Below are positions 1 through 40,815 of a DNA stretch of 40,815 nucleotides, in pieces. Source of the stretch: a virus; IMG/VR virus record IMGVR_UViG_3300023107_000001, positions 1-40,815 of that record; one strand, written 5' to 3'. The translations under genes were made by a program, and so were the position numbers. Numbering within the stretch: position 1 is the stretch's first letter; each line of letters starts with the position of its first letter. The notes below the pieces were generated by a model. The model was not told the DNA's origin. It saw only the letters and a list, made by a program, of their open reading frames with translations, and ran no database searches.

Positions 1-251
1 TTCATCCTCCGAGACGGACATTTTTTAACCTCTCCTTTCTCTTCCGCACAATCTTCCGCGTACTGCTTGAAATAAAAATCCCAAGCCTGCGTCAATACAT
101 GCACAAACTCTTCTTTATTTTTATGGTGATAAACAAAACTGTTGACTATCACTGAAACGATAGCTGTTGTGGCAACCGACGGATCAAAACCGTTGCAGAT
201 CTTAACCAACATCTTCTCACAATCAATTAATTCTTTAAGATTAGGGTCCAT
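1..251 (-). CDS. hypothetical protein, partial in this window. The ATG is at 251 and the C-terminus runs off position 1, continuing at 40815 down to a TAA at 40756 across the circular junction.
   Basis: Manual translation MDPNLKELIDCEKMLVKICNGFDPSVATTAIVS... stays open to the window edge. It starts 5 nt after the stop of the upstream minus-strand ORF (256). It is not in the ORF track because it is truncated. Confidence 0.4.
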   Translation of the reverse strand, partial: MDPNLKELIDCEKMLVKICNGFDPSVATTAIVSVIVNSFVYHHKNKEEFVHVLTQAWDFYFKQYAEDCAEEKGEVKKCPSRRM

Positions 252-255
252 CAAA

Positions 256-420
256 TCAATCTCTTTCGGGGGTTATTCTTAGTTTGTCCTGTAAAATAAG
301 ATATTCCCATATCGTTAAAGAGGGGTAATATTTCTTCACCGCCTGGTATTGAGCATTACAGCAGATAACTCCTGTGAATACCAAAAAGCATCCCGCACAA
401 ATATACAACCCGTTAAGCAT
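256..420 (-). CDS. small membrane protein (54 aa, one N-terminal TM), below the ORF-track cutoff
   Basis: Manual translation MLNGLYICAGCFLVFTGVICCNAQYQAVKKYY... It is tightly packed between the minus-strand ORFs that end at 413 and start at 251. Confidence 0.35.
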   Translation of the reverse strand: MLNGLYICAGCFLVFTGVICCNAQYQAVKKYYPSLTIWEYLILQDKLRITPERD

Positions 421-634
421 CTTTAGGTGGCTCCATATCTACGTCTTTATCTGGAGATACAGGGAATACAGTCTGGTTTACAACCGGAGATATAAAGGGA
501 GAGACAAGAAGGTTAAGCTTATTTTCATTATTCAGATTCACCCCTTGAACTTCAATAAACTCTATTCCTCTTATCGCTCCATTAAGATAATGCATTACTT
601 GCTCGTTACACATCAATAAATATTGCTTATTCAT
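413..634 (-). CDS. hypothetical protein
   Basis: ORF in the co-directional minus-strand gene string, with short overlaps to its neighbours. Confidence 0.45.
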   Translation of the reverse strand: MNKQYLLMCNEQVMHYLNGAIRGIEFIEVQGVNLNNENKLNLLVSPFISPVVNQTVFPVSPDKDVDMEPPKDA

Positions 635-818
635 CGCTTATTTCCTTGTTTATTTCTTCTGGATCTAACAACTTAAGAGAGTCTAATATATAAGCGATTC
701 CATTCCAGTCCTCTACAGCTTTAAGCGCTTTCTCTCTATCCATAGTAAAGAAAGAGTTGAAATCTGTATTTTTAGGACCTCCATAAAAATCTGATTGAGG
801 AATCAAGACTAAATACAT
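627..818 (-). CDS. hypothetical protein
   Basis: ORF whose start overlaps the stop of the upstream gene by 1 nt at 818. Confidence 0.5.
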   Translation of the reverse strand: MYLVLIPQSDFYGGPKNTDFNSFFTMDREKALKAVEDWNGIAYILDSLKLLDPEEINKEISDE

Positions 819-1327
819 TAGTCATCCTCATCTTCATGCTCACAATCGCTGAGACCACACATCTTAGTTTTAAGATTTGAAAGCTTATTACTAATCTTTT
901 TGCGCTCTTCCTGCACTTCAAGAAACTTCTTCATCGCAAAAGTTGCTTGCTCCAGCGCGTTCGCTTCCCTGTGCTTTAAGTGTTCTTCAGCCTCCATGTA
1001 AACTTTATGTAGATCTTCAAGCTCTTCTTTGACATCTACTGACTCATTACCTGTTGCCCTCCACAGTCTATCTAACTCTTTTTCCATATCATTCATAGGA
1101 TCCTTCCTTTTTTTAAAATTTACTAACCATTTCTCAAGACATTCCTTATCTCTAAGGTTATACCCTATAGACTTATCAATTCCAAGCAAAGATTTTACTA
1201 ATTCACTTCCACAATATACATCTTCAGGAAGACTAAGAGGAGGATACCTCATAAACTTCACGGTAGGACTTAACAGATCCCTATGATTAAAATGATCCGC
1301 CGGCAAAGTCCATCTAACTTCTTTCAT
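818..1327 (-). CDS. hypothetical coiled-coil protein with an acidic C-terminus (EHEDEDD)
   Basis: 169-aa ORF, first gene of a leftward string, diverging from 1424(+). Confidence 0.55.
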   Translation of the reverse strand: MKEVRWTLPADHFNHRDLLSPTVKFMRYPPLSLPEDVYCGSELVKSLLGIDKSIGYNLRDKECLEKWLVNFKKRKDPMNDMEKELDRLWRATGNESVDVKEELEDLHKVYMEAEEHLKHREANALEQATFAMKKFLEVQEERKKISNKLSNLKTKMCGLSDCEHEDEDD

Positions 1328-1423
1328 ATTCCCTCCAGAGTAAACACCCTGAAACTACCATAAAGTTTTTATAGATGGCAAATAAAAATTTGTGGATAAT
1401 AAAATTTAAAATAAGGATATCAC

Positions 1424-1897
1424 ATGAGCGTTTCAACTTTAAGTCTACTTACTCACACAGATATGTTCTTTGACTACGTCCCCTTCATCAGCACCGCGAC
1501 GAACTTGATAGATATCTTTCAAAAATGCGTGGTTATCCCCTTACTAGATAGAGAATTTGTCGAAGAAAACCACTACCTTTCCCACCTAAAGAGCAAGAGT
1601 TACCTAAGATGCGTTTTCTTACTCGTCCCGATCTTAGGTAACCTAATAATCATCGGTGTAGACTCGGTTTCTAACCGAAGAGACCTAGAAGAGTTAAATG
1701 ATAACCTGGAAGTCTTAGCCGAAGAGACTCTAAAAAACATAGAGCTCAGGGAAAAGCATGCAGAGCTTAAGAGCACCCTATCTAATCTAAAAGGAGAGAG
1801 AAGGGCGCTCCTCAAAGTTCTAAACCAGGGCGCCATCGAAAGAGATCGAGAAAATGTTATGGACCGTTTAATCTCTACCAGAGGAATCTGGGTCTAG
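1424..1897 (+). CDS. membrane-associated protein, paralog A (conserved FDYVP..ST.TN..D.FQKC...P....HY........RC..LL.P..GNL domain plus a coiled-coil tail)
   Basis: The N-terminal 80 aa or so align clearly with the protein at 38705-39154. A hydrophobic segment LLVPILGNLIIIGV is present. Confidence 0.6.
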   Translation: MSVSTLSLLTHTDMFFDYVPFISTATNLIDIFQKCVVIPLLDREFVEENHYLSHLKSKSYLRCVFLLVPILGNLIIIGVDSVSNRRDLEELNDNLEVLAEETLKNIELREKHAELKSTLSNLKGERRALLKVLNQGAIERDRENVMDRLISTRGIWV

Positions 1898-2125
1898 AGA
1901 GCTAAGGTATACATTATCATGCCCGCTCCCTGAGGAGCTAAACCCAATAGCCTGAGGAAGCGGCATCCACCAAACGATCTCCCCTAACTTAATTCCACAC
2001 ACGGGCTCAACAGTCTCCGGATGCAGAAGGTAACTCCTAGGGTAGATACATACGTCTACGCCATCCGTAACCAACACTCTCTTATGTTTCATGGGAAGTC
2101 TTTCTTTAACGCTAATCCACTGCAT
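1868..2125 (-). CDS. DUF551-like protein
   Basis: MQWISVKERLP...VWWMPLP matches the DUF551 pattern. The start is moved to the internal ATG at 2125, which follows an AGGAGAGGG RBS. The track ORF extends to 2218. Confidence 0.6.
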   Translation of the reverse strand: MQWISVKERLPMKHKRVLVTDGVDVCIYPRSYLLHPETVEPVCGIKLGEIVWWMPLPQAIGFSSSGSGHDNVYLSSLDPDSSGRD

Positions 2126-2357
2126 CACTATCCCTCTCCTCTGGTAGCGCAGGCATTGGCATCCAATGCGTTGCAGGCAGGGAAGGTCCGTATGGTTCCA
2201 TAACAAACCTTCCTTCATCTACTCTACAAGAATAGACAGAATCTGCAAACCAGCCACTAGCGGATAAGTTATACACCTCACCCTTTTTGTATTTAAAAAC
2301 AGCCAATACCTTTTCATAATCCTCAGGCATCTTATCTTTAACATCAATCCACTGCAT
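2112..2357 (-). CDS. DUF551-like protein
   Basis: MQWIDVKDKMPED...THWMPMPALPEE. It is a tandem paralog of 1868-2125. Confidence 0.65.
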   Translation of the reverse strand: MQWIDVKDKMPEDYEKVLAVFKYKKGEVYNLSASGWFADSVYSCRVDEGRFVMEPYGPSLPATHWMPMPALPEERDSDAVD

Positions 2358-2748
2358 TTTTTATCCCCACAATTCTTGTATCGTAATCATTACTCTTAAT
2401 ATAAAGGATAGATACTTCTTTAGCAAATCGGTAGACATTATTATCGTCAGAGTTTAATCGACCATACTTTCCACAATCCCAGACTGTAATTTTCATCTCG
2501 GGTGTACCTGTAGTATACATAGCCACAGACGTAGACCCACCAATAATAGGAGCCAATCTAGTTTTTTCTGTTGAAGGACTATACTCTATAGAAAGCAATC
2601 TACACTCCTGCTCTACAGAGGGCGTATTCTTAAAGTCGATTTCCTTAATAAGAAAGACCGCAAACATGAATAATAACAGAAAAATAAACAGACTCAACAT
2701 TACCTTAACCCAGACAGGAATGATACGCTCTGATTTGTAATAACTCAT
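2344..2748 (-). CDS. membrane-anchored protein (N-terminal TM)
   Basis: The start is moved to the ATG at 2748 behind a GGAGGGGT RBS. TM segment VKVMLSLFIFLLLFMFAVFLI. Confidence 0.55.
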   Translation of the reverse strand: MSYYKSERIIPVWVKVMLSLFIFLLLFMFAVFLIKEIDFKNTPSVEQECRLLSIEYSPSTEKTRLAPIIGGSTSVAMYTTGTPEMKITVWDCGKYGRLNSDDNNVYRFAKEVSILYIKSNDYDTRIVGIKNAVD

Positions 2749-2785
2749 ACCCCTCCATTTCCGTAGAATATACCCTGTATATTTT

Positions 2786-2968
2786 TTAAATAGGCTTAAG
2801 CTCGCCCTCTTTTGTGATCTGAATAGGACCTTTATCTGAATACCAAACACCGCCATATTCAGATTCTTTTGCCATTTCTATCATTTTTCTTAGACTGTAA
2901 TTTTTGATTGGATTTCCGTTGTCATCCAAAAAACACATTTCATCTAGTATCTCTTCATTCGTTTTCAT
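2786..2968 (-). CDS. hypothetical protein
   Basis: 60-aa ORF at the head of the leftward string, diverging from 3047(+). Confidence 0.45.
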   Translation of the reverse strand: MKTNEEILDEMCFLDDNGNPIKNYSLRKMIEMAKESEYGGVWYSDKGPIQITKEGELKPI

Positions 2969-3046
2969 AATTTAATCTCCACCTTCTCTATTTAAGTTTA
3001 TATCTACTTTCAGGTATAAATACCAGAAAACAACAGGAGAGTAAAG

Positions 3047-3235
3047 ATGGACGATGATGAAGAATACATTAAATTCACAACTTTATACGCACAAATCGTC
3101 TGTCTGATGAAGTTGTGTGGTAACCCAGCTCTAACATCAATGACACTAGTACATATCTTAAAAGATATGATCGCCGCTCAGGAAGATCCAAAAGTATGTC
3201 TAGAAGCGGTTATAACAGCTTTAAGAGAAGAATAA
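3047..3235 (+). CDS. hypothetical protein
   Basis: ORF with a GGAGAG RBS upstream. Confidence 0.45.
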   Translation: MDDDEEYIKFTTLYAQIVCLMKLCGNPALTSMTLVHILKDMIAAQEDPKVCLEAVITALREE

Positions 3236-3410
3236 AAAAACCCCAGTTCTCAGCGAAGAAAACCAGGGTAAAAAAAAATATAGCAAAATGACTATGGGGT
3301 TACCCTCTATCACACTCCTGGTGATAGAAGTAAACCATCTCCATTTGTACCCATACTTTACCACACACTAAATTAATACGCAACGAGGAGCGTAAAATGA
3401 AGGAGAAATC

Positions 3411-3611
3411 ATGAAGCGCATATTCTATTGGTTAAGAGCCAAATACAGAGCTTGGAGTTACAAACGAAAGTATGGGGTTGACATTCATGAAGCGATCTGT
3501 GAATACGGAAAAAAAGTTATCTTAACAGAAGAAGTCGTTTCGAAATGTCACTGTAAAAAAAAGATCGATTGCGTATGTACCGAGATTGTAATATTCCGTA
3601 GATTTCTATAG
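3411..3611 (+). CDS. hypothetical basic Cys-containing protein
   Basis: ORF with an AAGGAGA RBS upstream. Confidence 0.4.
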   Translation: MKRIFYWLRAKYRAWSYKRKYGVDIHEAICEYGKKVILTEEVVSKCHCKKKIDCVCTEIVIFRRFL

Positions 3612-3869
3612 CATACTCATGCAAGCACCACATAATTTTTTTATAAAATTTTTTGAAAAAAGGATTTAAATGTGAGAGAGGTGAGGGATAAATATAAACA
3701 TAGTACCGGTACTAATTAAGGATCGCTATCAACACATTTCTTTAGAATATATCAATGTCGATGGGACCCTAGTACTTATATCTTTAGTTGATGGCGTAAC
3801 CGACCGTTCGTAACTGACTACCTACTCGGTTACTAGTATAGTACTGTTGTAGCATATGTGTGAGGGTGG

Positions 3870-4298
3870 TTATGCAGGTTCAGCGGGGTTCTTACTCTTG
3901 TTGATGATGAAATCAAAGGCTGCTGTAGCTATATCCTTAGCAGCATTCTGTGCTTCTGATTGCTCATAACCTCTATGCTTTCCACGTGTCTTCAATAGAA
4001 AACATCTCATAGCTGGCTCCTTACTCTCAATAGCATCTTGCCAAACAGCATCTTCTAGCTCATCAAGTATCCGCTCGCGTGCATCTTCTAATTCAAGCTT
4101 AAGCATTTCATCCTTATCAATGAAACGTCTAACTGTACCTCTTGTAGTACCTATTGATTCAGCTATACGAGATAGGTTACCATTCAGCTTCTTGATGAGT
4201 GGTTGAATCACATCTCTTTTTAATGGTATGCCTGGTTTAGGGTCTCTTGCTTTATCGCCAAGTTGTGCAGGTTTAGACTTTGATTTAGCAATTGGCAT
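3870..4298 (-). CDS. HTH DNA-binding protein, resembling a terminase small subunit or a regulator
   Basis: The HTH (NLSRIAESIGTTRGTVRRFI), followed by DARERILDELEDAVWQDA...CFLLKTRG, resembles the HTH-type TerS family. It is a lone minus-strand gene flanked by two long non-coding regions. Confidence 0.5.
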   Translation of the reverse strand: MPIAKSKSKPAQLGDKARDPKPGIPLKRDVIQPLIKKLNGNLSRIAESIGTTRGTVRRFIDKDEMLKLELEDARERILDELEDAVWQDAIESKEPAMRCFLLKTRGKHRGYEQSEAQNAAKDIATAAFDFIINKSKNPAEPA

Positions 4299-4588
4299 AT
4301 ATACACCTATTTAAATGTAACCCGCCTCAACCCGGCGTGGTGGTGGCGGTCAAGCCTGATTATACCAAACCATAACAGATCGACCAATTACTTGTCAAAA
4401 CATTTCTTTAGTCGTTGATTATCAATGACTTACGTGTAGATATATGCTTTATGTTATTTAACTTGTTATTTTATCAGTGATGTAGTATATTAGTGAGTAT
4501 AAGCAGCTAACAAGTCTCCTTAACTCTCAAACGAGAGCAAGTTGTAGCGGTTGGTGCTTACAATAAATACAGATAACAAGAGGTAAAC

Positions 4589-4774
4589 ATGCAATATTTT
4601 ATACTATTTTCTGAGTCCACAGAATACAAAGTCAAATACAGCGTACTAAAAACAATCATAAATCTATACAATCAAGGGGTATCAAACTTAACCTTGGTTG
4701 CGGAACTAACAAAATGTGTAGTCGAGATAGACAAAATTAACAAGACAGCAACTTACACGTGTGTAGGGGTTTAA
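4589..4774 (+). CDS. hypothetical protein (first gene of the rightward early block)
   Basis: ORF with an AGAGGT RBS. Its stop codon lies inside the first CRISPR-repeat mimic. Confidence 0.4.
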   Translation: MQYFILFSESTEYKVKYSVLKTIINLYNQGVSNLTLVAELTKCVVEIDKINKTATYTCVGV

Positions 4775-4884
4775 ACTGCCGTGTAGGCAGCTTAGAAATA
4801 TGAGGCTTTGTTTTACTACCGAATAGGTAGCTTAGAAATATGATGTCTTACGCTTATTATACTGCCGAATAGGCAGCAAACATC
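4771..4884 (+). CRISPR. Three tandem type I-F CRISPR-repeat-like units (mini-array or solitary-repeat mimic), not a canonical array
   Basis: Unit 1 is TTAAACTGCCGTGTAGGCAGCTTAGAAA (4771-4798). Unit 2 is TTTTACTACCGAATAGGTAGCTTAGAAA (4811-4838). Unit 3 is TTATACTGCCGAATAGGCAGCAAACATC (4857-4884). The hairpins are 5 bp with a 5-nt loop. The pseudo-spacers are 12 and 18 nt. Confidence 0.7.
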
Positions 4885-4901
4885 TTATTAAGGGGGATAT
4901 C

Positions 4902-5186
4902 ATGCCAAAAACAAAGAAAGGTAAGCGCGTTGAATGTGAACTAGGGTTAGTCGGTGGAATGTACTACAACAATTACGGTGTAGAGTGTTGGAAGCTAGAA
5001 GATGGAAATGTTTTCATGCAAGCTTTTCGCATGGGGAGAATGATTCACAATCATTGTATAGACATTCCATTTGACTACTTTGTGGAGAGATTTAGGGATA
5101 ACAGTAAGGGTGACGCAGATTTGGTGATTGACGCGCTGCAATTTCTAGACCCTGAGTTTGAAGACGCTGAAGAATGTATTATTTAA
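4902..5186 (+). CDS. hypothetical protein
   Basis: ORF with an AGGGGGA RBS, immediately downstream of the repeat mimics. Confidence 0.55.
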   Translation: MPKTKKGKRVECELGLVGGMYYNNYGVECWKLEDGNVFMQAFRMGRMIHNHCIDIPFDYFVERFRDNSKGDADLVIDALQFLDPEFEDAEECII

Positions 5187-5216
5187 GTGACTGCTTTTAA
5201 CAATAAAGGGGAATAA

Positions 5217-5444
5217 ATGAATAATTTTGAAGAACAAGAAGCTATTTTGAATACTATCAGGGACAGCTTAAGTGAATTGATGGGATTATCAAATAATGCT
5301 ATTAAAAGCGCGGATGTAGACACGTTAGAAGGTAACTGTATTAAAGATTTTAACTTGAAAAGGTTGAGGCTATACACGCTTCTAAAGGAGGCTACTTACC
5401 CTGGTAATGAGGCGCACAAGTTTTTAATGTTTACCCCTCATTGA
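5217..5444 (+). CDS. hypothetical protein
   Basis: ORF with an AGGGGA RBS. Confidence 0.5.
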   Translation: MNNFEEQEAILNTIRDSLSELMGLSNNAIKSADVDTLEGNCIKDFNLKRLRLYTLLKEATYPGNEAHKFLMFTPH

Positions 5445-5509
5445 TTTTAAGTCTTTCCCGGGTGCATTAGCAATAGTGCACCTTGATAAACACTTAAACA
5501 GGAGTATAT

Positions 5510-5830
5510 ATGAGACAAGAAGTTACAACATCTAATTTAGCAGACTTTGGAAGCCGTGAAAGATGGATGCTAGTTGAACTCTTAACAGCGTGGGACAAAC
5601 AAGGCTTGCCTGACGACTTTTACGAAGAGGACACAGTAGCTATGATGAATAGAAATAGCGGTTTTGTATTCTTAACTAACAGTGAATATCAAACAGCTAT
5701 GATGAATGGTGACAAGTTAGAGATGTGGCATAATTGCTCAAATTGTGGGCATGAGGGCTTTCAAGAGGATTGTCAATTAAACGATAACGGTTGCAATGAA
5801 TGCAATCCAGAAGAAGGAGAAGAAGAATGA
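5510..5830 (+). CDS. hypothetical acidic protein with a C-terminal Cys knuckle (CSNCGH...CQLNDNGCNEC)
   Basis: ORF with an AGGAG RBS. Confidence 0.55.
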   Translation: MRQEVTTSNLADFGSRERWMLVELLTAWDKQGLPDDFYEEDTVAMMNRNSGFVFLTNSEYQTAMMNGDKLEMWHNCSNCGHEGFQEDCQLNDNGCNECNPEEGEEE

Positions 5831-6039
5831 TTGAAAGTGAAAAACGGGGCGCGACTTACGCCCCGCAAAACGAATGGTATCTACATAATAGCAAAGCCGT
5901 GCAGGGATTGCAAGAAGTTAGAGACATAGCTTTATACTTAGCTAAAAAATACCGCTGGGACCCTATGCTAGGGCGAGCGCATGAGGAATATTTAAACATC
6001 TTAAATAAAATATTGGTGGAGTGTACAGGTGAACGATGA
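5827..6039 (+). CDS. hypothetical protein
   Basis: The start is moved to the ATG at 5827, which overlaps the upstream stop as ATGA. The track ORF starts at 5800. Confidence 0.5.
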   Translation: MIESEKRGATYAPQNEWYLHNSKAVQGLQEVRDIALYLAKKYRWDPMLGRAHEEYLNILNKILVECTGER

Positions 6040-6268
6040 ACATAACGAGTTGCAAGAAGACTTGCTAGCTCTAATAGATAAACATAGCAGTATTTTACCC
6101 AAGCATAGGCTTGGGTATGAGCTCATAAAATTAAGCGTTAAAATGTTAATGGACCTGGCTCCTCGACATAAGATAGCTATAGACACAATAAGAATGGCTA
6201 CAGATGAGGGTTTAATGTGGCACGTAGAAGAAAGAAAAGATCAAAATAAAGGTAGGCATTATGAATGA
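6029..6268 (+). CDS. hypothetical protein
   Basis: GTG start behind a GGTGGAG RBS. Confidence 0.45.
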   Translation: MNDEHNELQEDLLALIDKHSSILPKHRLGYELIKLSVKMLMDLAPRHKIAIDTIRMATDEGLMWHVEERKDQNKGRHYE

Positions 6269-6449
6269 AAGTTGGATGCAAGTATTTGCGCTTTTCTTAG
6301 CTAACGCCGGATTAATCATCTGGTTTAGGGCTGAAAGTCGCTCGGACCATAGACAATGCATAGATTTAATTATTTCTATACAAAATGAAATGAAAGACTT
6401 TCACGGAAGGCTTTGCGCAATAGAAGAGCGCAAGAAGAATAACAAGTAA
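6261..6449 (+). CDS. small membrane protein (one TM)
   Basis: TM segment VFALFLANAGLIIWF. Confidence 0.5.
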   Translation: MNESWMQVFALFLANAGLIIWFRAESRSDHRQCIDLIISIQNEMKDFHGRLCAIEERKKNNK

Positions 6450-6457
6450 GGCGTTAT

Positions 6458-6787
6458 ATGATATTAAATCATAAACAATTAGAAAAGCTTAAAGCCAATT
6501 GGGGTGAAAAAGCCGACGGTATGGAATGTAAAGCAGAGGTGAGGGTTTACGACCCTCTCTCTAAAATAGAGTTTTACATCTACGCGCTTAATCCCGATAA
6601 CGACGATGATATAATGTTTCTAGGTGTGAGCGACAACTTAGAGCTAGGCCAGTGGAGCATGCAAAGCCTTAAGAGTTTTTACAACGCTCATGGTGAGCCT
6701 TTGACAGTAGATCAAGAATACAGACCAAGATACATAAACGAGATATTTAAAAAGCTTATGAGGAATAACTATGAATACAGAAATTAA
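6458..6787 (+). CDS. DUF2958-like protein
   Basis: The pattern KAEVRVYDPLSKIEFYIYALNPDNDD.MFLGVSD.LELGQWSMQSL matches DUF2958 as remembered (KfF.p.g.wtWy..E.d...fG.v.g.e.E.G). Confidence 0.6.
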   Translation: MILNHKQLEKLKANWGEKADGMECKAEVRVYDPLSKIEFYIYALNPDNDDDIMFLGVSDNLELGQWSMQSLKSFYNAHGEPLTVDQEYRPRYINEIFKKLMRNNYEYRN

Positions 6788-6947
6788 ATCAATTAGAGAG
6801 AAGTTAGGCTTAACGCAAGAGGCTTTCGCCTACAGACTAGGAGTATCAGTTCAGACAATAACAAAATGGGAAACAGGGAAGCATAAGCCATCTAACTTAG
6901 CAGTTCAAAAGATTAAACAATTTGGAGAACAGCATGAAAGAAATTAA
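6771..6947 (+). CDS. XRE/Cro-type HTH regulator (58 aa, below the ORF-track cutoff)
   Basis: Manual translation MNTEIKSIREKLGLTQEAFAYRLGVSVQTITKWETGKHKPSNLAVQKIKQFGEQHERN. It carries the canonical LTQ..A..lGVs..ti..WE.G motif. Confidence 0.6.
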   Translation: MNTEIKSIREKLGLTQEAFAYRLGVSVQTITKWETGKHKPSNLAVQKIKQFGEQHERN

Positions 6948-7260
6948 GTTTGTTAATGCAGAGGATTTAAATAGCTTAGAAGATTATGGAGCTGCCTTAT
7001 TAAGCTCTTTAATCTCTCTAAAAACATTAGAAGCATTCCACATAGCAGCATTTAACAAGGGTTTGCTAGATGAGGACGAAGCGGAGACAGGAAAAACTAT
7101 TTGTTGGGAAATACAGCGTTTAATAGCACTCTATAAAACTCAAATTGAAAACGTGTTGGATAGAACAGACTTAAGCGAGGAAGATGTGATTAATAGCTTA
7201 AAGTCTATCATGCCAAATATCAAAATGCCTCGCAAAAAGAAGAAAGATGGGAAAAGTTAG
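6934..7260 (+). CDS. hypothetical protein
   Basis: The start is moved to the ATG at 6934 behind a GGAGAA RBS. Confidence 0.5.
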   Translation: MKEIKFVNAEDLNSLEDYGAALLSSLISLKTLEAFHIAAFNKGLLDEDEAETGKTICWEIQRLIALYKTQIENVLDRTDLSEEDVINSLKSIMPNIKMPRKKKKDGKS

Positions 7261-7594
7261 GTGCTTTACACTGGAGGAGAGGAAGGAAATTGAAAAACTC
7301 CTCAAGCAAGGGGAAAGTTTACCGGAGATATCTAGAAAAATTGGACGTAGCAAGTCCGGATTGGTATACGAAACCAGAAGATGCGGTAATAAAGATGATT
7401 ACACAGCTGAAGAAGCACATCGAGTAGCGCGAAGTACATTAGTAGAAAAATACAGTATACTTTCAGAGCGAAATGCAGGCCAGTACCACGGGATTAAATA
7501 TAGACAAAGAATAGAAAATTTAGAGATGCAAATTGAAATATTACACGATTGTATAAAGGAGATTTTAAGTGATAGAGAAAACAAAAGAATATGA
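7247..7594 (+). CDS. HTH protein resembling the IS30 transposase N-terminal domain
   Basis: FTLEERKEIEKLLKQGESLPEISRKIGRSKSGLVYETRR...YTAEEAH. It is a paralog of 37163-37411. Confidence 0.55.
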   Translation: MGKVRCFTLEERKEIEKLLKQGESLPEISRKIGRSKSGLVYETRRCGNKDDYTAEEAHRVARSTLVEKYSILSERNAGQYHGIKYRQRIENLEMQIEILHDCIKEILSDRENKRI

Positions 7595-8297
7595 TCTTTT
7601 CATTTTTAGAGAAGACAACAGAGAAAAGATAGATCAAGCGCATGTGCGTCGGCTAATAGAGTCTATTAAAGCTAAAGACCTATTACATTTAAGACCTATC
7701 GATGTTAACGATAAAATGGAGATTATAGACGGTCAGCACCGCGTATTAGCTGCTAAATATTTAGGTGTAGAAGTTTACTACAAGAAAGAAGCGAAGTTGG
7801 ACGCAGCGGACATTGTGCGCATGAACATTTCAAAAGCGTGGACAACAGGAGACTATTTAAACTTTTATTGCCATCATCAAAAAGATGAATACATCAAACT
7901 GAAAGCTTTTATGAAAAAGAACAGGCTTACCTTGAAAGTCGCGCTTAATATCGCAATTGGAGAGTCAAAACTAAGCTTCAGTAATTTCAAAGCGGGGGAG
8001 TTTGAATTCAATGAGGGTGAATTAGAATCAGAATTAGGAATATGTTGGAAAACAATAGAATACATTAGAAAGATGAACGGCTATTCAGCTTATACAACTT
8101 CAAGTAGATTTTGGAGAGCGCTACTAAAGTTAATTAATCATCCTGATTTTGATATAGATAAATGGAATGGAAATGTTCAAAAATTAGTAGATCATTTTGC
8201 ACCCAAAGCGCGTACAGAAGACTATATAAAAATGGTTCAAACAATATACAACTGGAAGAATCTAAACAAAATTAGATTAATAGAGGATGATTTATGA
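7569..8297 (+). CDS. ParB/Srx-fold N-terminal domain protein (DGQHR motif)
   Basis: LRPIDVNDKMEIIDGQHRVLAAKYLG. Its stop overlaps the recombinase start as ATGA. Confidence 0.7.
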   Translation: MIEKTKEYDLFIFREDNREKIDQAHVRRLIESIKAKDLLHLRPIDVNDKMEIIDGQHRVLAAKYLGVEVYYKKEAKLDAADIVRMNISKAWTTGDYLNFYCHHQKDEYIKLKAFMKKNRLTLKVALNIAIGESKLSFSNFKAGEFEFNEGELESELGICWKTIEYIRKMNGYSAYTTSSRFWRALLKLINHPDFDIDKWNGNVQKLVDHFAPKARTEDYIKMVQTIYNWKNLNKIRLIEDDL

Positions 8298-9049
8298 AAT
8301 ACCTAGTTTATTTACGCGTGTCAACTGATGAGCAAGAAACAGAAATGCAAATGGAGCTATGTAAAGAGTATGCAAGAAAGAACAACCCCGCTGGCGATTA
8401 CACGATAGAATTTTTCAATGATCAATCGATGTCATCTGGCGTTGAGTATAAAAAACGTACAGAGCTTCAAAAGATGTTATCTTCTATTAAGAAAGGTGAT
8501 ACAGTTTTAGTTTATAAGCTTGATCGACTTAGCCGAGATATAATAGAGATGGTTACAATTTATAGGTTGATAGTTAGAACTCTAGAAGCAAAAGTTGTTT
8601 CTTTGAACGACCCATACAGCGATGAATTTACCGTAGGTTTAATGGGTTTGCTAGCCCAAAAAGAAAGAGATACGACAAGAATTAGGGTAAAAGATGGATT
8701 AGGAAACAAGAAGAATAAAGGCCAAAGATATTCAGGAAAGCTACCATACGGCTATGGAATGCATGAAACTAAATTAGTACCCATCAGGAAAGGGAAGGAA
8801 ATTGTAATGAAGCGCGGTGTGCTTGTTCCCATTGCTGAAGAGCAAAAGGTAATTGCTCTGATGGAGAAACTTGCTGCTGAGGGTAGATCATACCAGGACA
8901 TTGCCACGACTCTAACGCTGTGGGGGCATAAGAGTCGGGAAGAAACTCCATTTCACAAGATGACTGTTTGGCGGATTCTTCAGAGAATAAAAGAAGAAAA
9001 GTTGAAGGGTCGACCTCCAACGGGGAGAGAAGTGGAGTTGATTCATTAA
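8294..9049 (+). CDS. serine recombinase (resolvase catalytic domain plus recombinase domain; no zinc-ribbon or coiled-coil domain)
   Basis: YLRVSTDEQ catalytic serine motif, LDRLSRD, then GQRYSGKLPYGYG...SYQDIATTLTLWG...WRILQR. Confidence 0.85.
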   Translation: MKYLVYLRVSTDEQETEMQMELCKEYARKNNPAGDYTIEFFNDQSMSSGVEYKKRTELQKMLSSIKKGDTVLVYKLDRLSRDIIEMVTIYRLIVRTLEAKVVSLNDPYSDEFTVGLMGLLAQKERDTTRIRVKDGLGNKKNKGQRYSGKLPYGYGMHETKLVPIRKGKEIVMKRGVLVPIAEEQKVIALMEKLAAEGRSYQDIATTLTLWGHKSREETPFHKMTVWRILQRIKEEKLKGRPPTGREVELIH

Positions 9050-9437
9050 TAATGATGATGGTTTTAGGGTGAGGATGGTAAAGCTTTACAGAAGGCCCCA
9101 AACTCACCTTTTGATCTCCATCAAAACAAATAATATCCATACAATCTAAATAAAGTTTAATAAAATTATCAACGTCAGGTTTTTTCTCATGCTTAAGAAA
9201 GCCAGACTGGTAAAGCGAAAGTAACCGATTAGGAATAGATTTAGGTATTGGCATATGAAAAACAAAAGATACACGGGGATGGATAAAAATAGGATTAGAG
9301 CCATAACAACGCTTAATAATATCTTTGAGCTTAGTTTTTTCTTTTTGTCGGGGGTCATACATTCTCCCTATTCCGTTTCTGCCTGAATATTTCATTCTAA
9401 TTTGTGCGATGGGGTCGCCATCAATTATTAATCTCAT
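8784..9437 (-). CDS. rusA: RusA-like Holliday junction resolvase. The RusA domain is roughly 9040-9437. The ORF continues about 85 further codons antisense into the recombinase gene.
   Basis: KKPDVDNFIKLYLDCMDIICFDGDQKV is the RusA acidic catalytic motif (PD.DN..K...D). Confidence 0.7.
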   Translation of the reverse strand: MRLIIDGDPIAQIRMKYSGRNGIGRMYDPRQKEKTKLKDIIKRCYGSNPIFIHPRVSFVFHMPIPKSIPNRLLSLYQSGFLKHEKKPDVDNFIKLYLDCMDIICFDGDQKVSLGPSVKLYHPHPKTIIIINESTPLLSPLEVDPSTFLLLFSEESAKQSSCEMEFLPDSYAPTALESWQCPGMIYPQQQVSPSEQLPFALQQWEQAHRASLQFPSLS

Positions 9438-9439
9438 TT

Positions 9440-9757
9440 TTACCCTGATTTATTTGAGCCTAACTTAAACATATGGCCAAATTGCCTATAAACTTTTTTA
9501 GGCTTGTACTCTTTACACCAAGCGCTATTAGTTTGCTGTATTTTATGTGCTGCTTTACAAATCTGACCGCAAAACTTTTCTGATTTATTTGAGGGCTTAA
9601 ACATTTCGTTACAAACGCCGCAATTTTTAGGTGCATTTTGTACAGGCGTATAAGATCTTTTAGCGGAACACTGTATACAAAAACGCCTAGACCTTACCCC
9701 TCTTAAGAATAAAACTTTACACATTTCACAGGTTTGATATTCTTTATTATCACTCAC
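9440..9757 (-). CDS. double zinc-ribbon protein
   Basis: Four Cys pairs, arranged as two repeats: CEMC...CIQC and CGVC...CGQIC. Confidence 0.55.
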   Translation of the reverse strand: MSDNKEYQTCEMCKVLFLRGVRSRRFCIQCSAKRSYTPVQNAPKNCGVCNEMFKPSNKSEKFCGQICKAAHKIQQTNSAWCKEYKPKKVYRQFGHMFKLGSNKSG

Positions 9758-10025
9758 TTTCGAAACTGTCCATCATTAGATCAACTTTAACATCTACATC
9801 ATTACATCTATTGAGTTCAAATTCTAATATCGATCTTATAACTTTTTTAGCGTCGGGATACTTTTCGCAGTGCCGATCAAGATCAGTATATAAACCCCAC
9901 TGTTGCAGGAAAAATAATGCCGTCATGATCACTTTTTCCGTAAAAGGGTAAATATCATCAGGCGGAATATTCTTAGCTAAATAAGCAACATTTCTTTCAA
10001 ATCTTTCTATAAACTCTTGTTCCAT
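9750..10025 (-). CDS. hypothetical protein
   Basis: ORF with an AGGAG RBS. Confidence 0.5.
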   Translation of the reverse strand: MEQEFIERFERNVAYLAKNIPPDDIYPFTEKVIMTALFFLQQWGLYTDLDRHCEKYPDAKKVIRSILEFELNRCNDVDVKVDLMMDSFESE

Positions 10026-10073
10026 TTTAACTCCTTATTTAGGTCGGTTAACTAAAACCGACCAATTATTAAA

Positions 10074-10397
10074 TCAAAATGGTACATCATCTTCTGGTTT
10101 GATAACATCTTCTGGCGTCATATCAGGATTTTGAGCTAGAAACTTATCAATAGCGCCCATAATTTGATTTCTAAATCTAGTTTTAACACTGTCATTATCA
10201 AAAGTGATAAGGTCAGTATATTTCTTTTCGCCGAATTGGTCCGTAAAATCTTTAGACGGCATACCAATCCAACGATTATTGCCTTTTTGGAAGATCTTTA
10301 CATCAATCAAAGTCATCTTCCATGGTGCAATATGCACGTCGCAAGTAGCTAGTAAACTACCCTTATTAACTGCATTAATGTTTTGTACTTCTAACAT
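10074..10397 (-). CDS. SpoVG-fold-like protein with an SSB-type acidic C-terminal tip (EDDVPF); candidate non-canonical ssDNA-binding or hub protein
   Basis: The start is moved to the ATG at 10397 (GGAG RBS). Motif ..CDVHI..W.MTLIDVKIFQKGNNRWIGMPSKDF. The last residues PEDDVPF resemble the DDDIPF tip of bacterial SSB. Confidence 0.55.
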   Translation of the reverse strand: MLEVQNINAVNKGSLLATCDVHIAPWKMTLIDVKIFQKGNNRWIGMPSKDFTDQFGEKKYTDLITFDNDSVKTRFRNQIMGAIDKFLAQNPDMTPEDVIKPEDDVPF

Positions 10398-10407
10398 ATA
10401 AACTCCT

Positions 10408-11232
10408 TTATAAAATAATTTGCTTTCTTCTTGTTTCACCATTGAACTCGAAAATTTGACCTGTCAAAAATCTATCTGACAAAGCTTGACCGCAAAACTT
10501 ATTTAGTTTTTGTTTATCAAGATTTGTAGTGATAATAGTTCCTCTATTATCCCATTGCATTCTTGTGTTAATAAGATCCATGAAAAACTCTAAAAACTTA
10601 ACTGTTGGTTCTCCAGTGCCGAAGTCATCAACCACTAATAATGGCGTATTAGTAATAGATCTAATATAATTATTCAATCCATCGCTTGCACTTAAATGCC
10701 AGTCACTCGACATTTTTCTTTGAGTTGTAAAAATACAAAGCTCTGACTTTCGTGTGTAAAACTCACAAACACCCATAGCCGCGTAAGTTTTTCCCGTACC
10801 TGGATCGCCGCGCATGAGAATAATGCCTTTAGGCTTGGATGCAAATTTGAGCATATAATCTATTTTCCCTTGCGATTGCCGGATCTCCTCGAATCTTACA
10901 TCGTGATGTATATTGCCGATACCGTTTATTTCGCAAAATAAGGGCCATTCTAGCGATCTTATTACAATAGGCTGTATGGACACAGCATCCACGCTAAAAG
11001 GAAGCTTAGATCCCAAGCAAACGCGTCCGCACCCCCACGCTCTTTTGTCTTTGTCAATCATACACAAGAAAAACCTGGATTCACCGCAAAAAGGACATGT
11101 CAACTCGTCAGACCATGCAGGTGGATCGATAGGTTGGTAACCTTTCGAGCTCATAAAAAAATGAACCAACTTTCGACTACGACCTAAAAAATTATCTAGC
11201 GTATCTTTGCAAATGCCAGAGAGAGTTTTCAT
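10408..11232 (-). CDS. DnaC/IstB-like AAA+ helicase loader with an N-terminal zinc finger
   Basis: Walker A GDPGTGKT, Walker B LLVVDDFG, and CPFCG...CGRVC. The start is moved to the ATG at 11232, which overlaps the upstream stop as ATGA. Confidence 0.8.
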   Translation of the reverse strand: MKTLSGICKDTLDNFLGRSRKLVHFFMSSKGYQPIDPPAWSDELTCPFCGESRFFLCMIDKDKRAWGCGRVCLGSKLPFSVDAVSIQPIVIRSLEWPLFCEINGIGNIHHDVRFEEIRQSQGKIDYMLKFASKPKGIILMRGDPGTGKTYAAMGVCEFYTRKSELCIFTTQRKMSSDWHLSASDGLNNYIRSITNTPLLVVDDFGTGEPTVKFLEFFMDLINTRMQWDNRGTIITTNLDKQKLNKFCGQALSDRFLTGQIFEFNGETRRKQIIL

Positions 11233-12185
11233 AAAGCCCTCTTTTCCGCTTCCTTCCACTTAGCTAAGCTGGCCTCATCATTGGAGCTTGGAGCAAACTT
11301 TCTCACCGGTTGCGAAATCATCTGAGCGTGGATGTTTGTAAAATTATCCCTAAACTTCTCTGCTGGATTAGAGATTTTACCGCCTCTTTTTTTGTTGGAA
11401 CAAACAATTCCTTGCCAACCTTTGAAGCTGTCGCGCTCTACAGTATCGGAGCAAGCCCACTCGAAAGCTCGTAGTAAAATCTTAGGGTCTTGTTGATCTT
11501 TCTCTAGCATCAAAGCCACTTGCTCGTAGAATTTATCCAGCTTGTCTGGCTCCCGGTAGACGGGGCTACATCTCCTAGCAATAGCGATCATCTCAGCTGT
11601 GATTTCTTTCACCTTGGCGGAAAACGCCGCAGGTGGTTTTTCTTTCTTTGGCTTTGGGGAAGAATCAAAACTCACACCCTCGGCGCTAGCCGAATCCTGC
11701 GAAGCAGGTTGTTTTGACTTCCTTTGATTTGAGGAGGTAGGAGGTGTGTTGTTATCTTCTTTGTTATCTACTTTGTTATCTATATAGAGAGGGTGGCGGT
11801 TATCCGCCGGACAGGGTGGCGGATTTTCGCCATGCAGGGTGGCGGATTTTCGCCAGTCTGCTAGGCGGCTAGGAAAATCGTCATCAACAGGCAGCGCTTT
11901 TATCACCCGTTCGCGACCGTTAAAGCTAACATCTTCGATAAGTTTAAGCTGCCTTAACTTGCAAAGGGCGTCTCTAATCGTGCGTTCTTTAACCCCCATA
12001 AAGTTGGCTAAATATTCGTTACTAGCATAACAGCCTTTCTTTTCTTTACTGTAAAGAGAGTCTATTTCAGCCCATAAACATTTTTCCATTGCGGACAAGC
12101 CTTCGCACAACCAAATTTCCCTGGGGATCCAAATCCCTTTGAAATCTCTATTGACTTGCTGGTTTTCTTCTGGATTATTCACCAC
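11229..12185 (-). CDS. replication initiator or replisome organiser (N-terminal winged helix, DnaD or lambda O-like)
   Basis: GTG start behind an AAGGAGGT RBS. wHTH region NEYLANFMGVKERTIRDALCKLRQLKLIE. It lies next to the loader gene and contains iterons internally. Confidence 0.7.
   Translation of the reverse strand: MVNNPEENQQVNRDFKGIWIPREIWLCEGLSAMEKCLWAEIDSLYSKEKKGCYASNEYLANFMGVKERTIRDALCKLRQLKLIEDVSFNGRERVIKALPVDDDFPSRLADWRKSATLHGENPPPCPADNRHPLYIDNKVDNKEDNNTPPTSSNQRKSKQPASQDSASAEGVSFDSSPKPKKEKPPAAFSAKVKEITAEMIAIARRCSPVYREPDKLDKFYEQVALMLEKDQQDPKILLRAFEWACSDTVERDSFKGWQGIVCSNKKRGGKISNPAEKFRDNFTNIHAQMISQPVRKFAPSSNDEASLAKWKEAEKRAL
11749..11854. repeat. Candidate origin inside the initiator gene: 3 x TTGTTATCT (12-bp period, AT-rich) followed by 3 x 23-bp iterons AGGGTGGCGG(A/T)T(T/A)T(T/C)CGCC
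   Basis: Direct reading. TTGTTATCT lies at 11749, 11761 and 11773. The iterons lie at 11790-11808, 11813-11831 and 11836-11854, each with an internal GGCG..CGCC dyad. Confidence 0.6.
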
Positions 12186-12312
12186 TACCTCCTTTCGGAA
12201 ATACTACGACTTCCTGAAAACCGGGATTGCGAAAACATTTTTTTATTATTGTAATTGAAGAGTCTAAACTTTCAGTATTGACGTTTATGTCTTCATTTGT
12301 TAAAAGTGGAGG

Positions 12313-12516
12313 TGTCATCTGTTATCCTTACACGTTGAGTTTAATAGTTGAGGTATCATACTAAGCCTTATAGGTTGAGGGTGATGTGTCATTTGTTATC
12401 CTTTTATGTTGAGGCTAATGGATGTAGGTACCATGTTAATCTTTATAGGTTGAGGGTGAAAGATTTGTCATCGGTTATTCTTACTTATTGAGGTTAATAG
12501 TGTCATACTAAGATCC
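12313..12516. repeat. About 2.7 copies of a 74-79 bp tandem repeat (sub-motifs TGTCAT.TGTTATCC and GGTTGAGGGTGA)
   Basis: Units start at 12313, 12387 and 12466 (the third is truncated). It lies in the 450-nt non-coding gap upstream of the initiator gene. Confidence 0.75.
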
Positions 12517-12634
12517 TTTTGATAAAATTGGGGTTTTTAGTTTTATTGGAAAAAGTTTTGTTATCTGTATATATTCATTTCCGTGCCGGGTGTAAAAACT
12601 CGGCACTGTTCTTTGAATAAGATAACAATAAACT

Positions 12635-12916
12635 TTAGTCATAGTGGCCTGCTTTAACACAAAAGTAGTGCTCGCCGTCCATAGTGTTCATGTGACCATT
12701 GACACGGATTAAAATCCCGTCGTCTACTTCGGTTGAAACAATGAAGCCCATGATTTCGAGTTTTTTGGTTACTGGAGAATCTTGAGCTTTAATTGTCTGA
12801 CCTATACTCAGCTGATGCGCGCAGTAGTCCATCCAGACTTTGGCTGCGCGCGTGCTTTCTCTACAAATAGATTCAAAGCAACGTTCGCAACAGATGAAAT
12901 ACTTACTAGTTTCCAT
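12635..12916 (-). CDS. hypothetical protein (possible winged helix)
   Basis: ORF in the leftward operon. Confidence 0.5.
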   Translation of the reverse strand: METSKYFICCERCFESICRESTRAAKVWMDYCAHQLSIGQTIKAQDSPVTKKLEIMGFIVSTEVDDGILIRVNGHMNTMDGEHYFCVKAGHYD

Positions 12917-13175
12917 TATGCCCCGCTATCGTGACAGCAATACCGTCATTAAAAGGGTGCCATTCTAAAAGGTTTTCGCGCGCTAATTTCTTGATATTTG
13001 TTTTAAATCTGCGCCAATCTTCTGACATGTCAACTTCTACTAAATCGCGTGAAAAGAACACGGTTCCGTCTATATCTGCTCTATTGATGCACTGCAAATA
13101 TGCATATAAAGATTCAGGGCAATGGCGTGAGATCCTCTCTAGGAGTTCTTGTGATGTAACAGCGTAAATATCCAT
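12906..13175 (-). CDS. hypothetical protein (possible winged helix)
   Basis: ORF in the leftward operon. Confidence 0.5.
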   Translation of the reverse strand: MDIYAVTSQELLERISRHCPESLYAYLQCINRADIDGTVFFSRDLVEVDMSEDWRRFKTNIKKLARENLLEWHPFNDGIAVTIAGHNGN

Positions 13176-13199
13176 TTGTGTCCTTAGATCATTTTAATC

Positions 13200-13228
13200 T
13201 AGACAAAATGATAAAGGTCCTGTACAAT
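13200..13228 (+). promoter_or_regulatory. sigma70-like promoter: TAGACA, 17-nt spacer, TACAAT
   Basis: -35 at 13200-13205 and -10 at 13223-13228. It is overlapped by the 20-bp repeat arm 13205-13224. Confidence 0.4.
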
Positions 13229-13374
13229 TTTCGACAGGTACACGTTTCAATGGTATTTAAGTGATGTATCCCTTCTAAAAGACTTACACTTAACTACCAA
13301 TCATGCACCTTTGTCTGTGACTCTTTGTCCCTTCTTATCAGGATCTTTACAGGATCTTTATCATTTTTCCTAAC

Positions 13375-13399
13375 CACCCCCTAACGGGGGTGTTTTTTT
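13375..13399 (+). terminator. Rho-independent terminator, plus orientation
   Basis: CACCCCC-TAAC-GGGGGTG followed by T7. There is no U-run on the minus strand. Confidence 0.65.
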
Positions 13400-13430
13400 C
13401 TACAAAGTTACAATCTTGCCTAAAAAAAGT

Positions 13431-13754
13431 CTACAACAATGTTTTGAAACACTTCTTTTTAGCTTTTCGCTCGTGTAAAAGAATGACTTTTTCACGACTC
13501 ATGTCAAACTTATCAAATATTTGTTTAACTACAATTTCTTGGAATTCATCGGACGTTTTTTTAGATTTCCAATAAGCGTAATGCCGCTTATAAGCGTCTG
13601 TTTCCCACCTTTCCGGCATCCTTACCCAAATTTTAGACCGCGGAGAATAGTACACAAGCTCACACTCTAAGATCAAGGCTCCGTACTGCACAATGACATT
13701 ACCCAGCTTAAATTTGTTTGGGCATATCTCAAACTGTAAAACGGAAACATCCAT
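13431..13754 (-). CDS. SpoVG-fold-like protein (paralog of 10074-10397, without the acidic tip)
   Basis: The start is moved to the ATG at 13754 behind a GGGAGG RBS. Motif ILECELVYYSPRSKIWVRMPERWE. Both proteins are 107 aa. Confidence 0.55.
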   Translation of the reverse strand: MDVSVLQFEICPNKFKLGNVIVQYGALILECELVYYSPRSKIWVRMPERWETDAYKRHYAYWKSKKTSDEFQEIVVKQIFDKFDMSREKVILLHERKAKKKCFKTLL

Positions 13755-13936
13755 ACAACCTCCCAAGAAAATACTTGTCAATCTGACCCATGATCTGCTA
13801 CGGTTAAGTAAAGTTAAAACTTTAATTAATTGGTTTTCAGCATGTTTTATCAAGACGAAAGCAATAAGTATATAGCAGCATTTTTACTATTATCTTTTAC
13901 CGCTATCCTAATTCAAATGCTTCAGAGGAACTTTAC

Positions 13937-14482
13937 ATGATCGACTCTGTAAAGTCTAGAGAAAACTATTTGCGCGTAACCAGCGTACTATATCCATTCA
14001 GTGGTTTACAGGCTATAAACCCCGACATTGTCGCTTATGCCGCTGAGCGCGGAACAAAAGTTCACAAGATTTGTGAGGGAATAGCCGAAGGAATTGGGGA
14101 AATCGGCGTCGAAGATGAGACTTGGGGGTACGTTGAATCATTTAAAAAGTGGTGGGATTCTGGCATAGACGTTGTCAAAATTGAACAACGCTTTTGGGAT
14201 GATGAACTTTACATCACGGGTCAGGTTGATTTTATCACAAATACTGATAAAGGCATGGCTATTGTAGATATAAAAACCTCATCTCGGCCGTCTAAAACCT
14301 GGCAAGCTCAAGGCTCTGCCTACGCCTATTTAGCTAAAAATAATGGCTATGACATCAAAAGAATCATTTTTCTACATCTAAACAAACATGGCAAAGAGCC
14401 GAAGCTATACGAATACCCTGTTGATGATTCATTTTTTCTAGCTATTTTAAGAACTTATAAACATTTCTATCACAAGGATTGA
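13937..14482 (+). CDS. PD-(D/E)XK nuclease (Cas4/RecB-like exonuclease without a Cys cluster)
   Basis: GTKVH, GQVDF, IVDIKTS and QAQGSAYAYL (QxxxY) motifs in the canonical order. It lies upstream of RecT. Confidence 0.7.
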   Translation: MIDSVKSRENYLRVTSVLYPFSGLQAINPDIVAYAAERGTKVHKICEGIAEGIGEIGVEDETWGYVESFKKWWDSGIDVVKIEQRFWDDELYITGQVDFITNTDKGMAIVDIKTSSRPSKTWQAQGSAYAYLAKNNGYDIKRIIFLHLNKHGKEPKLYEYPVDDSFFLAILRTYKHFYHKD

Positions 14483-14483
14483 C

Positions 14484-14672
14484 ATGAACAATTTAAGCGA
14501 TCTTATGCAAGAAAGATTAGACCGCTGGAGGAATAACACTCTTGTAGTGCCTGCCGTATCAAAAGTTAGAAACGAAGCTCCATCTAGACGAAATGGTAAA
14601 AACGATTATGGCGATGCAATGACTCTAGAAGAATGGGAAGCAGAAGCTAAGAAAAGTCAAACTAGGAAATAA
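14484..14672 (+). CDS. hypothetical protein
   Basis: ORF between the nuclease and RecT genes. Confidence 0.45.
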   Translation: MNNLSDLMQERLDRWRNNTLVVPAVSKVRNEAPSRRNGKNDYGDAMTLEEWEAEAKKSQTRK

Positions 14673-14674
14673 CT

Positions 14675-15457
14675 ATGAATGAAATTGTGCTAAAACAACA
14701 ATCATATCAGTCAGGCGCGCCAAGCGAACATGAGATGATGGTTTTCCATACCATGGCTGAGCATGCAGTATCTAGCAAAATGTATAAAGGCGTAGGCGAA
14801 AAGGCCGCGGTGATGATGATCATGCTCTCAGCTAGAGAACTAGGGGTTCCTCCATGCCAAGCGCTTAACGGCGGATTGAACATTATCCAAGGTAAAGTAG
14901 AGATTTCAGCTCGTATGATGTCTGCACTAATTCGGAAAGCTGGACACCAAATTAAAGTTCAAGAGTGTACAGAGTTACAATGCACTTTAGTTGGTAAACG
15001 CGGAGATACAGGCGAAACCCAAGAAGCTTCTTTTTCAGTCGCTGAAGCTCAAAAAGCAGGGTTGGTTAAACCTGGCGGCGGATGGTCTAAATGGCCAAAA
15101 GACATGTGCTTTGCAAGAGCTTTGAGCCGCTTAGCTAGACAGCTCTTTAGCGACGTGATAGGGATTGGCTACGTAGAAGGTGAAATCAGCGCGGCTGAAT
15201 CAAAACCTGTAGAGCCTGAGCTTTTAAAAGCGGAAGAGTTTGTTGAGATTGAAAATGAGCAAGATTATATTGATAAATTTCTAGAGATATTTGATAAAGA
15301 AGACAAACATCATGCAATGGAATATTTAAGAGTCGTCCAAAAACACTTTGATTGGTCACCCGTTCAGACAATAAAAGAACTTCTAAAAGATGAGAAGCGC
15401 TTATTTGTTAAATTTAGCCATTGGAAGAGTAAAATTCAACAAGCTGAGGCAGCATGA
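14675..15457 (+). CDS. recT: RecT-family single-strand annealing protein
   Basis: ARELGVPPCQALNGGLNIIQGK...AEAQKAGL...GGWSKWPKDMCFARALSRLARQLF matches the RecT pattern. Confidence 0.7.
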   Translation: MNEIVLKQQSYQSGAPSEHEMMVFHTMAEHAVSSKMYKGVGEKAAVMMIMLSARELGVPPCQALNGGLNIIQGKVEISARMMSALIRKAGHQIKVQECTELQCTLVGKRGDTGETQEASFSVAEAQKAGLVKPGGGWSKWPKDMCFARALSRLARQLFSDVIGIGYVEGEISAAESKPVEPELLKAEEFVEIENEQDYIDKFLEIFDKEDKHHAMEYLRVVQKHFDWSPVQTIKELLKDEKRLFVKFSHWKSKIQQAEAA

Positions 15458-15594
15458 AATTTATCAAGAATAACTGGATCACTATCGTTGTTATAATTAT
15501 TGCGATAGTGGTTGTTCGGGACAGAGCTTTGAAGCAGAAAATTGAAGATATTTTGGAAGTTGAGAAGAAAGTCAAATCGGAATTAATCATATGA
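15454..15594 (+). CDS. small single-TM protein (46 aa, below the cutoff)
   Basis: MKFIKNNWITIVVIIIAIVVVRDR... Its start overlaps the RecT stop as ATGA. Confidence 0.4.
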   Translation: MKFIKNNWITIVVIIIAIVVVRDRALKQKIEDILEVEKKVKSELII

Positions 15595-15612
15595 AATCAG
15601 GATGGGAAAAAT

Positions 15613-15744
15613 ATGCCACTAAAGAAGGGCTCGTCAAAAAAGGTTATTTCAGAAAACATTGCGACGGAGGTTCGGGAAGGAAAGCCCGTGAAGCAAGCAG
15701 CCGCGATAGCTTACAGCAAAGCTGGAAAGAGCAAGAGAAAATGA
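15613..15744 (+). CDS. small basic protein (43 aa), [39 protein letters not shown]-type
   Basis: It resembles a widespread short phage and bacterial family (GKP.KQA.AIAYS.AGK). It lies in a different frame from the 168-aa track ORF. Confidence 0.4.
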
Positions 15745-16097
15745 GAGGATATTCCTGCTGCAATGGACACCAATTTAACGCTGAAGAGTCTACCCACTCA
15801 TTAATGGGAGGTCACGCATGCCCTCATTGTCCAGTTAGCAGATATATGATACCTATCAAAAAACAAGAATTAGAAAAGAAAATAGAATGGTTTGGTAGAA
15901 TTACTGAAATCAAAGAAGAATTAATTTACACGGGAGAAGAAAATGTCAAAGATCGGAAGCGGTGTGAAGAAAGCAGCAGCGAAACTGGGGTTAACGAACG
16001 CAGACCAGTTAGGAGCAAAATCCGGAAAGGTAAAAACTCCAAAAGAAAAGATGAAAGATGTCACGAGGAAGAAGTAGCTAAAGCCACCCCTTCATAA
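15741..16097 (+). CDS. zinc-ribbon protein (CC..H...CPHC); the 3' extent is uncertain
   Basis: The ATG at 15741 overlaps the upstream stop as ATGA. The C-terminal third is low complexity and competes with an alternative-frame 44-aa ORF at 15943-16077. Confidence 0.3.
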
Positions 16098-16098
16098 T

Positions 16099-16809
16099 TT
16101 ATCTCACTCGAGTCGCAGAGATTCTGCCATACGCTTTTGCTGCACCTGCGGTGAAAGCGGCTTGAGCTTTTAAGTAGTATGTAGTGGGTGCAACCGCGTT
16201 AACTCTAACTGCGGGGATGCTTAGCCCGATATCAGACGGACCAGAGGCTGTAAAAGCACTGGAAATCGTACTATCTCCATAAGAGTTGTTAGCAATCCCT
16301 CCAACAGCCGGACTTACAGAGCCAACTTGATACGTCCCGGTTGTTATACTCGTAAACATTACAATACCGCTTACGTCCCAAGTTCCAGGCGTTAAAACAA
16401 TGCTTGTAACGTTAGAAACGACATCTGTAGTTAAAGTCGAAACAGCGCCGTTAAACGGAATAAACGAAGAGATATATTCACCTAGATAACCTGAAGCTAC
16501 CGGCAGTCCTGATGTATTACCTAATATATTACCGCCGTTAATCAGAGATCCTGAGTTTAAAACCTGCACCCAGAACGCGACATTTGATTCTATCTTAGAA
16601 AGTATCCATAGATCTCCATAAACGCCCGTGGTGGGGTTTTTACCTACAACCCATACGGTTGAGAATGGGTAGAGCTTTCCTGTCTCTGGCTGCCTGTAAT
16701 CAGCTCCTGTGGGGGCTCTACTTCTAGAGACGGCATTGACAATAGAAATGTTAGGCCCCAGGTATGCCCTGGGGTTATTAGCGCTATAGCCTGTTAAACT
16801 AGAACTCAT
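16099..16809 (-). CDS. distal fibre or receptor-binding-type virion protein (Ser/Thr/Gly-rich, beta-rich)
   Basis: Last gene of the structural operon. Its start overlaps the upstream stop by 4 nt. Confidence 0.5.
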   Translation of the reverse strand: MSSSLTGYSANNPRAYLGPNISIVNAVSRSRAPTGADYRQPETGKLYPFSTVWVVGKNPTTGVYGDLWILSKIESNVAFWVQVLNSGSLINGGNILGNTSGLPVASGYLGEYISSFIPFNGAVSTLTTDVVSNVTSIVLTPGTWDVSGIVMFTSITTGTYQVGSVSPAVGGIANNSYGDSTISSAFTASGPSDIGLSIPAVRVNAVAPTTYYLKAQAAFTAGAAKAYGRISATRVR

Positions 16810-17300
16810 GTTAAAACCTCTTGTCCAGATCTATAAGTGTAAGTGGGTGTACCTGTAACGTTCATCGTCTTTAACCGAACGTAATTCCCTGGGGGGACGT
16901 CTGCTGATAGACATGCTGTACTCAGCTGAGTTAAAACTAACCCAACGACTAAGGTGCCTGAATTACCATTGCTAAAAGGTAGGATGGTTTGAACGCCTGT
17001 GGTAAATGCCGCATTTGTAGCCATTTCTAAGACTACAGTTCCCACCTGCGCACCTCCAAGAGATACAGTCGTGGAAATATCCACACTATATCTGACTGTT
17101 GACCATCTTGTTGCACTCACTTGGAATGCTGTATTTAAGGGACGGGTTGCAGATGACTGCGATCTTGGCAATACATCTGGAGGACTGATGTATTTCAGTC
17201 CTAGAGGCTGCGTCGAATCGGCTGCTATAACCTGTCCATCAGCCCCAGGAGAGAACCTATTATCGTTCACTCCATCACTAACTAAAAAATCCCCTTTCAT
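16806..17300 (-). CDS. fibre-associated virion protein
   Basis: Position directly downstream of the fibre gene, and its composition. Confidence 0.5.
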   Translation of the reverse strand: MKGDFLVSDGVNDNRFSPGADGQVIAADSTQPLGLKYISPPDVLPRSQSSATRPLNTAFQVSATRWSTVRYSVDISTTVSLGGAQVGTVVLEMATNAAFTTGVQTILPFSNGNSGTLVVGLVLTQLSTACLSADVPPGNYVRLKTMNVTGTPTYTYRSGQEVLT

Positions 17301-17303
17301 CCA

Positions 17304-18590
17304 TCACCGCTCTTTAATTTGGTTTTCTAGACATTCAATCCTTGAGTTTAATTTTTTTATTTCATGCAAGAGTAGTGCTGGTATTTCGTGGTACATAACT
17401 GTTTCTGGAGTACCTTCTTCGTTGTAAAGGCATAAGTAAGGGAATTTTTCGTGCACTTCTTCTGCAATCAGGCCGAACTTTTGTTTTTTTTCTTCGTCTG
17501 CTTTGTAAGTAAAAGTGGATGGAGTCAAACTTAAAATAGACACATCATCTTTGATAGCTTCTATATTTTCTTTATATCTTTTTGAGGAAACTACGGTGCC
17601 TAACTGACCAGCAGCCGAACATAAAACCCCAGCTCCGGTAACCGTTGCGCCTGTAATCCCTGCAATAAAAGCTCTATTTTGCTGTCCATTTCCTGTACCT
17701 TGCTGACCAATCCGCAAGGTGTTGCTTTCTGCTAATGTGCCTTCGTTACCAACTAAAATATTACTAGATTCTGAAGTAGCGTAAGTATAACCCGCTCTAT
17801 CACCTATGAAAATATTGTAAGAACCCGTCTGCAATAAATTCCCAGCGGCGAAATTGCCTAAAAATGTATTGAAAGAACCAGTAGTCAGTGAGTTTCCTAC
17901 ACTCGTGCCGAGTCCTAGATTGCGCTGCCCGCTTAAAGCACCTTGAAAACAAGAGGTTCCAATACCTAAATTCCCTGGACCAGAAACACCCGCAGACATC
18001 GCACCGTAACCAATGCCGATAGTGAGGTTAGCTGTAGTGCCCAGCAAGGCATGCCAGCCGATCGCGACGCTTCCGCTCACATCACCCGAGTTAAAAAGCG
18101 TGGCTTCCCCTAAAGCCGTGTTGAAATTTCCCGTGGAGATTGTATTTGAGCTTACATGACCTAACGCCGTATTCGAAATACCGCTAGTTATTCCATTTAA
18201 AGCTAAGTATCCAATTCCAACATCTCCAATGGCGCCACCCGTGATAGATGCAGTGCTAGAACCTAAGAACAGGTTTTGAGAAGCCGGGCCAAAGTCTAAA
18301 GTAAATGTACTACCAGAGCCTGCCACGCGGATGTTTGTATTGGAAGTTAATATATTCCAATTGCTAGCCGTAGGAGGCCTAGCCCCACCTGTATTACCTG
18401 TAATGGTTAGAGCAACGGGAGTCCCGGTAATGGTAACTGTGTTGCCAGCAGATGAAGTGGTTATACCGCCAGCTCCCACAAAGTTAATGATGTTATCAGC
18501 TGCAACAGCATCAGGCCCGCCCTGCGTATGGAAAAAGATAGGCATCTCTGGATTTGCATCTGCAATATTAACAACTCCCGCTTGACTCAT
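17304..18590 (-). CDS. tail fibre or spike with a C-terminal S74 intramolecular-chaperone autoprocessing domain
   Basis: Gly/Asn/Ala-rich repeats, then SSKRYKENIE...FGLIAEEV...MYHEIPALLLHEIKKL. Confidence 0.8.
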   Translation of the reverse strand: MSQAGVVNIADANPEMPIFFHTQGGPDAVAADNIINFVGAGGITTSSAGNTVTITGTPVALTITGNTGGARPPTASNWNILTSNTNIRVAGSGSTFTLDFGPASQNLFLGSSTASITGGAIGDVGIGYLALNGITSGISNTALGHVSSNTISTGNFNTALGEATLFNSGDVSGSVAIGWHALLGTTANLTIGIGYGAMSAGVSGPGNLGIGTSCFQGALSGQRNLGLGTSVGNSLTTGSFNTFLGNFAAGNLLQTGSYNIFIGDRAGYTYATSESSNILVGNEGTLAESNTLRIGQQGTGNGQQNRAFIAGITGATVTGAGVLCSAAGQLGTVVSSKRYKENIEAIKDDVSILSLTPSTFTYKADEEKKQKFGLIAEEVHEKFPYLCLYNEEGTPETVMYHEIPALLLHEIKKLNSRIECLENQIKER

Positions 18591-19261
18591 AGTGCCTCTT
18601 CTTGCTTGGTTAGCTCGATTTTCTTTACAACTTGGGAAAGGTTTTCAATTTTTCTTTCTAAAAGCATGATTTGCTTTTCATTGTTTGCAGAGCGCAAGAT
18701 AGAGTTCTGACCATTCAACTCAACAAGCTGAACTTTTTCATCAATAAGACGGGTCATCTCAGGAATTTCTGAAGGGATATTCATGATTTCAGATTTGAAA
18801 TCATCCAATTTTGTATCGTATTGACTACGCAGAGTATTAACATATCGTTGAAAATCTGCCCTAATCTGCTCTCTTTCGAAAGAAAAGTTTTCTATGCACT
18901 CATGCAAACCTGCAATTGTTTCGCGTAGATCTTCTTCTTTAGCGCAAGAGTCTAACTTGTAGTCGATCTCTGACATCCGAACTCTGTTCAGTCCGATCTC
19001 ATTAGAGATAGCATGTAGGTCTTTCTTTACTTCTTTAATGGCAGCCATCGCGCCGTCTAATATCTCACTTAATTGAGATTCTATTTGCGCTTTGTTAGAG
19101 GAGATAACCCCTTGAGCTTTAGAGAGGCTTTCTTGCAAAACAGATAAGCAAATTTTAATTTCGCCTATCTGGTAGGCGGTATCAATTTTGAAGTCATCCT
19201 CAGCTTTCAATTCTTGAATTCTGGAGAACTCTTCCTTGGGGATTCCCCTAGGTATTGCCAT
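18587..19261 (-). CDS. coiled-coil virion or assembly protein
   Basis: Heptad-rich 224-aa ORF whose stop overlaps the fibre gene start as ATGA. Confidence 0.5.
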   Translation of the reverse strand: MAIPRGIPKEEFSRIQELKAEDDFKIDTAYQIGEIKICLSVLQESLSKAQGVISSNKAQIESQLSEILDGAMAAIKEVKKDLHAISNEIGLNRVRMSEIDYKLDSCAKEEDLRETIAGLHECIENFSFEREQIRADFQRYVNTLRSQYDTKLDDFKSEIMNIPSEIPEMTRLIDEKVQLVELNGQNSILRSANNEKQIMLLERKIENLSQVVKKIELTKQEEAL

Positions 19262-19592
19262 GAATATACTCTAAATAAACTCCCCCAGAGCTCGGAGCAG
19301 ATGCTTGCTTAACGTAGATAATTGTCCCTTTAGCTATGACAAAACTGTCATCCTTACCGGGGACCATGTTGGCCGTAAGATCAAACAATTTGAACGTGCC
19401 TGGGGGGAGGAAAAGCTTTCCTGTTGTGTTAGTGTTGTCATCACTGAAAATCATTCCAGCGTCTGTATTGTTAGTTAGGCAGATAATGCGAGGTTCAACT
19501 GTTAGAGCTGAACCTACGGCTGCATAAACACCCGAAATCCCGCCAAAGGCAAGAGATCTGAGTGTGTCAAAGTAAACGCGTTTAGCTGACAT
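19248..19592 (-). CDS. hypothetical virion protein
   Basis: ORF in the fibre cassette. Confidence 0.5.
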   Translation of the reverse strand: MSAKRVYFDTLRSLAFGGISGVYAAVGSALTVEPRIICLTNNTDAGMIFSDDNTNTTGKLFLPPGTFKLFDLTANMVPGKDDSFVIAKGTIIYVKQASAPSSGGVYLEYIHGNT

Positions 19593-19602
19593 AGTTAACC
19601 CC

Positions 19603-20121
19603 TTATGCTAATAATCCGTAGCCCCTTAGAGCTGCGATAGTTTGAGTTAGCGCAGCAGCCAGCTGATAGATGTCATTTCGAATTGTCGCTGCATCTGTAG
19701 TGTAATCAGCACCCGCGAAGTTAGCGATTACCCCAGTCGTTCCACCGACAGTCACGCTGTTTGTTAGCGCTCCCTGAGTGACTCGAGAAATTCCGGAAGA
19801 TCCAAAGAAACCTACCGTTCCAGTTGAATTTCCACCTCTAAAGGCAGCGCCTGCACCTGAAGCTAGAGTTGTAGCGCTTGTAGAAGTTAAAGTTGTTGCT
19901 GCCACAGGGCGTGCAGTTGTGCTACCAAAGCCTAATGCAGGTGGAGAAGCAAAGTTAGCGCCTGTAGAGACTGAATTTAATTGAGCTGGGGTAACGGCTA
20001 CGTTATTAGCTGTTCCCGCTAAGACTTCAGCTGCTGTTGCAAGGCGTGTGATACCCTGTCTTGTCCTACTAGCCCTTTGACCGTCATAGCCATTCGGCGT
20101 CCGTAAGTTGAGTGCTGCCAT
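19603..20121 (-). CDS. fibre-like protein with the conserved N-terminal G.TRLAT.AE...GT...AVTPA.L motif
   Basis: QGITRLATAAEVLAGTANNVAVTPAQL. It is Ala/Thr/Gly-rich and locally GC-rich. Confidence 0.55.
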   Translation of the reverse strand: MAALNLRTPNGYDGQRASRTRQGITRLATAAEVLAGTANNVAVTPAQLNSVSTGANFASPPALGFGSTTARPVAATTLTSTSATTLASGAGAAFRGGNSTGTVGFFGSSGISRVTQGALTNSVTVGGTTGVIANFAGADYTTDAATIRNDIYQLAAALTQTIAALRGYGLLA

Positions 20122-20353
20122 AAACCCTCCGGAGGTTTTAAAGTTATTTCTTTACATTTACAACAAAGCGGTATTCTTGTCTTTAAAAATATTTCTTGTC
20201 TTTACTCAGAAATTGAGGTTATTCTAGTATCTAAGAATTAGAGGGTTAATAGTTTATTTAAATTTAAAATCAGGTGTTTATGTTATATATAATTGCAGCC
20301 ATTTTGTTTGTAGCCTTCATAGATAAAATATTTGATAATTTATTTCATTAGCC

Positions 20354-22162
20354 CTAAAAATCTCCTTCATATACTTCTAGGTCATTAATAACTTTTTTGA
20401 TTAAATCTTTGGAGCTACCAAATTCACCGCTCACAGCCTTTTCTAATTTTGAAAAATCAGATGCCATGTTTTTAAAAGAGCCTTTAGCGGCCTTTTTAAT
20501 AATTGAATTATACGCCTGACGGGTCGCGGGTCGTGTTAATAAATACCCTTTAACGCGTTCAGCCATAGGCTTTGCAATATAGAGAAGACCTGTCATTTTA
20601 GCTGTAGATCCCAGGATAAAAGGCGCTAGAGATCCCCAAGTGAGTGCCTCCTTTGCGTACTGTGGCGATTTCAGTAGTCTAGATGTGTGATCCACAGCTT
20701 TTTGTCCATACTCAGCAATTTCCCTAATTTCACCAACAGCTTTATCCCCTAAATCTCTCCTGAGGATGGAACCTTGTCTAGAATTTAATATTCTACTCAG
20801 TTTCTTAGGGTTATAATTTCCACCTTCAAAAGCTTTACTGATCACTGACTCTGACTTCTTCAAAATAGCATTCTGGCTAAAAGTCTTATTGGCTTCTTTA
20901 AAAGCTTCAGCAACATCTGATCCCGCCTGCTTTTCCATGGTCTTCCTAACGGATTCATTTAAAAAAGCATATGTATTTCTTACATCTTCTTCCTTACCCG
21001 CCAATTCAGGCTTCTTGTATAGACCTTTAACATTTTTGTTATATTCAATATGTTGATTAATTAATTGTTCAGAATTAATCGGATTTGAATCCTTCTGACT
21101 CGGCAAGGATTTCTCGAAAATTGATTTTTCTTTTTCTAAGATATTAATCGCCTCTTGTGTGCCATGACTTGGAGAAGGAGCTAATGACTTTAATCTTTTA
21201 ATTTCCCTGTCAATATCAGATATAATTTCTGATGGATCAATATTTTGAGGTTTAGAGGCGGCTAGCTGGCGAGCTTTGTCATATTGCTCTACTTGTAATT
21301 TATCTAAGTTAACACCCTCCTTTCTTAACTCCGAAATGGGTATTTTTTTATCAATTATTCTTTGAGCCGCTTGCTCTGAAGACAAGCCCAACTCCTTAGA
21401 TATAGCGGCTTCTCTAGCCTGCGATATTTTAGGCGTGATCACACCCCCTTCCGGTCGTGTCATAAATTCATAGAAAGGAATATCATGTTTATCCGCAACA
21501 GAGCGTAGTTTCTCGGCCTCTGGTGTAAATTTTCTAGGACCTTTTTTAAGAGCTCCAGCCCCGCCCCCTACTATATCTCCTAAAACTTCAGAAGCAAATT
21601 CATTTACGCCCGCAGATTTTAAACCTTGAGTTGTTGTGCCAGCTGCTGAACCTGCGGCTAACTTTCTCAAAGGGCCACCCTTTGTTAACGAGGCTATGGT
21701 GGCTGCTTTATTAACGAATTTACCAGATTCTGTAGTAGGTTCTAAGCTGACTCCTGTGGCTGATTCTATCAAACCTTCAAACATAGACTGTGTTGGGACA
21801 AACTCCCCTTGACCCAATACAAACTTAGTATATTCATCCCGGTCAAAAGGTTTGCCAGCTTTCCTAAAGGCTTCTTCTAGTTCATCGATATCCGACAATG
21901 CTGAACCAACAACACCTATCTTTAAAACATCTAGAGGCCATGTGAAAGCTTGGGCTACTCCTCTAGCGCCCTGTATAGCCACATCTTTAGTCCAGTCCCA
22001 CCAAGAAGCCTCTTTAGACTCTTGTGAATCTGAGTAGGTGTCCATATCTATAGCGGAATCAGTTAAATCATTCTCCACAGACTGGTTTTCTTCATCCCTG
22101 TAAACTTCTAAGTCAATAGCCCCAAAATCTTCATCATCGTTTTTTTTAATTGGAGGTTGCAT
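20354..22162 (-). CDS. large internal virion or ejection-type protein
   Basis: The start is moved to the ATG at 22162 (GGAGGG RBS, TAATG overlap). Assignment rests on size and position. Confidence 0.5.
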   Translation of the reverse strand: MQPPIKKNDDEDFGAIDLEVYRDEENQSVENDLTDSAIDMDTYSDSQESKEASWWDWTKDVAIQGARGVAQAFTWPLDVLKIGVVGSALSDIDELEEAFRKAGKPFDRDEYTKFVLGQGEFVPTQSMFEGLIESATGVSLEPTTESGKFVNKAATIASLTKGGPLRKLAAGSAAGTTTQGLKSAGVNEFASEVLGDIVGGGAGALKKGPRKFTPEAEKLRSVADKHDIPFYEFMTRPEGGVITPKISQAREAAISKELGLSSEQAAQRIIDKKIPISELRKEGVNLDKLQVEQYDKARQLAASKPQNIDPSEIISDIDREIKRLKSLAPSPSHGTQEAINILEKEKSIFEKSLPSQKDSNPINSEQLINQHIEYNKNVKGLYKKPELAGKEEDVRNTYAFLNESVRKTMEKQAGSDVAEAFKEANKTFSQNAILKKSESVISKAFEGGNYNPKKLSRILNSRQGSILRRDLGDKAVGEIREIAEYGQKAVDHTSRLLKSPQYAKEALTWGSLAPFILGSTAKMTGLLYIAKPMAERVKGYLLTRPATRQAYNSIIKKAAKGSFKNMASDFSKLEKAVSGEFGSSKDLIKKVINDLEVYEGDF

Positions 22163-23472
22163 TAATACACCCTCCATTTTTTGCTAGCTTCTGCTTGGTT
22201 TACTTTACTTTTTGGCATAGCGAAAAACTTACCATCTTCAACCCTTTGCATAAGCACAGTGTCTTTGAATTTCTCTGGATTCTTAGCAATTTTATCCATA
22301 AAGTCAGATGCTGTATCCAGGTCATTAATTTTCTGGATGATTTGTTGCTCTTTCCCAGCTACTTTTTGATCTGCCTCAGTTAAAATATCTGAATAGCTTG
22401 CATTGCGCCCGTAGTGCTTTAAACCGTCCTCTAAAGTTACTCCATGTAGATCTTCCAAATCGTTCATCAATTGCATTTGTTTAATGATAACACGTCTTCC
22501 ATCTGCGCTGTTTAACAAGCTTGGTAATCTAGACTTGAAGGATTGAACGTCAAAGTTAGTGACTCTATTTCCAAAATAAGCTTTTGCGTCTATAAGAAAG
22601 TCATTTAATGTTTTTACATAATCCTGAGTCTCTTTGCTAACACCTGCTTTTAAAATCTGAGCTGTGGGGTAAGGCTCTGCTGTGTCCGGGTTTATAACTA
22701 GCCTACCAATACCATCAGGAATTTTCTCGCTAAGAGAGGCTAAACGATTTAAACGAATGCCAATACCTCGAGTCGAATTAGTCTTCTGTCTAGTTTCAGA
22801 TAGCAGCTTATTATTTTCCTTTTGATTTTGATTTGCCCATTTCACGTTTTCAGATGGGGTCATTCCTGCTGGTGAAGGAATATCTGGCCATGCGTTTTCA
22901 TCTATAGGATTTTGCTCGTTTGAAAAAGAATCGTCCACAGCAAATTCAGTCTGAGTTGGCTGAACCTCTTCCCCGGCGGAAGAAACAGGCTTTTGATTTG
23001 GCTGATAATTTTTTTTGTTACCTCTTAACCCTCTACTTTTAAGCTCATTATGATTGCGCCACATGATCTGTTGCACGCCAGGAGTAGAGTCCAAGTACTC
23101 ATCCACCTCTTCTTCTGGAAAGTCGGTTTCTAATAAGCGTTTTTTACGTTCCTCTCTGTCTTCAGCGCTCATAGCTTTAGAGGCATTTTTCTGAAGTTGT
23201 TGATTATACTTCTGAAAATCCATCAACTGCTTTACAGTATTAACTCTAGTGGTAGGACCAATGCGCGCATCAGACTGGACGGCTTGGATTTTTCGTTGAA
23301 GATTCTCCCCGTCGTTTTGATACTGAGCGTATATCTCCTTAAGAGCGTCAGTCTCCTGTTTAGCTCTAGAATTCTCTGCAAATTGATTACTAAAACTACT
23401 TAAGGTTGACTCTAGTGTAGTCGGTTGCGTGCGAGGCTTGTAGTTTAAGTCGATTACTTGTGCGCTTGGCAT
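22162..23472 (-). CDS. internal virion or ejection-type protein
   Basis: 436-aa charged, Gln-rich ORF in the structural operon. Confidence 0.5.
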   Translation of the reverse strand: MPSAQVIDLNYKPRTQPTTLESTLSSFSNQFAENSRAKQETDALKEIYAQYQNDGENLQRKIQAVQSDARIGPTTRVNTVKQLMDFQKYNQQLQKNASKAMSAEDREERKKRLLETDFPEEEVDEYLDSTPGVQQIMWRNHNELKSRGLRGNKKNYQPNQKPVSSAGEEVQPTQTEFAVDDSFSNEQNPIDENAWPDIPSPAGMTPSENVKWANQNQKENNKLLSETRQKTNSTRGIGIRLNRLASLSEKIPDGIGRLVINPDTAEPYPTAQILKAGVSKETQDYVKTLNDFLIDAKAYFGNRVTNFDVQSFKSRLPSLLNSADGRRVIIKQMQLMNDLEDLHGVTLEDGLKHYGRNASYSDILTEADQKVAGKEQQIIQKINDLDTASDFMDKIAKNPEKFKDTVLMQRVEDGKFFAMPKSKVNQAEASKKWRVY

Positions 23473-23483
23473 TTTTCCTCCTA

Positions 23484-24062
23484 TTATATGAGAGCGTTGG
23501 CTACAAATTTACCAGCAGCAGGACCAATTGATCCTAAGATTTGATCTATCACGCTTCCTGCTGGCTGTTCTCCAGGCTGCATATACGCAAACGTCTGAGT
23601 GTTAAGCACGCTGTTGATTCCGTTCGTCTTATTTTGATTTGCCTGTTGCTGACCTTGAAAAATATTCTGAGAGCGAAGGCCATCTAAGTTCTCCTGAACA
23701 TCCCTTCCTGCGCGAGAGAGTGCTTCTCCTGAATAGGAACTATTCATCAGACCGCCCTGTCTATACTGACCCGTAATCCCTGGGATGACATTCTCTTGAA
23801 AATTCCGATATGCAGGCTTTGCAACCGATTGATCAAAAACATTGTTATAGCCCTGCGCATCAAAGTTATATAAATTCGATAACGGTCCATCTCCGCGGAT
23901 GCCTGATATGTAATCGTTATAAAGAGCTTGTTGCTGCGGGTCTAAAGTGCTTATTTTTTTAGGTTTAGCTTTCTTCTTCTTTCCTCCAAACAATCCTGCC
24001 ACTCCTCCAACTAACCCGCCAGATGCGAAGCCGGCAGCTCCTTCTCCCCAATTTAAACCCAT
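23484..24062 (-). CDS. Gly/Gln-rich virion protein
   Basis: The start is moved to the ATG at 24062 (GGGGGAAAT RBS). Confidence 0.5.
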   Translation of the reverse strand: MGLNWGEGAAGFASGGLVGGVAGLFGGKKKKAKPKKISTLDPQQQALYNDYISGIRGDGPLSNLYNFDAQGYNNVFDQSVAKPAYRNFQENVIPGITGQYRQGGLMNSSYSGEALSRAGRDVQENLDGLRSQNIFQGQQQANQNKTNGINSVLNTQTFAYMQPGEQPAGSVIDQILGSIGPAAGKFVANALI

Positions 24063-24070
24063 ATTTCCCC

Positions 24071-24364
24071 CTAAGTAATTATTTTCCAGGTAACCGCGTT
24101 CGATGTTGTCCGACTCGTCATAATCCAAGCTGTGTCAGTGTCAGTACGCACATATAAGTCGCCTATTTCAAAGTTCTTGTTAAAATCTGAATTGGCCGGA
24201 GGATTCACATGCGGCTTTTGACTTCCGTCTGTAAAATACTTAGATGATTTAGTGTTAACTGCTGTTGCAGTGTCTGTGTATGCTTGCGATAGTTGACGTG
24301 TAAGCTCAGGATTATTATTTCTAAGCGAAGCACCCCAGTTAAAGTTTTGAATAAGTGTTGGCAT
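24071..24364 (-). CDS. small virion protein
   Basis: ORF directly following the 823-aa gene. Confidence 0.5.
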   Translation of the reverse strand: MPTLIQNFNWGASLRNNNPELTRQLSQAYTDTATAVNTKSSKYFTDGSQKPHVNPPANSDFNKNFEIGDLYVRTDTDTAWIMTSRTTSNAVTWKIIT

Positions 24365-26836
24365 TTAAATTAATCTCCCACAAGGAGAAAATCCTGGCAT
24401 CGTGGCTTGTATATTTACTTTAGCCCCAGCCTGCTGATTTCTAAGCCTGAACTGAATAAACTTACCTACTTGATTAATAAAGACCTTGTACCATTTCTTA
24501 GTTCCATCTTCAAAAACCATGTTTGTCATATTCCCCATGTACGGGTCAGCCGAAAGATTATTCAGTTGAGTATTATGACCTACATCATTAGTAATAATAT
24601 CAATCGTCATCTTTGCAGATTCCGCTGTACCTACATAGCCACCAGATGTATAAACCCCATAAGCGGTTGAATCTATTCCATTAAGAGAGAAAGAGGTAGG
24701 GTCAATCACCGTAATAAATACGCTCATGCCATTTAATTCTGTTGTGCCACCAATCCTAAAGAAGTTAACTTGGTCTCCGCTCTGAAGGTTATGACCAGTT
24801 TCTGTCGTAATAACACATGGATCTGAGTTAGTGATACTATCTATAGCGATGTTTCTTTGTAGGTTAGTGCCTGTAGCGTCTACATACATATAAAGCCAAC
24901 CACACCTAACCTTTCTATCTTGGTCTATATAAGGATTAAACTTTTTAAAGAGAGATGAGAAAGGAATAACTCTAGTTGCTCTACCACCAGAAGTATAAGC
25001 CCCAAAGCTAGAGGCTGGTACGATAGCTGTGGACACATCCAATCTAAACGTATTTGGATTAACAATCTGAACTACAGGGAATTGCTGATTATTAATCTCC
25101 TCCATCCCTACAATGCCTGTTAAAAATATATAATCGGCACTTAAATCAGGGTCACTATTAGCATTAGAAACATTGTTTAATCGGTAGTTATTAAAATCAG
25201 AAGTAACTTCAATTGTGACATCGTCTATAACCGTAATGTTGTAGATTCTAACTGGATTATCTTCTTCTTCAGTGACCGCTAACCTCCAAATCTCACCATT
25301 TTGACCGCCACCTAAACTAAACGGAGCGCCTGAATTATAAGAAAATGAGTTCCAATCTCCATAAGCAGCCGCAAAAGAATCCCAGTTAGGATAAATTAAT
25401 AGATCATTCCAAGTGATAGTAAAGGAAGCGATGTATGTACCCATACAAGACAGAGGCAAACGATAGATAGAATAGTTATCTTCATCATAGTTGGTAGTTA
25501 ATATTCTTTTAGAGGTGTCAGACCCAGCTGGAGGATAAATAAGATAATGGTCTCTATCAGCATCGACTGTGCCTGCAAAGCAAAGGTTGAAGTTATTAAA
25601 GGTTGAGCTTGCATCCCCGCGTCCATCAACCTCATTAAAAGTAAAATCTGGGATGGAAACATCTTGTCTTTCAACGCGGTAACCATCTGACATAATTAGA
25701 CCGCGCTTAGAAGCCGCAGAAGTTCGATTTAAGTAGGTTATCACGCTAAAGGCAGCATCACATCCACGGGACTCATCTATGCGATCTAAAACGAAAGGAG
25801 TGGTGTCGTTGCCGGTATACTTTAATACCCAAGTGCTCGCTTCAGTAAAAATAAGCAAGTCATCACGATTAAAAGCAGCACCCTGAATCCAAGTACCATC
25901 CGGAATATCGATAAAACCCGCTCCAGTCGCAGACGTTCTAAAATCATCGCTGTTAACTCCTGTTCCTGAAATACGAATTCTTTTAGGGTAGATAGTACCA
26001 TTCTCTGTCGTGCGCAACAGAATCAAGCGATCTTTCATTTCAACCATAACAAGGCAAGTAAGTGTTGAAACAGCTACGGGAATAGCAGCGGAAGTCATCA
26101 TTTGATAGGCATATACACTGACGTTTGCACCATCGTATTGCTGGATCACGTCTTTATTATTACTAAATAAAAGTCTAGGTAAGCTTGTGGCGCTGTCGTA
26201 ATTTACCCAGGTGAAGAACTGAAATTTATTACCCGTGTAAGGAGTCGTAGTAATATCTTCTAATATGTTTGTGTTAGCGTTATACCGGTTTACGCGCTGA
26301 GTGTCGGCCACGATCAACTGCTTCGAGTTATCATTTGAAACGTAGTTGGCTATCATCATTACTGGATTTCCAGGCATGAAAGAATAGGAGGCTGTGACAG
26401 TCGAAAAGTTTAAAGGAGCAGCATTGAAAGTAACAGATATTGCACCTGTAGTATAATTAATAGTTCCTACTCCATCACCCGTAAAACCTCCAACTCCATT
26501 ATCAGTTAAGACTTGAACGGGATTAGAGCCTGTAACAACGACACTCCCTCTAGCAATCTGACCATTACCTGCTAAAGTAAACACCCTGTTAGTTCCATTC
26601 TTAGGTCCCACCATAGCAACGCCAGTTAAAGCGCTAACTATTCTGGATTCACGGTAGGGAGCACCCCCTTTTTCACCCGTAGCAAAATAATTGTACCCAT
26701 CTCTTTTAGACATAGTTCCGCGGTAAACGTCGCCATCAAACAGTTGTTCTTGAGCGTCATCTGGGATAAGCCAAGGCTGAAGCCTTTTTTCTAAGCCTGT
26801 AGAGAAATTTGAGATTAGATAGCTCTGATATCCCAT
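24365..26836 (-). CDS. large tail or nozzle-type structural protein carrying two FCCH-like beta-barrel inserts
   Basis: 823 aa. Motifs CVITTETGHNLQSGDQVNFFRIGGTTELNG...FSL and GIVGMEEINNQQFPVV...FRL. Confidence 0.6.
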   Translation of the reverse strand: MGYQSYLISNFSTGLEKRLQPWLIPDDAQEQLFDGDVYRGTMSKRDGYNYFATGEKGGAPYRESRIVSALTGVAMVGPKNGTNRVFTLAGNGQIARGSVVVTGSNPVQVLTDNGVGGFTGDGVGTINYTTGAISVTFNAAPLNFSTVTASYSFMPGNPVMMIANYVSNDNSKQLIVADTQRVNRYNANTNILEDITTTPYTGNKFQFFTWVNYDSATSLPRLLFSNNKDVIQQYDGANVSVYAYQMMTSAAIPVAVSTLTCLVMVEMKDRLILLRTTENGTIYPKRIRISGTGVNSDDFRTSATGAGFIDIPDGTWIQGAAFNRDDLLIFTEASTWVLKYTGNDTTPFVLDRIDESRGCDAAFSVITYLNRTSAASKRGLIMSDGYRVERQDVSIPDFTFNEVDGRGDASSTFNNFNLCFAGTVDADRDHYLIYPPAGSDTSKRILTTNYDEDNYSIYRLPLSCMGTYIASFTITWNDLLIYPNWDSFAAAYGDWNSFSYNSGAPFSLGGGQNGEIWRLAVTEEEDNPVRIYNITVIDDVTIEVTSDFNNYRLNNVSNANSDPDLSADYIFLTGIVGMEEINNQQFPVVQIVNPNTFRLDVSTAIVPASSFGAYTSGGRATRVIPFSSLFKKFNPYIDQDRKVRCGWLYMYVDATGTNLQRNIAIDSITNSDPCVITTETGHNLQSGDQVNFFRIGGTTELNGMSVFITVIDPTSFSLNGIDSTAYGVYTSGGYVGTAESAKMTIDIITNDVGHNTQLNNLSADPYMGNMTNMVFEDGTKKWYKVFINQVGKFIQFRLRNQQAGAKVNIQATMPGFSPCGRLI

Positions 26837-27609
26837 TACATCATCCGTTTAAATTTTAAAATTTTGATCATGTGTTCTAACCAATTATTTTTATTCATTG
26901 CTAGCTTCATAAAATTACAAGTCTTGCAACATGGGACGCAATTAGATTTTAAATAACCAATTTCAGGATCCACTCTGTCAATTCCATTCCACATAAAAAA
27001 CCTGTCTTTAACATCTAAAACATCTTTAAAATTATGTTTTTGAATTGGTTCACATCCGCAATAATCACATTTAGACTTAATCAAAGATTCAAAATAATCT
27101 AAATCAAGATCGAATAATATTTTACTGCTTACAGCTCTTTTTTTGTAAGATTTGTATATACTGCTCACAGCCATCACCTTCTCGTCTTTCAATCGGGCAC
27201 ATCCGCAAGACACAGTATTACCACTAGTTAAGGCTTGGCCTTTAACCTCTCTATACTTCCCGCATTCACATATAACTTTAAAATATGAAAACGAATTGCA
27301 AAGATCGTTGTTTAATTTCTCTAAAACCCTTAGTCTCCCAAACTTTTTATAAAGCAAAGAAGAAGAGCACCCACAATCTTTCGCTCCCCTGAAAAGGTTT
27401 TTAGATTCCACAGCGACTACACTTCCGCAAACGCACACCCTTTCCCATATCGCATAATAACTCGAACGTCCAACACGCTTAACCACTAACCAAGAACCAA
27501 ATACCTTACCTGAATGATCAATAAATTTTGGCATACATCCCCCATTTTTTATATGAGATAATACTTCTAAACCATAATTTTTCACCATAAGATAAGGTTG
27601 GTATGTCAT
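26836..27609 (-). CDS. HNH homing-type endonuclease with duplicated Cys-rich N-terminal modules
   Basis: CDYCGC...WNGIDRVDPEIGYLKSNCVPCCKTCNFMK. Both the upstream and downstream gene junctions are TAATG overlaps. Confidence 0.7.
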   Translation of the reverse strand: MTYQPYLMVKNYGLEVLSHIKNGGCMPKFIDHSGKVFGSWLVVKRVGRSSYYAIWERVCVCGSVVAVESKNLFRGAKDCGCSSSLLYKKFGRLRVLEKLNNDLCNSFSYFKVICECGKYREVKGQALTSGNTVSCGCARLKDEKVMAVSSIYKSYKKRAVSSKILFDLDLDYFESLIKSKCDYCGCEPIQKHNFKDVLDVKDRFFMWNGIDRVDPEIGYLKSNCVPCCKTCNFMKLAMNKNNWLEHMIKILKFKRMM

Positions 27610-28223
27610 TATTTAGCCCTATAAAAAAGTCGATAACTCCACACACCACTATTATTATTTCCAGGCGCCATCTTAACTTTCAAATCTAAGTTGGTTGCAG
27701 ATGTAGAGAAAGCCATAGTTAAGCTAACTGATAAGTCTGTACTAGAACTCGTTGAAAAAGTTTTTCCATACGTGTATCCGTTAACTACAGTAGCGTTAGA
27801 GACAAAAGCCCCGGGTTGAATAATTAAATCTTTGAAAAAGAATATTTCCCCATACACATTTGCAGGAACAGAATGAACAACAAAAAAATTAGTTAAATCC
27901 ATGATATTTACAGTTCCAAACTCAAAATCTTGGGTAGGAGTTATTTGATAGTCTTTTGTGCCGTTATAAAACCTGAGTTGAGGTTTACTTGCGCCGTCTA
28001 GACTTGTGTACAAGATAGAGTTTGCCCCTGTAGGTAAAGAGCCTGGGGATGACCTGGCAATCATTGTCATTTGTCGATGGTAACCATCTGTCGCTTGAGC
28101 TGTGTCATTAAACACATGATCTTTTGTTATAATCTTCTTCAGCTGAGCGAAGTTAGCGCTGTTTTGCATCGGGAAAAGCCCAGGAGACTGCGAAGCATTG
28201 GGCACGTTAGGATCAAATGACAT
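27609..28223 (-). CDS. virion structural protein
   Basis: The start is moved to the ATG at 28223 (GGAG RBS). Confidence 0.5.
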   Translation of the reverse strand: MSFDPNVPNASQSPGLFPMQNSANFAQLKKIITKDHVFNDTAQATDGYHRQMTMIARSSPGSLPTGANSILYTSLDGASKPQLRFYNGTKDYQITPTQDFEFGTVNIMDLTNFFVVHSVPANVYGEIFFFKDLIIQPGAFVSNATVVNGYTYGKTFSTSSSTDLSVSLTMAFSTSATNLDLKVKMAPGNNNSGVWSYRLFYRAK

Positions 28224-28225
28224 AG

Positions 28226-28903
28226 TTAAAACTCCGGTGAAGGGCGTTGATTTTGATACTGTGAATAGGTGCGAGAGTAAACCAGTGCGCGGTAGCGCTG
28301 ATAAGCAGGGAAAATATCTCTCCACTTATCCATCTCTCCAAAATCTGAAAATATATCTAACGCCGCACCGTAGCAGACGTAACGATAAATGTAATCTTGC
28401 TGCAACCCTTGGTAAGAAGGGTTATAAGATTCGTTAGTTAATTGCAGTTCAACTTGATAAGCAGCAATCTTAATTGTGTAAGATTTTTCTGGAGGACCTC
28501 TAAACGTCAACTCATTATTATAGTAAAGAACATTGGTTGGTCTTTGAGGTTGATACGTTTGAGTTTCCGGCCATAAACCATAAAATTCTTTAGGATCTTG
28601 ATACCAAAACACGGGGAATCCATCAGCGTAACAAGGAGGTTCAATTGTTGATGCGCCGACATTCCCCTTATCTAAGATTAGTGCCTGAAGGTTTACTGGG
28701 TATGGATTAGGATCTGTAGGAGAAAAAGGGAATTCCCACCAGGTTTTATTTTTAAATATACGAATATCTTGCGTAGCTTGTAGCTGAATAAAATCCTGAA
28801 GATACTGGAGCATAATCTCGTTAGTAAATTGAGGATCGGAAGCATCTACACGCCCGGTCACATTCCGTAAGATTAAAATTAGATCGCCTACTGACTTAGC
28901 CAT
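28226..28903 (-). CDS. virion structural protein (possible head-tail adaptor)
   Basis: Its position between the capsid and tail genes. Confidence 0.45.
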   Translation of the reverse strand: MAKSVGDLILILRNVTGRVDASDPQFTNEIMLQYLQDFIQLQATQDIRIFKNKTWWEFPFSPTDPNPYPVNLQALILDKGNVGASTIEPPCYADGFPVFWYQDPKEFYGLWPETQTYQPQRPTNVLYYNNELTFRGPPEKSYTIKIAAYQVELQLTNESYNPSYQGLQQDYIYRYVCYGAALDIFSDFGEMDKWRDIFPAYQRYRALVYSRTYSQYQNQRPSPEF

Positions 28904-28912
28904 ACCCCTCCG

Positions 28913-29380
28913 TTAAGCAACAAGCTCAAGTAAATGACATGAGAATCTGTTTCTTTCGCCAATCTGCTTAGTTTCAGTGCGAGTTTCACCACCGTTTTCA
29001 ACTTTGCACTCAGCAAAGATTGGAACTGCTAGATTATTAAGAAACTTAACAACTGGCAGTGGTAACTCATAAGTGCAACCAGGCTTTAATTGTCCAACCC
29101 AGTCAATCTCACGTGTACGGCACTTAACTTTTAAGACGTTTTCTGGTTGGTCAAAGCGTTGAAATTTAACTTTAACTTTCTTATGAAAAGTCTCATCCGG
29201 CACGCGCACAGGAATTGGCGGATCACAACGAGGGTTACTCTTCTTTGCTTCTCTAAACGCTTTACGCGCGTGTAAATTCCAAACTGCATAATCTTCAACA
29301 GTATTAAGTTCGAAAGTGTCGAAGTCGAAAGGCTTCTCCATTTCGGCTTGCTCTGCTTTAGTTTCCATTTTTCTACTCAT
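28913..29380 (-). CDS. hypothetical virion-module protein
   Basis: ORF with an AGGAGAA RBS. Confidence 0.5.
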   Translation of the reverse strand: MSRKMETKAEQAEMEKPFDFDTFELNTVEDYAVWNLHARKAFREAKKSNPRCDPPIPVRVPDETFHKKVKVKFQRFDQPENVLKVKCRTREIDWVGQLKPGCTYELPLPVVKFLNNLAVPIFAECKVENGGETRTETKQIGERNRFSCHLLELVA

Positions 29381-29399
29381 TTTTATTCTCCTGAATTAA

Positions 29400-29419
29400 G
29401 GGCAGAGTTTCCCCTGCCC
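29400..29419 (-). terminator. hairpin downstream of the capsid-associated gene (attenuator or terminator candidate)
   Basis: GGGCAG-N8-CTGCCC. The downstream U-tract on the minus strand is weak (UUAAUUC). Confidence 0.3.
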
Positions 29420-29425
29420 GTTGTA

Positions 29426-30190
29426 TTAAGACGCTGTACCACGGTTTACGTAGCTATTAAACTGCCATGCAGTAAAGTAAATTACGTCTCCCGTAAGGCC
29501 CATGATATCTGTGCCTAATGTCAATTGAACTACAGGCGGGTAATCAACGATTGCCTTGTGAGGAAATGCTGAAGTCACCGGCTGAGCTGGGTTTCCAAGA
29601 GCAGGCGCAATCTTTGTAATCTGAGCGCTACTAGCGGTATAAGTTCCAACCGTTTGAAAAGGGGTTCCCCGAATTCTGTACAATTGGAATGAAGTTGCGT
29701 TTACAACCTTAACAAGATAAGTACGGTTGTTGATCGAAGCTGCCATCGTACCTTGAGCTTTCGTGATAATGACTCGGTCGTTATCAGAAAGGTTATGGTT
29801 GGTGCTTGTGGTAACTACACCTGGAGTTCCAGCAGAGATAGTCGCAGCAACTAGATGCTCATCATAGAAACCACCTGGGATAGTAGAGTCTGCAATACCA
29901 TTAGCGCCTTCAACTACAGCTGAAAGAACAGCTGTCGCTCTATTAAACGTTAAGCCGCCAGGGAGAGCCATATCTCTAAACCAGACGCCCTGAATATTGG
30001 CCGCGCCTCCAGTTCCACCGGTGGCATATTTAGTGGCGTTGTACCACTCAAACTTATCTGGAAAGTAAGGAAGAGATAGGTTGTAAGCTGCTCCCGCAGA
30101 GACCACATACCCACCATAACTATTCGTTACTTGTCCAAGCTCTCTGATTCCTGAGAATCGGTTAGCTGTATTTCCTAATGGCGCTGTCAT
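29426..30190 (-). CDS. capsid-associated protein (decoration or fibre-type) with an FCCH-like beta-barrel
   Basis: GVVTTSTNHNLSDNDRVIITKAQGTMAASINNRTYLVKVVNATSFQLY. It lies immediately after the major capsid gene. Confidence 0.5.
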   Translation of the reverse strand: MTAPLGNTANRFSGIRELGQVTNSYGGYVVSAGAAYNLSLPYFPDKFEWYNATKYATGGTGGAANIQGVWFRDMALPGGLTFNRATAVLSAVVEGANGIADSTIPGGFYDEHLVAATISAGTPGVVTTSTNHNLSDNDRVIITKAQGTMAASINNRTYLVKVVNATSFQLYRIRGTPFQTVGTYTASSAQITKIAPALGNPAQPVTSAFPHKAIVDYPPVVQLTLGTDIMGLTGDVIYFTAWQFNSYVNRGTAS

Positions 30191-30205
30191 GAATTTCTCC
30201 TTTTA

Positions 30206-31150
30206 TTAACCTTTAGTGCTTCGTAATGCTACGCACCAGCTATCATCAAGGATCACTGACCCTAAACGACCTTTCCAGCCCATAGTTTGTCTTTGGTTCA
30301 ACGGATCCTGACCAGCTCCTAGGGGCTTAATGATCATTTCCATCGATTGATCATCAATAGAAATACGGCCGTAGGCGTTAGCAGCAAACAATAGGTTGTA
30401 ATAAATAGCAGGAGATACAGACGTGTCTTTATATCCTTCAGATGTTTTGACAATGCGAACTTCATCACATGATCCAAATTCAGCTTCAAGCACAGACTGT
30501 TGACGTGGGTAGTCAGCAGTAGGAAGAAAGTTAGATAGGTTTTTAAAGTCTGAACGTAGATCGGTTGAAATAATCATCCAGTAAGCTGCCCATACAGGAG
30601 CTGTACCGAAGGCGTTTGTACCTTCTTGGTTAGGAGACAACTTCTTACCGTTGTTACCTTCTAAGTAATCAACAGCTAACTCTAAGTCAGTAGTTGTAAC
30701 TTCAGTGATCGCATTTCCGTTAACGCCGTTTAGGCAGTCAATCTGAGCTGCTGTTGCAACAAGCATGTTACGTACGATTTTATCGTATGTAGACGCCATA
30801 TTCTGCGCGAGCATGTCGGCGACTTCGTTAGCTGTTTGATCCTGCACAGTAACAATAACGTCATCAGAAAGTTCGACGACTTTTCCGTACTGCTGAACAA
30901 CTGCTGTAATATCAAATTTAGTTACCTGCTCAGTAGCTGGAGTAACCCCTTCGACTAGCGGCGTTAAAGCGTCAGACAAGTTGTCAAATCGACGGAAAAT
31001 AGCCGTCTTACTGTTCTTCTGAGGAATTCTTCGCTCTTGAGCAAAGTATCCATAGACGTAATACGGCTGATGCCGATCAAGCAAAATGTTATCAAAGAAC
31101 AAGTTAACCTCTGGGTCAACTTGGACTGTTGTAGTCGTTCCAGTAGCCAT
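30206..31150 (-). CDS. major capsid protein (HK97 fold, N4-gp56-like)
   Basis: FRRF..LSDALTPLVEGVTP...QQYG, about 315 aa, downstream of the scaffold gene. The start is moved to the ATG at 31150 (GGAGA RBS). Confidence 0.75.
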   Translation of the reverse strand: MATGTTTTVQVDPEVNLFFDNILLDRHQPYYVYGYFAQERRIPQKNSKTAIFRRFDNLSDALTPLVEGVTPATEQVTKFDITAVVQQYGKVVELSDDVIVTVQDQTANEVADMLAQNMASTYDKIVRNMLVATAAQIDCLNGVNGNAITEVTTTDLELAVDYLEGNNGKKLSPNQEGTNAFGTAPVWAAYWMIISTDLRSDFKNLSNFLPTADYPRQQSVLEAEFGSCDEVRIVKTSEGYKDTSVSPAIYYNLLFAANAYGRISIDDQSMEMIIKPLGAGQDPLNQRQTMGWKGRLGSVILDDSWCVALRSTKG

Positions 31151-31212
31151 TTTAATCTCCAAGTCAAAATATTTATTGACGCCAGAGACAAAATTTTTTT
31201 ACGTCTTTGTCT

Positions 31213-31884
31213 CTAGGCTTCGCCTCGGAGGACCTTTTGACGGTAATCACGGAACTCTTTTTTACCTTGTATGCTCCTAAGATATTCGACGCCTTCTGGC
31301 CTTGCAGACTTTCCGACTTCCGAAGGAGATCTTGGCTTCTGAGCGTTTTCTATAATCCTACGACCATCGTTACTGTTTGACTGTCTGACCAATGGCTTTT
31401 CTTCCACTAGGTGCATATAGTCTTGAACAATTTCATACGCTCGCGCGTAGCGGTTCTGAGCTGTGTCTACCGAACTGGCCAACCAAGGCTTTTTTTCTAA
31501 AATCGGTTTCAAATACTTATTTATTTTTTGAACAGCCTCAGGATTCATATCTTGATAGAGAGTTTCTAGGATATCCCGCTTAGTGTGAGCTGTACTCTGA
31601 GCAAGATGCTGTCTCTCTACGAGAGCGTTAGGATCTTCCTCTTCTTCCTTTTCACCTGGAGCGTTCATCTTATTTAGATATTGTTGGTAAGCCTGCTGCG
31701 CAGCTTCAGCTTTTAAAGCGCGCGTTTCTGCTTCCTGCAATTTCTTCCTAGTCGCTAACATCGCAGAAAGAGGGACCATCTTCTGGCCATCTTGTTGATC
31801 TTCCTGGGGATCACCATTCTGTTGCTCGGAGACAGCAACTTCTTGGTCGTTTTCCTCTACATGTTCTTCTTCACTCATATTCAA
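31213..31884 (-). CDS. scaffolding protein
   Basis: Acidic N-terminus, Ala/Gln/Glu coiled coil, and a position between the portal and capsid genes. Confidence 0.6.
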   Translation of the reverse strand: MNMSEEEHVEENDQEVAVSEQQNGDPQEDQQDGQKMVPLSAMLATRKKLQEAETRALKAEAAQQAYQQYLNKMNAPGEKEEEEDPNALVERQHLAQSTAHTKRDILETLYQDMNPEAVQKINKYLKPILEKKPWLASSVDTAQNRYARAYEIVQDYMHLVEEKPLVRQSNSNDGRRIIENAQKPRSPSEVGKSARPEGVEYLRSIQGKKEFRDYRQKVLRGEA

Positions 31885-31928
31885 CTCCCGTTTGTTACGC
31901 CCGTACTCCGGCGGCGAGTTTCGCCCAT

Positions 31929-32276
31929 TTAGCTGGCGACGCTGATAGTCTTATTAATACTTGGCATGGACAGTTTATTGTTTGGATGCATCACCCAAAT
32001 TAAACTTCTGGTTCCTGAAATGTTGTCTATCTCGTACAAATAGGCTTCCTTTTGAACGTCCGGCTGAACATCATAAGCCTTTAAAAAAGGACGAATGGTT
32101 GTCTTACCGTTCTTTCTCTTTGCGTCAGCCCTTCCGAGAATCCAATATTTCTTCTTATGGCTATTTTCTCTTACAATCTTATCCATAAGATTCATGTGAC
32201 GGTCCGCCAATCGCTGACGTGCAGCAATGTGGATTTCACCAATAGAGGGTTCTACAGATTGAGTTGCATCTAGCAT
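31929..32276 (-). CDS. hypothetical head-module protein
   Basis: ORF. Confidence 0.5.
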   Translation of the reverse strand: MLDATQSVEPSIGEIHIAARQRLADRHMNLMDKIVRENSHKKKYWILGRADAKRKNGKTTIRPFLKAYDVQPDVQKEAYLYEIDNISGTRSLIWVMHPNNKLSMPSINKTISVAS

Positions 32277-32539
32277 GGCATTCCTCGAAGATTTTCTTTC
32301 TTAGCTTGCTCATCTTTAGCGCGCATTGCTTTCATACGGTCTGCATTTCCATAGCCAGCGCCAATTTCAGAACCTTTTTTAGGGGTAGAAAGAGGATTTG
32401 TCTTATGGGAATAAAGACCTCTAGCCATGCTTCCTGCATTTCCTGTTGGCGGTTTGTAACCAGGATTCTCCTGTCCACCATAGGTATTCATGTGAGGCAT
32501 CATCTTGTTAGAAGATGCAACGCCTTTTAGTTTAGCCAT
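32270..32539 (-). CDS. small basic Gly-rich protein
   Basis: ORF directly after the portal gene. Confidence 0.45.
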   Translation of the reverse strand: MAKLKGVASSNKMMPHMNTYGGQENPGYKPPTGNAGSMARGLYSHKTNPLSTPKKGSEIGAGYGNADRMKAMRAKDEQAKKENLRGMPC

Positions 32540-32540
32540 A

Positions 32541-34601
32541 TCAAACTCCTGTAGTTATAGGGCTTTGGGTTCTCTGAGCATCATTCGTCAACTGTCTTTC
32601 AAACTTCTGCTCTTGTGTTTTGCTGATGTCAGCAGCTAAAGCCATAACATCCAACAAGCGTTTTCGATCCATATCTTGAATCTCTTTGACAGTCTTAGCG
32701 TTATCAAGAAGAGCTTTGGCATAATTCTGTTCTGCTTCTGAAGATCTTTCTCGTGCCAGGCCAATATCAGATAGAACTCTAGCTCTACGCTCTTCAGCAA
32801 GTGCTGTGTTTTGATCGATTTGGGAGAGTTCAAGTGCTTTCTGAATCTGTTCAGCTTCATCCAGTTTCTGTTGTTGAGCTTGCTGTTGCTCTGCACGCTG
32901 AGCCATCTTCTCAAGCATCTCAGTTTTGCCTTGTAGAGGTGCAGCTTCAAGAATGTCTTCCCATGGAATTGGAGCGCCTAGAGATATAAGTTGAAGCAGT
33001 TGATAGTAGTAAGCTTCTCTTTGAGTTGCGGTCTTGACGGCTTGTTTTATAGCGCAGTCATATTCTGAAAACTGACCGGAGAAAAACTCTTCTGTAGGTT
33101 CTTTTCCTGTGATTCGGAAGATTTTACCAGGTTGATAATTCTTCTGTATGGCTTCCAGAACCAACATTCCCACGTATTTTTTAGTTTGTTCCAGATTATC
33201 AAAGATACCTCGGTTACCCTTAAGACCGTTTGATGACCTAACTTCTGCGAGCTTTCCAGAAACCTGACTATCACCGGTTGAGCTGAGTCCAAGAAGTTCA
33301 TCTGAAGCTCCTGGAATTTCCATGATGTTTTTGTCGATGATGTCTTGGTATTGGAGGTATCCTGGCGGTATATTCGGTGGTGAAATCTCTCTAACGTCGG
33401 CGTTGACGTCGTACCCATCGTTGACCACGATTTGTCTTCCCTGACCAGCTTGCATGAGCATTGTTGGGTCCAGTACGGCTCCATTTTTAGTAATCCACCC
33501 TGTATTGATTATTGATTCCATTAAGTCGATGATTTGGCTATGACGGCGGTTGTACTGTCGTTGCGCATCTCGAATTGATCTCACAAGGCCTTGAATCTTA
33601 AGTTCATACGTATCTATGAGTGGCTCGTGATATAAGATAACAGGCATAAAAGGGAACGTATCCAATCCTGTAGGGTCTGGACCTGAATAAAGGAGTCTTC
33701 CACCAACAATGATGTTAAGCTCCACACTTCTCTTATGAGAGGTGATCAGCTTCACTTGCGGAGTATGAATAAGTGTTTTCTTGAGTTCTTTTTCTTCTGC
33801 TCTGGTGCCGAACCATTCTTCTGACACACCAGTCTCTTCGTCGACTAGGTATTTTTGAGCTTTATTAACTCTCTTCCAGTATTGATCATAAGTAACTAAA
33901 TTAGCTGCGATATAAGTAGAATTATACTGTCTATAGATGCCTAGATACTGATATTTATTATCTCTAATTCCAGTTGGTATACTATCAATTTCCTCGGGAT
34001 CAACCCAAGGCAGCATTGCTTTTACTTGTTCTTTTGAGAGAAGATCTCTAGTAGAGGCTTGGTCACAGTCCGAAAGATCTCTTTTAGTAAAGTATGGATC
34101 GAGCATAAGCGCATTGAAGGGCTTCCAATAGAATTTAATGTCGCCGTTGACCTTATCCTTCGAGTAATCCATATAGATGCCGACAATCGCAAGACCTGTC
34201 TTAAGTGCGTGCTCAAAAGCTTCGGAGAAGATGTAGTCGGCATTTCCCTTGTCGTAGACGTAATACATGACATTAGAAAATAGATCCGCAGTAATTTCGT
34301 CCGATCCCTCAACAGGTGCAGTGACCGTCTGGGTTCTGTTTTCTCTTTCGTACCCTGAATAGAGGTTAACCACTCGTCGAATTTTGTTAAGTTCAAGAAC
34401 CATACGGTTCTGTCTTTCAAGTTTTGTTCTCTCAAGATTTGTCCAGTTATCACCTGCATATGCCCTCAAATCGCGGTAAGCCTGAGCGTAGTACACGCCC
34501 CAAGTGCGGTAAGCATCAAAGAAAAACTGCTGCCATTGGAAAACTTTATCATTATGGTCTACAGTGTAGGCGCTTGTACCATCTGTTTGAGCTGAATACA
34601 T
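32541..34601 (-). CDS. portal protein (P22-like, with a long C-terminal helical barrel)
   Basis: 686 aa, close to TerL. The C-terminal 110 aa or so are a Gln/Glu/Ala-rich coiled coil (QRAEQQQAQQQKLDEAEQIQK...). Confidence 0.8.
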   Translation of the reverse strand: MYSAQTDGTSAYTVDHNDKVFQWQQFFFDAYRTWGVYYAQAYRDLRAYAGDNWTNLERTKLERQNRMVLELNKIRRVVNLYSGYERENRTQTVTAPVEGSDEITADLFSNVMYYVYDKGNADYIFSEAFEHALKTGLAIVGIYMDYSKDKVNGDIKFYWKPFNALMLDPYFTKRDLSDCDQASTRDLLSKEQVKAMLPWVDPEEIDSIPTGIRDNKYQYLGIYRQYNSTYIAANLVTYDQYWKRVNKAQKYLVDEETGVSEEWFGTRAEEKELKKTLIHTPQVKLITSHKRSVELNIIVGGRLLYSGPDPTGLDTFPFMPVILYHEPLIDTYELKIQGLVRSIRDAQRQYNRRHSQIIDLMESIINTGWITKNGAVLDPTMLMQAGQGRQIVVNDGYDVNADVREISPPNIPPGYLQYQDIIDKNIMEIPGASDELLGLSSTGDSQVSGKLAEVRSSNGLKGNRGIFDNLEQTKKYVGMLVLEAIQKNYQPGKIFRITGKEPTEEFFSGQFSEYDCAIKQAVKTATQREAYYYQLLQLISLGAPIPWEDILEAAPLQGKTEMLEKMAQRAEQQQAQQQKLDEAEQIQKALELSQIDQNTALAEERRARVLSDIGLARERSSEAEQNYAKALLDNAKTVKEIQDMDRKRLLDVMALAADISKTQEQKFERQLTNDAQRTQSPITTGV

Positions 34602-34843
34602 TATAGTTCGTCCTGTAATCTTACCTTTATAGACATACTGAAAACTAAAGATTTTCCATTATAGGGCTCTGTTACCACAGATCCAAGCGTCCACTCACCC
34701 TCCGGATGTTGAACTTCTTTTATCTTGCTTTCATCCATAAGGGATAGCTCCATCTTTAATAATTCTATTTGGATAAGTTTGTTTACTATCCTATTAGTAA
34801 GATCTAAAAGCTTTTGTTCTGAAGGATCGCGTTCGGCAGTCAT
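34601..34843 (-). CDS. small protein, tandem paralog 2 (ends ...VRLQDEL)
   Basis: It aligns with 34844-35089 over about 65 aa. Confidence 0.5.
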   Translation of the reverse strand: MTAERDPSEQKLLDLTNRIVNKLIQIELLKMELSLMDESKIKEVQHPEGEWTLGSVVTEPYNGKSLVFSMSIKVRLQDEL

Positions 34844-35089
34844 TTATAGTTTATCCTGTAGAGTTACATCGATAGTTATTTTAGACACTAGAAACTGCCC
34901 TGAAAAATTTTCAACTTGGACATCTCCAATCAGTAGACCGCCTTTTTCATGTATCCCCTTTTCTATTTTATCCCCGTCTTGGATACTCTTCCTGACCTTT
35001 AGTAGGTGAAGATTGACGAATGATTTTATCATCCTTTCGTAAGATTCCATTCTTAAGGAATTTTCTATGGACTCATCTTCTACAGCCAT
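34844..35089 (-). CDS. small protein, tandem paralog 1 (ends ...VTLQDKL)
   Basis: It aligns with 34601-34843. Confidence 0.5.
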   Translation of the reverse strand: MAVEDESIENSLRMESYERMIKSFVNLHLLKVRKSIQDGDKIEKGIHEKGGLLIGDVQVENFSGQFLVSKITIDVTLQDKL

Positions 35090-36570
35090 TCTTTCCTCAT
35101 TCTATTCCATTCTTCTGCTGACATTCCTGAACCGCCGACTAACCTTTGGATCGACTCCGCACCGTAAATAAGCGCTTTCGAACCGTGGGACGCCCAGTCG
35201 TGGTAGCTCCTTTCCCTGTAGCAACCAAGTTTTTCATTCCACTCTTTTCGGAAGTTTTCGATGGCTTTAAGACCTTTTTCGCATTTAGAGTAGTCAAAGA
35301 AGAAGCGGGGTAGCATATTACGCAGACATTCGATACCGAAAATCTCGTTGGACTGCCTAGGCACGATGTCGACCTTAAGTCCTTGGTCTCTTGCAATGTC
35401 GGCAAAGGATTTACCTGAGCCTTTTTCTCTTGCGGCGGCATCGTGAGGCAAGAAGTGCTTTTCATAAATATATGGCTTTGACTTAAGCCATCTGACGTAG
35501 TGGGAGAGCGCTTCGTCGCTGTTTTCGTAGTAATCAATGCAATGAATTTCTTTACCAACGAGCTGCCATACCCAAATAGCACACGAATCCCCAATCCCAA
35601 TGTCCCAACTTGTATATGTCTTCGCATGCTCTTCGTAAGGGAGATAACAGATTCTTTTATCGTGTCTAGCTTGAGATATTTGTTTAGCAAAATAAAACCC
35701 TTCATTTGCAGATTCGAACGCTTCTTCTGGCGTAGAAGGGTATTCCCGCTTCATGTATTCGCCTTGAGTCTGCATCTTCTTAATGTACCACGCTTTTTGC
35801 TCAGAAGTTAAAATAATATCTTTACACTCTAAGTCTTTAAAATACTTCTCCATGTCTTTATTTATCAAGACATTTTTTGAATCCACAACATAATCAGGAT
35901 GTTGCCACCAAGGGAAGAACCAAAGCTTCCAATCTAGCTGCCCTGGAGGAGTTCCAGCGTCTTGCAAAGCCTGTGCTTCTTTACATAAATTATAGAAGTG
36001 ACCCTCCCTTCCGCGAGCCGTCGATTCAATGCAAACAAATTGCCCAGCCTGTACAGCGTTAAGAGCTCCAGAGACAATCTCGTTGGCTTTTGATGGATTT
36101 TCTTGGCAGATCTTAGCAAATTCGGTGATGTGTAGAAGTTGAAGCGTACCTCCGCGCAGCGACGTCGCAACCCTAAATACTGAACCATTTGAAAAGCGCA
36201 TTTCATGAACGTTATCTCGCTGCGCAGGGCAGAAGTCTCTAACGAATTGAGGGAGGTTGTCATAAGCAAACTTCACTTTATCGATGAATATTTCACGCGC
36301 AATAGGTTTGCTATCCGCAACGATCGCGCAGTTAACGTTACGGTTGAATAGACAGGTATCTAAGAAGAGAATAGCGTGGTAAGTTGTAATACCAAGCTGA
36401 CGAGCTTTTAAGATAATATTTAGATAATGAGGCTTCTTTAGTACATCTTGAGCCCAATTGGGTTCAAAATTCACAATCATTCCCTGCTTATCTTTGATTT
36501 TATATAAATTTCTAAGCCGCCAGTCCTGGTTACCTAAGATTCTGATGGCTTCATTCTCGTCTATCGTCAC
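35080..36570 (-). CDS. terL: terminase large subunit
   Basis: LYKIKDKQG..VNFEPNWAQ, the ATPase motif LKARQLGITT, and the nuclease motif WDIGIGDSCAIWVWQ. Confidence 0.85.
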   Translation of the reverse strand: MTIDENEAIRILGNQDWRLRNLYKIKDKQGMIVNFEPNWAQDVLKKPHYLNIILKARQLGITTYHAILFLDTCLFNRNVNCAIVADSKPIAREIFIDKVKFAYDNLPQFVRDFCPAQRDNVHEMRFSNGSVFRVATSLRGGTLQLLHITEFAKICQENPSKANEIVSGALNAVQAGQFVCIESTARGREGHFYNLCKEAQALQDAGTPPGQLDWKLWFFPWWQHPDYVVDSKNVLINKDMEKYFKDLECKDIILTSEQKAWYIKKMQTQGEYMKREYPSTPEEAFESANEGFYFAKQISQARHDKRICYLPYEEHAKTYTSWDIGIGDSCAIWVWQLVGKEIHCIDYYENSDEALSHYVRWLKSKPYIYEKHFLPHDAAAREKGSGKSFADIARDQGLKVDIVPRQSNEIFGIECLRNMLPRFFFDYSKCEKGLKAIENFRKEWNEKLGCYRERSYHDWASHGSKALIYGAESIQRLVGGSGMSAEEWNRMRKEWL

Positions 36571-36689
36571 TCAGCAACCCTTTATGTATAATATAATATT
36601 TAATACCACATTAAACAAAATATTTTAAACATAATTTTTCGTTGATATATAAACAAGTCTTTGATAGGTTAAAGAACCAGGAGGTACGA

Positions 36690-37142
36690 ATGAAGATTAA
36701 AGTAGAGCGCGAGAGCACACCTGAAGGGGATTTAGTGTTCACTGTAAGAGTGAGTGACCCTCATGTAGTTGAAATTAATAGTGATGAAAAAAAAATAATT
36801 CACATATTAGAAGAGTGCCTATCAACGCTTGAGTCTGAGATTCCTGACAGCGCTGAGAAGGTTAAAGAAGATGTTCGAAGCAGCTTACACGGAATTAAAC
36901 ATCAGATCTTCTGGAGAATGATAGAGAGGTTTAAGTTTAATATTGAGAATGATTTTAGACCTAAATTCAAGCCTATTTGTCAGGAGATCTACAACTGGCT
37001 ATACGACTACCAGACGGGTGAAACTAGGCAGTGGATGCAAGAATTTGACCCTCAAAGAACTAAATATTACTTCGACAACGACATAAACACTCACACTTGC
37101 CCTGGAACCCAAGAGAGCGAGCATGACGAGGATGAAGATTAA
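36690..37142 (+). CDS. hypothetical protein with an acidic C-terminus
   Basis: The start is moved to the ATG at 36690 behind an AGGAGGT RBS. Confidence 0.5.
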   Translation: MKIKVERESTPEGDLVFTVRVSDPHVVEINSDEKKIIHILEECLSTLESEIPDSAEKVKEDVRSSLHGIKHQIFWRMIERFKFNIENDFRPKFKPICQEIYNWLYDYQTGETRQWMQEFDPQRTKYYFDNDINTHTCPGTQESEHDEDED

Positions 37143-37162
37143 TGCCGTGCAGATGGAGAGCT

Positions 37163-37411
37163 ATGAACCCTTTATCCATAGAAGAAAGATTAAAGGTTAA
37201 AGAGGGTTTAGACCTCGACTTGTCATATGGAGCTCTAGCCACATATGTGGGAAGGTGTAAATCTGTAGTGATGAGAGAGTCTAAGCGTTTAGGGGACATT
37301 AGAAAGTACGACGCCTATAAAGCTCAAGAAGACTTTGAGGCAAAACAAAAGCTAATCGGGATAAAGAAGCTAGATGGGAAAAAGAAGAACAATAGAAAAA
37401 GAGATCAATGA
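37163..37411 (+). CDS. HTH protein resembling the IS30 N-terminal domain (paralog of 7247-7594)
   Basis: LSIEERLKVKEGLDLDLSYGALATYVGRCKSVVMRESKR...YDAYKAQ. The start is moved to 37163 (GGAGAG RBS). Confidence 0.5.
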   Translation: MNPLSIEERLKVKEGLDLDLSYGALATYVGRCKSVVMRESKRLGDIRKYDAYKAQEDFEAKQKLIGIKKLDGKKKNNRKRDQ

Positions 37412-37715
37412 TTTTCTAGAAGACTGGGACATACGCTATTTGACTGTTTTTCTAAAGGATGTGATTCCATTACTAGAGCTTTATGATATAGAAAAAGAAG
37501 ATGACTGGGTGAAAAATGAAGTTGGTGGCGATGAGATGCACGTTTTGACAGTACGTTTAGTTCGAACCGTCTACCTTGTCTCTCGTATTGCTGAATTTCA
37601 TGCAGGTAAACTATCAAGCATAAAAGTTAACTTTAATAATCTATGGAAGCGGATGGAAAAAGAAGTGGACACGCCTACCATTACTAATGAAAACCTACAG
37701 AAAGCTATCTTATGA
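37374..37715 (+). CDS. hypothetical protein
   Basis: ORF. Confidence 0.45.
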   Translation: MGKRRTIEKEINDFLEDWDIRYLTVFLKDVIPLLELYDIEKEDDWVKNEVGGDEMHVLTVRLVRTVYLVSRIAEFHAGKLSSIKVNFNNLWKRMEKEVDTPTITNENLQKAIL

Positions 37716-38320
37716 TAATAGATTGTATAGGTGACCGGGCTAAGAAGCTGCCGACTAAGATTTTTCATTACTCTAAAGATAAGATAAAGTCTCTGAAGAA
37801 GGATTTTAACGCATCTATTAACGATGAATACTCAGTGAAACCTTGCGGATTATGGGTCAGCATCGAAGATGATGATGAGGATATTTCCTGGTTTGAATGG
37901 TGTAAGAATGAAGAATTTAGATTGGAAAACCTAAAATACAAATATACAGTTAATATTTCTAGTAAAGCCAACATACTACACTTAAAAACTCCTGAGGAGA
38001 TAGACGAATTTACAAATAACTACGTTCTAGAAGATTTCTTTAATACTACACTCTTAAACAGCTTGTACATCAACTGGAAGAAAGTAAAGGAAGAATATGA
38101 CGGAATTATTATTTCCCCCTATCAGTGGGGTTGTAGATTTAGACTTAATACTACATGGTATTATCCATGGGACTGTTCTAGCGGTTGTATCTGGAATACT
38201 GATAAAATCTCCATAAAACTACACTCTACTATAGATGTAGAATCTATTCGACCGAAGGAATGCCTGGAGGTGGAAACATCGACGGATTCACTATTGGCAA
38301 GTCTTGTCCTGTCACCGTGA
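37712..38320 (+). CDS. hypothetical Trp/Cys-rich protein (KPCGLWVS...YDGIIISPYQW...WYYPWDCSSGCIW)
   Basis: 202-aa ORF overlapping the upstream gene by 4 nt. The conserved-looking motifs could not be assigned to a family. Confidence 0.5.
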   Translation: MIIDCIGDRAKKLPTKIFHYSKDKIKSLKKDFNASINDEYSVKPCGLWVSIEDDDEDISWFEWCKNEEFRLENLKYKYTVNISSKANILHLKTPEEIDEFTNNYVLEDFFNTTLLNSLYINWKKVKEEYDGIIISPYQWGCRFRLNTTWYYPWDCSSGCIWNTDKISIKLHSTIDVESIRPKECLEVETSTDSLLASLVLSP

Positions 38321-38708
38321 ACATTCCTCCCTTAACATACGGAGTAAAGAATCTACCGTCAATAGGAAGTGTATTACGATCAGCCAGGTAAAAGGCATCC
38401 AGGGTTGCTCCTTGTACAAAGAATAAGCGATTATTAAGCTGCTGCATACCAGTTGCGTTTGCAAATGGCATCTGTACGAACTTAGTAGCTCTGAGTGATT
38501 GTCCATTCATTAACCCGTGTGCTGTTTTAGTTACGTAGATGGGTAAAGTGTTGGTTACGTTCTCAGGAACGAACTGACGCAATGTGTAGTGGCTTGGCGA
38601 TGAATCTGGGTTGTTTGGATAAGGACTTAGCGGTTGCGTGTCGATAAAGACATACATTGGATCCAATGGGTCTTGAGGATTAGGCATTGGATCCAATGTG
38701 CTTGTCAT
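38244..38708 (-). CDS. Pro-rich protein with an FCCH-like beta-barrel, outside the structural operon
   Basis: IYVTKTAHGLMNGQSLRATKF...MQQLNNRLFFVQGATLDAFYL. Confidence 0.5.
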   Translation of the reverse strand: MTSTLDPMPNPQDPLDPMYVFIDTQPLSPYPNNPDSSPSHYTLRQFVPENVTNTLPIYVTKTAHGLMNGQSLRATKFVQMPFANATGMQQLNNRLFFVQGATLDAFYLADRNTLPIDGRFFTPYVKGGMFTVTGQDLPIVNPSMFPPPGIPSVE

Positions 38709-39154
38709 TTTACTTTGACTCCAGCTTTAGGACTGTGTGGGAATCTAGCTTCGTGAATATCAGGTGAACCTTCACTTCTTGCACGATCTCTACGATACTC
38801 CCATCTCTGGTCTCTAGCCTCATTCTTATTAAACGCTTTCCTGTGAAAATCATAGAAAGAGCTTTGGTTGGGACCAATAGACTTATCTTCAGTGTTTTTC
38901 AGTGAAGCTAGGTCAAAGAAGATGGCAGCCAGGTTACCAATCACAGGGATCAATAGAAGAGCACAACGCCCAGCAGACTTTTGATCAATATGAGTGAAAT
39001 AATGGCTATCAGCAATATTCTTCTTATCCATGAACGGTAGAACAAGACACTTCTGAAATAAATCTACGATATTTGTAATCGTACTAAAAACGGGCACATA
39101 GTCAAAAAAGTTATCTAAACTTACCATGCGACTACGGACACTGCCAATAGACAT
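38705..39154 (-). CDS. membrane-associated protein, paralog B of 1424-1897
   Basis: The start is moved to the ATG at 39154 (GGAGGA RBS), which removes the overlap with the tRNA-like element. FFDYVPVFSTITNIVDLFQKCLVLPF...RCALLLIPVIGNL. Confidence 0.6.
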   Translation of the reverse strand: MSIGSVRSRMVSLDNFFDYVPVFSTITNIVDLFQKCLVLPFMDKKNIADSHYFTHIDQKSAGRCALLLIPVIGNLAAIFFDLASLKNTEDKSIGPNQSSFYDFHRKAFNKNEARDQRWEYRRDRARSEGSPDIHEARFPHSPKAGVKVK

Positions 39155-39220
39155 ATAAGATCCTCCAATGTTTGTAACTTCAATATAATAATTATTTTGA
39201 ATTAAGTCAACAGAGGAAAT

Positions 39221-39299
39221 TGCAGAGTGTAGGACTTGCACCCACAACGCTAAGGACGGCCTTCAAACCTTAGCTGCCATTCAATTCGGCCAACCCTGC
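39221..39299 (-). tRNA. tRNA-like cloverleaf 1 (79 nt) with a non-canonical anticodon arm (7-bp stem, 12-nt loop)
   Basis: Acceptor GCAGGGT/ACTCTGC, D stem GCCG/TGGC, T arm GTGGG-TGCAAGT-CCTAC. G-U pairs favour the minus orientation. No 5-7-5 anticodon arm can be drawn. Confidence 0.45.
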
Positions 39300-39302
39300 G
39301 AA

Positions 39303-39375
39303 AGACACGTTTAGGACTTGCACCTAAATCTCTCTACCCAAATTTCAAGCGCTCTACTAATTGAGCTAACATGTC
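39303..39375 (-). tRNA. tRNA-like cloverleaf 2 (73 nt) with a degenerate anticodon arm
   Basis: Acceptor GACATGT/ACGTGTC, D arm GCTC-AATTAGTA-GAGC, T arm TTAGG-TGCAAGT-CCTAA. The 17-nt anticodon segment CTTGAAATTTGGGTAGA pairs poorly. Confidence 0.45.
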
Positions 39376-39475
39376 AAAAGACGGAATTTTAAAGATGTTC
39401 CGTCCCATCTTAGGTACGATTCGTACCTAGGTACCTGGCAAGCATCTATTACATACCTTACCAGGTTTAATCTTT

Positions 39476-39715
39476 TTACTCTCTTAAAATACTCATGATA
39501 CTCCACAGATTATCATGCATACAATCAAGAATTCTACGCAATTCATCTAACTTTTCAGCTTCTACGTCGTAATCTGAATGCCAATAAGGGTCATGCTTAC
39601 TAAGTTTATCGAAAATATCATTATCTAAGACAGACTTTAGCACACTCTCAGCTCTGCCCACAGATTGTATTTTTCTTACGACGTCTACGCCTAAATTAAA
39701 TTCTACTTCTGCCAA
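39476..39715 (-). CDS. hypothetical protein
   Basis: ORF. Confidence 0.5.
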   Translation of the reverse strand: MAEVEFNLGVDVVRKIQSVGRAESVLKSVLDNDIFDKLSKHDPYWHSDYDVEAEKLDELRRILDCMHDNLWSIMSILRE

Positions 39716-40449
39716 AACGGAACCTGATCGTGAACTTGCCTAATTCTTTCTGCTTCTGGATTATGATTATGTTTCAGCTTTTCATTCTCTTTTTCGCATG
39801 AAACAGCCACACTTTCGATAATCAACACCTTCCCTGCCTCTTTAGCTATCTTAGCGGCTCTTCCCCATGGAGTTTTAGAGAGCAACTCGCCTGCAATAGA
39901 GAGGAAAACACCAAAAGTTAAGCGCGGAGGGACTTCATCGATGACAGTTTGGGCAATATCTTGGCAATGCTTAACATCATAAATGATTTCATCTAGCTCA
40001 TAATACTTAAAAGGGACTTCAAAAACGCATTCATTAGCAATATTCAGGTCTGAATGATAAGGCGTGTCAAAGTCTGAGCACATCTTATTGATGTCGTACA
40101 TAGCGCTTCTTTTTTCTATAAAACTTACTAAGGAGCTCATGTGCTTATCGGGAATTTTTCTTCTTTTATCAAACATCTCGATTTCACGATTTACGTCTCT
40201 TAATATTTTCACAAGGTCCATTCTAATACCGTACAACTGTTCGGCATATCCTTTTACGACATAAACCTGCTGAAGTAAATAGTCTGGGGAAGAATAAGGA
40301 TTACTGATCATGCTGTTGACAGCATCATTCACGTAGTTTTCACCAGGCCTGCGCTTTGCTATGACATCCACATCATCATTAGCGTCCAAGCTACATAAAG
40401 CCCATACAGACATAAAACCACATAAGAGAGCGCGTACAATATTCCCCAT
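39703..40449 (-). CDS. hypothetical protein with an N-terminal hydrophobic, signal-like segment
   Basis: 248-aa ORF. Its N-terminal 30 codons overlap 40359-40553 in another frame, so the start is uncertain. Confidence 0.5.
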   Translation of the reverse strand: MGNIVRALLCGFMSVWALCSLDANDDVDVIAKRRPGENYVNDAVNSMISNPYSSPDYLLQQVYVVKGYAEQLYGIRMDLVKILRDVNREIEMFDKRRKIPDKHMSSLVSFIEKRSAMYDINKMCSDFDTPYHSDLNIANECVFEVPFKYYELDEIIYDVKHCQDIAQTVIDEVPPRLTFGVFLSIAGELLSKTPWGRAAKIAKEAGKVLIIESVAVSCEKENEKLKHNHNPEAERIRQVHDQVPFWQK

Positions 40450-40553
40450 TTGTCATTCTTCCAGTTTTTTAAAGAGTTAAAGAGTTCACTGGAGTTTCTA
40501 AGGTTACAAACCACTATATAGATTAATAAGATTCCTAAAATCATTCTTGGCAC
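40359..40553 (-). CDS. small two-TM protein (holin-like topology)
   Basis: Hydrophobic segments ILGILLIYIVVC and WGILYALSYVVLCLYGLYVAW. Confidence 0.35.
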   Translation of the reverse strand: MPRMILGILLIYIVVCNLRNSSELFNSLKNWKNDKWGILYALSYVVLCLYGLYVAWTLMMMWMS

Positions 40554-40555
40554 CT

Positions 40556-40804
40556 TTACACCTCCGAGTTACATTCTCGTTCCAGGTACCATATAGCCTT
40601 CTTAAGATCCTGAATTCGATCACCCTTTTTACCAGCTCTTAGGATATATTTTATAGAATTTCCTAAATTAAACCCAAGACTAAAATCTTCAATAACATCA
40701 ATAGCTTGCAAACCCTTCCCTTGATAGTGTGTAGGGCTACTAACATGCATCATTCTTAGAGTTTCCGCGCACGCTTCATCATATTCATCCTCCGAGACGG
40801 ACAT
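40556..40804 (-). CDS. DUF3310-like protein
   Basis: THYQGKGLQAIDVIEDF...GNSIKYILRAGKKGDRIQDLKKAIWYL matches the DUF3310 pattern. The start may instead be an internal Met near 40753. Confidence 0.65.
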   Translation of the reverse strand: MSVSEDEYDEACAETLRMMHVSSPTHYQGKGLQAIDVIEDFSLGFNLGNSIKYILRAGKKGDRIQDLKKAIWYLERECNSEV

Positions 40805-40815
40805 TTTTTAACCTC
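40784..40815. repeat. 32-nt exact copy of window positions 1-32 (circularisation overlap or terminal redundancy)
   Basis: TTCATCCTCCGAGACGGACATTTTTTAACCTC is present at both ends. Confidence 0.9.

What the first reader, a model, noticed from the sequence alone, without database searches (positions are those of the whole stretch)
4771..4884. Three tandem type I-F CRISPR-repeat mimics with 12- and 18-nt pseudo-spacers in the early operon: candidate RNA anti-CRISPR or hijacker mini-array
**What the sequence shows.** The non-coding gap between the ORFs ending at 4774 and starting at 4902 holds three units. Each has a 5-bp stem and 5-nt loop: CTGCC-GTGTA-GGCAG (4776-4790), CTACC-GAATA-GGTAG (4816-4830) and CTGCC-GAATA-GGCAG (4862-4876). 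The first two are followed by CTTAGAAA. Unit 1, ACTGCCGTGTAGGCAGCTTAGAAA, is essentially the consensus type I-F repeat (GTTCACTGCCGTGTAGGCAGCT(T/A)AGAAA).

**What is established.** Cas6f (Csy4) recognises exactly this hairpin and cleaves at its 3' base, leaving the 8-nt CU(U/A)AGAAA handle.

**Evidence for RNA-level selection.** Unit 2 carries a compensatory double change in the stem (G to A paired with C to T), which points to selection on RNA structure.

**Why it is not a canonical array.** The repeat period is 40 and 46 nt, not about 60. That leaves pseudo-spacers of only 12 and 18 nt, both starting TATGA, and these are too short for canonical interference.

**Inference.** Transcribed early, the locus would give Cas6f-processable mini-crRNAs. 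These could titrate Cas6f and Cas7f or nucleate aberrant Cascade, as described for RNA anti-CRISPRs built from solitary repeat units. The architecture here is unusual: three units, graded spacer lengths, and a last unit with no handle. It also implies that the host carries a type I-F system.
Basis: partly seen in the sequence, partly recalled or inferred. Interest (0 to 1): 0.9.

Follow-up and report, generated by a model that had tools for sequence, protein, structure and literature searches.

The report
Phage mini-array mimicking type I-F crRNAs
A phage from a metagenome carries three copies of a type I-F CRISPR repeat separated by 12- and 18-base guide-like inserts, which most likely hijack the host's own Cas proteins to switch off CRISPR defence; elements of this kind have been described since 2023, so this is a new example, not a new principle.

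Summary
Three same-strand I-F repeat-like hairpins lie at 4776-4790, 4816-4830 and 4862-4876. The first two carry the CTTAGAAA handle, and the inserts are 12 and 18 nt, both starting TATGA. Rfam CRISPR-DR4 scores are 30.5, 34.7 and 17.6 bits. No other such hairpin occurs in the 40.8-kb window.

The element is not a solitary-repeat Racr. It matches phage-encoded regulatory mini-arrays, also called viral crlRNAs or "Cracr arrays" (Shmakov 2023; Liu et al. preprint 2024-26).
- Its second unit, with an 18-nt insert and a last repeat lacking the handle, has the geometry of the Pseudomonas phage LESphi3 mini-array that sits beside acrIF24.
- Twenty-six IMG/VR contigs carry comparable arrays, with inserts of 8-26 nt, mostly 14 or 17-20.
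- Host I-F loci carry similar mini-arrays with PAM-flanked self-targets at the csy1 promoter.
- Viral arrays, including this one, have no self-target.

Both inserts share the TATGA seed typical of one I-F clade with a short Csy1: 6 of 11 clade members against 0 of 70 other host crlRNAs. No exact target or host was found.

The module ORF61-array-ORF94-ORF75 is an accessory insertion, absent from about 12 syntenic relatives.

Verdict: a new member of a known kind. Its unusual points are the 12-nt insert and the lack of acrIF24.

The parts
4463..4491 (+). Promoter-like site TTGTTA-17-TATATT. It lies upstream of ORF61 and the array and is the candidate early promoter. A divergent promoter-like site for ORF142 lies on the - strand at 4398-4369.
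   Evidence: Consensus scan. It is a pattern match only and transcription has not been shown. No terminator-like site was found in 3800-5600.
4589..4774 (+). ORF61, a 61-aa orphan. Its TAA stop (4772-4774) lies inside the 5' flank of psiR1. It is missing from the near-identical relative L012.
   Evidence: No family match. The only PDB hit is weak (E=0.0027, to I-MsoI).
4769..4798 (+). psiR1, an I-F repeat mimic. Hairpin 4776-4790 (CTGCC-GTGTA-GGCAG) and 8-nt handle CTTAGAAA at 4791-4798. The predicted Cas6f cut is after G4790.
   Evidence: Rfam CRISPR-DR4, 30.5 bits, E=2.3e-4; sequence; predicted hairpin.
4799..4810 (+). psiS1, a 12-nt guide-like insert TATGAGGCTTTG. The predicted mature RNA is 4791-4830, 40 nt: 8-nt handle, 12 nt, then the 20-nt hairpin part.
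   Evidence: It agrees with psiS2 at 8 of 10 pairing positions and differs at both flipped positions, 6 and 12. No PAM-flanked target in the phage above chance.
4811..4838 (+). psiR2, an I-F repeat mimic. Hairpin 4816-4830 (CTACC-GAATA-GGTAG) and handle CTTAGAAA at 4831-4838.
   Evidence: Rfam CRISPR-DR4, 34.7 bits, E=1.1e-5, all 28 model positions.
4839..4856 (+). psiS2, an 18-nt guide-like insert TATGATGTCTTACGCTTA. The predicted mature RNA is 4831-4876, 46 nt.
   Evidence: The insert length equals that of the mini-array beside acrIF24 in Pseudomonas phage LESphi3, and 46 nt is the mature size reported for CracrIF1. The best host match is the L167 csy1-promoter target, 9 of 10 pairing positions. 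The insert is identical in L012.
4857..4884 (+). psiR3, the last repeat. Hairpin 4862-4876 (CTGCC-GAATA-GGCAG) is intact. The 3' handle is replaced by CAAACATC (4877-4884).
   Evidence: Rfam partial match, 17.6 bits, over the hairpin only. The LESphi3 mini-array and most viral arrays also have a handle-less last repeat.
4902..5186 (+). ORF94, a 94-aa orphan directly downstream (SD GGGGG at 4892-4896). It is a candidate co-transcribed anti-defence protein of unknown function.
   Evidence: No homologues beyond its own cluster. No NCBIfam, Pfam or PHROG match. No PDB sequence hit. AF2 pLDDT 61 and no fold match.
5217..5444 (+). ORF75, a 75-aa orphan and the last gene of the lineage-specific module.
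   Evidence: Absent from syntenic relatives.
4558..5500 (.). Accessory module ORF61-array-ORF94-ORF75. It is inserted between the ORF142 gene (3870-4298, - strand) and the conserved early gene o106 (5510-5830). The limits are approximate.
   Evidence: Relatives L176/L290, L240, L243/L179, L275, L281, L284, L288/L183, L289 and L298 keep ORF142 and o106/o109/HTH/o108/ParB but have none of these four elements. L012 lacks about 4558-4787.

Best explanation
The locus is a phage-encoded type I-F regulatory mini-array, that is, a viral crRNA-like RNA array of the kind called a 'Cracr array'.

**Proposed mechanism.**
1. The array is transcribed with the first genes of the early operon.
2. The host's Cas6f cuts the transcript after each hairpin (after G4790, G4830 and G4876).
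3. This yields two mini-crRNAs of 40 and 46 nt. Each has a genuine 8-nt 5' handle, a 12- or 18-nt guide, and a Cas6f-bound 3' hairpin.
4. These RNAs load Cas8f-Cas5f, a shortened Cas7f backbone (about 2-4 subunits) and Cas6f. That takes Cas proteins away from the host's antiviral crRNAs.
5. The guides are too short to license Cas2/3 cleavage. Instead they direct the small complexes to a CC-flanked site at the promoter of the host csy (cas8f) operon, or of an associated toxin gene, and repress it.
6. The two guides are variants of one seed (TATGA-n-G..TT) and probably cover two promoter variants of related hosts.
7. The upstream cleavage product, the leader and ORF61 mRNA ending in hairpin 1, has no handle and would additionally act like a Racr.

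**Shown:** the anatomy, the match to the I-F repeat family, the equivalence to the LESphi3 mini-array beside acrIF24, the absence of a self-target, and the accessory nature of the module.

**Inferred:** transcription, processing, complex formation, the identity of the target, and the anti-CRISPR effect.
For: 1. Three I-F repeat mimics lie on the coding strand and are far beyond chance.
2. The handle CTTAGAAA is intact before both inserts and lost after the last hairpin. The LESphi3 mini-array beside acrIF24 shows the same pattern, with an 18-nt insert. So do most of the viral mini-arrays on 26 IMG/VR contigs. A mimic that works through the hairpin alone would not need the handle: RacrIF1 still inhibits when its handle is mutated.
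3. The predicted 46-nt product equals the mature CracrIF1 size reported by Liu et al., and the 18-nt insert falls in their viral range of 17-21 nt.
4. In the host loci I fetched, most mini-arrays have a CC-flanked self-target 38-185 bp from the guide, usually upstream on the same strand. It matches 8-17 consecutive pairing positions. Where guide and target differ within the matched stretch, the difference is usually at a sixth position. Viral arrays, including this one, have none. This is the published host/virus distinction.
5. psiS1 and psiS2 agree at 8 of 10 pairing positions and differ at both non-pairing positions, 6 and 12.
6. Both start with TATGA. That seed occurs in 6 of 11 crlRNAs of the short-Csy1 I-F clade, fetched by protein homology. 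It occurs in 0 of 70 host crlRNAs from an unbiased scan (Fisher p=1.4e-6). In that clade the PAM sits 0-2 nt from a -35-like hexamer upstream of csy1.
7. psiS2 matches the L167 target at 9 of 10 pairing positions; 25 of 2000 shuffles do as well.
8. Host crlRNAs with guides of only 13-15 nt and perfect 10-12-bp targets exist, so a 12-nt guide with 10 pairing positions is plausible.
9. The array sits in a lineage-specific module of small orphan ORFs at the head of the early operon, as anti-defence loci typically do.
Against: - No exact or near-exact PAM-flanked target, and no host crlRNA with at least 9 consecutive matching seed positions, was found for either insert. The published operational criterion for a Cracr is therefore not met.
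- The host is unknown. None of about 1,400 I-F spacers from the fetched host loci matches the phage group.
- The 12-nt insert is shorter than any guide for which I found a self-target (the minimum is 13 nt) and lies outside the published viral range.
- The close relative L012 has lost the first hairpin but keeps psiS1. Unit 1 is therefore dispensable, or is not processed as a guide there.
- No acrIF24 or any other recognisable acr or aca gene lies nearby.
- Part of the TATGA evidence is post hoc: the clade was reached through a scan that was conditioned on TATG.
- Transcription is inferred from a consensus promoter match only.
Confidence: 0.6

Rival explanations
1. A tandem Racr-like decoy. 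The hairpins only bind and sequester Cas6f and nucleate Cas7f, or incomplete Csy complexes. The inserts are mere linkers with no target, and inhibition works by titration alone.
For: - The hairpins are the best-conserved parts.
- No target was found for either insert.
- The 12-nt insert is very short.
- In L012 unit 1 has no upstream hairpin, so its product would have no handle, like RacrIF1.
- Liu et al. report that guide-mutated Cracrs still compete for Cas proteins.
Against: - The locus is not a solitary repeat unit, because three repeats lie within about 100 nt.
- The 8-nt handle is perfectly kept before both inserts and lost after the last hairpin. A hairpin-only decoy would not need that.
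- The inserts resemble each other at pairing positions and share the seed of a specific host crlRNA clade.
- The 18-nt unit has the same insert length as the LESphi3 mini-array beside acrIF24.
Confidence: 0.22
2. A decaying remnant of a host CRISPR array, or of an older phage mini-array, carried as a passenger with no present function.
For: - The module is absent from about 12 syntenic relatives.
- In L012 the module is partly deleted.
- Unit 1 has a 2-nt insertion in its 5' flank.
- Unit 3 has lost its handle.
Against: - All three hairpins and both internal handles are intact.
- The degeneration falls only where validated mini-arrays also degenerate, namely the first 5' flank and the last handle.
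- Canonical 32-nt spacers do not shrink to 12 and 18 nt by point decay.
- The psiR2-psiS2-psiR3 core differs from L012 only in the psiR3 loop, while the ORF142 region next to it has diverged to 59% amino-acid identity.
Confidence: 0.08
3. A mini-CRISPR array for conflict between viruses, or self-regulation through host Cascade. The guides would direct host Cas proteins against a competing phage or plasmid, or against the phage's own promoters.
For: Viral mini-arrays that target other viruses are known (cited).
Against: - Guides of 12 and 18 nt cannot support I-F interference. Shortened crlRNAs bind but do not cleave.
- CC-flanked matches within the phage genome are no more frequent than chance.
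- In IMG/VR the insert sequences occur with a repeat only in L012. The 39 other hits to the 16-mer lie in ordinary sequence with no repeat beside them.
Confidence: 0.04
4. A translational switch actuated by Cas6f, which need not exclude the other readings. psiS2 pairs with the SD and start codon of ORF94. Cas6f cleavage after hairpin 3 would release that region, so ORF94 is made only in cells with an active I-F system.
For: - A 10-bp helix can form between 4839-4848 and 4895-4904.
- The 75-nt fold gives -19.8 kcal/mol, z=-3.15, with 0 of 200 shuffles as stable.
- The duplex test gives z=-2.5, with 9 of 300 shuffles as stable.
Against: - The feature is not general. Across 21 viral arrays the median z is 0.05, so one value near p=0.03 is expected by chance.
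- In L024 only a weak 6-bp helix appears, and it is absent from the centroid.
- There is no covariation to test.
Confidence: 0.06

Closest known systems
CracrIF-type arrays: viral crlRNAs described by Liu et al., bioRxiv 10.1101/2024.10.29.618823. The compared example is the mini-array next to acrIF24 in Pseudomonas phage LESphi3 (OQ594956); a similar match lies in vB_PaS_IME307
   Same: - It is carried by a phage and lies outside any CRISPR-cas locus.
- It has I-F repeat mimics with an intact hairpin and an 8-nt handle before the guide.
- The guide is 18 nt, giving a 46-nt RNA.
- The last repeat has only the hairpin.
- The loop is GAATA.
- Multi-guide arrays whose guides are variants of one target are described.
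   Different: - There is no acrIF24 neighbour here.
- No terminator follows. The array sits between small ORFs inside an operon.
- One guide is only 12 nt, against the published viral range of 17-21.
- The target has not been identified, whereas the P. aeruginosa ones match creT or cas promoters.
Prophage regulatory mini-arrays of Shmakov et al. [quoted passage not shown]
   Same: - It has three repeats and two similar short spacers in a phage accessory region.
- Conservation is centred on the seed.
- Sixth positions are free to vary.
- The phage spacers are shorter than the host ones.
   Different: For the published cases the cognate host I-F locus and promoter target are known. Here neither is known.
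Host autoregulatory crlRNAs (CreR or CreA mini-arrays) of type I-F loci, for example P. aeruginosa YL84, and the short-Csy1 clade loci L167 and L224-L238 fetched here
   Same: - The RNA anatomy is the same: handle, short guide, hairpin.
- The TATGA seed is the same as in 6 of 11 clade members.
- Guides of 13-15 nt occur in hosts.
   Different: - Host elements lie between cas2-3 and csy1.
- Host elements have a CC-flanked self-target at about 50-190 bp. The phage array has no self-target and no cas neighbours.
RacrIF1 and other RNA anti-CRISPRs built from solitary repeat units (Camara-Wilpert et al. 2023, PMC10651486)
   Same: - It is a phage-borne mimic of the I-F repeat.
- Cas6f binding and processing are expected.
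- It would compete for Cas proteins.
- The first cleavage product here, which has no handle, would resemble a Racr.
   Different: - Racrs are solitary by definition: repeats within 100 bp are excluded.
- The active Racr RNA lacks the 5' handle and forms a Cas6f-Cas7f subcomplex without Cas5f and Cas8f.
- Here there are three repeats, with handles placed so as to make complete mini-crRNAs.

Membership tests
Viral crlRNA / Cracr array (type I-F) | Encoded on a mobile element, outside a CRISPR-cas locus | tested here: met
   The window is a complete, circularly permuted phage genome of about 40.8 kb. It has a portal, TerL, a major capsid protein, tail genes, replication genes and a serine recombinase. 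No cas gene was seen among the ORFs examined. The only related hit is a weak PDDEXK/Cas4-like match next to a RecT-like gene.
Viral crlRNA / Cracr array (type I-F) | Repeat-like sequences keep the Cas6f hairpin downstream of the guide and the 8-nt 5' handle upstream of it | tested here: met
   CTTAGAAA precedes both inserts, and 5-bp/5-nt hairpins follow both. Rfam CRISPR-DR4 gives E=1e-5 and E=2e-4.
Viral crlRNA / Cracr array (type I-F) | Guide shorter than a canonical 32-nt spacer (published viral I-F range mostly 17-21 nt) | tested here: met
   psiS2 is 18 nt and within the range. psiS1 is 12 nt, shorter than the range. Viral arrays with 13-14-nt inserts (L011, L016, L023, L027) and host crlRNAs of 13-15 nt exist.
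Viral crlRNA / Cracr array (type I-F) | The guide matches (at least 9 PAM-proximal bp) a host CreR/CreA guide, or a PAM-flanked site in a cas or creT promoter | tested here: inconclusive
   The best match is to the L167 csy1-promoter target, at 9 of 10 pairing positions of the first 12, with the mismatch at position 9. L233 gives 8 of 10. The TATGA seed is shared with a clade.
Viral crlRNA / Cracr array (type I-F) | No self-target in the element (this distinguishes it from host autoregulatory mini-arrays) | tested here: met
   The best run in the window is 5 positions. Matches with 2 mismatches occur at the chance rate.
Viral crlRNA / Cracr array (type I-F) | Cas-dependent maturation and guide-dependent anti-CRISPR or promoter-silencing activity | not testable with these tools
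   This needs sRNA-seq or northern blots, reporter assays and plating assays.
Viral crlRNA / Cracr array (type I-F) | Frequent, but not obligatory, linkage to acr genes, especially acrIF24 | tested here: not met
   No AcrIF24 or other Acr or Aca family was found in 4589-7260 by NCBIfam, Pfam or PHROGs. ORF61, ORF94 and ORF75 have no meaningful match among PDB sequences. The neighbours are orphan small ORFs. An HTH_3 protein lies at 6771-6947.
Racr (solitary repeat unit RNA anti-CRISPR) | A single repeat-like unit with no other repeat within about 100 bp | tested here: not met
   There are three units within 108 nt. The SRUFinder rule is quoted.
Racr (solitary repeat unit RNA anti-CRISPR) | A Cas6f-recognisable stem-loop | tested here: met
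Canonical CRISPR array or interference-competent mini-array | Spacers of about 32 nt (I-F) acquired by Cas1-Cas2, next to a leader and usually to cas genes | tested here: not met
   The inserts are 12 and 18 nt. No cas1, cas2-3 or csy genes were seen. The array lies between ORFs in an operon.
Rfam CRISPR-DR4 (RF01317) | Score at or above the gathering threshold of 35 bits | tested here: not met
   The scores are 34.7, 30.5 and 17.6 bits. These are significant E-values but lie just under the curated cut-off, as expected for repeat mimics.

The most novel reading that the evidence does not exclude
The 12-nt unit is a working guide. It would be the shortest natural type I guide, forming a minimal Csy complex with only 2-3 Cas7f subunits that still finds a promoter through 10 base pairs plus the PAM.

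Together with the 13-15-nt host crlRNAs that have perfect self-targets, seen here in at least 10 loci, this would define an 'ultra-short' class of regulatory Cascade complexes below the published ranges of 17-27 nt.

A further possibility is that the hosts of this abundant group of 40-kb phages belong to the short-Csy1 I-F clade, whose named members are Chlamydiota MAGs.
Probability: 0.25. Interest if true: 0.6.

Novelty: new member of a known kind. Interest (0 to 1): 0.35.

Why it matters
- **A marker for the host.** The element indicates that this member of a very abundant, uncultured group of ~40-kb phages meets hosts armed with type I-F CRISPR-Cas. Its guides are in effect a 'fingerprint' of the host's csy promoter. 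A wider search for that promoter could identify the host.
- **A wider catalogue.** It extends viral crlRNA arrays to a lineage with no acrIF24. It also extends them to a 12-nt guide, which asks how few Cas7f subunits a functional regulatory Csy complex needs.
- **Candidate anti-defence genes.** The flanking orphan ORFs (ORF61, ORF94, ORF75) are reasonable candidates for new anti-defence proteins.
- **No new principle.** Phage mimicry of regulatory mini-arrays has been published since 2023.

Tried and rejected
**Relatives and the insert sequences**
- Nucleotide relatives in INPHARED: none for 4300-5500 or 1-25000. Protein searches with the portal, the DnaC-like protein and the tail fibre gave only 22-35% identity to phages of mixed hosts, so they give no clue to the host.
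- Supplementary tables of the Cracr preprint, to look up the inserts: not held.
- Viral scan for handle plus TATGAKG: of 40 hits, only L012 has a repeat beside the match. The other 39 lie in ordinary sequence with no repeat.
- Relatives found through ORF142 and TerL (9 and 72 loci): none carries I-F-like units apart from L178, which is the L012 contig.

**Target and host**
- Self-targets of psiS1 and psiS2 in the phage: at chance level.
- Genome scan (stopped at 120 loci) and metagenome scan for short-spaced I-F repeats or TATG-starting inserts: many host crlRNAs, but none matches psiS1 or psiS2.
- The L014 site CC-TATGATGCCTTA lies in a coding region of a viral contig. I rejected it as chance.
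- Host assignment by spacers: the best hit is 23 of 32 with a non-CC PAM, from Bisgaardia (L097), and I rejected it. No hit to the wider phage group.
- Eleven look-ups of Csy1 homologues from the L167 clade: they gave related TATGA, TGTGA and TATCA targets but no exact match.

**Neighbouring ORFs and the switch idea**
- ORF94 as an Acr: it is an orphan, with no match among PDB sequences. The AF2 model is of low confidence (pLDDT 61) and Foldseek finds nothing below E=0.3.
- The idea of a general Cas6f-gated RBS switch: not supported across the viral arrays.
Full report
**1. The observation**

The gap between the ORFs at 4589-4774 and 4902-5186 reads as follows.
- psiR1 is GTTTaaA-CTGCC-GTGTA-GGCAG-CTTAGAAA (4769-4798).
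- psiS1 is TATGAGGCTTTG (4799-4810, 12 nt).
- psiR2 is TTTTA-CTACC-GAATA-GGTAG-CTTAGAAA (4811-4838).
- psiS2 is TATGATGTCTTACGCTTA (4839-4856, 18 nt).
- psiR3 is TTATA-CTGCC-GAATA-GGCAG (4857-4876), followed by CAAACATC.

Rfam's type I-F repeat model (CRISPR-DR4) matches all three units on the + strand. The scores are 34.7, 30.5 and 17.6 bits against a gathering score of 35. The hairpin pattern occurs only at these three places in the 40.8-kb window. Shuffles expect 0.31 occurrences, and 0 of 100 shuffles reach three.

**2. The setting**

The window is a metagenome contig, ena:ERZ27228645:k141_2147800, 40.9 kb. It encodes a portal, TerL, a major capsid protein, tail proteins, O/P-like replication proteins, a RecT-like protein, a ParB-like protein and a serine recombinase. 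A near-identical fragment, L012, bridges the window's two ends, so the genome is complete and circularly permuted.

The phage belongs to a very abundant uncultured group. Its portal is 82-94% identical to proteins in more than 100 clusters, and their longest contigs are typically 38-42 kb. It has no close relative among deposited phage genomes.

The array is co-oriented with the early genes and lies downstream of a promoter-like site at 4463-4491. No terminator-like site is nearby.

**3. What kind of thing it is**

Two bodies of literature describe phage repeat mimics.

*Racrs* are solitary repeat units. Their pipeline removes repeats that lie within 100 bp of one another, as arrays or mini-arrays, before calling solitary repeats. 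The active RacrIF1 RNA lacks a 5' handle and builds a Cas6f-Cas7f subcomplex without Cas5f and Cas8f (PMC10651486).

*Regulatory mini-arrays* encode crRNA-like RNAs with shortened guides. These guides bind cas or toxin promoters but do not cleave them. Hosts use them for autoregulation, and phages copy them:
- Shmakov et al. 2023 describe several, including a Moraxella prophage array of three repeats and two similar spacers.
- Liu et al. name the viral versions Cracr. They report hundreds of candidate I-F cracr genes from two searches, many multi-guide arrays and viral guides mostly of 17-21 nt. They also report mature CracrIF1 and CracrIF2 of 46 and 49 nt, and frequent linkage to acrIF24.

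The window's element fits the second class.
- Handles are kept exactly where a guide follows and lost after the last hairpin.
- The predicted Cas6f products are 4791-4830 (40 nt) and 4831-4876 (46 nt).
- BLAST of the array against deposited phages returned two Pseudomonas phages, LESphi3 and vB_PaS_IME307.
- In LESphi3 the match lies directly downstream of an annotated acrIF24. It reads psiR(CTGCC-GAATA-GGTAG-CTAAGAAA), an 18-nt guide, then psiR(hairpin only). This is the same geometry as the window's unit 2.

**4. How common such arrays are**

A scan of IMG/VR for I-F repeat pairs spaced more closely than canonical arrays found 26 contigs. Their inserts are 8-26 nt, mostly 14 or 17-20, and most have a degenerate last handle.

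The same pattern in GTDB genomes (stopped at 120 loci), and a TATG-restricted pattern in metagenomes (27 loci), returned mostly host loci. In these, most mini-arrays have a CC-flanked self-target 38-185 bp from the guide, usually upstream on the same strand. It matches 8-17 consecutive pairing positions. Where guide and target differ within the matched stretch, the difference is usually at a sixth position. The viral arrays, including the window's, have no self-target.

Several viral guides could be paired with host crlRNAs in this sample, for example L022 with L114, L010 with L117, and L006 with L104. This reproduces the published logic and validates the approach.

Host guides of only 13-15 nt with 10-12 of 10-12 matching pairing positions occur in at least 10 loci. 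A 12-nt guide, with 10 pairing positions, is therefore short but not absurd.

**5. The target**

No exact target or host crlRNA was found for psiS1 or psiS2. The nearest is the csy1-promoter target of metagenome contig L167, CC|TATGAAGTGTTATTTTTA. psiS2 matches it at 9 of the 10 pairing positions in the first 12 nt, and 25 of 2000 shuffles do as well.

The Csy1 of L167 belongs to a clade of short (~395-aa) Csy1 proteins. The named members of this clade are Waddliaceae, Chlamydiales and Chlamydiota MAGs. I fetched 11 distinct loci of the clade by protein homology.
- All but one (L230, on a short contig) have the cas2-3 / csy1 gene order, and all 11 carry a crlRNA antisense to csy1 just upstream of it.
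- Their guides start TATGA in 6 loci, TGTGA in 3 and TATCA in 2.
- By contrast, none of 70 host crlRNAs from the unbiased genome scan starts TATGA (Fisher p=1.4e-6).
- In the 10 loci analysed (nine of these and L167), the PAM lies 0-2 nt upstream of a -35-like hexamer. L226, for example, has TTGACA-17-TATATT.

Both window guides start TATGA. They agree with each other at 8 of 10 pairing positions and differ at both non-pairing positions.

I read this as follows: the two guides aim at two variants of a csy-promoter site of this kind. The reading is an inference. Part of the evidence is post hoc, because L167 came from a scan that was conditioned on TATG.

Shmakov et al. note that phage mini-arrays co-occur with host systems lacking their own mini-array. 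If that holds here, a search for a host crlRNA would miss the true host.

**6. Conservation**

L012 is 96-100% identical to the window where the two align.
- It keeps psiR2-psiS2-psiR3 unchanged except for the psiR3 loop, which is GTGTA instead of GAATA.
- It lacks about 4558-4787, that is ORF61 and the 5' half of hairpin 1. The junction shows a GG microhomology, which suggests a deletion.

The more distant relatives number 81 loci, found through ORF142 and TerL. About a dozen of them cover the syntenic interval from ORF142 to o106/o109. None carries ORF61, the array, ORF94 or ORF75.

The module is therefore a lineage-specific accessory insertion at the head of the early operon. This is typical of anti-defence cargo, but it leaves no covariation to analyse.

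The distantly related contig L024 has the same layout. A small ORF is followed by an array with a related 19-nt guide, TATGTAGTCATATGCTTAT, and then by another ORF.

**7. Neighbouring genes**

ORF61, ORF94 and ORF75 are orphans.
- None matches NCBIfam, Pfam or PHROGs at a meaningful level.
- None has a meaningful match among PDB sequences.
- ORF94 has no homologues outside its own cluster.
- Its AF2 model is of low confidence (pLDDT 61) and has no fold match.
- There is no acrIF24.

An HTH_3 protein lies further down the operon at 6771-6947.

**8. Side hypothesis**

psiS2 can pair with the SD and start codon of ORF94. The 75-nt fold gives z=-3.15 and the duplex test z=-2.5. This suggests that Cas6f cleavage might unmask translation of ORF94. 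The feature is not general among 21 viral arrays (median z 0.05), so I give it low weight.

**9. Verdict**

The better-fitting known class is the viral regulatory mini-array (Cracr), not the solitary-repeat Racr, and the architecture is not unusual.

| Reading | Confidence |
|---|---|
| Anti-I-F repeat mimic of some kind | about 0.85 |
| Guide-dependent Cracr mechanism | about 0.6 |
| Pure decoy (Racr-like) | about 0.2 |

Novelty: a new member of a known kind. Three points are worth noting: the 12-nt guide, the absence of acrIF24, and an unidentified host whose csy promoter the guides may reveal.

Noticed in passing
Loci L043, L046, L096, L110, L111, L119, L120, L134, L142, L163, L235: Host type I-F loci carry ultra-short crRNA-like guides of 13-15 nt. 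Each has a CC-flanked self-target 79-172 bp from the guide that matches nearly all pairing positions (10/10 to 12/12; 10/11 or 12/13 in a few). Within the matched stretch the only mismatches are at nt 6 and 12. They make up 8 of 70 distinct host crlRNAs in the unbiased scan. This is below the 23-27-nt range quoted for host I-F CreR/CreA.
   Followed up: partly
Loci L167, L224-L238 and L036: A clade of I-F systems has a short (~395-aa) Csy1. NCBI names for its members are Waddliaceae, Chlamydiales and Chlamydiota MAGs. The clade carries a crlRNA antisense to csy1, between cas2-3 and csy1. The guide's PAM sits 0-2 nt upstream of a -35-like hexamer of the csy1 promoter, and the seed is conserved as T[A/G]T[G/C]A.
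   Followed up: partly
Whole window; proteins P0122-P0241; loci L239-L310: The window is a complete, circularly permuted genome of a very abundant uncultured phage group of about 40 kb. Its portal is 82-94% identical to proteins in more than 100 clusters, typically on contigs of 38-42 kb. Deposited phage genomes contain no close relative. The host is unknown.
   Followed up: partly
Window 4299-5510 and the syntenic intervals in L176/L290, L240 and L275: The interval between ORF142 and the conserved early gene o106 is a variable hot spot. It measures 511-964 bp in relatives and 1212 bp here. Relatives have no homologues of ORF61, ORF94 or ORF75 there.
   Followed up: partly
Window 4839-4848 with 4895-4904: psiS2 is complementary to the SD and start-codon region of ORF94, forming a 10-bp helix that includes three G-U pairs. 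The 75-nt fold gives z=-3.15. The feature is not general among other viral mini-arrays.
   Followed up: yes
L012 (= L162/L178), rc coordinates about 5335-5450: A near-identical relative lacks ORF61 and the 5' half of hairpin 1 but keeps the handle and psiS1. Its last hairpin has the loop GTGTA, the window's psiR1 loop, instead of GAATA. This hints at a deletion or at recombination between the repeats.
   Followed up: partly
Window 13937-14482 and 14675-15457: A 181-aa protein with weak PDDEXK_1/Cas4 Pfam hits lies next to a RecT-like annealing protein. It is probably a phage recombination exonuclease and not a CRISPR component.
   Followed up: no
Window 6771-6947: A 58-aa HTH_3 (Xre/Cro-like) protein lies at the end of the run of small early ORFs. 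It could be a Cro-like or Aca-like regulator of the operon that carries the array.
   Followed up: no
L017 (1783-1846, - strand); L091 (3034-4460): L017 is a viral contig with two full I-F repeats only 8 nt apart. L091 is an Endozoicomonadaceae array with many irregular short spacers of 10-29 nt among canonical ones. Neither is explained.
   Followed up: no
L230 (ERZ27252312) and L238 (ERZ27246977), compared with the window's source ERZ27228645: Two loci of the short-Csy1 I-F clade come from the same ENA ERZ272xxxxx/k141 assembly series as the phage contig. This could mean a shared study or habitat. The scope of the series is unknown, so the evidence is weak.
   Followed up: no

Follow-up and report, generated by a model that had tools for sequence, protein, structure and literature searches.

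Two tRNA-family genes with unusual anticodon arms in a variable slot of a phage genome

P2 OLD cleaves tRNA in the anticodon stem, on both strands, and exchanging arms between tRNAs shows resistance to be set by the arm. In phage tRNAs that resist OLD the motif is altered and the stem shortened, and there are functional phage tRNAs whose anticodon stems have been deliberately weakened (PMC12445682). The AriB nuclease of PARIS cuts the anticodon stem of tRNAs for Lys(UUU), Thr(UGU), and Asn(GUU), and its authors suggested that certain viral tRNAs may act as inhibitors of it (PMC12409363). Phage tRNAs also evade anticodon nucleases through mutations in the loop, an account in which a change of loop length is not mentioned (PMC10264068).

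Considered here are two elements, called element 1 and element 2, on the minus strand of the virus record IMGVR_UViG_3300023107_000001. The window (the whole stretch analyzed) is a complete phage genome of 40,815 bp with direct terminal repeats, and the two elements are its sole tRNA-like genes. They share with the T5 tRNAs for Lys, Thr, and Asn that act against PARIS AriB, and with the phage tRNA-Thr that acts against P2 OLD, that all are tRNA genes carried as phage cargo (PMC12409363, PMC12445682, PMC10264068). They share also that it is the anticodon arm which departs, with the geometry of the stem altered and not just its sequence. The normal tRNAs of related phages include Asn GUU and Thr UGU, known targets of such nucleases. 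The T5 and OLD-rescue tRNAs, however, differ from the norm by 1-3 substitutions and are canonical decoders, with a 5-bp stem and a 7-nt loop. Element 1, with 7 bp and 12 nt, does not have that geometry, and element 2 has a weak stem.

A second likeness is to the tRNA-Gly genes NP1-NP3 of Staphylococcus aureus, in which G18-G19 and U55 are missing and the anticodon loop is altered, with an extra base pair (PMC13443448, PMC4574755). They offer a precedent for retaining a tRNA of this kind for work away from the ribosome (PMC13443448). Elements 1 and 2 likewise lack G18-G19 and U55 and have altered loop geometry, but the S. aureus tRNAs, of glycine identity and with UCC as anticodon, have a loop that is shortened and serve the Fem transferases, whereas the loops here are enlarged, and no transferase family was found among the eight neighboring proteins.

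The 'enigmatic introns' in tRNA genes of the Lak megaphages (PMC6784885) are the nearest published oddity of the intron kind. There, too, phage tRNA genes are over-long, owing to an unexplained insertion in the anticodon region. The Lak insertions, however, are longer and identical across cohorts, in 540-kb Prevotella phages with a recoded code, while here 3-5 nt are inserted, along with a lengthened stem, at no consistent site. The tRNA cluster of phage T4 gives rise to two stable RNAs, RNAC and RNAD, with no assigned function (PMC9697503). They are like the present elements in being small RNAs encoded with phage tRNAs, a likeness of description. RNAC (about 139 nt) and RNAD (about 119 nt) are longer and are not complete cloverleaves. 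Finally, an anticodon loop of 8 nt is the hallmark of +1 suppressor tRNAs (PMC8481270), and 8-nt loops appear also in the best-paired register of element 2 and in the genes L041A, L126, and L202 of related phages. Suppressor and quadruplet-decoding tRNAs (PMC8481270, PMC4764823) retain U33 and a firm 5-bp stem, however, and element 2 and L041A have A in place of U33.

The elements and their setting

The pair lies in a slot about 2.7 kb upstream of the terminase gene, between two conserved genes encoding proteins of 79 and 154 aa. Within the slot are hairpins, element 2, element 1, a near-consensus promoter, and a 149-aa ORF:

39476..39715, minus strand: gene for the 79-aa protein, upstream border of the slot; tblastn homologues in at least 14 related loci
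39378..39466, minus strand: leader of three hairpins (39433-39466, 39411-39429, and 39378-39406), from folding
39303..39375, minus strand: element 2, a tRNA-family gene of 73 nt; ARAGORN Gln(UUG); Rfam tRNA 41.9 bits
39300..39302, minus strand: spacer between element 2 and element 1, 3 nt (UUC), without CCA
39221..39299, minus strand: element 1, a tRNA-family gene of 79 nt; ARAGORN '???(ga)'; Rfam tRNA 32.8 bits
39182..39210, minus strand: sigma-70-type promoter predicted by promoter scan (TTGACT, 17 nt, TATATT)
38705..39154, minus strand: 149-aa cargo ORF downstream of the pair, inside the slot
38244..38708, minus strand: gene for the 154-aa protein, bordering the slot downstream; tblastn gives 48 hits at 60-74% identity in related loci

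A preliminary description of this DNA had seen two cloverleaves on the minus strand, 3 nt apart, and ARAGORN draws the same boundaries, 39221-39299(-) and 39303-39375(-). The Rfam tRNA model RF00005 scores both above the gathering score of 29, with E-values of 2.1e-7 (element 2) and 6.8e-5 (element 1) in a search of 801 nt and of 2.5e-9 and 8.2e-7, respectively, per genome. Element 1 is absent from the gathering list for the whole window, its score lying above threshold in the search of the region or of the genome. The alignment to RF00005 skips the anticodon arm of element 2 as a local end and places an insertion within the anticodon loop of element 1. No Rfam family other than tRNA matched in the region at E-values up to 10. 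ARAGORN and Rfam alike call both elements members of the tRNA family, and both are real tRNA-family genes.

The orientation, argued earlier from G-U pairs, is borne out: RF00005 matches the minus strand only, and the plus strand folds far less stably (-18.5 vs -28.0 and -12.2 vs -19.8 kcal/mol). The fold energies of the cloverleaves themselves are not exceptional, with z of -1.05 and -2.1. Thermodynamics therefore does not single them out, and the argument is carried by the covariance-model scores together with the comparison with relatives.

The bodies of the two elements are as first described. The acceptor stems are paired at all 7 positions, with one G-U in element 1 and one U-G in element 2, and every pair forms in the D stems (4 bp) and in the T stems (5 bp, with 7-nt loops). 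Element 2 has the D arm GCUC-AAUUAGUA-GAGC, the T arm UUAGG-UGCAAGU-CCUAA, and U as discriminator. Element 1 has the D arm GCCG-AAUUGAA-UGGC, the T arm GUGGG-UGCAAGU-CCUAC, a variable region of 3 nt, and A as discriminator. The T loop TGCAAGT, common to the two, puts G55 in place of U55, and neither D loop (AATTGAA in element 1, AATTAGTA in element 2) contains GG, so that the elbow contacts of G18-G19 with U55-C56 are not made. Neither gene encodes CCA.

All of these features are in the sequence, as had been reported; what does not stand is their standing as abnormalities. Phage tRNAs commonly lack an encoded CCA, and the normal tRNAs of related phages lack it as well. As for the elbow, T arms of the form GGTGCAAGTCC occur in normal phage tRNAs for Val, Ile, and Gln that score 55-62 bits, and the D arm of element 2, GCTC-AATTAGTA-GAGC, is present in 21 viral contigs. 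There are 11 distinct complete phage tRNAs with the D loop AATTAGTA, with canonical anticodon arms (Trp, Met, Asn, Asp, Phe, and others), and 10 of them have G55. The loss of G18 and the presence of G55 thus occur together in tRNAs with normal arms, which argues that they make up a coherent body type. Judged from these sequences, the elbow is a coherent variant and not a defect, and the body type is presumably functional.

Just upstream of element 2, where the preliminary description had two hairpins, there are three strong ones. Together they fold at -35.9 kcal/mol, with z = -4.78 and none of 200 shuffles folding equally well. The last, 39378-39406, resembles a terminator, with a stem of 9 bp followed by UUUU, and it abuts the 5' end of element 2. 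The sequence of the leader is not conserved in relatives. The predicted promoter, matching consensus at 10 of 12 positions and known by that match only, is located between element 1 and the 149-aa ORF; the promoter scan gave none adjoining the pair. That ORF has no homologue in any of the loci related through TerL, and its product is unrelated to the 248-aa protein. No match to Pfam or PHROG was found for the 79-aa and 149-aa proteins, and among the eight flanking proteins the only informative match was to a DUF3310/nucleotide-kinase-like fragment. A search for flanking repeats that would mark a mobile cassette found none.

Several other identities were considered. A segment of element 1, GGCAGCTAAG, recalls the type I-F CRISPR-repeat mimics of this phage, GGCAGCTTAG, but 2.3 such matches (10-mers, one mismatch allowed) would turn up in this window at random and element 1 has no repeat hairpin, so the likeness is put down to chance. 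Mimics of the type I-F repeat are apparently present elsewhere in this phage, at 4771-4884. A 16-mer from the loop of element 1, GGTTTGAAGGCCGTCC, occurs in five viral contigs, in each case within coding sequence and with no tRNA shape around it. The family PF01981 (peptidyl-tRNA-hydrolase-like, Pth2) gave no hit in the window, and none in four relatives with odd elements. The lone hit in a bacterial genome is a contig of 10.9 kb, without tRNA, binned in a Bacteroidales MAG, and the contig may itself be phage DNA. Hints to the host diverge, the MAG contig pointing one way and the type I-F repeat mimics another.

The anticodon arm in this phage and its relatives

The anticodon stem of tRNA is invariantly 5 bp. 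That of element 1 is 7 bp (GCUAAGG/CCUUAGC), closing a loop of 12 nt, UUUGAAGGCCGU, as the preliminary description had folded it by hand, and the minimum-energy fold is this same cloverleaf. The usual arm has a 5-bp stem and a loop of 7 nt that includes U33, with a purine at 37; element 1 departs from it in both lengths. The loop may be laid out as U-UUGAAGG-CCG-U, in which UUGAAGG is Phe-like and the remainder is extra, and ARAGORN in intron mode reads it in this way, as Phe(GAA) with the loop UU-GAA-GG and three extra nucleotides, CCG. With a stem 2-3 bp longer than 5 bp, however, the anticodon would be out of reach, too distant from the acceptor end, even if the three nucleotides were taken away. 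Element 1 should not decode: by tRNA geometry it is unlikely to serve as a decoder and looks instead like a non-decoding tRNA look-alike.

Element 2 is a less clear case. The earlier claim that it has no foldable 5-7-5 arm holds in part. A 5-7-5 reading, shifted by one base, does exist, with the loop A-U-UUG-G-G, U33, and the anticodon UUG; it requires two bases between the D stem and the anticodon stem, and it is the register used by ARAGORN. Only 3 of its 5 stem pairs form, though. The best-paired register makes 4 of 5 pairs and leaves an 8-nt loop, AAUUUGGG, without U33; A stands in its place, and the stem includes a G-A mismatch. In all registers the anticodon stem is poor, resembling a degraded form of the stem of L041A (listed below), and the minimum-energy fold competes with the cloverleaf, disrupting the T arm. 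Element 2 may serve as a tRNA-Gln(UUG) with a weak stem, reading CAA, or it may be non-decoding as well.

Comparison with relatives shows that such arms are not peculiar to this genome. A search with TerL retrieved related loci, 72 of them viral and 77 from metagenomes, nearly all with TerL identity of 59-100% and a few outliers at 31-43%. The group consists of tailed phages, and many of these loci belong to genomes of about 40 kb from soil, rhizosphere, and groundwater samples. The borders of the slot are conserved, while its content varies: no tRNA, normal tRNAs, odd tRNAs, or small ORFs. In the closest relatives (90-93% TerL identity) there is no tRNA in the slot, and where normal tRNAs are found they are mostly for Asn, Asp, Thr, and Met and score 55-73 bits. 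Anticodon loops that are abnormal in the calls of ARAGORN, being of the wrong size, lacking U33, or having A34, make up 13 of the group's 40 distinct tRNA calls but 5 of the 146 from control phage loci (Fisher p = 1.4e-6), where the first count is conservative, element 2, G023_83, and G019_105 having gone unflagged, and the controls are a non-random sample of phages. The relatives most pertinent to the present pair are these, with their TerL identity:

G023_83 (78%): canonical elbow, anticodon stem of 8 bp, 12-nt loop, discriminator A
L041A (83%): D arm and G55 T loop as in element 2, clean 6-bp anticodon stem, 8-nt loop AAAUUAGA
L126, L033A, L027A, and L041B (83-88%, excluding L126): class II, Leu-like
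L033B (88%): insert of 25 nt in the anticodon arm
G019_105 (81%): insert of 41 nt in the anticodon arm

G023_83 repeats the layout of element 1, U-UUCAUGA-UUG-U as compared with U-UUGAAGG-CCG-U, on a body whose acceptor strand reads GCAGAGG and not GCAGGGU. L041A is to element 2 what G023_83 is to element 1: its 8-nt loop is AAAUUAGA, that of element 2 AAUUUGGG, and it is followed after 3 nt by a second odd element, the same spacing that separates element 2 from element 1. Each comparison (element 1 with G023_83, element 2 with L041A) leaves all 16 body-stem pairs unbroken, 5 of them altered on both sides, but preservation of stems in two sequences is what one expects of any two real tRNAs. 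The relatives' elements may be analogues of the present two and not orthologues. Close homologues of the D-arm word of element 1 were not found in IMG/VR, nor was the arm pattern of element 2 and L041A found in the metagenome collection, and matches in sequenced phage isolates are to generic D-arm or T-arm words only.

The four Leu-like genes are different genes, yet each has one extra base 5' of U33, and the first and last bases of the loop are always complementary, the stems being compensated. In L126 the departure from a canonical Leu arm is a single inserted C; the other three have a 6-bp stem with a 6-nt loop. Exchange of an entire arm is seen in L029 and L142, whose class II bodies are almost identical and whose anticodon arms are unrelated, the one a canonical UAA arm of 17 nt and the other an arm of 19 nt with a 9-nt loop around GUA. 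Throughout, the rest of the molecule is kept: acceptor (7 of 7), D, and T (5 of 5) pairs are intact in elements 1 and 2 and in nearly all the odd relatives. Rebuilt anticodon arms are thus recurrent and enriched in this lineage, on several tRNA bodies and with paired stems, and here the body is conserved while the arm behaves as a variable module.

What the elements may be

I propose, with about as much belief as doubt, that elements 1 and 2 are selected tRNA-shaped RNAs with rebuilt arms, probably non-decoding, housed in a variable cargo slot. That remodeling recurs in relatives suggests look-alikes maintained by selection and not broken genes. The precedents of P2 OLD, PARIS, and the S. aureus NP tRNA-Gly supply a reason why selection should act on this arm, and by analogy with them the likeliest role, one that is speculative and that I hold with more doubt than belief, would lie in a conflict over host nucleases that cut the anticodon arms of tRNAs. 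The pair would be transcribed with the upstream operon or just after it, a cut by RNase P and trimming of the 3' ends would release the RNAs, and CCA would be added as it is in phage tRNAs that do not encode it. The terminator-like hairpin just ahead of element 2, and the promoter scan that gave none adjoining the pair, speak against the proposal. The RNAs might then resist anticodon-arm nucleases, or occupy them as decoys or inhibitors. A decoy or mimic was among the options first put forward, and of these it is the one that the comparative evidence favors; that the elements are tRNA-shaped RNAs with truly non-canonical arms is supported as well.

The most serious rival, also raised at the outset, is that these are decaying tRNA pseudogenes, unneeded cargo accumulating insertions and substitutions. 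There is something to be said for it. At 32.8 and 41.9 bits, the two elements score below the normal tRNAs of the same slot (55-73 bits), tRNAs come and go freely in this slot, which is without any in the closest relatives, the anticodon stem of element 2 looks like an eroded version of the clean 6-bp stem of L041A, and L126 is one inserted C away from a canonical Leu arm. Even long perfect stems could come about through template-switch mutation, without selection. But decay should not confine its damage to the anticodon arm and leave acceptor, D, and T stems intact, nor would one look to it for abnormal arms that are well paired, with stems of 6-8 bp, for the same layouts on different bodies and a whole arm swapped on a nearly identical one, or for enrichment over control phages (13/40 vs 5/146). 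With bodies intact and remodeling that recurs with compensated stems, decay is unlikely.

It is less likely again that the elements are unusual and yet decode, element 2 as Gln(UUG) and element 1 as Phe(GAA) that loses or tolerates three bases, or the two as four-base decoders. ARAGORN does give these assignments, with U33 in element 2 and in intron mode for element 1, and codon use in the phage favors CAA over CAG (190 vs 124) and other codons ending in A or U too. Phage tRNAs with weakened stems do function (PMC12445682), and loops of 8 nt are found in +1 suppressors (PMC8481270). Against this are the stem of element 1, 2-3 bp over the invariant length, and the stem of element 2, with 3 of 5 pairs in the register that has U33 and no U33 in the register that pairs best. 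Four-base decoding was rejected: the 8-nt loop of element 2, AAUUUGGG, has no U33 and no firm stem, and the loop of element 1 is 12 nt. Nor was a gene in need of a frameshift found among those with orthologues in four relatives. All ORFs of four complete relatives were compared with the window, a comparison that covers genes with orthologues there, and the sole split gene lies in two frames at 13937-14482 and 14485-14673 and is fused in the relatives G001 and G002. Its second piece, however, has its own ATG and a ribosome-binding site, AAGGA, and the quadruplets at the junction, GAUU and UUGA, match the loop of neither element. The C-terminal piece is missing in G018 and G023, carriers in which no split genes were found. 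The intron model was rejected as well. ARAGORN places the intron inconsistently, at 40/41, 32/33, or 35/36 and never at 37/38, and removal leaves the stem of element 1 still too long. Bacteria are not known to have a pathway for splicing small introns.

A tRNA shape can serve as a cleavage site for RNase P and RNase Z, as it does in MALAT1 mascRNA, and the elements might be processing or stability elements and nothing more. This I consider very unlikely. In its favor, the odd pair of L041 lies 7 nt past a stop codon, with a hairpin and terminator just behind it, at an operon transcript's 3' end, and in the present phage a cut by RNase P would make of the three hairpins a protected 3' end for the upstream RNA. 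An ordinary tRNA would do equally well, however, which leaves the rebuilding of the arms and their diversity unexplained, and most relatives have no tRNA at all in the slot. The particular version first suggested, a processing signal before the downstream gene (there called paralog B), is weakened further: the pair does precede that gene, but the gene has a predicted promoter of its own and no homologue in the relatives that carry similar elements.

That the elements are charged and work off the ribosome as non-proteinogenic carriers, donating an amino acid to a transferase, is highly improbable: the S. aureus NP tRNA-Gly shows the same three kinds of departure (PMC13443448, PMC4574755), but the G55, GG-less elbow is found also in phage tRNAs with normal arms and so is not diagnostic, the eight neighbors include no Fem-type enzyme, L/F-transferase, or other aminoacyl-tRNA-dependent enzyme, and the neighbors are not common to relatives with similar elements.

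Rebuilt arms and tRNA mimicry

If elements 1 and 2 are indeed selected, tRNA-shaped RNAs, then what they add to the known repertoire is a matter of extent. In the earlier cases of phage tRNAs that counter defences destroying tRNA, the tRNAs remain normal decoders with few substitutions. New here is that the anticodon arm as a whole is made longer, enlarged, or exchanged, with the remainder of the tRNA retained. Tentatively, and as something to be doubted more readily than believed, one may picture the anticodon arm in this lineage as a hypervariable, exchangeable module, with elements of the type of element 1 acting as non-decoding decoys or inhibitors of nucleases that attack the arm.

Gene finders would mislabel such genes, either as pseudo-tRNAs or as tRNAs for amino acids they probably do not carry. 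Should they prove to be decoys or inhibitors, they would offer simple probes of how anticodon-arm nucleases recognize their targets, and tRNA mimicry would join the RNA-based tools by which phages counter defence, in parallel to this phage's apparent mimics of CRISPR repeats.

A possibly duplicated pair and the hairpins upstream of it

The T-arm regions of element 1 (39227-39251) and element 2 (39309-39333), the adjacent tRNA-family genes with abnormal anticodon arms, are 80% identical over 25 nt, and because of this likeness a tandem duplication is suggested as the origin of the two. Upstream of the pair lies a structured stretch of DNA:

39378-39466, minus strand: three strong hairpins (z = -4.8) between the 79-aa gene, which borders the variable slot, and element 2

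In the last of the three, which adjoins the first base of element 2, UUUU follows a 9-bp stem. The sequence of these hairpins is not conserved among relatives. Their possible roles are as terminators, as an attenuator or as elements of RNA stability.

Repeats and a split gene elsewhere in the window

At the junction of the 149-aa ORF and the 154-aa gene, the palindrome CATTGGATCCAATG occurs in two exact copies, 30 nt apart (38654-38699), which jointly make up a perfect inverted repeat of 15 nt. Two further features are:

4771-4884, plus strand: three type I-F-like repeat units, ACTGCCGTGTAGGCAGCTTAGAAAT and two variants
13937-14482 and 14485-14673, plus strand: a split gene in adjacent frames, with pieces of 181 aa and 62 aa

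A relationship between GGCAGCTAAG of element 1 and the 3' end of the repeat units was considered and rejected, the resemblance being at the level expected by chance. The split gene corresponds to a single 245-aa ORF in the relatives G001 and G002. Its junction in the window reads ...GAT TGA C ATG..., and the second piece has a start codon of its own and an AAGGA site. The arrangement probably represents two genes that are split or coupled, rather than a programmed shift.

tRNA fragments and other RNAs in the compared contigs

Six viral contigs (L097, L101, L102, L104, L111 and L116) carry only the 5' third of a tRNA, that is, the acceptor strand and D arm, followed by a common GGAAAAAGTAAAA-type sequence and coding DNA, with no anticodon arm. 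These partial tRNAs look like fragments at recombination or attachment sites. The freshwater-2 motif is present in two other contigs, L012 and L014, and a 74-kb contig of an unrelated phage contains another RNA within an array of 29 tRNA genes:

L015:8285-8748, minus strand: GOLLD RNA (Rfam RF02032), 203 bits

It encloses a tRNA-Thr call at 8611-8684.

Anticodon arms and elbows of phage tRNAs

Four distinct Leu-like class II tRNA genes have an extra base 5' of U33:

L126:3258-3353
L033:2238-2332
L027:487-581
L041:6767-6860

In each of the four, the addition either enlarges the loop to 8 nt or leaves a 6-nt loop, N-U-(U/C)AA-R, on a 6-bp stem, and the stems are compensated. Loci L029 and L143 carry a canonical version.

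Two related phages (alignment A1) have class II tRNAs with almost identical bodies and entirely unlike anticodon arms (L029:3649-3738 versus L142:2245-2336), one arm canonical, of 17 nt with UAA, the other of 19 nt with the 9-nt loop CUC-GUA-GAG. The difference looks like a swap of the anticodon arm only.

In unrelated phages (loci L098, L099, L100, L103, L108, L109, L110, L112 and L117), T-loop position 55 is G in 10 of the 11 distinct tRNAs with the D loop AATTAGTA, which has no G18. The two positions of the G18-U55 elbow contact appear to covary.
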